Of a stretch of 44,946 nt of DNA, positions 1 through 44,946 are shown piece after piece. The DNA lies in IMG/VR virus record IMGVR_UViG_3300037126_000087, positions 1 through 44,946 of that record, one strand, 5' to 3'. A model generated the notes under the pieces. The model searched no databases. It worked only from the letters and a program-made list of their open reading frames with translations, and was not told where the DNA came from. Each line of letters starts with the position of its first letter. The first letter of the stretch is position 1. Source of the DNA: a virus. Lineage: Duplodnaviria; Caudoviricetes. A program made the position numbers and the translations under genes.

Positions 1-127
1 ATCGCACGCTGGATGTTCGTGACTGTCCCGTCGACATCCAACCCGAAGCCATCTTCCGAGCAGACAAGCTCCTCTAGAGTCTTGAACCCAAAGAACGAGC
101 CGGCGCGATCCCTGGCTGCTTCGAGGA
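1..127. repeat. Terminal direct repeat (127 bp), copy 1; circular-assembly overlap
   Basis: Identical to 44820-44946; lies inside the terL reading frame; 127 is a common assembler k-mer size. Confidence 0.95.
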
Positions 128-191
128 ACAGCTGCTCATCTTCTGGGTCCAGGACCTGGACGAATTCCTGTATGTCAAAGTCCGGCTTCAT
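1..191 (-). CDS. terL: Terminase large subunit, 5' part (continues across the origin to 43280; 576 aa total)
   Basis: ATG at 191 with AGGA upstream; MKPDFDIQEFVQVLDPEDEQLFLEAARDRAGSFFGFKTLEELVCSEDGFGLDVDGTVTNIQRA is in frame with ORF 43280..44860. Confidence 0.88.
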   Translation of the reverse strand, partial: MKPDFDIQEFVQVLDPEDEQLFLEAARDRAGSFFGFKTLEELVCSEDGFGLDVDGTVTNIQRA

Positions 192-357
192 TACATTCCT
201 GCTTGGGGTGGTCATAAGCGTAGACATCGCGCCACTTACCACAGTGGAGTAGGTAGCGACGGATGGTGTCTATTTCTCTATTGTATGATCCTGGCACTGC
301 TTGCGTGGACATCAGCTCGTGCCATCGTCTGAGAGCCATTGGGAGAGTGAGTTTCAC
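175..357 (-). CDS. Hypothetical protein (60 aa)
   Basis: Start overlaps stop of the upstream gene (ATGA coupling); fills the gap before terL. Confidence 0.55.
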   Translation of the reverse strand: MKLTLPMALRRWHELMSTQAVPGSYNREIDTIRRYLLHCGKWRDVYAYDHPKQECNEAGL

Positions 358-716
358 CGCTTCTTACCCATCGATGCGCGCACGTCCATCGACAGACGAT
401 CCAGCCTTTCCGTTACTGGGCCAAAATCAACAGGGGCGGCATTCTCCATTGCAGCAAGCTGCGCGAGGGTCACGCCGTCTGCGTACCTGAAGTTCTGAAC
501 GCGACTGGCCGGCACGAATACGATGAGTGGATTCATGCCATCCTCTTTCGGCACCGAGGCCGCGATCACGTTGCCCTCTTCGGTGGCGTAGAACACTTGC
601 TTGTCTGGGTTGGACTCGTTGCGACGCATGCCGAACGTGACTGACTGTCGAGTATCCTGATCTGCCTCGTGGCAGGTGTCCGCAAACGTGACCGACTTCA
701 ACGGAAAGAGTTTCAT
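354..716 (-). CDS. Hypothetical protein (120 aa)
   Basis: AAGGAG SD; within packaging operon. Confidence 0.75.
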   Translation of the reverse strand: MKLFPLKSVTFADTCHEADQDTRQSVTFGMRRNESNPDKQVFYATEEGNVIAASVPKEDGMNPLIVFVPASRVQNFRYADGVTLAQLAAMENAAPVDFGPVTERLDRLSMDVRASMGKKR

Positions 717-728
717 CGATTCTTCTCC

Positions 729-953
729 TTAATCGTTTTTGGTGCTGCGTTCTGGTAGGGCATGATAGTACCTCCCCCACTGCCTACGTTCTACTTCTAC
801 CCAGCCCTTGGCTACTAATCTATTCAATATCCTAACCGCAGGGCGCGCTTTGTATTTGGGGTTCCCTCCCCACATTTCCGAGCCCAGGTACCCAGCGCGT
901 GCCCATCCAGTACGCCTCAGAACATTCAGCATCTGGCACTCTGCTCCTGTCAT
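729..953 (-). CDS. Small basic protein, possible winged-helix DNA-binding protein (74 aa)
   Basis: GGAG SD before ATG 953; AVRILNRLVAKGWVEVERRQWGRYY resembles a wHTH recognition helix plus wing. Confidence 0.6.
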   Translation of the reverse strand: MTGAECQMLNVLRRTGWARAGYLGSEMWGGNPKYKARPAVRILNRLVAKGWVEVERRQWGRYYHALPERSTKND

Positions 954-969
954 AGATTGCTCTCCGAGT

Positions 970-1557
970 TTAGGGAAATCCCACATAGATGAATTGTTCT
1001 GGGTCGGGCTCCTCTGACCATGTCCAGTGTGACACGCACACTGGTCTCTTGTCCAGGCCGAGTGCTCGCAAGAGGGCCTCACCGATGCCTTGACGGCGCA
1101 GCGCGCGCTTGACGTAGACGAAGTGCAGCACTCCCCCACCCGCCGGCCCCTGTGCCACTGCCCAGCCAAAAACGCGCCCCGGCTCTCTCTGTGAGCACGC
1201 GACCAAACACTTTCCCGCCCCACCCAGGAGCTCTTTGATCCGCTCCTCGGCCGCACGAGCGTACCCCGCCCGCAACCTACTGAAGCGCTGTGCATTCTGA
1301 ATCCAGCTATGCAAAATCAGGTTCCGGTCCCCCGGGACATAGGAGCGCACACTAAACGGCAACCCGTCGCTACCTAGTATATTGGATATAATACTAGGAT
1401 CGCATCCCTCCTGGGAACTTGGATTCGGGGGACCCAGATCGGATACCCTAGGGGGTGTCCGCGGCCCATGGGGGGGTCTGTCATTGTGTGGTGTTGACTT
1501 CATGCCACGCGCCGGCGCTGCTCTGGGGATGATCACTATCAGCTTGTCCTGGCTCAC
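970..1557 (-). CDS. GNAT-family acetyltransferase
   Basis: LHFVYVKRALRRQGIGEALL matches acetyl-CoA binding motif A; start uncertain because the first ~60 aa are Pro-rich. Confidence 0.8.
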   Translation of the reverse strand: MSQDKLIVIIPRAAPARGMKSTPHNDRPPHGPRTPPRVSDLGPPNPSSQEGCDPSIISNILGSDGLPFSVRSYVPGDRNLILHSWIQNAQRFSRLRAGYARAAEERIKELLGGAGKCLVACSQREPGRVFGWAVAQGPAGGGVLHFVYVKRALRRQGIGEALLRALGLDKRPVCVSHWTWSEEPDPEQFIYVGFP

Positions 1558-1964
1558 TTCTTACCCCTCTTCCTAGGCGGAGATCGACGTGACTTCGCGA
1601 GCCTGCCCTCGACGATCTGCGGCGTGCTCGCCGGCGCCAGCTCCCGCTTTTGGATGATCGCGCTGGCGATCTGCTGCAGCGTCTCGCTATCTACTGACTG
1701 TACTATGTTGACTATCTGCGGCGCCTTCCCATACCCGCGGTCGAGCAAGATCTCGATGGCCCTCAGCCGGTCACGATCTTCACCATTGACCGCTATATCC
1801 AATAGAACGGGCAGCAACGCCGAAATATACTGACGACACTGAGCCACTAGGGAGATGCCCGCGAGTTTCCGCACTCGCCGCGCTGCCTCGCCGCCAGCTT
1901 GTTGAGCTAATAGGTCAAGCTTCTCGGCGATCTGCGACGGGGGCGGCTTTTTCGATCTGGGCAT
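1554..1964 (-). CDS. terS: Terminase small subunit (putative)
   Basis: DRLRAIEILLDRGYGKAPQ motif typical of TerS-like proteins; first gene of the late operon, upstream of terL. Confidence 0.7.
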   Translation of the reverse strand: MPRSKKPPPSQIAEKLDLLAQQAGGEAARRVRKLAGISLVAQCRQYISALLPVLLDIAVNGEDRDRLRAIEILLDRGYGKAPQIVNIVQSVDSETLQQIASAIIQKRELAPASTPQIVEGRLAKSRRSPPRKRGKK

Positions 1965-1970
1965 ACACTG

Positions 1971-1999
1971 ATTGTATCCTCGTAGATCGACAGCGGCAA
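1971..1999 (-). promoter_or_regulatory. Sigma70-like promoter TTGCCG-N17-TACAAT, predicted leaderless start at the terS ATG
   Basis: -35 at 1999-1994, -10 at 1976-1971, 6 nt to the ATG at 1964; no SD. Confidence 0.65.
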
Positions 2000-2136
2000 G
2001 GCTGCTAAGCGCTGGCGATCGTTAACGAATTAAGGTGCGCACCTGGCCCTAATACTTTCGGGGGCCTATGGCCAATGACGCACTGCATTTTCATTTGAAG
2101 GGTCTGATCTGCTGGGATTCGTCAATGATTATGTGA

Positions 2137-2194
2137 CCTTATGTGGGATGGGGGCGACCTTACCACGTCGCCTCAATCCCATCCTAACATAAGG
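2137..2194. other. Long interrupted inverted repeat
   Basis: CCTTATGT/ACATAAGG, GGATGGG/CCCATCC and GGCGAC/GTCGCC nested stems with an 8-nt loop. Confidence 0.75.
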
Positions 2195-2300
2195 CGGCGC
2201 TATGGTAAAGGACTCTTTTATGTAGAGATATCGGGTAGATGAGTCGTATTTCGAAATAACCGGTCTCTCGACGGTGCAGAGATCTCGGTGCGGGCCTCCG

Positions 2301-2313
2301 TAAGTCCTTGATT
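2301..2313 (-). promoter_or_regulatory. IHF consensus site
   Basis: Minus strand AATCAAGGACTTA = WATCAA-N4-TTR, next to an AT-rich stretch. Confidence 0.5.
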
Positions 2314-2470
2314 TGTATAGCTATGAAAAAAGTTGCGAACCTGGGTCATTGACACCCATGTGGCGCGTGGCCCACGACTGTGGACTGCAGTCTGCGGGGT
2401 GTGCTCCGCAGATCTGGATGTTGCTGCACTGCGCCACCAATGATTGTGGGCAGTTACGTTTGGTGGCTGA

Positions 2471-2487
2471 TTGGCAAGCTGCTTGCA
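2471..2487 (+). promoter_or_regulatory. Sigma54 (RpoN) -24/-12 promoter
   Basis: TTGGCAAGCTGCTTGCA: GG-N10-GC, one mismatch to TGGCACG-N4-TTGCW; intergenic, upstream of early genes. Confidence 0.65.
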
Positions 2488-2497
2488 GTCATAATCG

Positions 2498-2610
2498 GCG
2501 ATGCGACACAGCCAACAGGTAAAGCCCAGACAGGGATGCCAACAGGCCGTGCTGCTAGTCCCCGCCCGGCGAGGTCAGTCCCCCATCAGCCGGGCGGGGA
2601 CTTCTTCTTT
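2498..2610 (+). ncRNA. Candidate structured sRNA or 5' leader
   Basis: Lies between the predicted sigma54 start and a terminator-like hairpin; three mini-hairpins with ACA loops. Confidence 0.35.
2557..2610 (+). terminator. Intrinsic terminator-like hairpin or processing site
   Basis: Perfect 14-bp stem AGTCCCCGCCCGGC/GCCGGGCGGGGACT, 18-nt loop, followed by TCTTCTTT. Confidence 0.6.
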
Positions 2611-2636
2611 CATCAAACAGATAGGAGCCTAAGACG

Positions 2637-2912
2637 ATGAAGACGGTAGAACTCGGCACGCACAACGCCCGCTGGGGTAAGTTGCTAGCAGAGCTGCAGG
2701 TACCCAATCTTGGCGATCTCGTGGTCAGGGCAGTCAAGCACTATCACGACTCAGAAGATGCCGATCTCGAACCGACGGATGGACCAATCGCCCTGCTGGT
2801 GACAGGTGCAGTGCTCTACTGGAGCGATTCGCGCCGTGTGTATATCCTCAGCGGGTACGCACACGACGGTCGCGATGTTGACCCGTACCTCTGTGAAGAT
2901 GCTGACCTGTAG
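2637..2912 (+). CDS. Early hypothetical protein (91 aa, acidic)
   Basis: AGGAG SD; first gene of the + arm. Confidence 0.75.
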   Translation: MKTVELGTHNARWGKLLAELQVPNLGDLVVRAVKHYHDSEDADLEPTDGPIALLVTGAVLYWSDSRRVYILSGYAHDGRDVDPYLCEDADL

Positions 2913-2928
2913 ACAAGGGCTTAGGACG

Positions 2929-3153
2929 ATGAACCACTTCTACCATATCTGGCTGTATCAAAACGGGACGCTGATGATCGCCGGACACCAAAAGTTCTCC
3001 AACAACGGGTCTCCAGCATGGTGGCTTCCTCTCTCGTTGCAAACAGCCCGAGACTACGCCAGTGGCTACGCCAAGACAGCCAAGCAGCTCGGGATCAAGG
3101 TCACAGTGCAAATAAGAACGGCGGACACCGATTCGTTCGTGGAGGCCTACTAG
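2929..3153 (+). CDS. Early hypothetical protein (74 aa)
   Basis: AGGA SD before ATG 2929 (MNHFYHIW). Confidence 0.7.
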   Translation: MNHFYHIWLYQNGTLMIAGHQKFSNNGSPAWWLPLSLQTARDYASGYAKTAKQLGIKVTVQIRTADTDSFVEAY

Positions 3154-3183
3154 GCAGTATCACCACTGAGAGGAGAGCAGGAG

Positions 3184-3399
3184 ATGAAAACCAGCGATCG
3201 AGTAGTAGTCGAGACGATCCCCAAGCACCTCCGAGCCAGCCACACAGCCGCTGGCAACAGTGGTACCTGGCCTCACAACGGCGCGTTGCGTGTTGTAATG
3301 AACAGAGCCGATGCCGAGGAGCTCGTAGAGCACGATCCTCAGTGGTCGGTGATTCTCGAAGGTGAGGATCCCGCGGACTACACCGACGACGAGCAATAG
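3184..3399 (+). CDS. Early hypothetical protein (71 aa)
   Basis: GAGGAG SD; acidic C-terminus. Confidence 0.75.
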   Translation: MKTSDRVVVETIPKHLRASHTAAGNSGTWPHNGALRVVMNRADAEELVEHDPQWSVILEGEDPADYTDDEQ

Positions 3400-3474
3400 C
3401 TCTAAGTCTGCCACGCCCTCCCGCCGCCGGGGGCCGGAGGGTATGGCAGCGCTATCGCTGCAGAGGAGATCGAT

Positions 3475-3627
3475 ATGAAGCTGACTCGCAAGCACATCAA
3501 ACACAAGACCTGGGGACTCTTCGACAAGGACGGTCGTCGCTTTGTTATGGACTCAGCGATCATTCGCGAGCATCCATTCCACGGCACGATCCACCTCGGG
3601 GAGCCACGCTTCTACGACGGGAAGTAG
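3475..3627 (+). CDS. Early hypothetical protein (50 aa, not in ORF track)
   Basis: GAGGAG SD; MKLTRKHIKHKTWGLFDKDGRRFVMDSAIIREHPFHGTIHLGEPRFYDGK. Confidence 0.65.
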   Translation: MKLTRKHIKHKTWGLFDKDGRRFVMDSAIIREHPFHGTIHLGEPRFYDGK

Positions 3628-3687
3628 TGTCTGCCGTGCCCCTTCGGGGGCATTACAGACATTATCGCTCGAAAGGAGGCAGAGACC

Positions 3688-3978
3688 ATGAACAAGACAT
3701 TTGAACCAGGATGTTACGGAGACGGTGAGCTTGGACATCAGCACACGCGCGATCGATGTGCTGATCTGCTCAAGTCTATCATCACGGAAAACACCAAACA
3801 CGTCGGGGAAGCGCTCGAGCTTATCGCTGCCCTCCGCGCCGACGTGTCCGATGATGGCTGGGAAGAGTATGTCGCCTGCGACATGCTCAACGACCTCACT
3901 GAGGGCAGACGGCCAGACGATTGCTATTGGGGTTGGGACGATGGTGACTTTGGCCTCTGGGCCGCTGAGGAGGACTGA
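3688..3978 (+). CDS. Early acidic hypothetical protein (96 aa)
   Basis: AAGGAGG SD; ends YWGWDDGDFGLWAAEED. Confidence 0.8.
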   Translation: MNKTFEPGCYGDGELGHQHTRDRCADLLKSIITENTKHVGEALELIAALRADVSDDGWEEYVACDMLNDLTEGRRPDDCYWGWDDGDFGLWAAEED

Positions 3979-3979
3979 C

Positions 3980-4372
3980 ATGGAGTTAGATGTCACAACA
4001 TACGTGGAGGAAGTCGACTGCAGTCTATTTGCGGCATCACAGGCAGAGCTCGGGGAGCGCGCTGGGCAGATCACCTGGAATCATGCCATGATGTACGTCC
4101 GGGAGGATCCCCTGGTCTCGTCCGAGGAAGATCTGCGAGAGGTCCGAGACTACTTCGTCTCTACCGGTGGCTGGACTCGGGATGAGGCAGACGAGATGAG
4201 TGATCAAGAGGTCAATGCCCTGCTACTGCAGTTCGTGGCATCGGCAGTCAGGCAGTACGAGGACCACTTCGACAGTTACGAGGAATACGAAAAGGCCGCT
4301 CGTGAAGGACAAGTCGCGGGCGATCTCTGGCGCAACGACGATGGCACTTGGACCTATCACGTTGGAGTCTAG
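3980..4372 (+). CDS. Early, very acidic hypothetical protein (130 aa)
   Basis: GAGGAGG SD before ATG 3980; D/E rich. Confidence 0.8.
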   Translation: MELDVTTYVEEVDCSLFAASQAELGERAGQITWNHAMMYVREDPLVSSEEDLREVRDYFVSTGGWTRDEADEMSDQEVNALLLQFVASAVRQYEDHFDSYEEYEKAAREGQVAGDLWRNDDGTWTYHVGV

Positions 4373-4452
4373 GACATGATCTCCAAGCTCATCATTTTAG
4401 TAATCATGCTCGCACTCTACAGGGCCGGGCGCCAACTTTCGGGAGAGGATCA

Positions 4453-4710
4453 ATGAGAGGGTACATATTTCAGCATCTATGTGCACCAAACGATCGGAAT
4501 GGCAATCCGCGCCGCTTGTGGGTGCTCTATAGTAAGGGTACCGGAGACGTTTTTGAAGTAATCAATGAGGGATATGGAGGGAGGCCGACAGTCTGCGACG
4601 CCAGACGTGTGAAGACCGCGACGGAAGTTGCTCAAATCCAAATCAGTGCGAGGGAGTATAACAAGTGGTGCCGTGAGGCAAAGCGGCGAGAGATTTACCA
4701 TACGCAATAG
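4453..4710 (+). CDS. Early hypothetical protein (85 aa)
   Basis: GGAG/GAGG SD; DRNGNPRRLWVLY motif. Confidence 0.75.
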   Translation: MRGYIFQHLCAPNDRNGNPRRLWVLYSKGTGDVFEVINEGYGGRPTVCDARRVKTATEVAQIQISAREYNKWCREAKRREIYHTQ

Positions 4711-4760
4711 AGAGCGCAGGGTCAGCCCAGTACTATCATCAAAAAAGGAAGGGATTAGAA

Positions 4761-4946
4761 ATGTCATTCACTTGTCAACATTGTCATCGCATAGTGGTCG
4801 ACGATCGCCGAAAGGCTAGGAAGGGCAGACCGGCCGTTGTCCAGCTCAGTCCGAGGCAGAACCGTGTAGTGGTGAAACGTCACAGCGACGGCCAGATCGC
4901 CAGGGAAGAGGACTGGTGCAATCAGTGCGTCAAAGGAGGAGAGTGA
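4761..4946 (+). CDS. Small zinc-ribbon protein (61 aa)
   Basis: CQHC...CNQC; AAGGAAGG SD. Confidence 0.7.
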   Translation: MSFTCQHCHRIVVDDRRKARKGRPAVVQLSPRQNRVVVKRHSDGQIAREEDWCNQCVKGGE

Positions 4947-5188
4947 TGTACAAAGGCCTGAAGGAATTTAACGATTTCACCATGGAAGAAAGCATTGCTT
5001 TTGCTAATGGTGAGGTCACAAAGGAGTGGCTCGAAGCGACGTTGGCTAAAGCACTGCAGGAGGCCAGATCAGACCCTATGGAGTTTGTTTTTGGAGCTCT
5101 CTGCAGCCAGGTAGGGTTCACACGCAGGGATACGACGCACATGATCGACTTGGTCGATAAGTGGAAAGAGGAAAAGGGAGGCTGGTGA
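4946..5188 (+). CDS. Hypothetical protein (80 aa)
   Basis: AAGGAGG SD; TGATG coupling. Confidence 0.75.
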   Translation: MYKGLKEFNDFTMEESIAFANGEVTKEWLEATLAKALQEARSDPMEFVFGALCSQVGFTRRDTTHMIDLVDKWKEEKGGW

Positions 5189-5319
5189 TGCCCAGTGAGT
5201 CCTGCGACGTTTGCCTGGAGAGTTTCCCCAAGGACGATATCGTCCATTGTGATTGTGGCCAAAACGTTTGCGTGTTCTGTTGGGACGAGCATGCAAAGGA
5301 TTGCAAAGAGCAAGAGTGA
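5188..5319 (+). CDS. Mini zinc-finger protein (43 aa, not in ORF track); paralog of 8209..8391
   Basis: GGGAGG SD, TGATG coupling; MPSESCDVCLESFPKDDIVHCDCGQNVCVFCWDEHAKDCKEQE. Confidence 0.75.
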   Translation: MPSESCDVCLESFPKDDIVHCDCGQNVCVFCWDEHAKDCKEQE

Positions 5320-5400
5320 TGTTGATCTGTGGAAGCACGATAATCTTCGCGTGGTGCTTTTTGATGAGTATCTACATCGAACTGTGAAAGGGGTCCTAAA

Positions 5401-5658
5401 ATGGTATGCACATCGAACGAGCAACGGGCCAGGTGGCCCGGAGGGGGCTTAGAAGCTATGAAGGCGTTACTAGGCACAGGCTATCGGTCGAATAAGTACC
5501 GGACCTGGGAAGCCCCGGAGGGTCATACACCAACCCCACGAGAGCTGGATGCGATCGGGTACCTAATGCACGAGTGGAACTGGGGCACACTGGTGAATGG
5601 AACACCGGAACAGTTGGATGTGATCTGGGATAGTTACTGGAAGGAACCCGGGAAATGA
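5401..5658 (+). CDS. Hypothetical protein (start may be 5458)
   Basis: ORF coupled to the next gene; GGAGG upstream of ATG 5458. Confidence 0.6.
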   Translation: MVCTSNEQRARWPGGGLEAMKALLGTGYRSNKYRTWEAPEGHTPTPRELDAIGYLMHEWNWGTLVNGTPEQLDVIWDSYWKEPGK

Positions 5659-5954
5659 AGCCACGTCAACAAGCAATCCTGCACACGGTCGCACGATGGG
5701 CCCATGTTTATGTGAGCAGGGCTCCCTACGACATTTGTCGCCTGTGTGAGGTTGCAAGTCCTTCCTGCGAGAGCTGCCCATATGTCGAAGTCTTCGGAGT
5801 GGTGTGCACTGACCACTTCCCGGAGCTGTACAGCCCAGCGCTTGCTGCAGCATCCAAGAGAAAAGAGAAGCTGAGGCGTGCCTGCGAGCTAGCGGCCCAG
5901 TACGGCCTCAAGCGTCAAGCGGCCCTAGTCGTCGGGCGGATCTTACGTGGATAA
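5655..5954 (+). CDS. Cys-rich hypothetical protein (99 aa)
   Basis: CRLC...CESCP...C cluster; ATGA coupling. Confidence 0.7.
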   Translation: MKPRQQAILHTVARWAHVYVSRAPYDICRLCEVASPSCESCPYVEVFGVVCTDHFPELYSPALAAASKRKEKLRRACELAAQYGLKRQAALVVGRILRG

Positions 5955-6150
5955 GTCGCCTTCGTACGAGCTGCACGAAGATGCCGTACCAGACAGGCGG
6001 GTGGAGATTTTCGCTAAGCTACGGCGCGCGCGACGGGCAACTCAGGAGGCCATCCATCGGACTTCGAGCACGGATGAGAAGCTAGCTGCTGTGAAAGCGT
6101 CGAGGGAGAAGTTGATTGCGCTTGGGTGGCTGAAGGAAGAGGAGAGTTGA
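5947..6150 (+). CDS. Hypothetical protein (67 aa)
   Basis: Fits the tightly packed + strand gene series. Confidence 0.6.
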   Translation: MDKSPSYELHEDAVPDRRVEIFAKLRRARRATQEAIHRTSSTDEKLAAVKASREKLIALGWLKEEES

Positions 6151-6291
6151 GATGGGGGATTACCACTTTTTCGGGATGCGTTGGTGGTCTTGGTGTACCA
6201 GGGGCCGATACATCCCAATTCCTTTCATATGCGACTATGGGCAATGGCCGGCAAAGCGACGGCGGTTGCCGAGAAAGATCGGAGAAAGAAG

Positions 6292-6564
6292 ATGACCAGA
6301 GAGACTCAAATGATGAAGGCAATAACTGCCACGCTGGCAATTTTGGTAGGCGCCACCTGGAAGTCTGGTGGACTCCGGAAGGTGGTGGAGCACGTTGCCC
6401 AGGAGCATAACCTCCCGGCGGATGACATCGAAACTGGAGTTCTAGTGTTTGTCCGGGAATGTGAGGTGGCAGCACAGGAAGATGTGGCACGGGAAGAAGC
6501 GGCGAGCGCAAAGGTAAAGGCTGGCTCGGAGATGACCAGAGACGCTAAGAGGGGAGAGAATTGA
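6292..6564 (+). CDS. Hypothetical protein (90 aa)
   Basis: GGAG SD before ATG 6292 (MTRETQ). Confidence 0.65.
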   Translation: MTRETQMMKAITATLAILVGATWKSGGLRKVVEHVAQEHNLPADDIETGVLVFVRECEVAAQEDVAREEAASAKVKAGSEMTRDAKRGEN

Positions 6565-6758
6565 TGACCAAGGGACAGAAGATCGAAGCCCTCGAAGTGC
6601 TAAAGGAGATGATCGACGTAGACATCAGATTCGGGAGAGCATCGTGGCTTCTCTCACGGCACGGGGTAACCGGAGCCGTTGAACAGAAAGACATGGAGGA
6701 CTGGCTGACCTGGAAGGTCCAGGACCTGATCGAGCAGGAGATGACCAGCGATGACTGA
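6561..6758 (+). CDS. Hypothetical protein (about 64 aa)
   Basis: GAGGGGAG SD; coupled to neighbours. Confidence 0.7.
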   Translation: MMTKGQKIEALEVLKEMIDVDIRFGRASWLLSRHGVTGAVEQKDMEDWLTWKVQDLIEQEMTSDD

Positions 6759-6861
6759 TTTCCTCTTGGGCATTGCGGTTGGATGGATCACTGCAGGAGG
6801 GGCAGTCGTATTCTCATGGTGGGCGTTCGAGATGAGAAAGAGAGGAGACGGCGATGAGTAA
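6751..6861 (+). CDS. Small membrane protein (36 aa, not in ORF track)
   Basis: MTDFLLGIAVGWITAGGAVVFSWWAFEMRKRGDGDE; single hydrophobic helix; overlaps both neighbours by 8 nt. Confidence 0.55.
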   Translation: MTDFLLGIAVGWITAGGAVVFSWWAFEMRKRGDGDE

Positions 6862-7102
6862 ACACACACCAGGAAGCTGGCGGTACGACTCATATGGGGG
6901 TTTTGTAATAGGATCCCATGAACATGAAATAGTTGCCGACGTGTATGGGAAAAACTCAGTGGAGCGAAAAGCCAACGTCTGCCTAATCATGACAGCTCCA
7001 GACATGTTAGGCTTGTTACAGCGTCTAGTGGACGGAGATAGTCCATTGAATATAGCAGCGGAAGCGGAGGCACTTCTGGAAAAACTGGAGGGCGGGGAAT
7101 GA
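6854..7102 (+). CDS. Conserved phage protein of the HTPGPW...ANARLIAAAP type
   Basis: MSKHTPGSW ... ANVCLIMTAPDML; GAGGAG SD. Confidence 0.8.
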   Translation: MSKHTPGSWRYDSYGGFVIGSHEHEIVADVYGKNSVERKANVCLIMTAPDMLGLLQRLVDGDSPLNIAAEAEALLEKLEGGE

Positions 7103-7818
7103 GAGCTGAGGAAAAGAGATGCCCCTTGAGGCGGGCACTTGTCAAGCACAGGGCGGCTGATGTTGCACGGAAGAAGCACGAGAGGGCTTCATCATGGCTT
7201 CGATACCAGATCGCTTACCATTGGCACGATGATGCACGTTGGCACGATTTCGGCGAGCGACGACAGAGGATGTTCTGGAGGAGATTTCAGAGATCTGTGG
7301 AGTCACAAGTACAGCAAGCAAATGAGTGGATCTGGAATCGCGCGATGGACCGTCGTCTACGGTTCCTGCAAGATGCTGCCTGGGTTGGCATCGCTATCGC
7401 AGTCGTCGTGCTCGCGACCATATTCTTGACCGGTTGTGGATATCCGTGTGACCGGGAGACCGTCGATGTCTGTGTGTATGGCAGCGTTGACGTCGCGCAG
7501 GTAGAGCACGTTAAGGGCCTCGTGGAAACGGCAATGGACGAGCGCGTGGGACAGGTAACAGTACACAGCGACAGCGACAGCGGCGCCGGCCAGTGGGAGC
7601 CATACGACCAAGATACAGAGGAGCTGCACATTGACTTCTCACATGGATGTGAGGCTGCCTACTTGCAGCTCGTCCATGGACTTCTCCACGTGACAGCTGA
7701 GCACCGAGGGGTCAATGGTCACATGGATCACACGGCCCCGGGGCTCTTCCGGCAGGTTCCGCTGCCGAACATCGAGAGCGCGTTCGCGCTGTCTGTCGGG
7801 GGGATGTGCAAGCCATGA
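7099..7818 (+). CDS. Membrane protein or lipoprotein with degenerate zincin-like motif
   Basis: Hydrophobic stretch ending in lipobox LTGC; LVHGLLHV...H...H; alternative start at 7345. Confidence 0.65.
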   Translation: MRAEEKRCPLRRALVKHRAADVARKKHERASSWLRYQIAYHWHDDARWHDFGERRQRMFWRRFQRSVESQVQQANEWIWNRAMDRRLRFLQDAAWVGIAIAVVVLATIFLTGCGYPCDRETVDVCVYGSVDVAQVEHVKGLVETAMDERVGQVTVHSDSDSGAGQWEPYDQDTEELHIDFSHGCEAAYLQLVHGLLHVTAEHRGVNGHMDHTAPGLFRQVPLPNIESAFALSVGGMCKP

Positions 7819-8000
7819 AGCACAGCACAGCTTTGATACTAACGATCGCGGTGGCACTTTTCGCGTGTCTGGTGTCAGAATTAGAGCTGACATCAACCAA
7901 GAGAGAGCTGGAGGCTACCAGGATGAAACTCGAGCGATGCCGGATGGAAACTTACGACAGGAGAGAAGAGTGGGTGCTAGTAGACACAGGAACGCGATGA
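7815..8000 (+). CDS. Small membrane-anchored coiled-coil protein (61 aa)
   Basis: N-terminal hydrophobic helix; ATGA coupling. Confidence 0.65.
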   Translation: MKHSTALILTIAVALFACLVSELELTSTKRELEATRMKLERCRMETYDRREEWVLVDTGTR

Positions 8001-8215
8001 GCTCATTCAGCAAGGACTCGTACACGGACGGAGTGACCTACACCCCTGACCAGTCCAGGTACCTGTGGGGGTCGTATGCCGGGTACGTGACTGTATCCTT
8101 CGCCGAGCGGAGATGTACGAGGACTGAAGCCGACCTCTCAGAGGAAGAGCTCCGTGAAATCTACGAGCGACATGGAGTGAGTTATGTGCCTCGTGAAGGT
8201 GGCCAATCATGTTGA
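7997..8215 (+). CDS. Hypothetical protein (72 aa)
   Basis: AGGA SD; ATGA coupling at 7997. Confidence 0.65.
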   Translation: MSSFSKDSYTDGVTYTPDQSRYLWGSYAGYVTVSFAERRCTRTEADLSEEELREIYERHGVSYVPREGGQSC

Positions 8216-8391
8216 CCATGTGCAGTCAGTGCTGGGAACCACTCACGGATAGCGAAGTCATCGACTGTGCTTGTGGTATGCCCTTCTGCATCTCGTGCTA
8301 CGACGAGCATGTCTGGGACTGCCAAGAGGCTAGGAAGGCCATGGGGCTGGAACTAGACGAGGAACCTCAGGAGGATTGGGAATGGTGGTAG
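8209..8391 (+). CDS. Mini zinc-finger protein (60 aa); paralog of 5188..5319
   Basis: C-x2-C-x11-C-x-CG-x3-C-x2-C-x3-H-x3-C plus acidic/Trp tail. Confidence 0.75.
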   Translation: MLTMCSQCWEPLTDSEVIDCACGMPFCISCYDEHVWDCQEARKAMGLELDEEPQEDWEWW

Positions 8392-8624
8392 TTCAGCGTC
8401 GCAGTGACGAAGACTTCGACATAGGCTTCCGGTGTCCATCGTGTGGACAACAGAGCATCCTCTCCAGCACCGAGGAAGCCATAGAGGAAGATGGATTTGA
8501 GGTAACTTGTTGCTGCGGCCTTATTCTCAATTACGATGGTGTGTTCACACGACACCGTGGGGTGGTTGCAGTCATCATGCTCCCATCATTCACGACTTGC
8601 CCAGAGGAGAGTATCCAAAAATGA
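8376..8624 (+). CDS. Zinc-ribbon protein (start probably 8382)
   Basis: FRCPSCG...TCCCG; AGGAGG SD. Confidence 0.7.
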   Translation: MGMVVVQRRSDEDFDIGFRCPSCGQQSILSSTEEAIEEDGFEVTCCCGLILNYDGVFTRHRGVVAVIMLPSFTTCPEESIQK

Positions 8625-8911
8625 CAAACGGTAAGCAAAGATTCAAGCTGTGGTGTGGCCTCACGAGCCTCGGTCATGCCTATTGCCATTCGCACGAGGT
8701 GGAAGCGATCGCCTGGCGACGCGCGGCGCTGCTGGGTATCGCGATTGCTGACCCTGGGCTGTCAGTGCGAGCGGTGCTTTGTGGCCACAACACTCACACG
8801 ACCACGCCTCTGGCCACATCACGTCGACCAATCGGGCCCAATGGGTCGCGCCGCAGGCGGGACAGCACCAAGCAGCGGCGGGGTATGTCTTCACGGCAGA
8901 AACCATCTTGA
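8621..8911 (+). CDS. Hypothetical protein (96 aa, basic tail)
   Basis: GAGGAG upstream; ATGA coupling at 8621. Confidence 0.55.
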   Translation: MTNGKQRFKLWCGLTSLGHAYCHSHEVEAIAWRRAALLGIAIADPGLSVRAVLCGHNTHTTTPLATSRRPIGPNGSRRRRDSTKQRRGMSSRQKPS

Positions 8912-8918
8912 GTATAAT
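8890..8918 (+). promoter_or_regulatory. Sigma70-like promoter TTCACG-N17-TATAAT
   Basis: Perfect -10, 4/6 -35, 17-bp spacer, just upstream of the replication module. Confidence 0.6.
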
Positions 8919-8936
8919 TTACCACAGGAGCCCACG

Positions 8937-9941
8937 ATGAGACAACTCCAGCTGATGAAACAACTCCAGCACGAGTGGACAACGAGGGTTCAGGAGCGAA
9001 CGATGAGTGTTTGGTTTATTTATGACGAGACTTTGAAAAGGGTGATGCAGGATCACATATCCAGGGAGGCCTACAAGAAAGAGGCTATGGCGCGACGCAT
9101 AATGCCAGCAGTAGTACCGCGCATGCCATCCAACTGGTGGTCCCTATTTGAGATGGTGGGACCGAACCTCATGAACCTCCCAAAGCCTCCGGAGGCAGCC
9201 CCAAGGGCAAATCCGAAGAATCCCAAGGACAATATCTGGGACCACATGGACAAAGAAACTGATGAATTCTTGCGTACTGCAGGACCGGAGCACTTCGGCC
9301 CACGTCCGAAGACCGTCAGGTGGCACGTGGCCCCGAGAACAGAACAGAGAAAGGGAAAGACGATGAACGAGAAGCCACTGAAGATATTCCATTTCCGGTC
9401 AAATATTCAATATCGCTGGTTAGCTCTCTACGAGGGTAGCAAAGTCATGTGGTGGCCGGAAGAGGCAAATAGTCACACCGTAGTGGAGAAGGCACATCAG
9501 CCACCAGAGCCACCATTTGTCCCTAAGGGTCCCTCTCTTGCAGCACTCGTAAAGAACTGTAGACAAGGCTACTATCAAAGCAGCTGTATCTGGTCCAGAG
9601 ACTCCAATGTTGCCATGGATTTGGAAGCCGAGAAAGCAGCACCAATCAAAGAGTTCCCCTTCGCCGAGCACCGACTCGCAGACAGCTTCGAGGAATTTGA
9701 CTATTCGGTGAATGCCCCGAGCGAAGGGGGGCTAAGCATCGATGTGATGGACAGAGACGACGACGCCGCAGAGAGGATCCTGCGAGCCCGCATCGCACGC
9801 CAACAGCGATGGCCATTCTGTCCGACGCATCAGCGGAACGTGGATCTCGAGTTCAACCATGATGGGGTGGGTCGCGACAGAGTGATCCACGAGGCTTACT
9901 GGATCTGTCTCGACTGCCGGCGAGATAGATGCGGCGACTAA
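8937..9941 (+). CDS. Hypothetical protein (334 aa) with C-terminal Zn-binding motif, upstream of helicase
   Basis: AGGAG SD before ATG 8937; CPTH...CLDC at C-terminus. Confidence 0.7.
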   Translation: MRQLQLMKQLQHEWTTRVQERTMSVWFIYDETLKRVMQDHISREAYKKEAMARRIMPAVVPRMPSNWWSLFEMVGPNLMNLPKPPEAAPRANPKNPKDNIWDHMDKETDEFLRTAGPEHFGPRPKTVRWHVAPRTEQRKGKTMNEKPLKIFHFRSNIQYRWLALYEGSKVMWWPEEANSHTVVEKAHQPPEPPFVPKGPSLAALVKNCRQGYYQSSCIWSRDSNVAMDLEAEKAAPIKEFPFAEHRLADSFEEFDYSVNAPSEGGLSIDVMDRDDDAAERILRARIARQQRWPFCPTHQRNVDLEFNHDGVGRDRVIHEAYWICLDCRRDRCGD

Positions 9942-9947
9942 TCAGTC

Positions 9948-10838
9948 ATGGCAAAGCAGCTACAGGCACGGACCCTCGCGAGCTATCTGCCGGAGATGAG
10001 AGAGACTCTGAGGCAGCCACTCGTGAGGATGAGCACCGGGATAGGTCTTCTGGATCACTTCCTCCGGGACTCGCACGAGGAGCATGGCGGCTTCGTCAAG
10101 CCCTCATTAGTCGTGATCGGGGCAGAACCCAAGATAGGGAAGAGTCTGCTGGGTCAGCAAATCGGCGAGCGACATGTTGCCGGGAATAAGACGCACTACA
10201 CCTACTATGCCGACATGGAGAATGGCATCGTGCGATTCTACAAGAGGTTGGTGGGGCGTAGGGCGCAAGTGACTGGTGCAGAGCTGGCGGCTGGTCTGCA
10301 GGAAGAAGCCGAAGCCAGGATGATGGCCGCTGAGCACTGGCTGGAGCGGGGACCTGGCCGGCGCTACTACTACATGAGCGGCCGCAGTCTATCCCAGGCA
10401 CGGCTCATCGACGAGTTGGAGATACTCGGGGAGGAAGTCCCAGATGCCAGTATCCTCGTAATACTGGATAGTCTGCAGAAACTCCCCATGGAGCTTCGGG
10501 AGCGGCGCAGCGAGGTGGACGAATGGCTTCGTGCCTTGGAGGAAATCCGCGATCGGCAGAACGTTGTCATCATGGCCATCTCCGAGCTACGCCGCCCGAC
10601 TTTCGGGGCCGCGAAGAAGTACAGGGCTGGAGCCACTAGTTACAAGGAATCGGGAGATATTGAGTATACAGTAGACCTGGGCCTTGCCATGGAACGCCGG
10701 GACCCGAAGACGAAAGTTGTGACCCTGAGCATCACCCTAAATCGAGACGGTAACGATGGGGATGTCTGCGAGTTGGTACCAAACACGGCCTACACGAAAT
10801 TCACCGATAGGCCTATCACTCAGAAAAAGGAGAAATGA
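9948..10838 (+). CDS. DnaB-like (SF4) replicative helicase, ATPase domain only
   Basis: STGIGLLD, Walker A GAEPKIGKS, DME, ILDSLQ, SELRR, KESGDIEYTVD, NRDG. Confidence 0.9.
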   Translation: MAKQLQARTLASYLPEMRETLRQPLVRMSTGIGLLDHFLRDSHEEHGGFVKPSLVVIGAEPKIGKSLLGQQIGERHVAGNKTHYTYYADMENGIVRFYKRLVGRRAQVTGAELAAGLQEEAEARMMAAEHWLERGPGRRYYYMSGRSLSQARLIDELEILGEEVPDASILVILDSLQKLPMELRERRSEVDEWLRALEEIRDRQNVVIMAISELRRPTFGAAKKYRAGATSYKESGDIEYTVDLGLAMERRDPKTKVVTLSITLNRDGNDGDVCELVPNTAYTKFTDRPITQKKEK

Positions 10839-10842
10839 AGCT

Positions 10843-11103
10843 ATGAAGAAGATCAAGATTACCGGGTGCATAGAGATCTCAGAGTCTCTCACGGCGAGAG
10901 AAATTGAGGTGAGCGATGAGGAGTACGAAGAGCTGAAGAGGCTGCAGGATGTGGCACGGCTGAGTGACAATTGGTGCTCAGTGGATGAAATACTGCAGGG
11001 AATCGCGGAGGAGAAGATCTCGGAGCTGTTGAACAATTGCGTCGTGTGTTTTGAGCCAGAAGGGGAGATTGAATTCTGCAGCGACGAAGACGAAAAGGAG
11101 TGA
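10843..11103 (+). CDS. Acidic hypothetical protein (86 aa)
   Basis: AAGGAG upstream; E/D rich. Confidence 0.7.
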   Translation: MKKIKITGCIEISESLTAREIEVSDEEYEELKRLQDVARLSDNWCSVDEILQGIAEEKISELLNNCVVCFEPEGEIEFCSDEDEKE

Positions 11104-11107
11104 GATC

Positions 11108-11764
11108 ATGACAGTCAAAAAGAGAAAGACCAAGGCTCAAGTCAAGCGAGAACTGGCCAGCGAGGAGCGTCTCGCCAAGGTCGAGCCAAGCATCAAGCCG
11201 CTCGCCAAGTGGCACGAGGTGGGAGTGCTAGACACCACCGAGGAGTACCAGGAAGCCGGCAAGGCATACAACTCGATCACGACGATGCTGGATCAGATCG
11301 ACGCCGACCGGAAGGAGATCACGCGGCACTTCGATGAGGGAAAGCGGCTCGTGATGGCCAAATATGAGCCCTCCATCTCGGCGTTGAGCAAGCTCAAGCA
11401 GCATGTTGTCAAACTGCTCATCTCCTACGATGACATCGCAAGGGCGAAGGAGCTGGCCAGGAACGAGCGACGTGCGAGGGAAGCCGAGAAGCGCGGCGAA
11501 AAAGCACTCGCCATCACGCTACGGGAAACTGACACGTACGAGTCCCAGCCCAACGCCCATGTGGCTCTCCCTGGGACGTGGAAAGGGCAAGTGACGAGCA
11601 TCAAGGATCTCTGCGCCGGGATAGCCTCTGGGGATTTGCCGGAAACCCTGATCAGCGTCAAGGATGCCGAGCTCAATCGGCTCGCGAGGATGTACAAGGA
11701 GGACCTAGCAAAACGGTATCCGGGGCTGAAGGCGGAGCTCGTGAAGCAAGTCCGGAGGAAGTGA
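11108..11764 (+). CDS. Coiled-coil phage protein typical of recombination modules
   Basis: AAGGAG SD; IDADRKEITRHFDEGKRLVMAKY pattern; helical, charged. Confidence 0.7.
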   Translation: MTVKKRKTKAQVKRELASEERLAKVEPSIKPLAKWHEVGVLDTTEEYQEAGKAYNSITTMLDQIDADRKEITRHFDEGKRLVMAKYEPSISALSKLKQHVVKLLISYDDIARAKELARNERRAREAEKRGEKALAITLRETDTYESQPNAHVALPGTWKGQVTSIKDLCAGIASGDLPETLISVKDAELNRLARMYKEDLAKRYPGLKAELVKQVRRK

Positions 11765-13455
11765 TGGCAAAGTCGTTCCCGCCCAGCTTGGTCCTCTACG
11801 ACTATCCAGGGCGACCAGACTTGGCGACCATCTCGATCCCCTTCGATCGCGAGCTGCAGTCGCGCTTGCGGTCTGAAGCTCCCGGGTGTCGTTACGCGCC
11901 GGAGGTCGGGAAGGGGAAATGGGCCGGTCCCAGGGAGTTGAAGGGCACGATCGCCAGTATCGCTCTAGAGCGTGGTCTACAGTTCATCGACAAGACGAAG
12001 CCCATTCGCAAGCGGAGTGCTAAGCTCAGGAACCTGGACGAGCGGCTGTACAGCTATCAGGAACAAGGCGTGGGTCACATCCTCGACGCGAGGGGCTACA
12101 TGCTTGCTTATGACACCGGTATGGGCAAGACGCCCCCTACTTGTCAGGCACTGGCAACTGTGTCCCCGAAGAAGACGCTGATTGTGACACCCGCGATGGT
12201 CAGACTGCAATGGATCGACGAAATCGAGAAGTGGTGGCCGAACCATCCAGAGGTAACCGTGGTCGAGACCGGCAAGCAAGCCAAAGAGGTTGCGCAGTCT
12301 CCCGGACCGGTCACCGTCGTCAGCTACAACATGGCAGTCTACTTCAAGGATGCCAAATTTGATGCTTTGGTGGGCGACGAGTTCCACCATGTCATGAATC
12401 AAAAAGCGGCGATGTCGGCCGCTGTGTGCAAGATCTTTGAAAACAACCACGAGGGCCATCGCATTGCGCTGACAGCCACCCCAATCATGACACGGCCATG
12501 GCAGATCAGGCACCAGCTCCACTGCCTATATCCGTACCGATATGGAGGGCACTGGGCATTCGCAGAGCGTTACTGCAAAATGGTCCTGAACGAGCACGGA
12601 CGCGGGCGTAGGGTGGAAACACCGGATGGGGAGGTCTACTACGAACCCGCACTGAAGCCGGAGGGAATTGATCCTGAGTTCGCCAGCGAGCTACAGATGC
12701 GTTTGGCTCTCGTCATGCAGCGAGTGACCAAAGAGGAATACGGCCACTTACTTCCGAAGTGGAACATCATGCCGATCAAGGTGGCAGCCAGTCGTAAATC
12801 GGCCAAGGTGATGCGTGCCTTCCGGGCAGCCAGGAGGGCATCCGACCTCAAAGACAGCATGATCGCCGATCTCACCTCGGAGAAGATGTCGGCCTCTTGT
12901 GATTGGATCAAGAACGCCCTGATCAACAATCCTCATGTGTTGGTCATGACCCACCTGAAGCACACGGCCCAGGAAATTGGGGGTAGGATCCGGTCGTCAA
13001 CACGCAATGTTCTAGTGTGCAACATCGACGGGGACCTGAGCCCAAAGAGGCGCGGAAAGGCCATCGAGGAGGTGTTGGCGTCTCCGGCTGGAGTGCTCAT
13101 CACTACGATGCACGCCGTCAAAGAGGGGCTCAACAGCCTAGTGGGGTTCGATCAGGCATTACTCGCCGAGCTCTACTGGAGTCCAGGGACTATGTCCCAG
13201 GTACTCGGTCGTCTGTACCGGGTGAACGGGGCCTGCAACGTAGCAATCCTCGTGGTCCAGGGGACAGTCGAGGAGAACATCGCTTGGACCTTGCAGAAGC
13301 GGATGAAAGATATTGGGAAGGCTGTCAGCGCCGGATCGGCGGAGAAGAAGCTGTCTGCAGCCTTCGACGAAGTGAATAATGAAGAGGATGAGTTCCAGGC
13401 ATTGAAACAAATGGCTGCGAGCCAGCTCGTGGCCGACGAGTACGGAGCGATCTGA
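11764..13455 (+). CDS. SNF2-family helicase/translocase (563 aa)
   Basis: YQEQGV, DTGMGKT, DEFH, TATP, EGLN, QVLGRLYR; GGAGG SD before ATG 11764. Confidence 0.92.
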   Translation: MAKSFPPSLVLYDYPGRPDLATISIPFDRELQSRLRSEAPGCRYAPEVGKGKWAGPRELKGTIASIALERGLQFIDKTKPIRKRSAKLRNLDERLYSYQEQGVGHILDARGYMLAYDTGMGKTPPTCQALATVSPKKTLIVTPAMVRLQWIDEIEKWWPNHPEVTVVETGKQAKEVAQSPGPVTVVSYNMAVYFKDAKFDALVGDEFHHVMNQKAAMSAAVCKIFENNHEGHRIALTATPIMTRPWQIRHQLHCLYPYRYGGHWAFAERYCKMVLNEHGRGRRVETPDGEVYYEPALKPEGIDPEFASELQMRLALVMQRVTKEEYGHLLPKWNIMPIKVAASRKSAKVMRAFRAARRASDLKDSMIADLTSEKMSASCDWIKNALINNPHVLVMTHLKHTAQEIGGRIRSSTRNVLVCNIDGDLSPKRRGKAIEEVLASPAGVLITTMHAVKEGLNSLVGFDQALLAELYWSPGTMSQVLGRLYRVNGACNVAILVVQGTVEENIAWTLQKRMKDIGKAVSAGSAEKKLSAAFDEVNNEEDEFQALKQMAASQLVADEYGAI

Positions 13456-13634
13456 TGATACAGAGGACATTTTTCCCAGTGGGTAGAGACCAGAAGAAGC
13501 CGGACCTGAAGTACCTGAAGAAGGCCCTAGAAGAGCGCGGTAGGAGGGTGGTGCTTTCATTCATACCCCATAAGAGGGGATCACATTGGAAAGGGACGGT
13601 GGAAATTGCTGAGGAGAAGGGAGGATGGAGATGA
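13455..13634 (+). CDS. Hypothetical protein (59 aa, not in ORF track)
   Basis: GGAG SD, TGATG coupling; MIQRTFFPVGRDQKKPDLKYLKKALEERG... Confidence 0.6.
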   Translation: MIQRTFFPVGRDQKKPDLKYLKKALEERGRRVVLSFIPHKRGSHWKGTVEIAEEKGGWR

Positions 13635-13891
13635 GTGTTGAGTTACATATAGTGAAAAAACACATAGCGGAAGTGAGAACGGCTGGGGTAATAGCTGAGG
13701 ACGAAGTCCCTGAAATAACAGTAGAGGAGTACCATGGCGCCATCTCGATAGATTTTCATGACTATGAAAATGGAATGGTGTACATTCCGAAGGACCAAGC
13801 ATACCTATTGCAAGACGCCCTTGAGTATATATTGAAGCAGTCAGAAAGCCTTCAAGGCGGAGATGGAGAAGCGGTGGAGGAGAAGCGATGA
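13631..13891 (+). CDS. Acidic hypothetical protein (86 aa)
   Basis: GGAGG SD; ATGA coupling. Confidence 0.7.
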   Translation: MSVELHIVKKHIAEVRTAGVIAEDEVPEITVEEYHGAISIDFHDYENGMVYIPKDQAYLLQDALEYILKQSESLQGGDGEAVEEKR

Positions 13892-14112
13892 GTGATCCAA
13901 AAAAGCCGGGCTATCACTTCCTGCCGGATAAATTCTGGCGCTGCTTCCAACAGGGTGCGAATCCAGAAGACCAGGGTGCCATTCGTGACGATGAGAACGA
14001 AGGATGGTGGGTTCCTGACGAGGAGCTCTACAAGGACAAAGACTACACGCTGCCTGAGGATGAAGTCACAGTGGGTGGTTTGGACAGACGGGCGAAGAGA
14101 GAGAAGCCATGA
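13888..14112 (+). CDS. Hypothetical protein (74 aa)
   Basis: GGAGG SD; ATGA coupling. Confidence 0.7.
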   Translation: MSDPKKPGYHFLPDKFWRCFQQGANPEDQGAIRDDENEGWWVPDEELYKDKDYTLPEDEVTVGGLDRRAKREKP

Positions 14113-14321
14113 GTAATGAAGGCGGAGCACATTGGCTCAGTGCAGTTGAGGTGTTGTTGTTAGGGGAAGCAATAGGGTTCGATCCAAAAAGCCCCAATCC
14201 AGTCGTTCGCTACGAGAGCGGGTGGTACTTCTGGGATGAGGATTGGGCTATGATCAAAGGACCATATGAGAGCATGGAGAAGGCCAACAAGGCATGTGAT
14301 GAATACGCGGGGACGCTATGA
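14109..14321 (+). CDS. Hypothetical protein (70 aa)
   Basis: GWYFWDE...GPYES motif; ATGA coupling. Confidence 0.7.
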   Translation: MSNEGGAHWLSAVEVLLLGEAIGFDPKSPNPVVRYESGWYFWDEDWAMIKGPYESMEKANKACDEYAGTL

Positions 14322-15184
14322 GGAGTCCTCCCCCGAAGAAGCCCTCCAGAGGTCTCGTGATCCCCGTGCACACCGGTGGCAGCGGAATGGGGCTCACCAC
14401 CTACGAATCAATCCTCGAGTGCCCACGCCGGTACTGGCTCGATAGGCAACTCGCCGAGAAGGGGTTGCCGACGTCCAGCGACAACGAGCACACGATGATG
14501 GGCACTTGCGGTCACGGTCTGCTTGGTAAGTACTACACCAAAGGCCAGCGTTTCGTACTGGACAATGTGGTGTACAAGGACGTCGCAGGTGGAGAGTGGA
14601 GCCCTCCAGCCAAGTCCATGTTCAGGGCCCAGCGGCTGGTGCGTCACTACATGGCGAAGTACCCACCGGACGAGTTCACCGTCGTTGCCGTGGAGAAGCT
14701 TTACAGCGTCTGGGATGCACCGTGGAAACCCAAAGGAGTCCGGCTGACTGCGCAGATAGACCTGGAGATCAAGCTGACCAAAGCGCAAGCCACGAAGATG
14801 GGGGCCAAACGTCACTTATTGCTCGAGCCAGGCTATTACATCCTGGACCACAAGTTCCATACGCAGAATCGCTCGGACTTGAACGACCGACATGTTATGA
14901 GCCTGCAGCTAGAAGGGTACGGGCTCATCTGGCAACACGAGCACCCACGTCGCAAGCTTCAGGGCCGTCTGGTGAACATGCTAATCGACGGCAGCACGCC
15001 AAGATTCAGGATGCTGTTCCTCCCACCTCCAGATGAGGCGTCCGAAGCCCGGGTCAGGAATCTGTTGCAGGTCGCGAGTCAGTCAATCCTACGGGAGCCT
15101 CCTGAGGCTCGCGGGAATGCGTGTATATCGAAGTGGGGCGAGATCTGCGCCCATTACTCTGCCGGAAGGTGTTTGAGGTATTGA
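14318..15184 (+). CDS. PD-(D/E)XK nuclease, Cas4/RecB-like exonuclease
   Basis: ECPRRYW, GTCGH, VE, QIDL, LDHK, QLEGY; three C-terminal Cys complete a 1+3 Fe-S pattern. Confidence 0.85.
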   Translation: MRSPPPKKPSRGLVIPVHTGGSGMGLTTYESILECPRRYWLDRQLAEKGLPTSSDNEHTMMGTCGHGLLGKYYTKGQRFVLDNVVYKDVAGGEWSPPAKSMFRAQRLVRHYMAKYPPDEFTVVAVEKLYSVWDAPWKPKGVRLTAQIDLEIKLTKAQATKMGAKRHLLLEPGYYILDHKFHTQNRSDLNDRHVMSLQLEGYGLIWQHEHPRRKLQGRLVNMLIDGSTPRFRMLFLPPPDEASEARVRNLLQVASQSILREPPEARGNACISKWGEICAHYSAGRCLRY

Positions 15185-15186
15185 AG

Positions 15187-15453
15187 ATGGCATCCCCGGC
15201 ACGCAGAGCATCCTGGCTGTCTTATGATGCCAAACGCAAGCGCACGGCTCGCAGGCTGATGAAGGAACGAGCCAGGGATGCCGTGCGCAGGGCCAGATAT
15301 CAGAAGAGGAATCGGTGCGAATATTGCGGCCGGTGTGGAGCGACTGTGTGGCATCACCTGGATTATCGATGTCCATTGTTCGTGGACGAGGTTTGCCTCG
15401 AGTGTCATAGGAGGCTGCATCCTCGGAAAGTGAACGGAGGAAAAGTGAGATGA
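15187..15453 (+). CDS. HNH-like endonuclease (88 aa)
   Basis: CEYCG...HHLDY..PL.V..VCLECHRRLH. Confidence 0.7.
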   Translation: MASPARRASWLSYDAKRKRTARRLMKERARDAVRRARYQKRNRCEYCGRCGATVWHHLDYRCPLFVDEVCLECHRRLHPRKVNGGKVR

Positions 15454-15635
15454 GTATCAAAGAAATGTACAACGAGCTCAGAGACTTTGAAGAAGGCAGG
15501 ACACCGCCGTGGAAGTTGCGGAGGATGCTGGATGCAGAACAGAAAAAAGTCAGGGACTTGAAGCGCGAGCTTGAGGCCCTGAAGGAGAAGTACCTCAGGG
15601 CCTGTCAGAAGATCTTCGAGCTGGAAGGAAAGTGA
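15450..15635 (+). CDS. Coiled-coil hypothetical protein (61 aa)
   Basis: GGAGG SD; heptad pattern. Confidence 0.7.
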   Translation: MSIKEMYNELRDFEEGRTPPWKLRRMLDAEQKKVRDLKRELEALKEKYLRACQKIFELEGK

Positions 15636-15636
15636 G

Positions 15637-16494
15637 ATGAGCGAACCCATCAAATCATGCTTAGAGTGTATGTATAGAAATGTGAATCCCAGTAACCCGC
15701 CATGTGTGTCGTGTATAAACGACAGGAATCATCCTAGTTGGGTCCTCAGGGGACAGGCAGATGCTCCTGGTCAGAGATCGTGCGACACTTGCTCTCTCAG
15801 CCCAGTGAACGATCCAATAAAAGCTAATACACCCTTGGGAAGTTCCCCGACGCCGTGTTTCAACTGTGAAGGCTACAGTAATTGGACTCCAAAGGGGCCA
15901 ACAACGGATGTCGTGAGGTGGACTCCATCAAAGAGAAGCGACACCGTTAAGTGCGACGCCTGTGGCAAAGAGATTCCATTAGTCGAAGGGTACACCGAGT
16001 GTAGTACATCCGATATGCGGTTGCTATGTAAGGATTGTTTCGTTGCCCTTCCACATTCCAACAAAGCCCCCTCGGAGAAAAGGCCATCATTCAGACAGAT
16101 CTACATGCGTATGGCACACGAGCTCTCCCAGCGATCCACGTGCCGGCGCTTGCAGGTCGGGTGTGTAATCGCATCTACTGACTTCCGCAAAGTTCTGTCG
16201 GTTGGCTACAACGGTAATGCGTCAGGTCTAGCCAATGACTGCGACAGCGACGAGGTGGGCAACTGTGGGTGCCTACATGCCGAAGAGAATGCAGTAATCA
16301 ACTGCGATTCGCCACGTTCAGCCGAAAAGATTGTCTTCGTCACCCACCTGCCTTGTGTTATGTGCACGAAGCGACTTATCAACCTCGGCAACGTGTGCAC
16401 GGTTTACTTCGCCAAAGAGTATCGCGATCAAAGAGCCATCGAGATTTTCAACTCGGCGGCGATCACAGTAACCCGTTTCTCAGTTGACGAATAA
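15637..16494 (+). CDS. dCMP deaminase with N-terminal multi-CxxC extension
   Basis: RSTC.R.QVGCVI, GYNG, HAEENA, PCVMC; three CxxC...CxxC units in the first ~135 aa. Confidence 0.9.
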   Translation: MSEPIKSCLECMYRNVNPSNPPCVSCINDRNHPSWVLRGQADAPGQRSCDTCSLSPVNDPIKANTPLGSSPTPCFNCEGYSNWTPKGPTTDVVRWTPSKRSDTVKCDACGKEIPLVEGYTECSTSDMRLLCKDCFVALPHSNKAPSEKRPSFRQIYMRMAHELSQRSTCRRLQVGCVIASTDFRKVLSVGYNGNASGLANDCDSDEVGNCGCLHAEENAVINCDSPRSAEKIVFVTHLPCVMCTKRLINLGNVCTVYFAKEYRDQRAIEIFNSAAITVTRFSVDE

Positions 16495-16532
16495 TAACGA
16501 CCCGACTACTATTCACAAAGGAGCTCTCGAAA

Positions 16533-17405
16533 ATGGCAAAACCGGTAACAAAGAAGCCTACCAGGGCGAAGCCATCAACTGCAAAGGGTGGCCTCCCGGA
16601 TGGGGTTACCTACACAGATGACGATACAGACGATCAGGAAGTAATGCTCATCGTCGGAAAGATCGGCGCGGGCAAGACCTTCACAGCAGTATCCGCTTCC
16701 CAGTGCCGCACTAAGCCAGCAGGCAAAGAGCCAAAAATGACCGACCTGGAAGACATGCTCTGGGGAGAAGTGGATTCTAAGGCATGCGCAGGATTCAAAC
16801 ACAACAACCTACGAGTGCGCCGATACAACTTCGCGAAGGAGATGTCACGCACTGGTAAGAGCATCACCTACGTTATCCAGAAGTTCATGGAGAAGGTGGC
16901 TGACTTATGGCATCCGGATTTGAAGGTGGTAATCGATACCATCACAAGCTTGGATGCCCTCATGTTCAACGACAACTTCAAGCGGTATCGCAATCACCCG
17001 AATCATCGCGAGGTCTACAAACAGAACTTGGGGGACCATTCCATCCTCTCGCAGGACCTTAAGGCATTAGGTGCCCATCTCATCTACTGTTGTCACGGGC
17101 GTGCATTCGCCGGCGATTCCGACAAGGAGATGACTGTCAGGCTCGTCGGTGGTGGAGAAATGGTGCCTGACATAACAGGTCAAGCTCCTAAGTTCTACAA
17201 TCGCGATGCCTCCCTCCAGATGGGTGTGTTGGCGCGGCGCCCGCCGAAGTCGAAGGCAATAGTGCGCACCCTATTGTTCGGAGTCGAGGCGGACAGCAAC
17301 AACATAGAGGGAAAGAACCGCTACGAGGGACTGTTGCCAGATAGCATGAGCCCACCGGACTTGAAAAAGGTGTTCGAGATCATCAAGAAAGGGAAGTCAC
17401 AATGA
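16533..17405 (+). CDS. AAA_24 / Sak4-like P-loop ATPase (ssDNA annealing)
   Basis: Walker A GKIGAGKT, Walker B VVIDTITSL, conserved His (CCH), KNR near C-terminus; close to an SSB-like gene. Confidence 0.8.
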   Translation: MAKPVTKKPTRAKPSTAKGGLPDGVTYTDDDTDDQEVMLIVGKIGAGKTFTAVSASQCRTKPAGKEPKMTDLEDMLWGEVDSKACAGFKHNNLRVRRYNFAKEMSRTGKSITYVIQKFMEKVADLWHPDLKVVIDTITSLDALMFNDNFKRYRNHPNHREVYKQNLGDHSILSQDLKALGAHLIYCCHGRAFAGDSDKEMTVRLVGGGEMVPDITGQAPKFYNRDASLQMGVLARRPPKSKAIVRTLLFGVEADSNNIEGKNRYEGLLPDSMSPPDLKKVFEIIKKGKSQ

Positions 17406-17590
17406 ATGGAGATGAGAGATTGATGGGTTGGATGGTGACAATCATCGGGGTAGTCGTCTTTGGAATAATATGCCAGTGGGCCTCATGTACTAAAGCCATC
17501 AAGACTGCATATGAGACGGAGTGGTACAAGAGCTACCGCTCGTGTATAGAGGCGGGCCACAAGCCTGCTGAGTGTAGTAGGACCCCATGA
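17402..17590 (+). CDS. Small membrane protein (62 aa)
   Basis: N-terminal TM helix; C-terminal Cys pair. Confidence 0.65.
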   Translation: MNGDERLMGWMVTIIGVVVFGIICQWASCTKAIKTAYETEWYKSYRSCIEAGHKPAECSRTP

Positions 17591-17904
17591 GCGGCCAAGT
17601 GGTCAACCTAGGGCGTGACGCCGATTACTTCGATGGCTTCTCGGCGGCTCTTTCGATGGTAGAGAAGCTCATGGTGGAGCGCTTGCAAAAACTGCAGAAC
17701 AGCCGGGAGCGCCTCAAGGCACCGAAGACCCGCAAGCAAGGATTGAAATGGCAGAAGGAGCACGATGAGCTAGCGGCTAAGATCAACGAGTTAACTGTCC
17801 TCGCCAGCATGATCAAAAGAGAGCTGGAGGACATATCAAAAAACGGGGCCCGCCCCAAAGATCAGGAGATCGAAAGTGAGTCGACGAGTACCGAAACCAA
17901 CTGA
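17587..17904 (+). CDS. Coiled-coil hypothetical protein (105 aa)
   Basis: ATGA coupling; AGGA SD. Confidence 0.7.
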   Translation: MSGQVVNLGRDADYFDGFSAALSMVEKLMVERLQKLQNSRERLKAPKTRKQGLKWQKEHDELAAKINELTVLASMIKRELEDISKNGARPKDQEIESESTSTETN

Positions 17905-18610
17905 TATCAGCTACAACAAGAAGGACATCCGAAAGGCGGCCACTCGGCAGACATTGCCACACGGCCTGCACTATTTCGGACACGTGGAGGCCAAGAATCA
18001 AGTCATCGAGAAGGGGGACTACGAGGGCTCCATTGTCTGTGCAACTCGCTGCGTGGCCTTCAAGAATCCGGAAGACACCAACAGCAAGGTGCGTCCGGCG
18101 ATGCGTGATTCGCTGTGGATGCCATTCAATAACCCAGACGTCCCTGGACACAAGGCCCCCGATTTCGCGGCCAGTCTGGCTCACCAGTACCTGCATGCAT
18201 GCTTCGAGGATGAGATCCCAGACATGCCGACCAAAGACGCGGATGGAAATCTCGTGTTCCAGGGCGAAATCGTGGCGGAAGCCGGCGATGAAAACATGGG
18301 TGTCATCGAGCAGGAGAAGCGCGACGAGGCCATGGAGCTCGTGTACGACAAGTGTCGAGACATCCTGGGAGACGCCAGCATTTTGCTGCCAGCCAACTTC
18401 TACGGCGAGGTGGGGCCCGATAAAAAGACCGGGCAGTACACCAACATCCTCGGCAAGTACTGCGAGGTGCCCGGGGACATGGACCTCTACGACTGGTCAG
18501 CCCATGGAGCAGAAGAGGCTGATGAAGTAGAGGAAGAAGAGGAAGTCGAAGAGGAAGCTCCAGCTCCCCGGCGGTCCAAGAAAAAGAAGACCAACAAGAA
18601 GCGTCGCTAA
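17876..18610 (+). CDS. Putative single-stranded DNA-binding protein
   Basis: Between Sak4-like ATPase and polymerase; long acidic tail; AGGAG SD. Confidence 0.6.
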   Translation: MSRRVPKPTDISYNKKDIRKAATRQTLPHGLHYFGHVEAKNQVIEKGDYEGSIVCATRCVAFKNPEDTNSKVRPAMRDSLWMPFNNPDVPGHKAPDFAASLAHQYLHACFEDEIPDMPTKDADGNLVFQGEIVAEAGDENMGVIEQEKRDEAMELVYDKCRDILGDASILLPANFYGEVGPDKKTGQYTNILGKYCEVPGDMDLYDWSAHGAEEADEVEEEEEVEEEAPAPRRSKKKKTNKKRR

Positions 18611-18685
18611 TCCTCCCGTAGCGACGTCAGGTGACCCTGACAGGTTTTCCTTTTCGGAGGGCTCCTTTTCCCTGTCAGGGTCACC
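18602..18685 (+). promoter_or_regulatory. Tandem hairpins upstream of the polymerase gene
   Basis: CGTCGCTA/TAGCGACG (18602-18626) and perfect 15-bp GGTGACCCTGACAGG/CCTGTCAGGGTCACC (18630-18685). Confidence 0.65.
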
Positions 18686-18707
18686 ACTTCCCACAGAGGT
18701 GATAGCA

Positions 18708-21296
18708 ATGGATCCACGCCAACTAGGTTGCCTCTGTGATACCTGCCCTCTCAAAAACTCCATCCCAGTATTTCCGCAGGCGCCATTCCGCTGCAAGCTA
18801 GCAATCGTTGGGGAAGCACCCGGGCCAGATGAGGAAGTCTTCGGGGACTACTTCGTAGGTCCATCCGGGGGTTTCCTCGATGACATGCTTAGGTATCTTG
18901 GGATGGACAGAAATCGGCACCACATCACCAATGCCTGCATGTGTCGGCCACGATTCAAGATGAGTCCGGAGCAATGGCGCAAAGCGATCGCGTGCTGCGA
19001 GCCACGGCTAAAAGTCGAGCTGGTGGCAACGGGTGCAAAAACGGTGTTGGCATTCGGGGGTAAGGCCCTGTATGCGCTCACCGGCCCGGTGATGAGTGAC
19101 AACACCAAAGCAGCACACAAGAAGTTGCCCTCCATATTCGCCTGGGCAGGAGCGCCACTTCCCGGTTGGAAGGGGCACTATGATGGCTTGACGGTGCTCG
19201 CCACTCTCCACCCAGCGTTCTGTCTGCGGGAGAAGGGATGGGCATACAAGCCGTCGACATACATTCACACCCAACGCGCTTGGGCACTCGCGCGCAAGCT
19301 GCTCCCAGATTGGGAATGGCCACCAATTCATACGGAGGTCAACAATGCTACGCTTCGGGCACTGCGTACCATACACAAACGCGGTGGACTCGTCGGCTCT
19401 GACGTGGAGACGCGGGGGACAAACCCTCTGCGAGATCTGTGCATGTGTATTGGCCTTGCAAATGCCGAGGTTGCGGTATGTGTACCCTGGGAATCCTATA
19501 CTGCTGGAAGGCATGGGAGTGTCCAAGGGATTGATTCATGTGCCATTGGAACCCGTATTAGGGATGAGGTCGTTGGGATTCTTGAGGATAAGTCCATACC
19601 GCTCGCTTTCCAGAACGGCCCCCACGACCTCCTTACCTTCCAGCATTTGGGCATCAAAGCGCGTGGCTACACGTGGGACACCCTCCCAGCACACACGATC
19701 GTAGCCTCGGGGCGCAGACATGATTTGGGTTGGATCATGTGTGAGGAGAGCCATGCGCCCCGCTGGAAAGAGGAAAAGCATACTGCATCCAACGAGAAAG
19801 GAGCCAAAAAGTTCAGCAAGAGGAACCCGCACCAGCTACGGGAATACTGCGCCAAAGACAGTTATGCCCCAGTATGGCTACGGGAGCCACTTGGGCAGAG
19901 ACTGGACGAGGAACACAACGGCTGGCAGCTCTACGACAGCTATCTAACGAACATGCAAGTAGCCATGAAGATGCAAACATTCGGCTTCCCAGCCAACCGG
20001 GAGCGGATGATGGAGCATCGCCGCTTACTTGGGAAGCGGAAAAGTCGTGCAAAGCAGGAGCTGCGCCTAGTGGCTAGGAAGTATTGGCCAGCGTGGGGCC
20101 GCACGTTCAATCCAGCATCCCAAGCACATCTACGCAAGCTGGTGTTCGACAAGTTGCGCGTGCGCCCGACCAAATGGAGCCAGCTCACCGAGGAGCCTTC
20201 CCTGGACAAGAGTGTGTTAGCTGAGCTCAAGACCCATGACAATCCCTTAGTCGTCGTCATGGCGCGTGGCCTCGACAGATACCGCCAGTATGCCAAATTA
20301 CGTGATACCTACTGCGATCCAATAAAGCTCATAGATTCGAGAACAGGCCGTGTCCATGTCACGTGGCGTGTTACTGGGCCGCGTACGTTCCGCTGGAGCG
20401 CCTCCCCGAACTTGATGAATATACCTTTGCCAGTCATCGACCGTAGACTGAATAGGAGAACTGGAGAAGTTGTCGAAGTAATCAGGGTGGCTGGCCTTCG
20501 AGATATGTATATCCCCCCTAGTAGGAAGGGGTGGCTTGTCAGAGGGGACTATGACCAACTCGAGATCAAAATCATTGCACTTCTATCTGGCTGCCAGCTT
20601 CTGTTGGAATGGTTCGAGCAGAAGAAAGATGTGCACAGGATGGTCGCCATGATCATCTTTCCCTACCGGAAAGACCCCGGAGAAGTCACCGGAGGCGAGC
20701 GCAACGTCACTAAGCCAGTGGAATACGGCTGGTGTTATGGGGCCGATCCCAAGACTATGCAGCAAACACTGGTCAATGACGGCTTTGCCGAAACCACACT
20801 TGCCCAGTGCATCCATTTCGATGAAGCACTCACGGAAGCCCTACACGAGATTCCAACTTGGCACGATGGATTGATCAGGACGGCCTACCGCGAGCGATAT
20901 ATTGAGGCCCCTATCAGCGGTCATCGATTGCCGATCTACCAGCGTGTGAAGCCAACCGAATGCTACAACCTCCCAGTACAGCACTCCGCGGCAGATCTCA
21001 TCAATCCAGTGGTGAAGCCCATCTCAGACGCCCTGAATTGGGAAACCGAGGGCATACTGGCGCAAGTACATGATGAGCTCGTGCTCGGGGGAGAAGATCC
21101 AGTAAAGCTGGCTAAGCTACTGGTGAAGTACATGGAGAAGGATGCCACGCTTGGGGGTAACACGGCGAAGTTCACTATTGGTCTGAAGATTGGAAAGAAT
21201 TGGGCTGATTGTGTGAGTGTAGATAGGAGCTTGCCACTCGAGAAGGGAGTGGCGAAAGCAATGAGGGAAGTGAGAAAGAAGGAGAGGAACAAGTGA
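18708..21296 (+). CDS. polA: Family A DNA polymerase with N-terminal family-4 uracil-DNA glycosylase and 3'-5' exonuclease
   Basis: UDG: CDTCPL, GEAPG..E, FVGPSG, TNACMCRP, HPA; exo: DVET, NGPHD, YCAKD; pol: PNLMNIP, DYDQLE, RNVTKPVEYGWCYG, VHDEL; GAGGTG SD. Confidence 0.95.
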   Translation: MDPRQLGCLCDTCPLKNSIPVFPQAPFRCKLAIVGEAPGPDEEVFGDYFVGPSGGFLDDMLRYLGMDRNRHHITNACMCRPRFKMSPEQWRKAIACCEPRLKVELVATGAKTVLAFGGKALYALTGPVMSDNTKAAHKKLPSIFAWAGAPLPGWKGHYDGLTVLATLHPAFCLREKGWAYKPSTYIHTQRAWALARKLLPDWEWPPIHTEVNNATLRALRTIHKRGGLVGSDVETRGTNPLRDLCMCIGLANAEVAVCVPWESYTAGRHGSVQGIDSCAIGTRIRDEVVGILEDKSIPLAFQNGPHDLLTFQHLGIKARGYTWDTLPAHTIVASGRRHDLGWIMCEESHAPRWKEEKHTASNEKGAKKFSKRNPHQLREYCAKDSYAPVWLREPLGQRLDEEHNGWQLYDSYLTNMQVAMKMQTFGFPANRERMMEHRRLLGKRKSRAKQELRLVARKYWPAWGRTFNPASQAHLRKLVFDKLRVRPTKWSQLTEEPSLDKSVLAELKTHDNPLVVVMARGLDRYRQYAKLRDTYCDPIKLIDSRTGRVHVTWRVTGPRTFRWSASPNLMNIPLPVIDRRLNRRTGEVVEVIRVAGLRDMYIPPSRKGWLVRGDYDQLEIKIIALLSGCQLLLEWFEQKKDVHRMVAMIIFPYRKDPGEVTGGERNVTKPVEYGWCYGADPKTMQQTLVNDGFAETTLAQCIHFDEALTEALHEIPTWHDGLIRTAYRERYIEAPISGHRLPIYQRVKPTECYNLPVQHSAADLINPVVKPISDALNWETEGILAQVHDELVLGGEDPVKLAKLLVKYMEKDATLGGNTAKFTIGLKIGKNWADCVSVDRSLPLEKGVAKAMREVRKKERNK

Positions 21297-21658
21297 CGGT
21301 GAGTGAGCACATCAGGAAGCATCTGATGGAGCATCTGGGTGCAAATGAGCCAAAACGATGCCCTGACTTAGATGTACTTATAGAATACACATGGTCCATG
21401 AAATTTGAGCAATATATGCGCAACCGTTTAGTGATTGGGCACATGCGGTATGGTGATATCAAAGATCCAAAGCGACAGAGGTACGATCAAGTTGGTTCGG
21501 CGATCAAGAGACTCAAGCTCTATCTCGTCGATGGTAACCAGGAACATCTAGTAGACGCTGCCAATCTGGCCATGCTCGAATTTATCAATCCATGTTGCCA
21601 CTCAAGTCCGAGCTTCAGGGCTCAGGATGATAAGAACCACACACCAGTAAAGAGGTAA
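21293..21658 (+). CDS. Putative MazG-like/all-alpha (d)NTP pyrophosphohydrolase
   Basis: G..RYG ... RL..Y ... EHLVDAANLAMLEF resembles phage dATP/dGTP diphosphohydrolase-like folds; nucleotide-metabolism context. Confidence 0.45.
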   Translation: MTVSEHIRKHLMEHLGANEPKRCPDLDVLIEYTWSMKFEQYMRNRLVIGHMRYGDIKDPKRQRYDQVGSAIKRLKLYLVDGNQEHLVDAANLAMLEFINPCCHSSPSFRAQDDKNHTPVKR

Positions 21659-21661
21659 GAA

Positions 21662-22144
21662 ATGCCAGGCAACCAAAAAATGAGGACGCCACCGTGGTTA
21701 TTCGAGATGCTGAATAACATATATGGCCCATTTAAGTTAGATGCAGCAGCTGACAAGAAGAATGCCCTGTGTAAGCATTTTTGGACTGAGAAGGAAGATG
21801 GTCTGGAGCAACCATGGATGTATGGTACATTCTGCAATCCTCCATTTGCTCAGATGGGCAAGTGGATGCGCAAGGGTTATCTGGAATGGGCTGATCACAA
21901 AAGGAGGTCTTGCATCGTCGGATTAGCAGGATGCGCCCAAGAGTGGTTCCACAAATATGCAATCCACGGCACGATACTCGTGCCCAACAGCCGGATCAAC
22001 TTCCTGATGCCAGATGGTACCCCGACTAACAGAGCCATGTGGAGCACGATGATCTACTTATTTGGGTACGGGAAGGCTGCAGGGAGGAGATTCTCCGTGT
22101 GGCCTTTAGACGTCAAAAAAACAATGAAGGGAATCAGAAAATGA
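21662..22144 (+). CDS. Phage DNA N6-adenine methyltransferase (lambdoid Dam-like family)
   Basis: TPPWLF, FKLDAAA..NA.C, DGL.Q.W, catalytic NPPF. Confidence 0.9.
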   Translation: MPGNQKMRTPPWLFEMLNNIYGPFKLDAAADKKNALCKHFWTEKEDGLEQPWMYGTFCNPPFAQMGKWMRKGYLEWADHKRRSCIVGLAGCAQEWFHKYAIHGTILVPNSRINFLMPDGTPTNRAMWSTMIYLFGYGKAAGRRFSVWPLDVKKTMKGIRK

Positions 22145-22773
22145 AGATCATAAATGCATCATACAGGATCGAGTCCGACATCAGCGACTTGCTAACCATC
22201 ATCGAGCAAGCAGGACGTACCTGCTACAAGAGCGAGAACCGAGAGATCAACGAGAACACGGCAGCCAAATTTGTGAAGATGCTCATCGACCGTGGACATC
22301 ACTCTGTGCTCGAGCATGCATCCATGACGATCCGATTCATCGTCGATCGTGGCGTGTCACACGAAATCGTCAGGCATCGTTTGGCAAGCTACTCGCAGGA
22401 GAGCACACGATACTGTAACTATTCCAAAGAGAAGTTTGGCAGTGAGATAACAGTAATCGATCCATCAAGACATCTCGGTCATGCCGCCTATATTGATTGG
22501 TCCGAATCCGTTCAGTTCGCCGAGGCACAATACTTCTCCATGATCGACTCCGGAGCAGCGCCCCAGATGGCACGCTCGGTGCTCCCCAACAGCCTTAAGA
22601 CTGAGCTGGTCATGACAGCCAATGTCCGTGAGTGGAGACATTTTTTCTCCCTCAGAGCTGCCAGGGCTGCACACCCACAGATGCGTGAAGTCGCGTGTCC
22701 TCTATTGAGGCGCTTACGACTCAATGTGCCAGTCTTGTTTGATGATGTAGGGGATGCCGAAGCCGATCAATGA
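22141..22773 (+). CDS. thyX: FAD-dependent thymidylate synthase
   Basis: GHHSVLEH, RHRLASYSQES (RHRx7S), ARSVLP; start 22141 by ATGA coupling. Confidence 0.95.
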   Translation: MKIINASYRIESDISDLLTIIEQAGRTCYKSENREINENTAAKFVKMLIDRGHHSVLEHASMTIRFIVDRGVSHEIVRHRLASYSQESTRYCNYSKEKFGSEITVIDPSRHLGHAAYIDWSESVQFAEAQYFSMIDSGAAPQMARSVLPNSLKTELVMTANVREWRHFFSLRAARAAHPQMREVACPLLRRLRLNVPVLFDDVGDAEADQ

Positions 22774-23249
22774 GTCGCAACGGCGATAGCATATCCGAGC
22801 ACAATCCCACCAACAGCCGCGCCGGCCAGGCCCAGCGACAGAATCACGTGATCCCAGAACGGATCGGGCTCCTCGACACTATCCACGCAGCTGCTTTCTA
22901 AATCATCAATGGCAGCGTGGCAGAACGCGAGGGAATCCTCTAACTGACCGGCCAGAGCATTCATCTTTCGTTGGCAGCGGCCTGGATAGGACTCCCAGTG
23001 CTGGAGATGGTATTCCAGGACGAAGTCGGTCGGGTATGGATAGCAGGTGGCTGGGAGGTTTCCCTCCAAGGTATCTCCAGGCTGCATGGTGAACGGATCG
23101 GGGAGGTCAGGAGGCCAGGCGGGCACATTCGGAGCTTTGTCAGGTCGCTCCAGAATCTCCAGGCTCTTGTCCATCTCCAGAAGTAGCTCGTCGGCCTCCA
23201 GCATTCCAGCGGCTAACAACAGAACCAGGGGGGTTATTACGGACGTCAT
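22767..23249 (-). CDS. Lysis-cassette protein in Rz1-like position: N-terminal signal and C-terminal TM helix
   Basis: Overlaps the 3' end of the i-spanin-like gene; no lipobox Cys. Confidence 0.55.
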   Translation of the reverse strand: MTSVITPLVLLLAAGMLEADELLLEMDKSLEILERPDKAPNVPAWPPDLPDPFTMQPGDTLEGNLPATCYPYPTDFVLEYHLQHWESYPGRCQRKMNALAGQLEDSLAFCHAAIDDLESSCVDSVEEPDPFWDHVILSLGLAGAAVGGIVLGYAIAVATH

Positions 23250-23478
23250 TCCGGATCTCCTCGTTTTCTTGTAGTGCCGCTATCTGGGCCTCGGCGGCTT
23301 GGCGCTCTGAGTCCTTACGGATTGCCTCGAGTCGTGCATTCAGGTGGGCCTTCTTGGCCTCGAAAGCATCCCGCTCGGCGCGCTGTCGGTCGCTCTGTAC
23401 TTTCTTCGTATGCAGAATGGCTCCAACTCCGAACAACACGCCCAGGATGCCGGCGATCCAACCAACTACTTCACTCAC
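23140..23478 (-). CDS. i-spanin (Rz)-like protein
   Basis: N-terminal TM helix followed by coiled coil; downstream of endolysin and holin. Confidence 0.6.
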   Translation of the reverse strand: MSEVVGWIAGILGVLFGVGAILHTKKVQSDRQRAERDAFEAKKAHLNARLEAIRKDSERQAAEAQIAALQENEEIRNDVRNNPPGSVVSRWNAGGRRATSGDGQEPGDSGAT

Positions 23479-23713
23479 GCTTGGCCTCCGCGATTTTGTC
23501 CATTCCCAGGGCTCCGAACAGAGGTACGAGTACTCCGGGCACGGTGAACTTCATCAGTCCAGCCCACTGGTCAAAGGTGGCGATTGGCGCGCCTGTGCCG
23601 CCGGGAGCTTCCAGCAGCATACACACAAACCCACCAATGGCCATTACTGTGAACACGGTAATCCCGATGATGACCTTGCGGCTTTTCCATCCATCACTTG
23701 GTAGCGGATTCAT
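23471..23713 (-). CDS. Holin (2 TM helices)
   Basis: WKSRK followed by two hydrophobic helices and a charged tail; adjacent to endolysin. Confidence 0.7.
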   Translation of the reverse strand: MNPLPSDGWKSRKVIIGITVFTVMAIGGFVCMLLEAPGGTGAPIATFDQWAGLMKFTVPGVLVPLFGALGMDKIAEAKRE

Positions 23714-24276
23714 ATCGTGACTCCAATCTGCAAAAGGTTTCGGGCTCCATGCTCATATTGTAGCCGGCGAACACGCTCCCGGAAACCCCTGATGTTGAAC
23801 ATTGGACCGGGACACTGCTTGCCTGGTGTGGAAGTTGCGCCAGGACCGAGCTCGTCATGGGCCACGATCTTTAGGTGGGGCCATGTAGTGAGCAAAGCAG
23901 TCGCTAGATCCTCAGCGGCCCATAGTTGGCGATCGGGGGGCACTCGCGTCCGGAAGTCCCCCAGGAGCGCGACACCGATCCCAGACACGTTGAAGCGCTT
24001 TGCATGTGGAGAGACGTGGGTCACTGGCCATCCCTGCTGAACTTCACCGTTGGACGTGACGACGAAGGTGTACGGTAGAGATAGGCCAATCTCACTCCGG
24101 TAGAAGTTCCTCACCCCGACGATGTTGTCTGGGTACCCACGCCTTAACCACTGATCGCGTCCATTCCAACCCATCCGATGCAGCACGACGTATTCGAGAT
24201 CATTCAGGTCTCGGCTCTTCTCTTTCGCCCCGCCCGGGGTGGGGACTTCGATCAAATTTTCTACGTGCAGGGACAT
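23710..24276 (-). CDS. Endolysin, N-acetylmuramoyl-L-alanine amidase (Amidase_2, T7 lysozyme-like)
   Basis: VVLH, Y.FVV...G.V.QG, HAK..N..GIGV..LGDF, AHDEL, KQCPG; GGAGG SD before ATG 24276. Confidence 0.9.
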   Translation of the reverse strand: MSLHVENLIEVPTPGGAKEKSRDLNDLEYVVLHRMGWNGRDQWLRRGYPDNIVGVRNFYRSEIGLSLPYTFVVTSNGEVQQGWPVTHVSPHAKRFNVSGIGVALLGDFRTRVPPDRQLWAAEDLATALLTTWPHLKIVAHDELGPGATSTPGKQCPGPMFNIRGFRERVRRLQYEHGARNLLQIGVTI

Positions 24277-24490
24277 AATGAATACCTCCATCTTTCAGCA
24301 ATGCATCGAGCTTGCCATTGATCTCGATCACCATTTCGCGCAGCTCTGTCACTTCGCTCTTGGCCGCAGCCTTCCAGGGAAGCACCCAGCCGAGCATCCC
24401 AAATAGGGTGATGACCGCAATGACGGCCCCAATGGAGCCTGCAGTGACTACATACCAAGGCTTTTTCGATTTGGCAGTCATGGACTGCAC
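24200..24490 (-). CDS. Single-TM membrane protein, possible holin or antiholin
   Basis: One TM helix plus short coiled coil; immediately upstream of endolysin; GGAGG SD. Confidence 0.55.
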   Translation of the reverse strand: MQSMTAKSKKPWYVVTAGSIGAVIAVITLFGMLGWVLPWKAAAKSEVTELREMVIEINGKLDALLKDGGIHYVPARRKFDRSPHPGRGEREEPRPE

Positions 24491-24514
24491 TGCCTTTCCT
24501 CCCCCCAGGGCAGT

Positions 24515-24826
24515 TTAGGGAACGGTCACTTCAAATTGTCCAGGCGGATCATAGGTCGCGGTGAAGACCGTTTTGCCTGTTTCTGTGTTGCATGTCGCGC
24601 TGACCACAGTCCTGTCGATGCAGGGATCCATCATAGTCGCGCAGGTTCCTGGCGTCTTTCCATACTCAGTGTCGAAGTCACTGCAGGTCACGTTCTCGAC
24701 TTTGGACCAGAAATCAATGACCTGCTGATTGCTGTTGTTCACGGTCTTGGTAAACGTCTTCGGGACATTGGCTGCGATACTGCCGAGCAGTAGACCAGAA
24801 ATCAATGCGATGATTTTACCCGTCAT
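24515..24826 (-). CDS. Exported Cys-containing protein (103 aa)
   Basis: AAGGAGG SD; signal peptide MTGKIIALISGLLLGSIAA; 4 Cys in mature part. Confidence 0.75.
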   Translation of the reverse strand: MTGKIIALISGLLLGSIAANVPKTFTKTVNNSNQQVIDFWSKVENVTCSDFDTEYGKTPGTCATMMDPCIDRTVVSATCNTETGKTVFTATYDPPGQFEVTVP

Positions 24827-24839
24827 GTCAAACCCTCCT

Positions 24840-25934
24840 TTATGGTGTCCAGTAGCAAACAGCTACAGTTGCTGCCCCAGCTGACACGGATGTGAAATCG
24901 GCATTGCTCGTGATCGTCACCACGACAGTTTTGGCATCGTCATGCCAGGCTGTGCCAGATGGTTCTCTGAGATCACACCCGCTCGGATTCGTGGTGAAGA
25001 CACTAGGCGTTCCCGTACTGTATCGATCTACATCCGTGCCATCACCTATCTGTATAAATGCAGATGTATCACCGGTAAAACCCGTCAAGCTGTGCAGGAT
25101 CGCGCGCTGCACAACCGCACCGTCCGGGATGCCTTCATCTAGTACGAATGTACCTGATGCACCACCGCTGTCCATGAAGTCCGCGTAGGATATGGTTTGG
25201 TTGATGCAACCGAAACCCCCACCATCACCGCCTAGGGCGAGGCGGTTCCATTGAAGAAGGCTGTACTGTGTATTATCAACTGATACATCACCGGAAGAGA
25301 ACACAGCCACTCCAAGGTCCACGTGCTCGGTCAATCCGTGGTTCTTAAAATAGTTAGGTACATCAGTGATAACCATAAGCCTGTCATGTGCCGCTGGGAT
25401 GGCGATGATATATTGATTGCTCGGGTTAATGTATACGTATGCATGCACTATGTCATCAGTTGCGGTGATACTGATACCATTATGCGATCCAACTTGTAGC
25501 TGATTATCTACGTATGTGTAGGTACCATCCAACTCCACATTCCCAGTAAAATGGGAACAGTTCGCTCCACAAGAATGACTCGATGCTCCGGCCGCTCCGA
25601 AAGTCATCTTGCCGTCCGGGTTCGTAAATGACGAAGCCCGCATCGCAATCACATTGCCTCCGCCCTCCTTGTAAAACTCCAGCGGATCGCATGGCGACCC
25701 ATCGCAGTCTTTTTGAGTGATCCTACCTCCATCCGGTAATCCATCCGTGTCCCACTCTATGCATAGGTCAGCATCGTCGCCCCAGCACACTGGAGCATCA
25801 TCGGCATGATTGGACTGCCCAACAACGCTCTTGTCAGGGAAGCGTTCCGGATAACGGGCTTGGGTGGTGCCGATAATGGTTGCTAGTATGCAGAAACACA
25901 CCAGGAACAGAGCCAGACCTTTCCAAAGGGACAT
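24840..25934 (-). CDS. Fibre/decoration-like beta-rich protein with signal peptide (364 aa)
   Basis: MSLWKGLALFLVCFCILATIIGTTQA; G/T/D/S-rich; C-terminal IPDGAVV...F...IQIGDGTDVDRY jelly-roll-like domain. Confidence 0.7.
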   Translation of the reverse strand: MSLWKGLALFLVCFCILATIIGTTQARYPERFPDKSVVGQSNHADDAPVCWGDDADLCIEWDTDGLPDGGRITQKDCDGSPCDPLEFYKEGGGNVIAMRASSFTNPDGKMTFGAAGASSHSCGANCSHFTGNVELDGTYTYVDNQLQVGSHNGISITATDDIVHAYVYINPSNQYIIAIPAAHDRLMVITDVPNYFKNHGLTEHVDLGVAVFSSGDVSVDNTQYSLLQWNRLALGGDGGGFGCINQTISYADFMDSGGASGTFVLDEGIPDGAVVQRAILHSLTGFTGDTSAFIQIGDGTDVDRYSTGTPSVFTTNPSGCDLREPSGTAWHDDAKTVVVTITSNADFTSVSAGAATVAVCYWTP

Positions 25935-25935
25935 C

Positions 25936-26427
25936 TCAGTCCTCCGCCAGTATGTATTTCACGGTGAGCTTGTCAGTCGCCCCGGGACTTCCCCCATGAG
26001 AGCCGACACACGACAACGATTTCGCGCCTTTGATCTCCATACGCGCATCCCATTTCGTATCAGCGCTCAGTGAGCCTTCAGAACGGAAGATGCCGGATGA
26101 CTTGGCGGCGCATTCTCCCTCGATAGATGTCGAGTCACAGACGGTAAGAGTGTAATCGTTGTCATCGTCGTCCGGGCCCCCGGTACATATCAGCGAGATA
26201 ACACCGGCGTTCGCCGTGTAGTCAAACGAGATCCAGAATGTCACAGCTCCGTAGATATAGCGCCGCGTGTCGACCTCGAACGTGCGCGTGGCAGCGGCAC
26301 CGTTGAGTGCCACAGCATCCAACCCCACGCCCTCATGGTAGCCAAGGGACTCATTCGGTCCTGCAGAAGCGTTGTAGACAACGGCGCAGAGCGCCAGGAG
26401 GATCATACCGAACAGAAAGTTCTTCAT
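25936..26427 (-). CDS. Exported beta-sandwich-like protein (163 aa)
   Basis: Signal peptide MKNFLFGMILLALCAVVYNASA (A-S-A site); 4 Cys in mature part. Confidence 0.75.
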   Translation of the reverse strand: MKNFLFGMILLALCAVVYNASAGPNESLGYHEGVGLDAVALNGAAATRTFEVDTRRYIYGAVTFWISFDYTANAGVISLICTGGPDDDDNDYTLTVCDSTSIEGECAAKSSGIFRSEGSLSADTKWDARMEIKGAKSLSCVGSHGGSPGATDKLTVKYILAED

Positions 26428-28967
26428 CTCGGGTTCTCCAATCTCTGGGTCGCAGTCTGGTATGACAGCGACGTATCTCGTTCCTTAGCCAGCGCCGAGG
26501 GCCTGCTCATTGCTGGCTCACTTTGGGTCTCTGGGGTCTGGTAGATTCTCTGGTTAACGGCCATGTTCATCGGCTTGAGCATAGCATGGCCCACTGAGCC
26601 CAGGAAGGGCGACAGACGCAAGCTCTCTCGCCAGGTGAGTGGGCGTCCGAGATCGGCAACGGCCTCGCTGAGCATCTGCCCGGCGATCATCATCAGCTGT
26701 GGGTGTACTTGCCGGAGTGCTTCTATCTCTTCGGGCGTTGCAACTCCGGATGCAATGCGCCGGATGGCTGTTACGGGATCTCCAATGGCGCCTAAGACGC
26801 GGTCCATGCGCGCCAGCACACTGTCTGAGTAGACGTCTTCGCCAAACTGAGAATGCAGATGACTTACGGTATCCACTGGGGGCAAGACTGATTGTGCAAA
26901 GCGCACGGCACGGCCGATGGTCGCGGCCGAGTGTGTGGCAATCTGTGGCGCATCATCAGCGAAGGAGGCCACGGAAGCCGTTACTGCATCGAGCAGAGCG
27001 TTTGGATCAGTGGCCAGTCGCGTGATGCTCGCGCGGTACTTGTTAAGGGCCTTCTGCCGGTCCTTCTCCCCGGTCATGCGACTGACGACGTAACCGTACG
27101 TCAGAGCTCTACGACTTCCTTTGATGGCCTCTTGTATGGCTCCCCTAAACTTCTGGTGGAATCCGTCGACGCGCGTTTGCATAGCGCCCAACGTGCTCAT
27201 CTTTTGCAGCTTGCCGTAAGCGCGCGCCAGTGGAGGTTTCCAAGCGCCGGCGAATTTCTGAGCGCCTTCGACTGCGAGGAATACAGGCAGTCCAAAGATG
27301 CCCATCTGAGCCATGGCTTTTGGATCCAGCCCGCCCTTGTAAGCCATTCGCCAAACAGCAGCATTCGCAGCGTGCCTGCCCGCACGCTTGGCAGCCTTCC
27401 TCAGTACTCCCTCACCCTCTAGGATTTTGCGAATACCCATCTGATCAGCCAGATCTCGGCTCGCCCGGTAGATGCGCTTGTTCAAGCGGTATCCCTGGAG
27501 CAGTTTCTCTCCGCCAGCATTCCGGACGAGCTGTTCCTGCTTGTCGGCGAGGAAGCGGCGCAGTTGTCTCTCTACGAAGCTCTTACCTTTCAGCTGCTGT
27601 TTGAACTCCTGCAGATGGGTGAAGTCGTAATACCCGGCGCGCTTTCCTACAGCCCCTTCCCCTTTACGAACGCGGATGACCATTGCTTCCAGGTTATCCC
27701 AGAGCGTGGCCACGTCCTGTCCAGCAATAGCTTCCGGGGCTTCCTTGCGCAGGACAGTTTCAAATTCGGCCGCGAGCTCCCCTCTCGAGAAATAGGGCTT
27801 GAACTTGCTGATTCGCGGCGTGGGAGTGAATTCAGGCTCCACCCTGTACTTCATCTGAGCGGTCACTGGCCTTCTTCCGACTCCAGTCTCCGCTTCGGTA
27901 AACGCCTTCCTGGCCGCTGCTTCTCCTGGCTCGTACACCTCCTGGAATCTAGTATAGCCAGGAGTCGTCAATTCGCGTTCACTGCGACGGAACTCCTTGG
28001 CGGCCCGGCGCATGTAGGACTTCAAGCCTTCAATTTCCTGGCCAGCTCCCTGCCAGGACTTCGCCAAGCGCTCGGCGGCCTCGTCCACGTTCTTGACCCC
28101 CTGGGTCAGAACGGGCTGCATGGCATCCTTCCCGACGTTGACGGCCGGCGCTTCCATCAGAAGCCAGCGGATGTCTTCCATGAATTGGTCACCCTTGCGC
28201 GCAATCAGCTTGCCTGCCTTTGCCTCAGAGACTCCCATCTCTTTGAGGACACGCAGTACCGCGGCATACTGCTCGTTTTCCACAGCAGCGCGCTTGGAGA
28301 TGCGATCGGCGATCTTCCCTTTCACTGCCCCACCGAGCCCACCAATGGCACCAACTGCCCCTCCGAGCAATCCGCCAAACGCCGTCCCTTCCAGGGCCCC
28401 GGCGACTACGAGCTCTCCAACCCTCTCTGGGTCCCCAAGGGCAGCTTCACTGAGTCCGGCGCCGGCCCCAAAAATACCACCCTCCACGCCCCCTCTGGCG
28501 GCTTCTCCGGCGATTTTGGCGGCTGTACGGCCCCATACCCCAGGCTTGGTGAAAGCGCGCAGCACAGTGCCCTCAGCGCTTGCTGCAGCTCTGGACCCGA
28601 TACTGGATGCCAACCCTGCAGGAGTAGGCACCTTTTTGGTAAGTAGCGTACCGCCGATCATCCCACCGATTTCGGACAAAAGCGCAGTTCCTGGATTTGC
28701 CTGCCTCAGGTTGGTGAGGACCTGTCGAACGCCTTCGCCCTGGCCTGCTAGAAAGGCATCCGAGGCACCGAGGGAAGTTCCTTTCGCTACACCAGTGAGG
28801 CCTGTGAGCAACTGGCCCCTGAGGCCACCGTACTGCTCCTGGACTAGATCATCATGCGTGAATGGGGTGTAGCCATTCTCATACGCCGAGCGCAGCTGGT
28901 CCTCAGTCAGCTCCAGCCTGACTATCTTTCCAGTGGGATCCTTGAACAGGCCAGTTGCCATGCCCAT
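26424..28967 (-). CDS. Internal virion / DNA ejection protein (847 aa)
   Basis: Large helical Ala/Gly-rich protein with glycine-zipper segments; third of three genes after the nozzle. Confidence 0.7.
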   Translation of the reverse strand: MGMATGLFKDPTGKIVRLELTEDQLRSAYENGYTPFTHDDLVQEQYGGLRGQLLTGLTGVAKGTSLGASDAFLAGQGEGVRQVLTNLRQANPGTALLSEIGGMIGGTLLTKKVPTPAGLASSIGSRAAASAEGTVLRAFTKPGVWGRTAAKIAGEAARGGVEGGIFGAGAGLSEAALGDPERVGELVVAGALEGTAFGGLLGGAVGAIGGLGGAVKGKIADRISKRAAVENEQYAAVLRVLKEMGVSEAKAGKLIARKGDQFMEDIRWLLMEAPAVNVGKDAMQPVLTQGVKNVDEAAERLAKSWQGAGQEIEGLKSYMRRAAKEFRRSERELTTPGYTRFQEVYEPGEAAARKAFTEAETGVGRRPVTAQMKYRVEPEFTPTPRISKFKPYFSRGELAAEFETVLRKEAPEAIAGQDVATLWDNLEAMVIRVRKGEGAVGKRAGYYDFTHLQEFKQQLKGKSFVERQLRRFLADKQEQLVRNAGGEKLLQGYRLNKRIYRASRDLADQMGIRKILEGEGVLRKAAKRAGRHAANAAVWRMAYKGGLDPKAMAQMGIFGLPVFLAVEGAQKFAGAWKPPLARAYGKLQKMSTLGAMQTRVDGFHQKFRGAIQEAIKGSRRALTYGYVVSRMTGEKDRQKALNKYRASITRLATDPNALLDAVTASVASFADDAPQIATHSAATIGRAVRFAQSVLPPVDTVSHLHSQFGEDVYSDSVLARMDRVLGAIGDPVTAIRRIASGVATPEEIEALRQVHPQLMMIAGQMLSEAVADLGRPLTWRESLRLSPFLGSVGHAMLKPMNMAVNQRIYQTPETQSEPAMSRPSALAKERDTSLSYQTATQRLENPR

Positions 28968-30803
28968 TTACTCCGCAGGCTGTACACGTTCCAGCCATGC
29001 CTCGAATTTACGCCGGTCGAGCTTCAGTTGACCACCTCCCACGGGGACCACTCCGGCAGCTTCCAGGCCGGCGTCTTTCCCCTCGGCGATACTGTCGAGA
29101 ATTCCCAATGTCGCCTCGAAGCGGGCGTTGCCGACACCGCGCGGCTCACTGATTTGACCAAACATCTTGTCTACTGCCCAAGCAGCATCAGCATCGGACA
29201 TGCGATCCTTCAAGATGCTGCGATAGATTGGTCGCCCAGTGGCCTCGATGGCGGCTTTGTACTTTTTGGCATCCGTGGTTATGAACGGAACCAATGAGGA
29301 CAAAGTGGCTGGGATTTGGCTAGGCAGCAAGTTGTACTGCTTCTGCAAATCGCGGATGGTCTCGGTGGCTTTCTGCACCTGGGTGACCTCTTGAGCTTGA
29401 GCAACTGATGCGAGCTTTGCCTGCCCGCGCTGTGCTTCTCGCTGGATGCCGATTGTTGCCCACCCGCGGCGTGCAACATCGGCGGCACTCTCCGCCTGTA
29501 TGCGCGACCCTAGTGCGTCGGCTTCCAACTTCAACTTGTGCTGCTTGAGTGCGAATTCATTCTCGTTCTGTTTCATGACGAGAGCAGTACGCAGCTCTTG
29601 GGCTTGTAGCATCTTCTCCTGAGTTGCCGATGTGCCCTTTATTTGTCGCAGCTTCATATCCAAGGCGGCCATGATCTCGCGGCGCTGCAGGAGCTTGCCC
29701 TCGATCTCGTCTTCTCCCATTTGCCGTACCCGGTCCATGTACTCCATCTGGCGTGACCAGCGCTCTCCGAGGGCCCGGCGTTTGGCAGCGCGCTCTTCCT
29801 GCTCACGGCTTACATCGCTCTCAGCGATATTCAAGACCATGTCCAGGGCTTGATTAGGCCCTCCAGTGAACATGGAGCCAAGCCCCCCGAAGATGATGCC
29901 GAGAGCTGCCATGACCTTTGGTCCAGTCTCGCCGAAGCGACCAAGGGGATCGATCTCACCTGGCTGCATCTCGTCGTATTCCTGCTGCAACTGAGCAAGC
30001 TTCTCCTGCTGAGCCGCCATCTTGGCTTGGGCACCCTCGATGATGTCACCGACAGCGGCTTCCTGACCTATTTGTTGGGCAGCGGCTTGGACAGCGGCGT
30101 TGGAAGCTTCTTGGACCATTGCCTGCCGCCACAGTCGTTCCTCTGCTCGAGCAGCAACGTCTTCCTCGGCCGCGCGTTGGAATTCCTGGTAGGACTCAGC
30201 GGCCTGCTCGTACTCTCCCGGCAACTGCCCCATTCGCTGCCCGAGCCTCGAAATACGGCCGGCAGCACCCCCACCGGCCATTGGACGCTGGGGGAGCCCC
30301 GCTGGGGCGGGCCTTTCAGCGGGGGGAGTCTCCTCCCCAGAGCTTGGGAGCCTGGTCACTTCTGCCGGAACGCCTTGCCCGGCCTCCTCGCCCATCCTCT
30401 GCAGTTCCTGAGCGATGATGGATGTGGACGGTTTCCCACTGATGATGCCGGGCAGAATCACGTTCTCGCGTTCTGCTCGAGCCAACATCTCCGCCGGCGA
30501 GCCACCTTCTCTGGCAGCGAGGGCTTGCATGTATCCCTCTGGAGTAAGCTCCTCCAAGGATGTCGGTGCAATTGGCACTACGGCCCCAGGTGGCGTAGGC
30601 TGAGAACCCATCAAACCTGGAAGGCCGGTGAGGGTTTCAGGCTGCAGCTCGACTAACCGGGAGAGTACTTGTGGGTCTCCTATTTCGAGCTGAAACCCTG
30701 CCGGCTCTCCCGTAAGGATCTGGGGCTCAAGCTGGATCGTCCTGCCAGGGAAGCCAGTGAGCACTTGGGGCTCCAATTGGACTGTCCTACGCTTCTTAGC
30801 CAT
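28968..30803 (-). CDS. Internal virion / DNA ejection protein (611 aa)
   Basis: Q/E/A-rich coiled coils around a central hydrophobic Gly segment followed by N.AL. Confidence 0.7.
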   Translation of the reverse strand: MAKKRRTVQLEPQVLTGFPGRTIQLEPQILTGEPAGFQLEIGDPQVLSRLVELQPETLTGLPGLMGSQPTPPGAVVPIAPTSLEELTPEGYMQALAAREGGSPAEMLARAERENVILPGIISGKPSTSIIAQELQRMGEEAGQGVPAEVTRLPSSGEETPPAERPAPAGLPQRPMAGGGAAGRISRLGQRMGQLPGEYEQAAESYQEFQRAAEEDVAARAEERLWRQAMVQEASNAAVQAAAQQIGQEAAVGDIIEGAQAKMAAQQEKLAQLQQEYDEMQPGEIDPLGRFGETGPKVMAALGIIFGGLGSMFTGGPNQALDMVLNIAESDVSREQEERAAKRRALGERWSRQMEYMDRVRQMGEDEIEGKLLQRREIMAALDMKLRQIKGTSATQEKMLQAQELRTALVMKQNENEFALKQHKLKLEADALGSRIQAESAADVARRGWATIGIQREAQRGQAKLASVAQAQEVTQVQKATETIRDLQKQYNLLPSQIPATLSSLVPFITTDAKKYKAAIEATGRPIYRSILKDRMSDADAAWAVDKMFGQISEPRGVGNARFEATLGILDSIAEGKDAGLEAAGVVPVGGGQLKLDRRKFEAWLERVQPAE

Positions 30804-31020
30804 GGCTAGATTTCCTGAACGTGGTGATCGCTGCCAATTCCTGTGGTGTCAAATCATGCATTGCCCACGACAGCTCGCTATCCACCTTCGCTGCCTTCAG
30901 GATCTCTTCCTGTAAGATGCTGGCTTTGATGTCACCTTTGGGCTTTAGCTTCCCAAGTGCACTGCGCAAATGGGGCATGTACATGTCCAGCAAGGCTTTC
31001 CTGGCGGCTTCTTTACCCAT
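30796..31020 (-). CDS. Hypothetical protein (74 aa)
   Basis: GGAG SD; fills the gap between ejection genes. Confidence 0.6.
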   Translation of the reverse strand: MGKEAARKALLDMYMPHLRSALGKLKPKGDIKASILQEEILKAAKVDSELSWAMHDLTPQELAAITTFRKSSHG

Positions 31021-31021
31021 C

Positions 31022-31777
31022 TCATGCTCCAGGAATTGGCACGTTGATCGACTGCATTCTGCTCGGGAGGCCCATCGACTGCGTGCTGCTTGGTGGATTG
31101 GTCATGGAGGGCACCCCTCCGCCCCCACCACCTCCGGCTGTTAACGCAGCGATGCCGGTAGCCATCGAGCCCAGTCCCTGGAACATGTTCCCGATGTTCG
31201 CAGCTTGAGTCTGCCCAGGGATGTTGGCCCCTCGCTGTGATCCCATCGCCGTCGCGTAGTTTTGGGCAGCTATCCCTTCTAGGCCAAGCGATCCCTGTAG
31301 ACGTTGCGCGAGAAGCGCCAAGAACTGCTGGCGCGCGGCTTCCTGCTCCTGAGCTCTGAGAATGCCCATCTGACGGGCCATCTCTGTCCCGGCCGTGGAT
31401 GCTTGTTGCATGCCCTGGCGCTGGGCAAACGCCTGGTTCGATCCAGACGAGCCAGCGATGTTGCTGGCAATCTGCCCACGGATGTTCTCGAGTCCGCCTT
31501 GGAGCATCATCTGAGCCGGCGAGGGAGCCACCCCCTGCATCTGACCCATGAGCATCTGAGTCAGGTAATCCTGTCCACCGGTGATGTTGGGATCCATGAA
31601 CGACCCGACACCCATAGTGGTCCCAGGAGCGGTCATGTACTGCTTGGCCCCTAGCTTGCTCTGCTTGTACGAACCATAGCCCTTCTCGCCGGCTTTTCTG
31701 CCAGCAATGGCCGATCCGATGCTTCCTGCGGCGCCTATGGCGGCCGGTACTGCGAGTGCTGCTACTGGCAAGGGCAT
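31022..31777 (-). CDS. Small ejection / pilot protein (251 aa)
   Basis: Gly/Ala hydrophobic N-terminus; Q/G/A/M-rich; position equivalent to P22 gp7 or T7 gp14. Confidence 0.65.
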   Translation of the reverse strand: MPLPVAALAVPAAIGAAGSIGSAIAGRKAGEKGYGSYKQSKLGAKQYMTAPGTTMGVGSFMDPNITGGQDYLTQMLMGQMQGVAPSPAQMMLQGGLENIRGQIASNIAGSSGSNQAFAQRQGMQQASTAGTEMARQMGILRAQEQEAARQQFLALLAQRLQGSLGLEGIAAQNYATAMGSQRGANIPGQTQAANIGNMFQGLGSMATGIAALTAGGGGGGGVPSMTNPPSSTQSMGLPSRMQSINVPIPGA

Positions 31778-31786
31778 GAAATCACC

Positions 31787-34700
31787 TCATAAAGTCTTTG
31801 CACCCTTGAGCGGGTACTTACTCTTCAATTGTACCATGAGACTGATGCCGTAGAGAATGGCATCCGGCGCCCCCTCGAATCCGTAGGAGATCTTCACTCG
31901 GAAGGCACTTGCCTTCTGTCTGGCCGGCTTCATCCGTAGGACATAAGGCTCGTCGGATGCTGTCCACAACTTCGAGAAGCTCTCACTAGTCCCATCCTCA
32001 TACTGCAACTCGACAGTAATCGTCTCATACCCACCGGTCCCCACGTACTCTCCCAGTACATAGAGCCACTTCAGGCGCATGAACCCGTTGAGTCGTCCAG
32101 GGCGTATCCATCCGGTGAGAACCTCCAGGTCGCCTTCCCTACCACCACCGTCTTGGACCACTGTTGAATACTGGATGTTGAAGCTTTCCTCTACCCTGCT
32201 GACCACCAGGTACCTATTCCAGGTACATAAGTCAGTCTGATGAAGGGTCCAGGAGCCTGGCGTTATGTAGTTGACCCAATTACCAGTCTCTCTGTGCCAG
32301 ATGAATGTGCCAGCTGTAGTCGCCAAGCATAGATATGGTTTCGTCGGGTGCTCGATGAATCTCCCAAACGAGGCCCCCTCGATGGACCTCTGGATCCGGC
32401 TGCCAATACGTTTGATGGCAAATCCCCGGTCTATGTTCCATGGGACACTATCAGACCCTACGAAGGCTACCCCTCCTGACCAGGTATGTGCGTGTGTCTC
32501 AGCCAGCGCTCCAACTGCGCTGCTCATCTCCACTGGGCCGACGAAGTCCCCAATCCCGATGTTTGAAGGGCCATCACCATAGAGACGGAAGATCCCCGAC
32601 TCTGCGAACACGCACAGTTGACCTCCCATCGATGCTAGGGTTTGAGGCTTACCAGAGGCGCTGGGGAGAATCTTCCATGCCGCGTCGTTGAACTGCACTC
32701 CACGGTCTTCCACGTGTGTTTTTGAGTAGCGAATCTTCCCTTCATGGTCACAGATCACCAGGCGGTTCTCGTGCTCAGTTACTGCGTGACAAGCTGGTGG
32801 AGCAATGTGATCGACTTCGTTGTTGCTCGTGTACAGCACGCGCTGTTTTACCAAATCAGTATCACTCAGCCCCAATGTCCAGCTCCCACCAACAAACGCC
32901 ATAGAAACCCCAGGTGCGTTTGCAGCTCGCTGCTCAAGGTAGAAGGTATCTCCGCCGGCAACGGTACGGTAGAAGTTCACGTACACGTTATCTTTATGCG
33001 TGAGCTCTAATGGGACTATTAGCACGTCGACTTTCTGTCCAGCAGTTACCCCGGTAGCTTCGGCAATGTCCGAGGGTGCAGACTCGTAGCGACGACCCAA
33101 ACTGTCATACCATTCGTAGGTAGCCCTGAATTTGTAGTCTCCATTGGATAGTTTATGTCCACTCCCGCTGCCAGCCACTGTGGTACCGATTCCAGGGAAG
33201 TAATGGAAGCCATGCTCAACGACTTGCACGCCGTCAAAGTCCCACAACTGCCCACCAGCAATCACCGTCGTGTTGTGTACTTGGATGATGTTGCCAAGCT
33301 TCTCTATGTCAGCCTCCCCCACACTCAACCCCCAGACATCGTAATTACCTGCGTGCGATCTAGAAATGTAACGTCTACCAGAGTACACCAATGCACTATA
33401 GTCCGTTCCGGCACCCGGACTGACATCCTTGCGCGGGACGAAGAATTTGAAGCTCCCTGGTGAGTCCTCAGATGCTGGTATTACTGCTACTGGGCGCGTC
33501 AACCATTCATCATGGCCTCGTCCAATGTAGAACCGACCGACGATGTCGAGCTCTCCAGCACCGGCTCTGTGCCGAGCCACGAAATAGCACTCATTGGCAA
33601 CCTGCTCAGTCTTCCCCAGGAAGAAGATGTCATTATCGTTGTCGTCAACGCTATTGTACAGGTGCACTGGCTGAGAGAGAATCGTCAGCGCACCACAGAT
33701 TTCTTCCGGGGTGCTTATGCCACCGTTTTGGTAGATGAGGCTGTTCCACAATGGGTTTGTGACCGCCAATGACGGAGTCCCACTGAGACCCTCGATGTAG
33801 TTCCAGTACATGAGCATGTTGGCAGGGGTCTTCTCTGTAAAAGTTATTACCCCTAGTCCAGCTACTGCTCCATGGTCTTTCACTAATGCGTCCGCCAGTG
33901 AGACTGAAACGGAGACCGAATTCAGTTCCAACACGAGCCTGCGGACCTGATACACCCCCCCAATAAGATCCCCCCAACCGCAGTAGATCTTCTCCGTAGA
34001 GCCTCCGATATACACACTTCCGAGTCCAATGCTTTGCACAGTCCCAGACACAGTGATCGGGCTACCAGTGTACTCATTGCCCAGCCGGTCAAATACTCGA
34101 ATCTTCAGGTCGCTTGCTGTGTCTTTATAAGCCACAGCGAACTGATCGATTAATAAATCGTGCATCCGAATCGCTTGGATATGTTTCGGGGCTGTGGCGA
34201 TGATGTCCCCGGCGACCAAAACTCCATCCGACCCACTGCCGTATGGATTGCTCAGATTCAAGAGGCGCATGCGTAGGTCGTTGGAGGTATCCAACGAGTA
34301 GAGAATGGCGACGTAGTTGGCAGCCTCCACGGGGATCACAGCCGCCCATGGTGCCACAGTCCCAGTGGTAGCAATGGCGGTCGGTCCTTGAACGACCCGA
34401 TAGTCCTCTTTGTCCAGCACGTAGAAGTAGGCACCAACCGTCACGACGTAGTAATTACCCTGAACAGCCACGTCGACATATCTATCGTCCGGGCTATTCT
34501 CTTGAGTGGAAACGCCGGAGATATCTTCCGTCGTCAGTCTCATCCCACAGAAGCGATCCGACACTGTCCTTATGCGTGGGTATGACCCCGATTGTTCGTA
34601 GATGTCGATCCTGTCCGGGAGGGCTCGGAGTAGCTTCTTGCCGTGGGAGAATGGCCGGACGAAACCGCGGGCCTCCTGCACGGCATTGCCGAAGTTGGTG

Positions 34701-34849
34701 TTCAAGCCTGTCCGGCTGTGCAGCTTCCCGATCTCGTCTATGTCCGCCTCTTTCAGATCGGACAAACGCCCATCGATTGGCAATATCTTCTCGGCGATCT
34801 CCTGATCAATTCCCCCAGTGAACGGGATGTCAATGGTCTCGACTGGCAT
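31787..34849 (-). CDS. Tail nozzle / DNA stabilization protein (podovirus tail hub, 1020 aa)
   Basis: N-terminal IPFTGG, beta-propeller-like body, C-terminal TGW...Q....FRVKI; GGAGG SD before ATG 34849. Confidence 0.75.
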   Translation of the reverse strand: MPVETIDIPFTGGIDQEIAEKILPIDGRLSDLKEADIDEIGKLHSRTGLNTNFGNAVQEARGFVRPFSHGKKLLRALPDRIDIYEQSGSYPRIRTVSDRFCGMRLTTEDISGVSTQENSPDDRYVDVAVQGNYYVVTVGAYFYVLDKEDYRVVQGPTAIATTGTVAPWAAVIPVEAANYVAILYSLDTSNDLRMRLLNLSNPYGSGSDGVLVAGDIIATAPKHIQAIRMHDLLIDQFAVAYKDTASDLKIRVFDRLGNEYTGSPITVSGTVQSIGLGSVYIGGSTEKIYCGWGDLIGGVYQVRRLVLELNSVSVSVSLADALVKDHGAVAGLGVITFTEKTPANMLMYWNYIEGLSGTPSLAVTNPLWNSLIYQNGGISTPEEICGALTILSQPVHLYNSVDDNDNDIFFLGKTEQVANECYFVARHRAGAGELDIVGRFYIGRGHDEWLTRPVAVIPASEDSPGSFKFFVPRKDVSPGAGTDYSALVYSGRRYISRSHAGNYDVWGLSVGEADIEKLGNIIQVHNTTVIAGGQLWDFDGVQVVEHGFHYFPGIGTTVAGSGSGHKLSNGDYKFRATYEWYDSLGRRYESAPSDIAEATGVTAGQKVDVLIVPLELTHKDNVYVNFYRTVAGGDTFYLEQRAANAPGVSMAFVGGSWTLGLSDTDLVKQRVLYTSNNEVDHIAPPACHAVTEHENRLVICDHEGKIRYSKTHVEDRGVQFNDAAWKILPSASGKPQTLASMGGQLCVFAESGIFRLYGDGPSNIGIGDFVGPVEMSSAVGALAETHAHTWSGGVAFVGSDSVPWNIDRGFAIKRIGSRIQRSIEGASFGRFIEHPTKPYLCLATTAGTFIWHRETGNWVNYITPGSWTLHQTDLCTWNRYLVVSRVEESFNIQYSTVVQDGGGREGDLEVLTGWIRPGRLNGFMRLKWLYVLGEYVGTGGYETITVELQYEDGTSESFSKLWTASDEPYVLRMKPARQKASAFRVKISYGFEGAPDAILYGISLMVQLKSKYPLKGAKTL

Positions 34850-34850
34850 A

Positions 34851-35396
34851 TCAGGGTCTCCTCCACTCAGCTGAGAAGTTGGCATGTACCATGGTGAGGT
34901 TCACTGCACCGGATAGACTACGAGCGAATAGTTCCAGAGCATCTCCGGCATTTACCCGGATTGGCCCACCAAGACAGCATGAACCTCGGTCCCCGGTCCC
35001 CCCAGACGAGACGAAGTGACTACCGGTGAGCCCTACATCTTGAGCTTGCCCATCACTACGAAATACCCCAAGGTCTACTGTCCTCAAAGAAGCACTCAGA
35101 GCTATAGAGGTGAAGACGTTGATGAAGTACACACCAGGCTTTTTGATGACCAGCCGGTTGCCAGCCACATCTGGGGTGACCCCATCGCTGTCACTAGCCT
35201 CCTCGAATGTGTTGACCTTGACCCAACTAGAGCTCAGAGCGATGGCTGTGGAGCTGTCGTAGACCCAGATCCCTCCTCCGGGGGCGGACTGATTGATCTC
35301 AGTAGTGAAGCGCTCCAAGTTCTCCTGCAGGACGCGGAGTTGCTCCTCTACGGAATCCCCAGAGGCTCGTTGGAATCTGGCAACAATAGTGGACAC
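34851..35396 (-). CDS. Tail needle/knob-like protein with C1q/TNF-like domain
   Basis: N-terminal coiled coil, then RLVIKKPGVYFI...VNAGDALELF. Confidence 0.55.
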   Translation of the reverse strand: MSTIVARFQRASGDSVEEQLRVLQENLERFTTEINQSAPGGGIWVYDSSTAIALSSSWVKVNTFEEASDSDGVTPDVAGNRLVIKKPGVYFINVFTSIALSASLRTVDLGVFRSDGQAQDVGLTGSHFVSSGGTGDRGSCCLGGPIRVNAGDALELFARSLSGAVNLTMVHANFSAEWRRP

Positions 35397-35397
35397 A

Positions 35398-35829
35398 TCA
35401 GTAACCGATGTACCAACGCATGATCGTGGTGGTCGCCGTGTTGGCCGTGTGGGTGAGTGCCGTGGCTTTAGTCACGTCCGGCAACACAACGGTCTTCCCC
35501 GGGTATACCCGGACTATGTTATCGTTGGCCCCATTCGCGGCTGAGCGAAAGGTGGTGTCCACGTAATTGGCGTTCTCGATTGGATTGTGGATGATCACAG
35601 CATCCAATGCCGTCAACCCACTCAGATCATCACTGAGCCCCCCGGTGGTAGCTGCCAAATCCGATTCCACCATCCTCGTGCGCGCCCCCGCGGCGAGCTT
35701 GTAATCCAGCAACCAATCCGGCAGGTCCCACTTGAGGGGATATGCCCCGGCGTCCTTCGAGTCCTCGACAGTCGGGTCAAACTCCAGCTGTACTCTGACA
35801 GCAACCTGTTTTCCTTCCATGCTCGGCAT
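35398..35829 (-). CDS. Putative virion structural protein (start may be 35820)
   Basis: Beta-rich, T/A/D-rich; located in the tail module. Confidence 0.6.
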   Translation of the reverse strand: MPSMEGKQVAVRVQLEFDPTVEDSKDAGAYPLKWDLPDWLLDYKLAAGARTRMVESDLAATTGGLSDDLSGLTALDAVIIHNPIENANYVDTTFRSAANGANDNIVRVYPGKTVVLPDVTKATALTHTANTATTTIMRWYIGY

Positions 35830-35838
35830 GATGTCTCC

Positions 35839-36543
35839 TTAGAAGCCCCAGGGCTCGATCTGTGAAAAGTGGATGTTCTCCCCCAGTATCCTATAACGAA
35901 AAGTGCCTTGCACGCGATCTGAATCCAGACCGGCATAGTTCCAACGGTTGGAGTAGTCCGCGACCGAGTTCCCTTCGTACGTACGCTGCTCGGCTAGGTC
36001 CCTGATGCGTTGGGCCTCTTGAGCCTTCTGTGCCATCACGAGTTGTGCAGCCTCGAATGACTCCTCGCGCTGTAGCAAATGAGCCGCGGTGTGCAAGACA
36101 ATGAGGCGCTCCCACCCTATGGGCAGCGAGGGAATCTTGTCCGAGACCTTATCGGTGGTCGCGTTCGTAAATAGCGATAGCTCCGGGACGTAGAACAGCT
36201 TCACAGTCCCGGAGTCTATCGGGTTGACCTTGTAGCCATCCAACTCAGACAGCTCGAAATGATCCATCAGGTACCGTCGTTCGCTGCGATGTAGGAACAC
36301 CTGAATGGCCTTCTGGAAATCTGTTGGTAACGAGTAGGACTCGGTTCCTGACACGATACTGATCTCCGAGCTCTCTTTGGTCACATAGTCTTCGTGACTC
36401 TCCACGAGGATCTCGTAAAGCTCACTGAGTCCTTCGTTTTGGACATCGAGTTGCCTAGCGGTGTCTGGAAATCCAGAGCCCGTCATGTCAGCGCGGTCTA
36501 GCGAGCGGGCCCACATAGCATATGTGGTAACATCATTCGGCAT
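35839..36543 (-). CDS. Head-tail adaptor protein
   Basis: RADM...NEGLSELY, YSLPTDF, YVP; typical position after capsid genes. Confidence 0.75.
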   Translation of the reverse strand: MPNDVTTYAMWARSLDRADMTGSGFPDTARQLDVQNEGLSELYEILVESHEDYVTKESSEISIVSGTESYSLPTDFQKAIQVFLHRSERRYLMDHFELSELDGYKVNPIDSGTVKLFYVPELSLFTNATTDKVSDKIPSLPIGWERLIVLHTAAHLLQREESFEAAQLVMAQKAQEAQRIRDLAEQRTYEGNSVADYSNRWNYAGLDSDRVQGTFRYRILGENIHFSQIEPWGF

Positions 36544-36558
36544 GACTGGCCCCTCAGG

Positions 36559-36684
36559 TTATTTGCGCATGGACTTGCGGGACCGCATGATGGTCCGCAA
36601 GATCGCCGGGCTCCTGGGCTTCTTCGGCTTCTTCTTGGCTGGCTTGGCTCGCAGCTGCTTCACGTTCCTGACGATCTTAGGCAT
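36559..36684 (-). CDS. Very basic 41-aa peptide (not in ORF track)
   Basis: AAGGAG SD; MPKIVRNVKQLRAKPAKKKPKKPRSPAILRTIMRSRKSMRK; no acidic residue. Confidence 0.65.
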   Translation of the reverse strand: MPKIVRNVKQLRAKPAKKKPKKPRSPAILRTIMRSRKSMRK

Positions 36685-36695
36685 GTTCACTCTCC

Positions 36696-37637
36696 TTACT
36701 TCTCGTTCTTGATTCTGGTGTTCTTGAAGACGGCGAGGAAGTTGACGACGTTGTCTGCATCAGCAGCCAAGTCAGTCGCCGAGAAGACCTGACCGGTAGT
36801 TGTTGGGGCCTCCCTGATGTATTTCAGCCAAGCCCCCAGAAGAATCACGTCGTCGGTTCCCAAAGTGCCATCTTTCGGTTGAATGGTTAGCGTCGTTGCC
36901 GAGGGTACGGCGGCCGGCAAGTCGGCAGCTGACAGGGTCAGGAGCAGTTCCTGGACCGTCTTAGCAGTCGCATCGCCAACCATAGCTGAGGACTCCCCAC
37001 CGTAGTCGGCATCGCCATCATACAGCGCGCCGTTCACGGTGTTGAATGCTTCCACGACCCAAACGACGGCATCGCCTACTGTGGCTCCCGTCTTGGCAGC
37101 CAGGAGATACAACACGACGTCAAACGCCACATCCACGTCGTGTGGCCACACGATCTGAGTGCTCACAGGGTCCGGATTGGCGTGTGCCCCCCAGCGTATC
37201 CCGCCGGACTCATCGCCGGCTGACCATCCCGGGGTCGGTCCGGCCGAGAAGTCCGCCAGAGCTGTACCATCTTGCTCCTGGAAAGCCCCGAGAGGTAGAG
37301 GGATAACACCAGCCGACGGAGTCACCGCAGCAGTAGCTGCCTGCAGAACTTGGATTTGGGCCGTCTTGTTGGCCACGCTGACATCACCCGCCTGCACGAT
37401 GGTCGGGGTCTTGGCAGCTTCTCGCAGGCTGCAGAAGAAGCTGTCTAGCTGGTAACCGAAGTCGTCGAAGGTGACCGTGTAGAGTCCAGCACTCGTGCGC
37501 GCTACGCTCCATCCAGTACCTTTTTGAGACCCACTGACGACTCCGGTGGCGCCATTGGGTCGAAAGCTTCCCTCGACGACGACTCGGTCGCGGCCGATCG
37601 AGCCGAAGCCTCGGTGAACATTCCTCATGATGCCCAT
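36696..37637 (-). CDS. Capsid decoration / minor head protein (313 aa)
   Basis: Directly after major capsid gene; SVARTSAGLYTVTF motif; beta-rich. Confidence 0.6.
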   Translation of the reverse strand: MGIMRNVHRGFGSIGRDRVVVEGSFRPNGATGVVSGSQKGTGWSVARTSAGLYTVTFDDFGYQLDSFFCSLREAAKTPTIVQAGDVSVANKTAQIQVLQAATAAVTPSAGVIPLPLGAFQEQDGTALADFSAGPTPGWSAGDESGGIRWGAHANPDPVSTQIVWPHDVDVAFDVVLYLLAAKTGATVGDAVVWVVEAFNTVNGALYDGDADYGGESSAMVGDATAKTVQELLLTLSAADLPAAVPSATTLTIQPKDGTLGTDDVILLGAWLKYIREAPTTTGQVFSATDLAADADNVVNFLAVFKNTRIKNEK

Positions 37638-37652
37638 TGCCTCTTTCCCTTC

Positions 37653-37691
37653 AAAAGTGGAAGGGGAGCAGAGTTCACCCGCTCCCTTTCC
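37653..37691 (-). terminator. Terminator-like hairpin after major capsid gene
   Basis: GGAAAGGGAGC/GCTCCCCTTCC stem (one mismatch) followed by ACTTTT. Confidence 0.6.
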
Positions 37692-37700
37692 TGGTTATGC

Positions 37701-38996
37701 TCAGCTCGGGCTCGACAGGCCAATCCTGACATTCCCGATTGGGCAGTTGTTCCCGACGTTGCCGTACATGTAGGCACGCATCTCGTAGCCATCGGCCTGC
37801 GCACGGCGAAGGATCCACACACCATCCAGATCGACCCAGTTCACCGCCGGCCCGATGGTGTTCAGGGTCCAGCCATCCATCGACAGCATGTAGGCCGTCT
37901 TCGCTGGGCACTTGTTGGCGGCCACCACCTTGATCGGGCCCCCGTCTCCTTCGATGATCACGGCGCGGTAGCCAACAGTGGCCTCGCCGGAACCATCTCG
38001 TCCCATGACCTGGGAATACTCTTTCTTGGCTCCGAGCTCCAGGATCAACTGGCGATACTGGGCATGATGCATGAAGCAATTTTCCGGAGACTCTTCCTCG
38101 CGGGCCGCCTTGGACTGCGCCTCGATGAGGTTCTGCTCCAGAGGACCACTGGTGCCGTCGTGATACTGGCCGTAGAGACGCGAGTCGACACTGCGGGTGA
38201 CGCCGAAGTAGGAACCAGACGGCGTGGCCGTGGGCAACCAAGCGTTGAGTCCAGCCAAGCACCCGAGCGTGGTGTCTGTGTTCTCGCGGTCACCATCGAT
38301 GAGCACATAGTCCTCATCCACGTAGCCACAGTCGGTGTTGAGGTCAGTGGCCGCACTCGTGGTGCACACACCGACACTACGATCAACCGCTGTGATGGTC
38401 ACTGTATCGGACGCGTGTCGCAGGTTCGTGGTGACCGTCTGGTCGGCTGTGGCTGCGATCTCCATGCCTACTTCAAAGCAGGTGATTTCCTCCGGCTCGG
38501 CGAGCCCGAACTTGCTGGTGGTCTGACCGACAGTGTGAGTGCCGATCGTGCCAGCCGCTGACGTCTGGGCGACCGTTCCGTCTCCACCCCTGAAGAGCTT
38601 GGTCTCGATCGAGTTGGACAGCGACGTCAGAGTACCATCGGCTTTGCCCTTCAGAGCTCGCAGGAATGCCATATCGTCCGAGGCAGTTGCCGCGATTGCT
38701 TCGCCGTCGATGTACGAGACGCAGTAATCCCGCACGCGCGTGAGGACAAAGTCCTCCAGCTTGAGCTCGCTGGCGTTCGCCATGGCTTTGGCGAGCGACC
38801 GAGAGCGTCCTTGTGGATTGCCGAACTTGATCGGGATCGGCATGTCGCGCCCACCGAAGCCCTCGAACTTGTTCATGGCCCCGTAGAGGGGCCGTTTCCT
38901 GTACTGGATCTCTTGGAAGTTCCGGCCACGATAGATCTGTTTGAGCGCCGGATCGAAATTGGTGATGCTGGTCGAAACAGCAGCAGTCTTGGACAT
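37701..38996 (-). CDS. Major capsid protein (HK97 fold, with insertion domain)
   Basis: 431 aa after scaffold; LKQIY, LFRGGDG, GLNAW, YFGVTRS; downstream terminator. Confidence 0.88.
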   Translation of the reverse strand: MSKTAAVSTSITNFDPALKQIYRGRNFQEIQYRKRPLYGAMNKFEGFGGRDMPIPIKFGNPQGRSRSLAKAMANASELKLEDFVLTRVRDYCVSYIDGEAIAATASDDMAFLRALKGKADGTLTSLSNSIETKLFRGGDGTVAQTSAAGTIGTHTVGQTTSKFGLAEPEEITCFEVGMEIAATADQTVTTNLRHASDTVTITAVDRSVGVCTTSAATDLNTDCGYVDEDYVLIDGDRENTDTTLGCLAGLNAWLPTATPSGSYFGVTRSVDSRLYGQYHDGTSGPLEQNLIEAQSKAAREEESPENCFMHHAQYRQLILELGAKKEYSQVMGRDGSGEATVGYRAVIIEGDGGPIKVVAANKCPAKTAYMLSMDGWTLNTIGPAVNWVDLDGVWILRRAQADGYEMRAYMYGNVGNNCPIGNVRIGLSSPS

Positions 38997-39024
38997 TGCT
39001 AGCCTCCGTTAGGAGGCCGGTAGT

Positions 39025-39999
39025 TTATCTCCTGATAGCCTTCAATGCCTGTTCCAGGACTTCGTTCTCAGTGAGCCTTCGTTCTGGTTCTGGCTTGTTT
39101 GGCTTCGACGTGATACCGGCCTCAGTCCCAAGTGTTTCTGGTGTCTTGTTAGCCGGTTCACTTCCGGATTCTCCATCTGACTGTTGCTCTGTCTCTGCCT
39201 TAGGCTGGTCACTGCCCAACCCCAGCGCGGATTTTACTACATCCAGGTCCATGAGCTTCTTCAAGTCGCCGCGCTTTCTCTCTTGCAGTATAGCAATCAC
39301 GGTTTCTGGCGGCAACACTTCCCCTTTTTCCTGCGACAGGCGGATGGCCTCCTGGTAGACCTCGTCCTTGGCGTTTGGGAAGGAAGCCATGAGCTTGTAC
39401 TCATCTTTGGCGAGTGCTCCATCGATGAGCTGTAGATATTGCCATTCGTAACTCTGTTGGTTGGCTGTTTGACTGTGCTTGTCCAAAGCCTCGGCGACGA
39501 TGGCGGCTACATCTTCCCTAGTCAAGTTCCCACTCTGGGTTGGCTTCTCTTGAGGCATCTGTGTCGTACCTGTCATCACGCGCTCTGCCAGGTTCTGGAA
39601 GGTGATTCCAGCTTCCTGCAGAATTCCCAGCGGGTCCTTCCTGAGCCCGGTCAAGAAGTCAGCCTTTTGCTGCTCGACATTCCCGGCCTGGATTTGCTCG
39701 ATGTGTTTCTGTAGAGCTGCCTCTCGACTTTTCAACTCCCGCTCGCGCTTCTCAGCGCGCGACATCCTGTCCTCGATAGCTGCCCATGCCTGAGACACAG
39801 ACTTGGGCATCTCCGGAGTCGCATCCGGCTCTGGGGCTTCCGGGGCATCATCCGCTGGCACTGGAGTCGTGCTTGCCTCACCTTCATCAGCTCCAGCTTC
39901 TGGTCCTGGCTCCTGCTCGGCCACAGGTGCCTCTTCAGACACTGGTTCACTCGCGTGCTGCACGCTCTTCAAGGCTTCCATTAGAACTTCGTCACCCAT
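39025..39999 (-). CDS. Scaffolding protein
   Basis: Acidic Pro/Glu-rich N-terminus, coiled coils, TL...T and C-terminal amphipathic helix; between portal and capsid. Confidence 0.8.
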   Translation of the reverse strand: MGDEVLMEALKSVQHASEPVSEEAPVAEQEPGPEAGADEGEASTTPVPADDAPEAPEPDATPEMPKSVSQAWAAIEDRMSRAEKRERELKSREAALQKHIEQIQAGNVEQQKADFLTGLRKDPLGILQEAGITFQNLAERVMTGTTQMPQEKPTQSGNLTREDVAAIVAEALDKHSQTANQQSYEWQYLQLIDGALAKDEYKLMASFPNAKDEVYQEAIRLSQEKGEVLPPETVIAILQERKRGDLKKLMDLDVVKSALGLGSDQPKAETEQQSDGESGSEPANKTPETLGTEAGITSKPNKPEPERRLTENEVLEQALKAIRR

Positions 40000-40007
40000 T
40001 ACTCACC

Positions 40008-41831
40008 TCATAGGTTCGGAGGACCGGCAGGGGCAGCACCGACTGGTTGTGCACCCATGGTTGGTCCTGGTTGTTGCATCGCCATCTGTTGCATCTGAGC
40101 CTGCTGCATTGCGGCCTGCTCTACCTGCACGATCTTGTCCTGCGTTTGCGCGATAAAGCTGCGCACCAGGTCTAAGCGCTCCTCGGGCACATCGTCGATC
40201 TGGGCTTGTGCCAAATGCTTGCTTGCCCAATCCAGGGTCAACTGGAAATTCATGTGGGGCTCCGGGGATTCCGGCTGTCCCCGCTCGAGCATGTTCTCGA
40301 TCTTCTTCTCGATGAGCTCCAGAGGAGCAGTCGCTAGTCGAGCTAGATGATCAACATCTGGGGTCCCACGCAACAGACCAATCAAATGCGGGCCCAATGC
40401 CGGGTACACATTCGCAAGCTTGAGCATCGCATCGATACGGCCGGCCGGCTCTTCTGGCAGCAAGTTGGCAGGGAACACTTGGGTCGTATACGAGTCCCTA
40501 GGCATGTAGATGTCGTTAAAATCGATCTCCGAGGCTCCGTCCGTGTCAGCCGAGAGCATCCGCACTTTATAGCCCGCTTTAGCAGCTCGAGCCCCGGCGT
40601 CTATCAAGCGCTCGCCGGCATCCACTTGCGCTTGGGCCCAGCGCTGTGCGGTGTGCTTGTGTCTCTGCGTGCCGATGTCATGATAGATCTGGAGAGCTTC
40701 CCCGGAGTCGAGCCCCGCTGGCTTGACCCCTTGCGACGCCAACTGTGAAACCCCCACGATCTCGAATGCGCGGGCGTACAACCGATCCAGATGATGGAAA
40801 TATTCAGCGGAGACTGACGCAGTCGTTTGGAAAATCGGCGGTCGGTTGCCTTTGTACTCTCGCACGGCCATGTCACGATTGTTGATGTTGGCAACTCCAC
40901 TGCCCTTCTGGAGCCACACCATCGAAGTGGCCAAGGTCATGAGCTTCTGTATTTTCTGGGCGATGTAATTGATCTCGACCTGGATGGGCGACAGCTCCTC
41001 GACCAGCCCCATTCCCAGGTAACCAAACAAGGGCCATTGGGCATCCCACTTCACCAGTGGGAATGGGTCGCGCCACTCTCCATCTGCCAGCGTCGCTTGA
41101 TCGACTGCGATGGTGAATCTCCCAGGAGTGGTCTTGGACTCTGGCAGTCTGTAGGCCATGATCACCGTTACTGGATCTGTGTTCCCTACGTGATCGATGA
41201 AGCTGCGTGCCAGACGCTCGGAGTTCTTAATCTCCTCGCGCTTCTTTGGATACTTGTCAGCCAACCAATCCCGGTCCACGTCCCTGGTGATGTACAACAT
41301 CCTGGGCTTGCCATATTTGCACTCGGCATCGTCGAATATGACATCCGTCGTGGGCACACGTTCCATGAACAGTTGTCCACGGACGTGGTCGATGCGCTCG
41401 AATCCAGAGCCGAAGATGCTTCCGTCTAGATACATCTGCAAGGACGTCTGATAGTGCTGTAGCGCTAGGAAAGCTCCGAGGATAAACTGATCGGTCTTTC
41501 GCATTTTGGAGCGCGCTTCCAAGTCTCCACGCTTGGTCGCGTGCAATGGACGCGATCGTTCCGCGGCGATGGTGGCAACTGCAGTGTCAATAGCCGACTT
41601 GGTCACATTCAGCCGGATGCGCTCTCCGCCATCCATAGCACTCGAGTATGAACGTCCAGTGGCGGCCGCCGCTGCCCTGTTACTGTACATACGTAAAAAA
41701 TGAACAAAGGCGTCGTCATAGTATCCTTGTTCATTCACGAGCCACTGCACGAGTGCAAATAGCTCCGAGTGTGGATCTTTGAGCTTCCTGTCCCACCAAG
41801 GCTCGATTTGGCTTCTCGTCCTGATGATCAT
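40008..41831 (-). CDS. Portal protein (607 aa)
   Basis: Size and position; LNVTKS.IDT, DGSIFGSG, GLVEEL..IQ.EIN, SG.AL; Q-rich C-terminus. Confidence 0.88.
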   Translation of the reverse strand: MIIRTRSQIEPWWDRKLKDPHSELFALVQWLVNEQGYYDDAFVHFLRMYSNRAAAAATGRSYSSAMDGGERIRLNVTKSAIDTAVATIAAERSRPLHATKRGDLEARSKMRKTDQFILGAFLALQHYQTSLQMYLDGSIFGSGFERIDHVRGQLFMERVPTTDVIFDDAECKYGKPRMLYITRDVDRDWLADKYPKKREEIKNSERLARSFIDHVGNTDPVTVIMAYRLPESKTTPGRFTIAVDQATLADGEWRDPFPLVKWDAQWPLFGYLGMGLVEELSPIQVEINYIAQKIQKLMTLATSMVWLQKGSGVANINNRDMAVREYKGNRPPIFQTTASVSAEYFHHLDRLYARAFEIVGVSQLASQGVKPAGLDSGEALQIYHDIGTQRHKHTAQRWAQAQVDAGERLIDAGARAAKAGYKVRMLSADTDGASEIDFNDIYMPRDSYTTQVFPANLLPEEPAGRIDAMLKLANVYPALGPHLIGLLRGTPDVDHLARLATAPLELIEKKIENMLERGQPESPEPHMNFQLTLDWASKHLAQAQIDDVPEERLDLVRSFIAQTQDKIVQVEQAAMQQAQMQQMAMQQPGPTMGAQPVGAAPAGPPNL

Positions 41832-42046
41832 TGTGCATGCCCATACTGGAGCCGCTCACGTCGCTCTTCAGGTGTTAACTCTTCGTACTCCCTGTCCCAC
41901 TTCGAGATCGTGGCCTGCAACTGAGCCATCACCTCAGCATCCGGCGATTGCTCCATGAACTCTACCTCTCGCACTTGTCCTCTCTCATCGAGGATAGCGC
42001 GCCGCACGCCGAGCTCCTTGAGCTTCTTGAGATCAGAGACCCGCAT
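41828..42046 (-). CDS. Hypothetical protein (72 aa)
   Basis: GAGG SD; coupled to portal start. Confidence 0.7.
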   Translation of the reverse strand: MRVSDLKKLKELGVRRAILDERGQVREVEFMEQSPDAEVMAQLQATISKWDREYEELTPEERRERLQYGHAQ

Positions 42047-42677
42047 CTAACATCCTCGCTTCTGAGAGTTTCAAACGATACTCACGATATTGGCTCTTCT
42101 CCATTCCCAATTCCGGAACGTCGACCCCTGCCTCCCTGAGCTTCTCAGTAAGGCGGCGTGGCCAACTGAATGGATCTACCCACAGTTGCAATCCCCGCTC
42201 GTGCTTGCGCAGTTCCTTATTCCTTGGTGGATTCCCGAGGTGGAGTTCGTACTTGTGGACGTTGTCCACTGGGAATCGCAGATGTCGCACTTCGAGGTCG
42301 ACAGGCTTCTTCCTGGAAGCTGAGAGATTTGCACGCTCGATGAGAGCGAAGATCGCGCGCAAGCGTACTGCGTCCACACGCCACTGGTTGAGGGGAACTA
42401 CTGGATCGGTTAGTGGTGCATCCGCGAGCTCGATGAGGGCCTGCAAGGCATACGTATTTGGCTGCTCTGCCGCTTCTGCCTCCGCGAGCTCGTCACGTAT
42501 GGTCTCGACCACGTGTGGGGGGTCCACTTCGTGGATCTTGGAGCCATCAGCAGCCTCCTCCGTCACCCAGTGGCTGGGCAACTTTCGGAGGTCTTCGCGA
42601 AGCAACTTGGGCTGAGCCTTGCCCTCTTCCCAGGTGCCGTCTTCATGAAGGACCCAACGCTTGCCCTTGGAGCTCAT
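42033..42677 (-). CDS. Hypothetical protein (214 aa)
   Basis: GAGG SD; ATGA coupling; between terL and portal. Confidence 0.75.
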   Translation of the reverse strand: MSSKGKRWVLHEDGTWEEGKAQPKLLREDLRKLPSHWVTEEAADGSKIHEVDPPHVVETIRDELAEAEAAEQPNTYALQALIELADAPLTDPVVPLNQWRVDAVRLRAIFALIERANLSASRKKPVDLEVRHLRFPVDNVHKYELHLGNPPRNKELRKHERGLQLWVDPFSWPRRLTEKLREAGVDVPELGMEKSQYREYRLKLSEARMLDAGL

Positions 42678-42850
42678 CTCGCTTTCCTCTTCTTCCGGCG
42701 ATACCCGCCCTTTGGCCCCAAGCGTCCGGCGCGACTCATGTTGAGAGCTGTCGCTACGGCCCGTTTCTGCGGCATGCCCTCTTTCATCACGAGCTTGCTG
42801 ATTTTGGCACTGATTGCTTTGCTTCTACTTCGTCCTTTCATCTTCGACAT
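42674..42850 (-). CDS. Small basic protein (58 aa, not in ORF track)
   Basis: AGGAGG SD; MSKMKGRSRSKAISAKISKLVMKEGMPQKRAVATALNMSRAG..., like the small podophage IS.NI...G.PQKQAVAIAL proteins. Confidence 0.7.
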   Translation of the reverse strand: MSKMKGRSRSKAISAKISKLVMKEGMPQKRAVATALNMSRAGRLGPKGGYRRKKRKAR

Positions 42851-43017
42851 GACTCTTCCCTCCTACCATCCTTTACGCGCTTCCCACAACTCGCGCAGAT
42901 CAGGTAACAAGTCGATGGATCCCAGATCACCGTCAAGTGAGGACAATCCCTGTGCGCAAAGACACGGTCAAACCCCTGACGATACTGATCGGTGGCTGCC
43001 TTGGACTGAATTTTCAT
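42838..43017 (-). CDS. Small zinc-ribbon protein (59 aa, not in ORF track)
   Basis: AAGGAG SD; MKIQSKAATDQYRQGFDRVF..DCPH...CASCG. Confidence 0.6.
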   Translation of the reverse strand: MKIQSKAATDQYRQGFDRVFAHRDCPHLTVIWDPSTCYLICASCGKRVKDGRREESCRR

Positions 43018-43319
43018 TTTAGGACTCCTTCCTTCATTAATCCTTCATGGAGATCCTTCGCGACTTCCATGAGACGCTCGCGGATGGTCGCCAATGTATC
43101 TCCTGGAGCGATCTCGATCCCTATCCTGACCTCATACGAGTCTGCCAAATGCTGCTTTATGGCAATCTCCCCGTCATATTCGTAGATCCCAAACTCATGT
43201 ACCGGTCCACCGGGCCGTGCACAGCAACCGATATAGTCCGGGAGACAGTCGCAAGCACTTTTCACACCCTTGATCACCTTCAAAGCTCCTCTTCTGGTAC
43301 GACGCCATGTGCCCACCAC
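43014..43319 (-). CDS. Hypothetical protein (start uncertain)
   Basis: Follows terL; coupled to the next gene. Confidence 0.55.
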   Translation of the reverse strand: MVGTWRRTRRGALKVIKGVKSACDCLPDYIGCCARPGGPVHEFGIYEYDGEIAIKQHLADSYEVRIGIEIAPGDTLATIRERLMEVAKDLHEGLMKEGVLK

Positions 43320-44946
43320 TCACTTGATGAGTTCTTGGCGACTTCATGCTCTAGAATATCATTCTCCAGCTGGTCCCACCATTCCTTGGTACCTTCCTCT
43401 GGCGGATCCTCTATTTCTTCTTCCAGGTGCTGTTTCAGGCAACGCGCCGCTGCACTGGCAAAATCGGCATGCCTACCGTCCTGAGTCTGGACGAGCTGCA
43501 CGCTGAAGCCCTTCATCGTCGCCCGCCTTCGTACCTGTTTGAAGTCCTGTTCCATGTGGGGATGGGGAGCCAATTCCACTCGCCCATCAGCCATCCACAC
43601 GCCAAGCGAAGTGAACGTGTCAGTCTTCTCTTTCTGGGTCCAGTCTTCAATCACTAGCGAGATGCCAAATTCCTCTGCAAGATCCTGGAGAGCTTCCGCA
43701 CTCCACTCATCTGTGTAGCACCAATCCAGGTGATAGCCTTGATCTTCGTCGTCGCCATCATCACCACGCAGAATCTGGGCAATTTCCGCGAGCACCTGGC
43801 GTGGCCGCAGGGGCTCCAATGGGGAACCCCGCCACTCATCGGCGTACACCATCCTGAACTTGTTGCCTCGACGGCTGAAGATCACCAGCACCCAAGCATT
43901 CACGCGCGTCGCTGGGTCAATACACGCAATGTAATCATAGTGCCGATCCCATGGGATGCTCATCGGTTCTAGTCGCGTGCATTCCTTGATGACCTTCATC
44001 GGATAGAGCTGCTCTTCGGAGTCCGCGAACTCAGCCAACACGTCAGTCTTGTAAACGATTGGCTTCAGGCGCCGGATCTTCTCACAGCGGTCAGGGGTCC
44101 ACCACGTTGGATTCATGGCCGGCCCGGTCGCTTTGATGATGACAACGTCCTTAGATGGTCTGCCAAAGTGCTCGACGTGTTTATCGTAGATCGGTCCGGT
44201 AGCTGCCCAGGGAGAACCGATGGACATTATCTGACCACCTGGAAGGACACGGGCAACCGCGGCGGCGTAAGCATCGTCATAGTTGATAACTCCCTCTGCC
44301 GCACCAACCATTCTGGGTGCTTCATCGAGGCACAAGCCAGCCAACCATCTGGAAACAAGCGAGCCGCCGGCGCGTTTGCCGGCGACTACACGAATTTCGA
44401 TCGGCCGGCCTTCTGGATGCCATAGGAAGACGTTCCCGATGATGTCAGCGCCCGACTCATCGATGATCTCGCGCCATTTGCTCAATGACTTCCTGGAGAC
44501 CTTCAAGTGTGAGAGCCGAGGTTGCTGCAATGCTCCCAACAGATGTGAGAACGTTACTACTGCATTGTCTCGCTCCAGAGAGAGGATACTGAATCTGGGG
44601 ATATCACGAGAGCGTCTGCATGGACCTAAATCGATCGTCTGTGATGCCCAGATAGCACGCGCAGCGGCGAATAGGGATTTACCAGAGCGCACGCCGGCGA
44701 GGATGACTACTTCCGCTGGAGGCTCGGCGAAATCTGGCAGCTCGCCATAACCCAATGCATCCCTGACAATTTCGTTATTGGCCAACTTCCCGAGCGGTCG
44801 CCCTTCTAGGATGCGAAGGATCGCACGCTGGATGTTCGTGACTGTCCCGTCGACATCCAACCCGAAGCCATCTTCCGAGCAGACAAGCTCCTCTAGAGTC
44901 TTGAACCCAAAGAACGAGCCGGCGCGATCCCTGGCTGCTTCGAGGA
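43280..44946 (-). CDS. terL: Terminase large subunit, 3' part (starts at 191 across the origin)
   Basis: Walker A AGVRSGKS, Walker B LCLDEA, coupling motif GSP, nuclease IDPA and HAD. Confidence 0.92.
   Translation of the reverse strand, partial: LEAARDRAGSFFGFKTLEELVCSEDGFGLDVDGTVTNIQRAILRILEGRPLGKLANNEIVRDALGYGELPDFAEPPAEVVILAGVRSGKSLFAAARAIWASQTIDLGPCRRSRDIPRFSILSLERDNAVVTFSHLLGALQQPRLSHLKVSRKSLSKWREIIDESGADIIGNVFLWHPEGRPIEIRVVAGKRAGGSLVSRWLAGLCLDEAPRMVGAAEGVINYDDAYAAAVARVLPGGQIMSIGSPWAATGPIYDKHVEHFGRPSKDVVIIKATGPAMNPTWWTPDRCEKIRRLKPIVYKTDVLAEFADSEEQLYPMKVIKECTRLEPMSIPWDRHYDYIACIDPATRVNAWVLVIFSRRGNKFRMVYADEWRGSPLEPLRPRQVLAEIAQILRGDDGDDEDQGYHLDWCYTDEWSAEALQDLAEEFGISLVIEDWTQKEKTDTFTSLGVWMADGRVELAPHPHMEQDFKQVRRRATMKGFSVQLVQTQDGRHADFASAAARCLKQHLEEEIEDPPEEGTKEWWDQLENDILEHEVAKNSSSEWWAHGVVPEEEL
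44820..44946. repeat. Terminal direct repeat (127 bp), copy 2
   Basis: Identical to 1-127. Confidence 0.95.

Follow-up and report, generated by a model that had tools for sequence, protein, structure and literature searches.

The window, by which we mean the whole stretch of DNA analysed (44,946 bases), is an entire virus record with direct terminal repeats, and the sequencing runs containing its sequence carry the label wetland metagenome. Its late operon is read from the minus strand, with terminase, P22-like portal, SU10-type capsid protein and SU10-type adaptor genes assigned by Pfam and PHROGs; behind the adaptor lie genes read, from size and position, as those of a nozzle-like protein (1,032 aa) and of large proteins of ejection type, and then come three genes called A, B and C here, together the cassette. 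The window phage is short-tailed (podovirus-like). Searches with tblastn against 50,697 phage records, using A, B, the capsid protein, the portal, the amidase and two signal-less relatives as queries, returned zero matches, and a match in these records was obtained for the polymerase alone (<27%), so that a cultured relative is absent among them. The three genes, their parts and the neighbouring features are:

25936..26427, minus strand: gene A, 163 aa, predicted Sec signal and a single jelly-roll beta-sandwich
26362..26427, minus strand: predicted signal peptide of A, about residues 1-22, ending A-S-A (sequence, hydrophobicity rule, alignment)
24840..25934, minus strand: gene B, 364 aa, predicted signal, arm, beta-rich shaft, hypervariable middle and jelly-roll knob
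25857..25934, minus strand: predicted signal peptide of B, residues 1-26, ending T-Q-A
25815..25856, minus strand: arm of B, residues 27-40, putative docking peptide
25581..25814, minus strand: conserved beta-rich, fibre-like segment of B, residues 41-118, with cysteines 50, 58, 77 and 82
25251..25580, minus strand: hypervariable, swappable segment of B, residues 119-228, putative host-binding part
24840..25250, minus strand: jelly-roll knob of B, residues 229-364, of virion cement/spike type, with a predicted C243-C360 bond
24515..24826, minus strand: gene C, 103 aa, predicted signal at about residues 1-19 and four cysteines
22767..24490, minus strand: lysis cassette with membrane proteins, amidase and an overlapping spanin-like pair
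23710-24291, minus strand: amidase (Amidase_2, E 5.8e-13)
34851-35396, minus strand: 181-aa signal-less protein directly upstream of the nozzle gene, candidate short cytoplasmic tail fibre

The sequence-only reading had placed three consecutive genes between the ejection-type and lysis genes, and the coordinates bear this out, with all three on the minus strand after an 847-aa gene. The holin and spanin labels in the lysis cassette are putative and reflect our reading of gene features. The accompanying claim that no fibre gene is visible elsewhere needs one correction: no fibre family was matched in the window in Pfam or PHROGs, but the signal-less 181-aa protein is a short-fibre candidate. 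It has weak BclA/C1q-like similarity (Pfam BclA_C E 0.092; profile P 0.001), and its gene position resembles that of the Pa223 short tail fibre gp60 in the part of the preprint available (bioRxiv 10.1101/2025.06.11.659172), so that the phage may own a cytoplasmic fibre too. Docking of A on a cytoplasmic fibre of C1q-like type is a notion drawn from weak matches. A Phycisphaerae MAG was tried as a sign of the host and rejected (one weak GTDB match, to a triple knob-domain repeat, cassette absent). In an RNA library, related-strain contigs cover parts of A, B and C and also all 30 bins, and the library therefore informs neither on expression nor on timing.

Signal-like N-termini were judged by a hydrophobicity rule of our own together with alignments, which is a heuristic. 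The rule flags 8 of the 24 late genes, namely the three cassette genes, four that encode membrane proteins of the lysis cassette and one of ejection type; the capsid, portal, adaptor and nozzle genes are all left unflagged. Rule and alignments thus recover the Sec-like pattern that had been noticed at the three N-termini, and with maxima of the 19-residue hydropathy after residue 28 of 1.17 (A), 1.02 (B) and 0.58 (C), a second membrane segment is absent, as had also been claimed. Each of the three genes has a purine-rich ribosome-binding site and starts close behind the upstream stop. By eye, the leaders end in small residues without a lipobox, and a lipobox-like flag was raised in 2 of the 144 A relatives described below, one of them doubtful. 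The leader style of the cassette proteins may be Myxococcota-like.

A profile search placed 338 clusters at 50% identity in family A. Retention of hydrophobic N-termini by homologs had been proposed as a check, and they are indeed retained: the rule is passed by 16 of 17 close A relatives, by 133 of 144 distant ones (the best 150 of the 338 matches, less 6 dropped by length, with counts that ignore kinship and a profile that contained the leader and so was biased towards leader-bearing matches), and all 10 matches of C carry the leader as well as four cysteines. Among the distant A relatives (133 of 144) and all 10 C proteins, the pattern of basic, hydrophobic and small residues is kept while the sequence drifts.

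A recount of the mature cysteines agreed with the numbers given earlier, with four in A (81, 97, 106 and 140), nine in B (50, 58, 77, 82, 122, 126, 243, 320 and 360) and four in C (48, 62, 69 and 79). B's ninth cysteine, C320, is the odd one. In A, disulfides are predicted between C81 and C140 and between C97 and C106. Within the best 150 of 338 matches, 113 of the 133 signal-like A members have the full pair C81 and C140, versus 2 of 11 others; among the signal-like members of that set, the two are jointly present or jointly absent in 131 of 133, and the number of mature cysteines is even in 130 of 133. The A relative in L014, whose start has a clear ribosome site right behind the upstream stop, lacks the leader and has all four cysteines replaced. 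In family B (best 120 of 152 matches), 22 of the 25 signal-like proteins have both knob cysteines, C243 and C360, versus 7 of 95 others, and for three of these seven leaderless proteins a signal-like start lies upstream in the DNA (L008, L017 and L019). The C relatives of L020 and L021, two low-GC large phages, are 79 aa long and have neither signal nor cysteine; the signal-less B of the same phages retains three cysteines, the C243 equivalent included.

Signal and cysteine pairs are thus jointly kept or lost in all three families, so that the proposal of export and disulfide folding beyond the cytoplasm is well supported, and the predicted export signals together with the matched cysteine pairs of A, B and C make folding outside the cytoplasm likely. 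On these heuristic signal calls, we regard it as very probable that A, B and C would be exported and folded oxidatively there. Cysteines alone do not prove export, since the capsid proteins of phage 7-7-1 also have virion disulfides (PMC12796354) and the disulfides of disulfide-rich phage capsids may form spontaneously in air (PMC13576161).

The structure model of A (pLDDT 84.5) is one jelly-roll, with unspecific structural matches to subtilisin-type domains (Z 9.6 and 9.2), YomS (Z 9.0, rmsd 4.5, 106 aligned) and XepA (Z 8.9, rmsd 2.9, 106 aligned), and a 7-7-1 capsid chain is also among them. The YomS and XepA scores tie with those of unrelated jelly-rolls, the XepA family of Pfam was unmatched, and the Atlas lead score for A is 0.85 for the XepA-containing cluster and likewise 0.85 for the cement family Bbp16.

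For B, the model (pLDDT 74.7, pTM 0.46) shows short strands in the shaft of the monomer. The cement-like jelly-roll that had been suspected at its C-terminus is one on which the fold searches with Foldseek and VIA agree: the top four VIA matches among 48,161 chains are all virion proteins and all fall on B 237-364 (Z 10.3-9.0), comprising the capsid chain 7eel_H of Pam1 (Z 10.3, rmsd 9.6, 129 aligned; Foldseek E 1.5e-4), the capsid chain 8h89_J of GP4 (Z 9.4, rmsd 3.0, 124 aligned), the baseplate-tail chain 8gtc_S of R4C (Z 9.3, rmsd 2.7, 109 aligned) and the cement 7dou_4 of KHP40 (Z 9.0, rmsd 4.3, 108 aligned). The B knob shares the fold of these four at 13-17% identity but ends a fibre, follows a predicted signal and has the C243-C360 pair. 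Signal-less relatives of the knob lie beside head genes, directly after a PHROG-confirmed major head gene in L027, L028, L034, L041, L043 and L048, and one (P0057) is fused to a Phage_cement_2 domain. The B profile found nothing at E 10 among PDB sequences. The fibre-like front that had been attributed to B is less firmly placed than the knob: the second Foldseek match of the full model is the Bdellovibrio fibre Bd2133 at E 2.4e-4, but at a low TM of about 0.16.

Outside residues 119-228, B is 83-100% identical in five close relatives, versus 25-42% within this segment; the arm is 93-100% identical in the same five and 0-7% in same-shaft relatives, which have other arms. A comparison of two loci gave 95-99% identity for A, C, nozzle and amidase, and a related strain has a diverged block at 25256-25575 that coincides with the variable segment. 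On sequence, such a variable middle is the pattern of a putative host-binding part. Counted on the alignment, 101 of 108 residues in the variable segment of the signal-bearing P0011 (the B of L005/L006) are identical in the low-GC phage L020, where B is signal-less, so that one module serves exported and cytoplasmic fibres.

Behind window-type A genes, the next protein begins with a short Tyr-Pro/Phe-Pro arm at seven loci, as read by eye from N-termini that align poorly, and B proteins with the same shaft beside other A types have different arms, which suggests that A may load its partner protein through the N-terminal arm. A complex prediction of three A chains (residues 23-163) with three B fragments (residues 27-130) gave a median of 0.02 (runs 0.37, 0.02 and 0.02). 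A is a putative base or adaptor of an appendage; its role as a dedicated B adaptor is weakened by L014, which carries a signal-less A directly before the lysis genes and has no B. The A-slot proteins of myovirus-type loci match the window A weakly (E 0.09-0.5), and that of L017 matches at 1.6e-9. C comes after B in gene order, signal-less versions included, and is a putative tip cap or folding helper of B. Neither Pfam nor PHROGs nor NCBIfam gave a match over threshold for A, B or C, and hence no known tail-anchor domain.

Signal-bearing A-slot, B-slot and usually C-slot genes sit between tail and lysis genes across contigs of podovirus type (L001, L002, L003, L010, L012 and L022), of myovirus type as judged by baseplate matches (L005/L006, L008, L018 and L019) and of siphovirus type as judged by gene layout (L011, L015, L016 and L017). 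Signal-bearing cassette genes are also carried by L013. The B slot is modular, with fibres in most loci, a lectin-like protein in L012 (Laminin_G_3) and, by our reading, another lectin-like protein in L010; the gene in front of B in L037 and L038 resembles one for a lipoprotein. A signal-less fibre or tailspike lies directly upstream of the cassette in myovirus-type contigs and in L003 (L003, L005, L008 and L018), so that the cassette is probably no tail-fibre replacement and need not be on the particle. Relatives of A at 42-44% identity were found in phages with records that do not match the window capsid protein. This protein matched one of five cassette-bearing records, with two of the misses only 52% and 79% complete, and a common docking site is therefore hard to name.

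Attachment of A, B and C to the virion is suggested by gene context, by one relative and by MS/MS annotations of unrelated proteins. The relative is G001, the record of L022, which is 100% complete by CheckV. A single gene with a tail-anchor domain was found there; its product, which carries an S74 chaperone as well, starts with a signal-like 27-mer, and the tail-anchor profile (PHROG, from profile position 2) starts at residue 28, exactly where the leader ends; A-like, B and C-slot genes lie behind this signal-bearing fibre. The MS/MS annotations concern gp091-094 of Cellulophaga phage phi10:1 (KC821618.1) and gp085-087 of Cellulophaga phage phi18:3 (KC821620.1), whose N-termini are signal-like and whose records read 'structural protein, experimental MS/MS'; in seven other MS/MS proteins of phi18:3, no signal-like end was seen by eye. 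Like the cassette, these are consecutive late genes with signal-like N-termini, but they are unrelated to A, B and C (no match to the A, B and C HMMs at E 0.05), contain 0-3 cysteines, and their records are silent on export or late attachment. Their structural label could reflect co-purification. Burkholderia phage Bcep781 gp49 (AF543311.2), annotated 'possible tail fiber; possible signal peptide domain', shares the signal-like N-terminus and the possible-fibre label but has no homology to A, B or C.

A further indirect pointer to attachment is gp52 of Pseudomonas phage Pa223 (bioRxiv 10.1101/2025.06.11.659172), in the available part of the preprint a capsid spike composed of an arm, a triple beta-helix and a knob and bound to the outer face of the head, whose slot after the ejection genes is, by gene number, that of the cassette; it differs in being modelled from residue 2, in the absence of the word 'signal' from the portion of text searched, and in being a single protein, not three. 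Fibres of the phage-like type can be made by export, since Bdellovibrio MAT fibres such as Bd2133 are phage-fibre-like trimers behind a signal peptide; they differ in being, in the available portion of the same source, cellular adhesins of the predator of about 1,000 residues and not virus parts (PMC10769870). Listings and abstract openings of the open-access literature gave no description of a route for exported virion proteins of tailed phages, and neither signal peptide nor periplasm turned up when the Milano disulfide paper (PMC10811340) was searched for these words. The novelty lies in the route, which we infer, the folds being of known kinds.

The receptor-binding virion protein pIII of filamentous phages has a Sec signal and periplasmic disulfides. 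It is membrane-anchored and added during extrusion of the particle through the membrane, and the virus is non-lytic and non-tailed. The cassette proteins are like pIII in their predicted Sec signal and predicted disulfides and unlike it in membrane anchoring, in extrusion and in the type of virus.

On balance, we lean towards A, B and C being an exported, disulfide-locked accessory spike that would be added to the particle at lysis and would probably sit on the head. In this proposal, the host Sec system would likely export the three proteins late in infection, their disulfides would likely form outside the cytoplasm, and they would assemble into an accessory host-binding spike, which would likely meet the finished particle once lysis mixes both compartments. 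By analogy with Pa223 gp52, B would be a trimer of arm, beta shaft and knob; A would be the jelly-roll base that holds the B arm and contacts the particle; and C may cap B or aid its folding. Contact of A with the head would be likelier than with the tail, given that the contigs between which the cassette moves differ in tail type. Outside the cytoplasm, disulfides would be possible, and sticky host-binding parts could be held inactive until release.

The main rival is an exported decoy, which is less likely but accounts for part of the evidence. Here, A, B and C, as a complex derived from a spike, would stay periplasmic or on the surface of the infected cell and bind the receptor of the phage itself, blocking superinfection or masking receptors on lysis debris, which would spare the progeny from being lost. 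Free movement of the cassette between podo-, myo- and siphovirus-type contigs with differing capsids, and its coexistence with normal fibres, would follow directly, and receptor tracking would account just as well for the hypervariable middle of B. T5 Llp is a parallel for a receptor-masking decoy, and T5 Llp and Cor are lipoprotein receptor blockers with a lipobox cysteine after the leader; the leaders of A, B and C differ in lacking a lipobox, and the lipoprotein-like gene before B in L037 and L038 and the few lipobox-like flags among A relatives speak for the decoy. A decoy would hardly require the strong conservation seen in the long shaft, the arm and the knob of cement type (83-100% identity in close relatives), and it sits poorly with the signal on the only tail-anchor fibre found in G001 and with the MS/MS-based structural annotation of signal-bearing late proteins from two cultured phages.

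Quite improbable is an envelope or lysis accessory of XepA/YomS type, that is, exported or membrane-tethered jelly-rolls acting on the envelope late in infection. In the available part of its description, XepA is a cytotoxic, pentameric lysis-cassette protein, an exported late jelly-roll that leaves the cell interior during phage development and is absent from particles, and XepA and YomS, both from Bacillus prophages, are like A in being late jelly-rolls beside lysis genes (Z about 9; PMC6834076). Besides these scores and the Atlas lead, the position of A directly before the lysis genes in L014 favours this alternative. The match is no better than that of unrelated jelly-rolls and the Bbp16 cement family has an equal lead; in the same source portion both proteins are pentamers and XepA is off the particles (PMC6834076). 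The window already has an amidase and membrane lysis genes, and this alternative leaves unexplained why B has a swappable middle and a knob of virion type. Least probable are non-functional leaders (mis-read starts or membrane tethers) on cytoplasmic spike parts that gain disulfides in air after lysis: disulfide-rich tailed-phage capsids exist (PMC12796354; PMC13576161) and signal-less relatives are known in all three families, but the signal pattern is kept despite sequence drift, the cysteine pairs are mostly lost with the leader (the other A members, L014, and C of L020 and L021), and the starts of A, B and C have ribosome-binding sites close to upstream stops.

An accessory spike added at lysis remains the reading we carry forward. 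What the present analysis adds is the signal-less, cysteine-free counterparts of A and C, the variable module common to fibres of the exported and the cytoplasmic kind, and the portability of one cassette over tail types. To our knowledge, the assembly of tailed phages is held to take place wholly within the cytoplasm, and their structural gene sets routinely omit proteins that have a signal peptide. If the proposal is true, virion maturation gains a step that depends on the Sec and disulfide machinery of the host, and receptor-binding genes of many environmental phages are mis-annotated as membrane or secreted 'hypothetical' proteins. With 338 clusters in family A and the cassette in all three tail types, the route would be common. 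We hold it an evenly balanced question whether many uncultured tailed phages would be built in two compartments, the cytoplasm for heads and tails and the periplasm for a portable, disulfide-locked three-part spike that would attach at lysis, its jelly-roll adaptor loading interchangeable fibres or lectins by way of their short N-terminal arm; cultured phages with signal-bearing structural proteins on record make the route directly testable.

Upstream of the nozzle gene, the window encodes a signal-less 181-aa protein (34851-35396) with weak BclA/C1q-like similarity and an identity of 91-99% across two relatives, which is a candidate short tail fibre. For a second signal-less protein of 313 aa, encoded after the capsid gene (36696-37637), zero family matches were obtained. 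It is probably a cytoplasmic decoration protein carrying an inserted domain, and a candidate docking site for the products of the cassette, the late genes A, B and C with signal-like N-termini.

At 22767-23478, two overlapping genes of the window form a spanin-like pair. The product of the second gene combines a hydrophobic N-terminus, in which a lipobox cysteine is lacking, with a membrane segment at its C-terminus; the pair may represent an unusual spanin type, and a comparable layout was observed in contigs L005, L008 and L016. Elsewhere in the window (18699-21296), a uracil-DNA-glycosylase-like domain is fused N-terminally to a family A DNA polymerase, with genes for ThyX, dCMP deaminase and Dam methylase nearby.

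In the complete record G001, the tail fibre of contig L022 (5459-7366) combines a canonical tail-anchor domain with an S74 chaperone and starts with a signal-like 27-mer; no second tail-anchor gene was found in this record. The C-terminal jelly-roll domain of gene B, the B knob, occurs three times in tandem and without a leader in L036 (669-2069), a Phycisphaerae MAG contig. In contigs L048 and L028, the capsid gene is followed directly by a signal-less knob gene and then by a gene for a signal-bearing, cysteine-poor fibre-like protein (3189-3713 and 10453-11022, respectively), so that predicted exported proteins are present in head modules too.

The variable fibre segment is near-identical between L020 (9575-10807), from a large phage of 34% GC, and L006 (9632-11008), a myovirus-type contig of 56% GC in which the GC content falls to 0.43 across part of the gene. 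These observations point to a likely recent exchange and a common host surface target.
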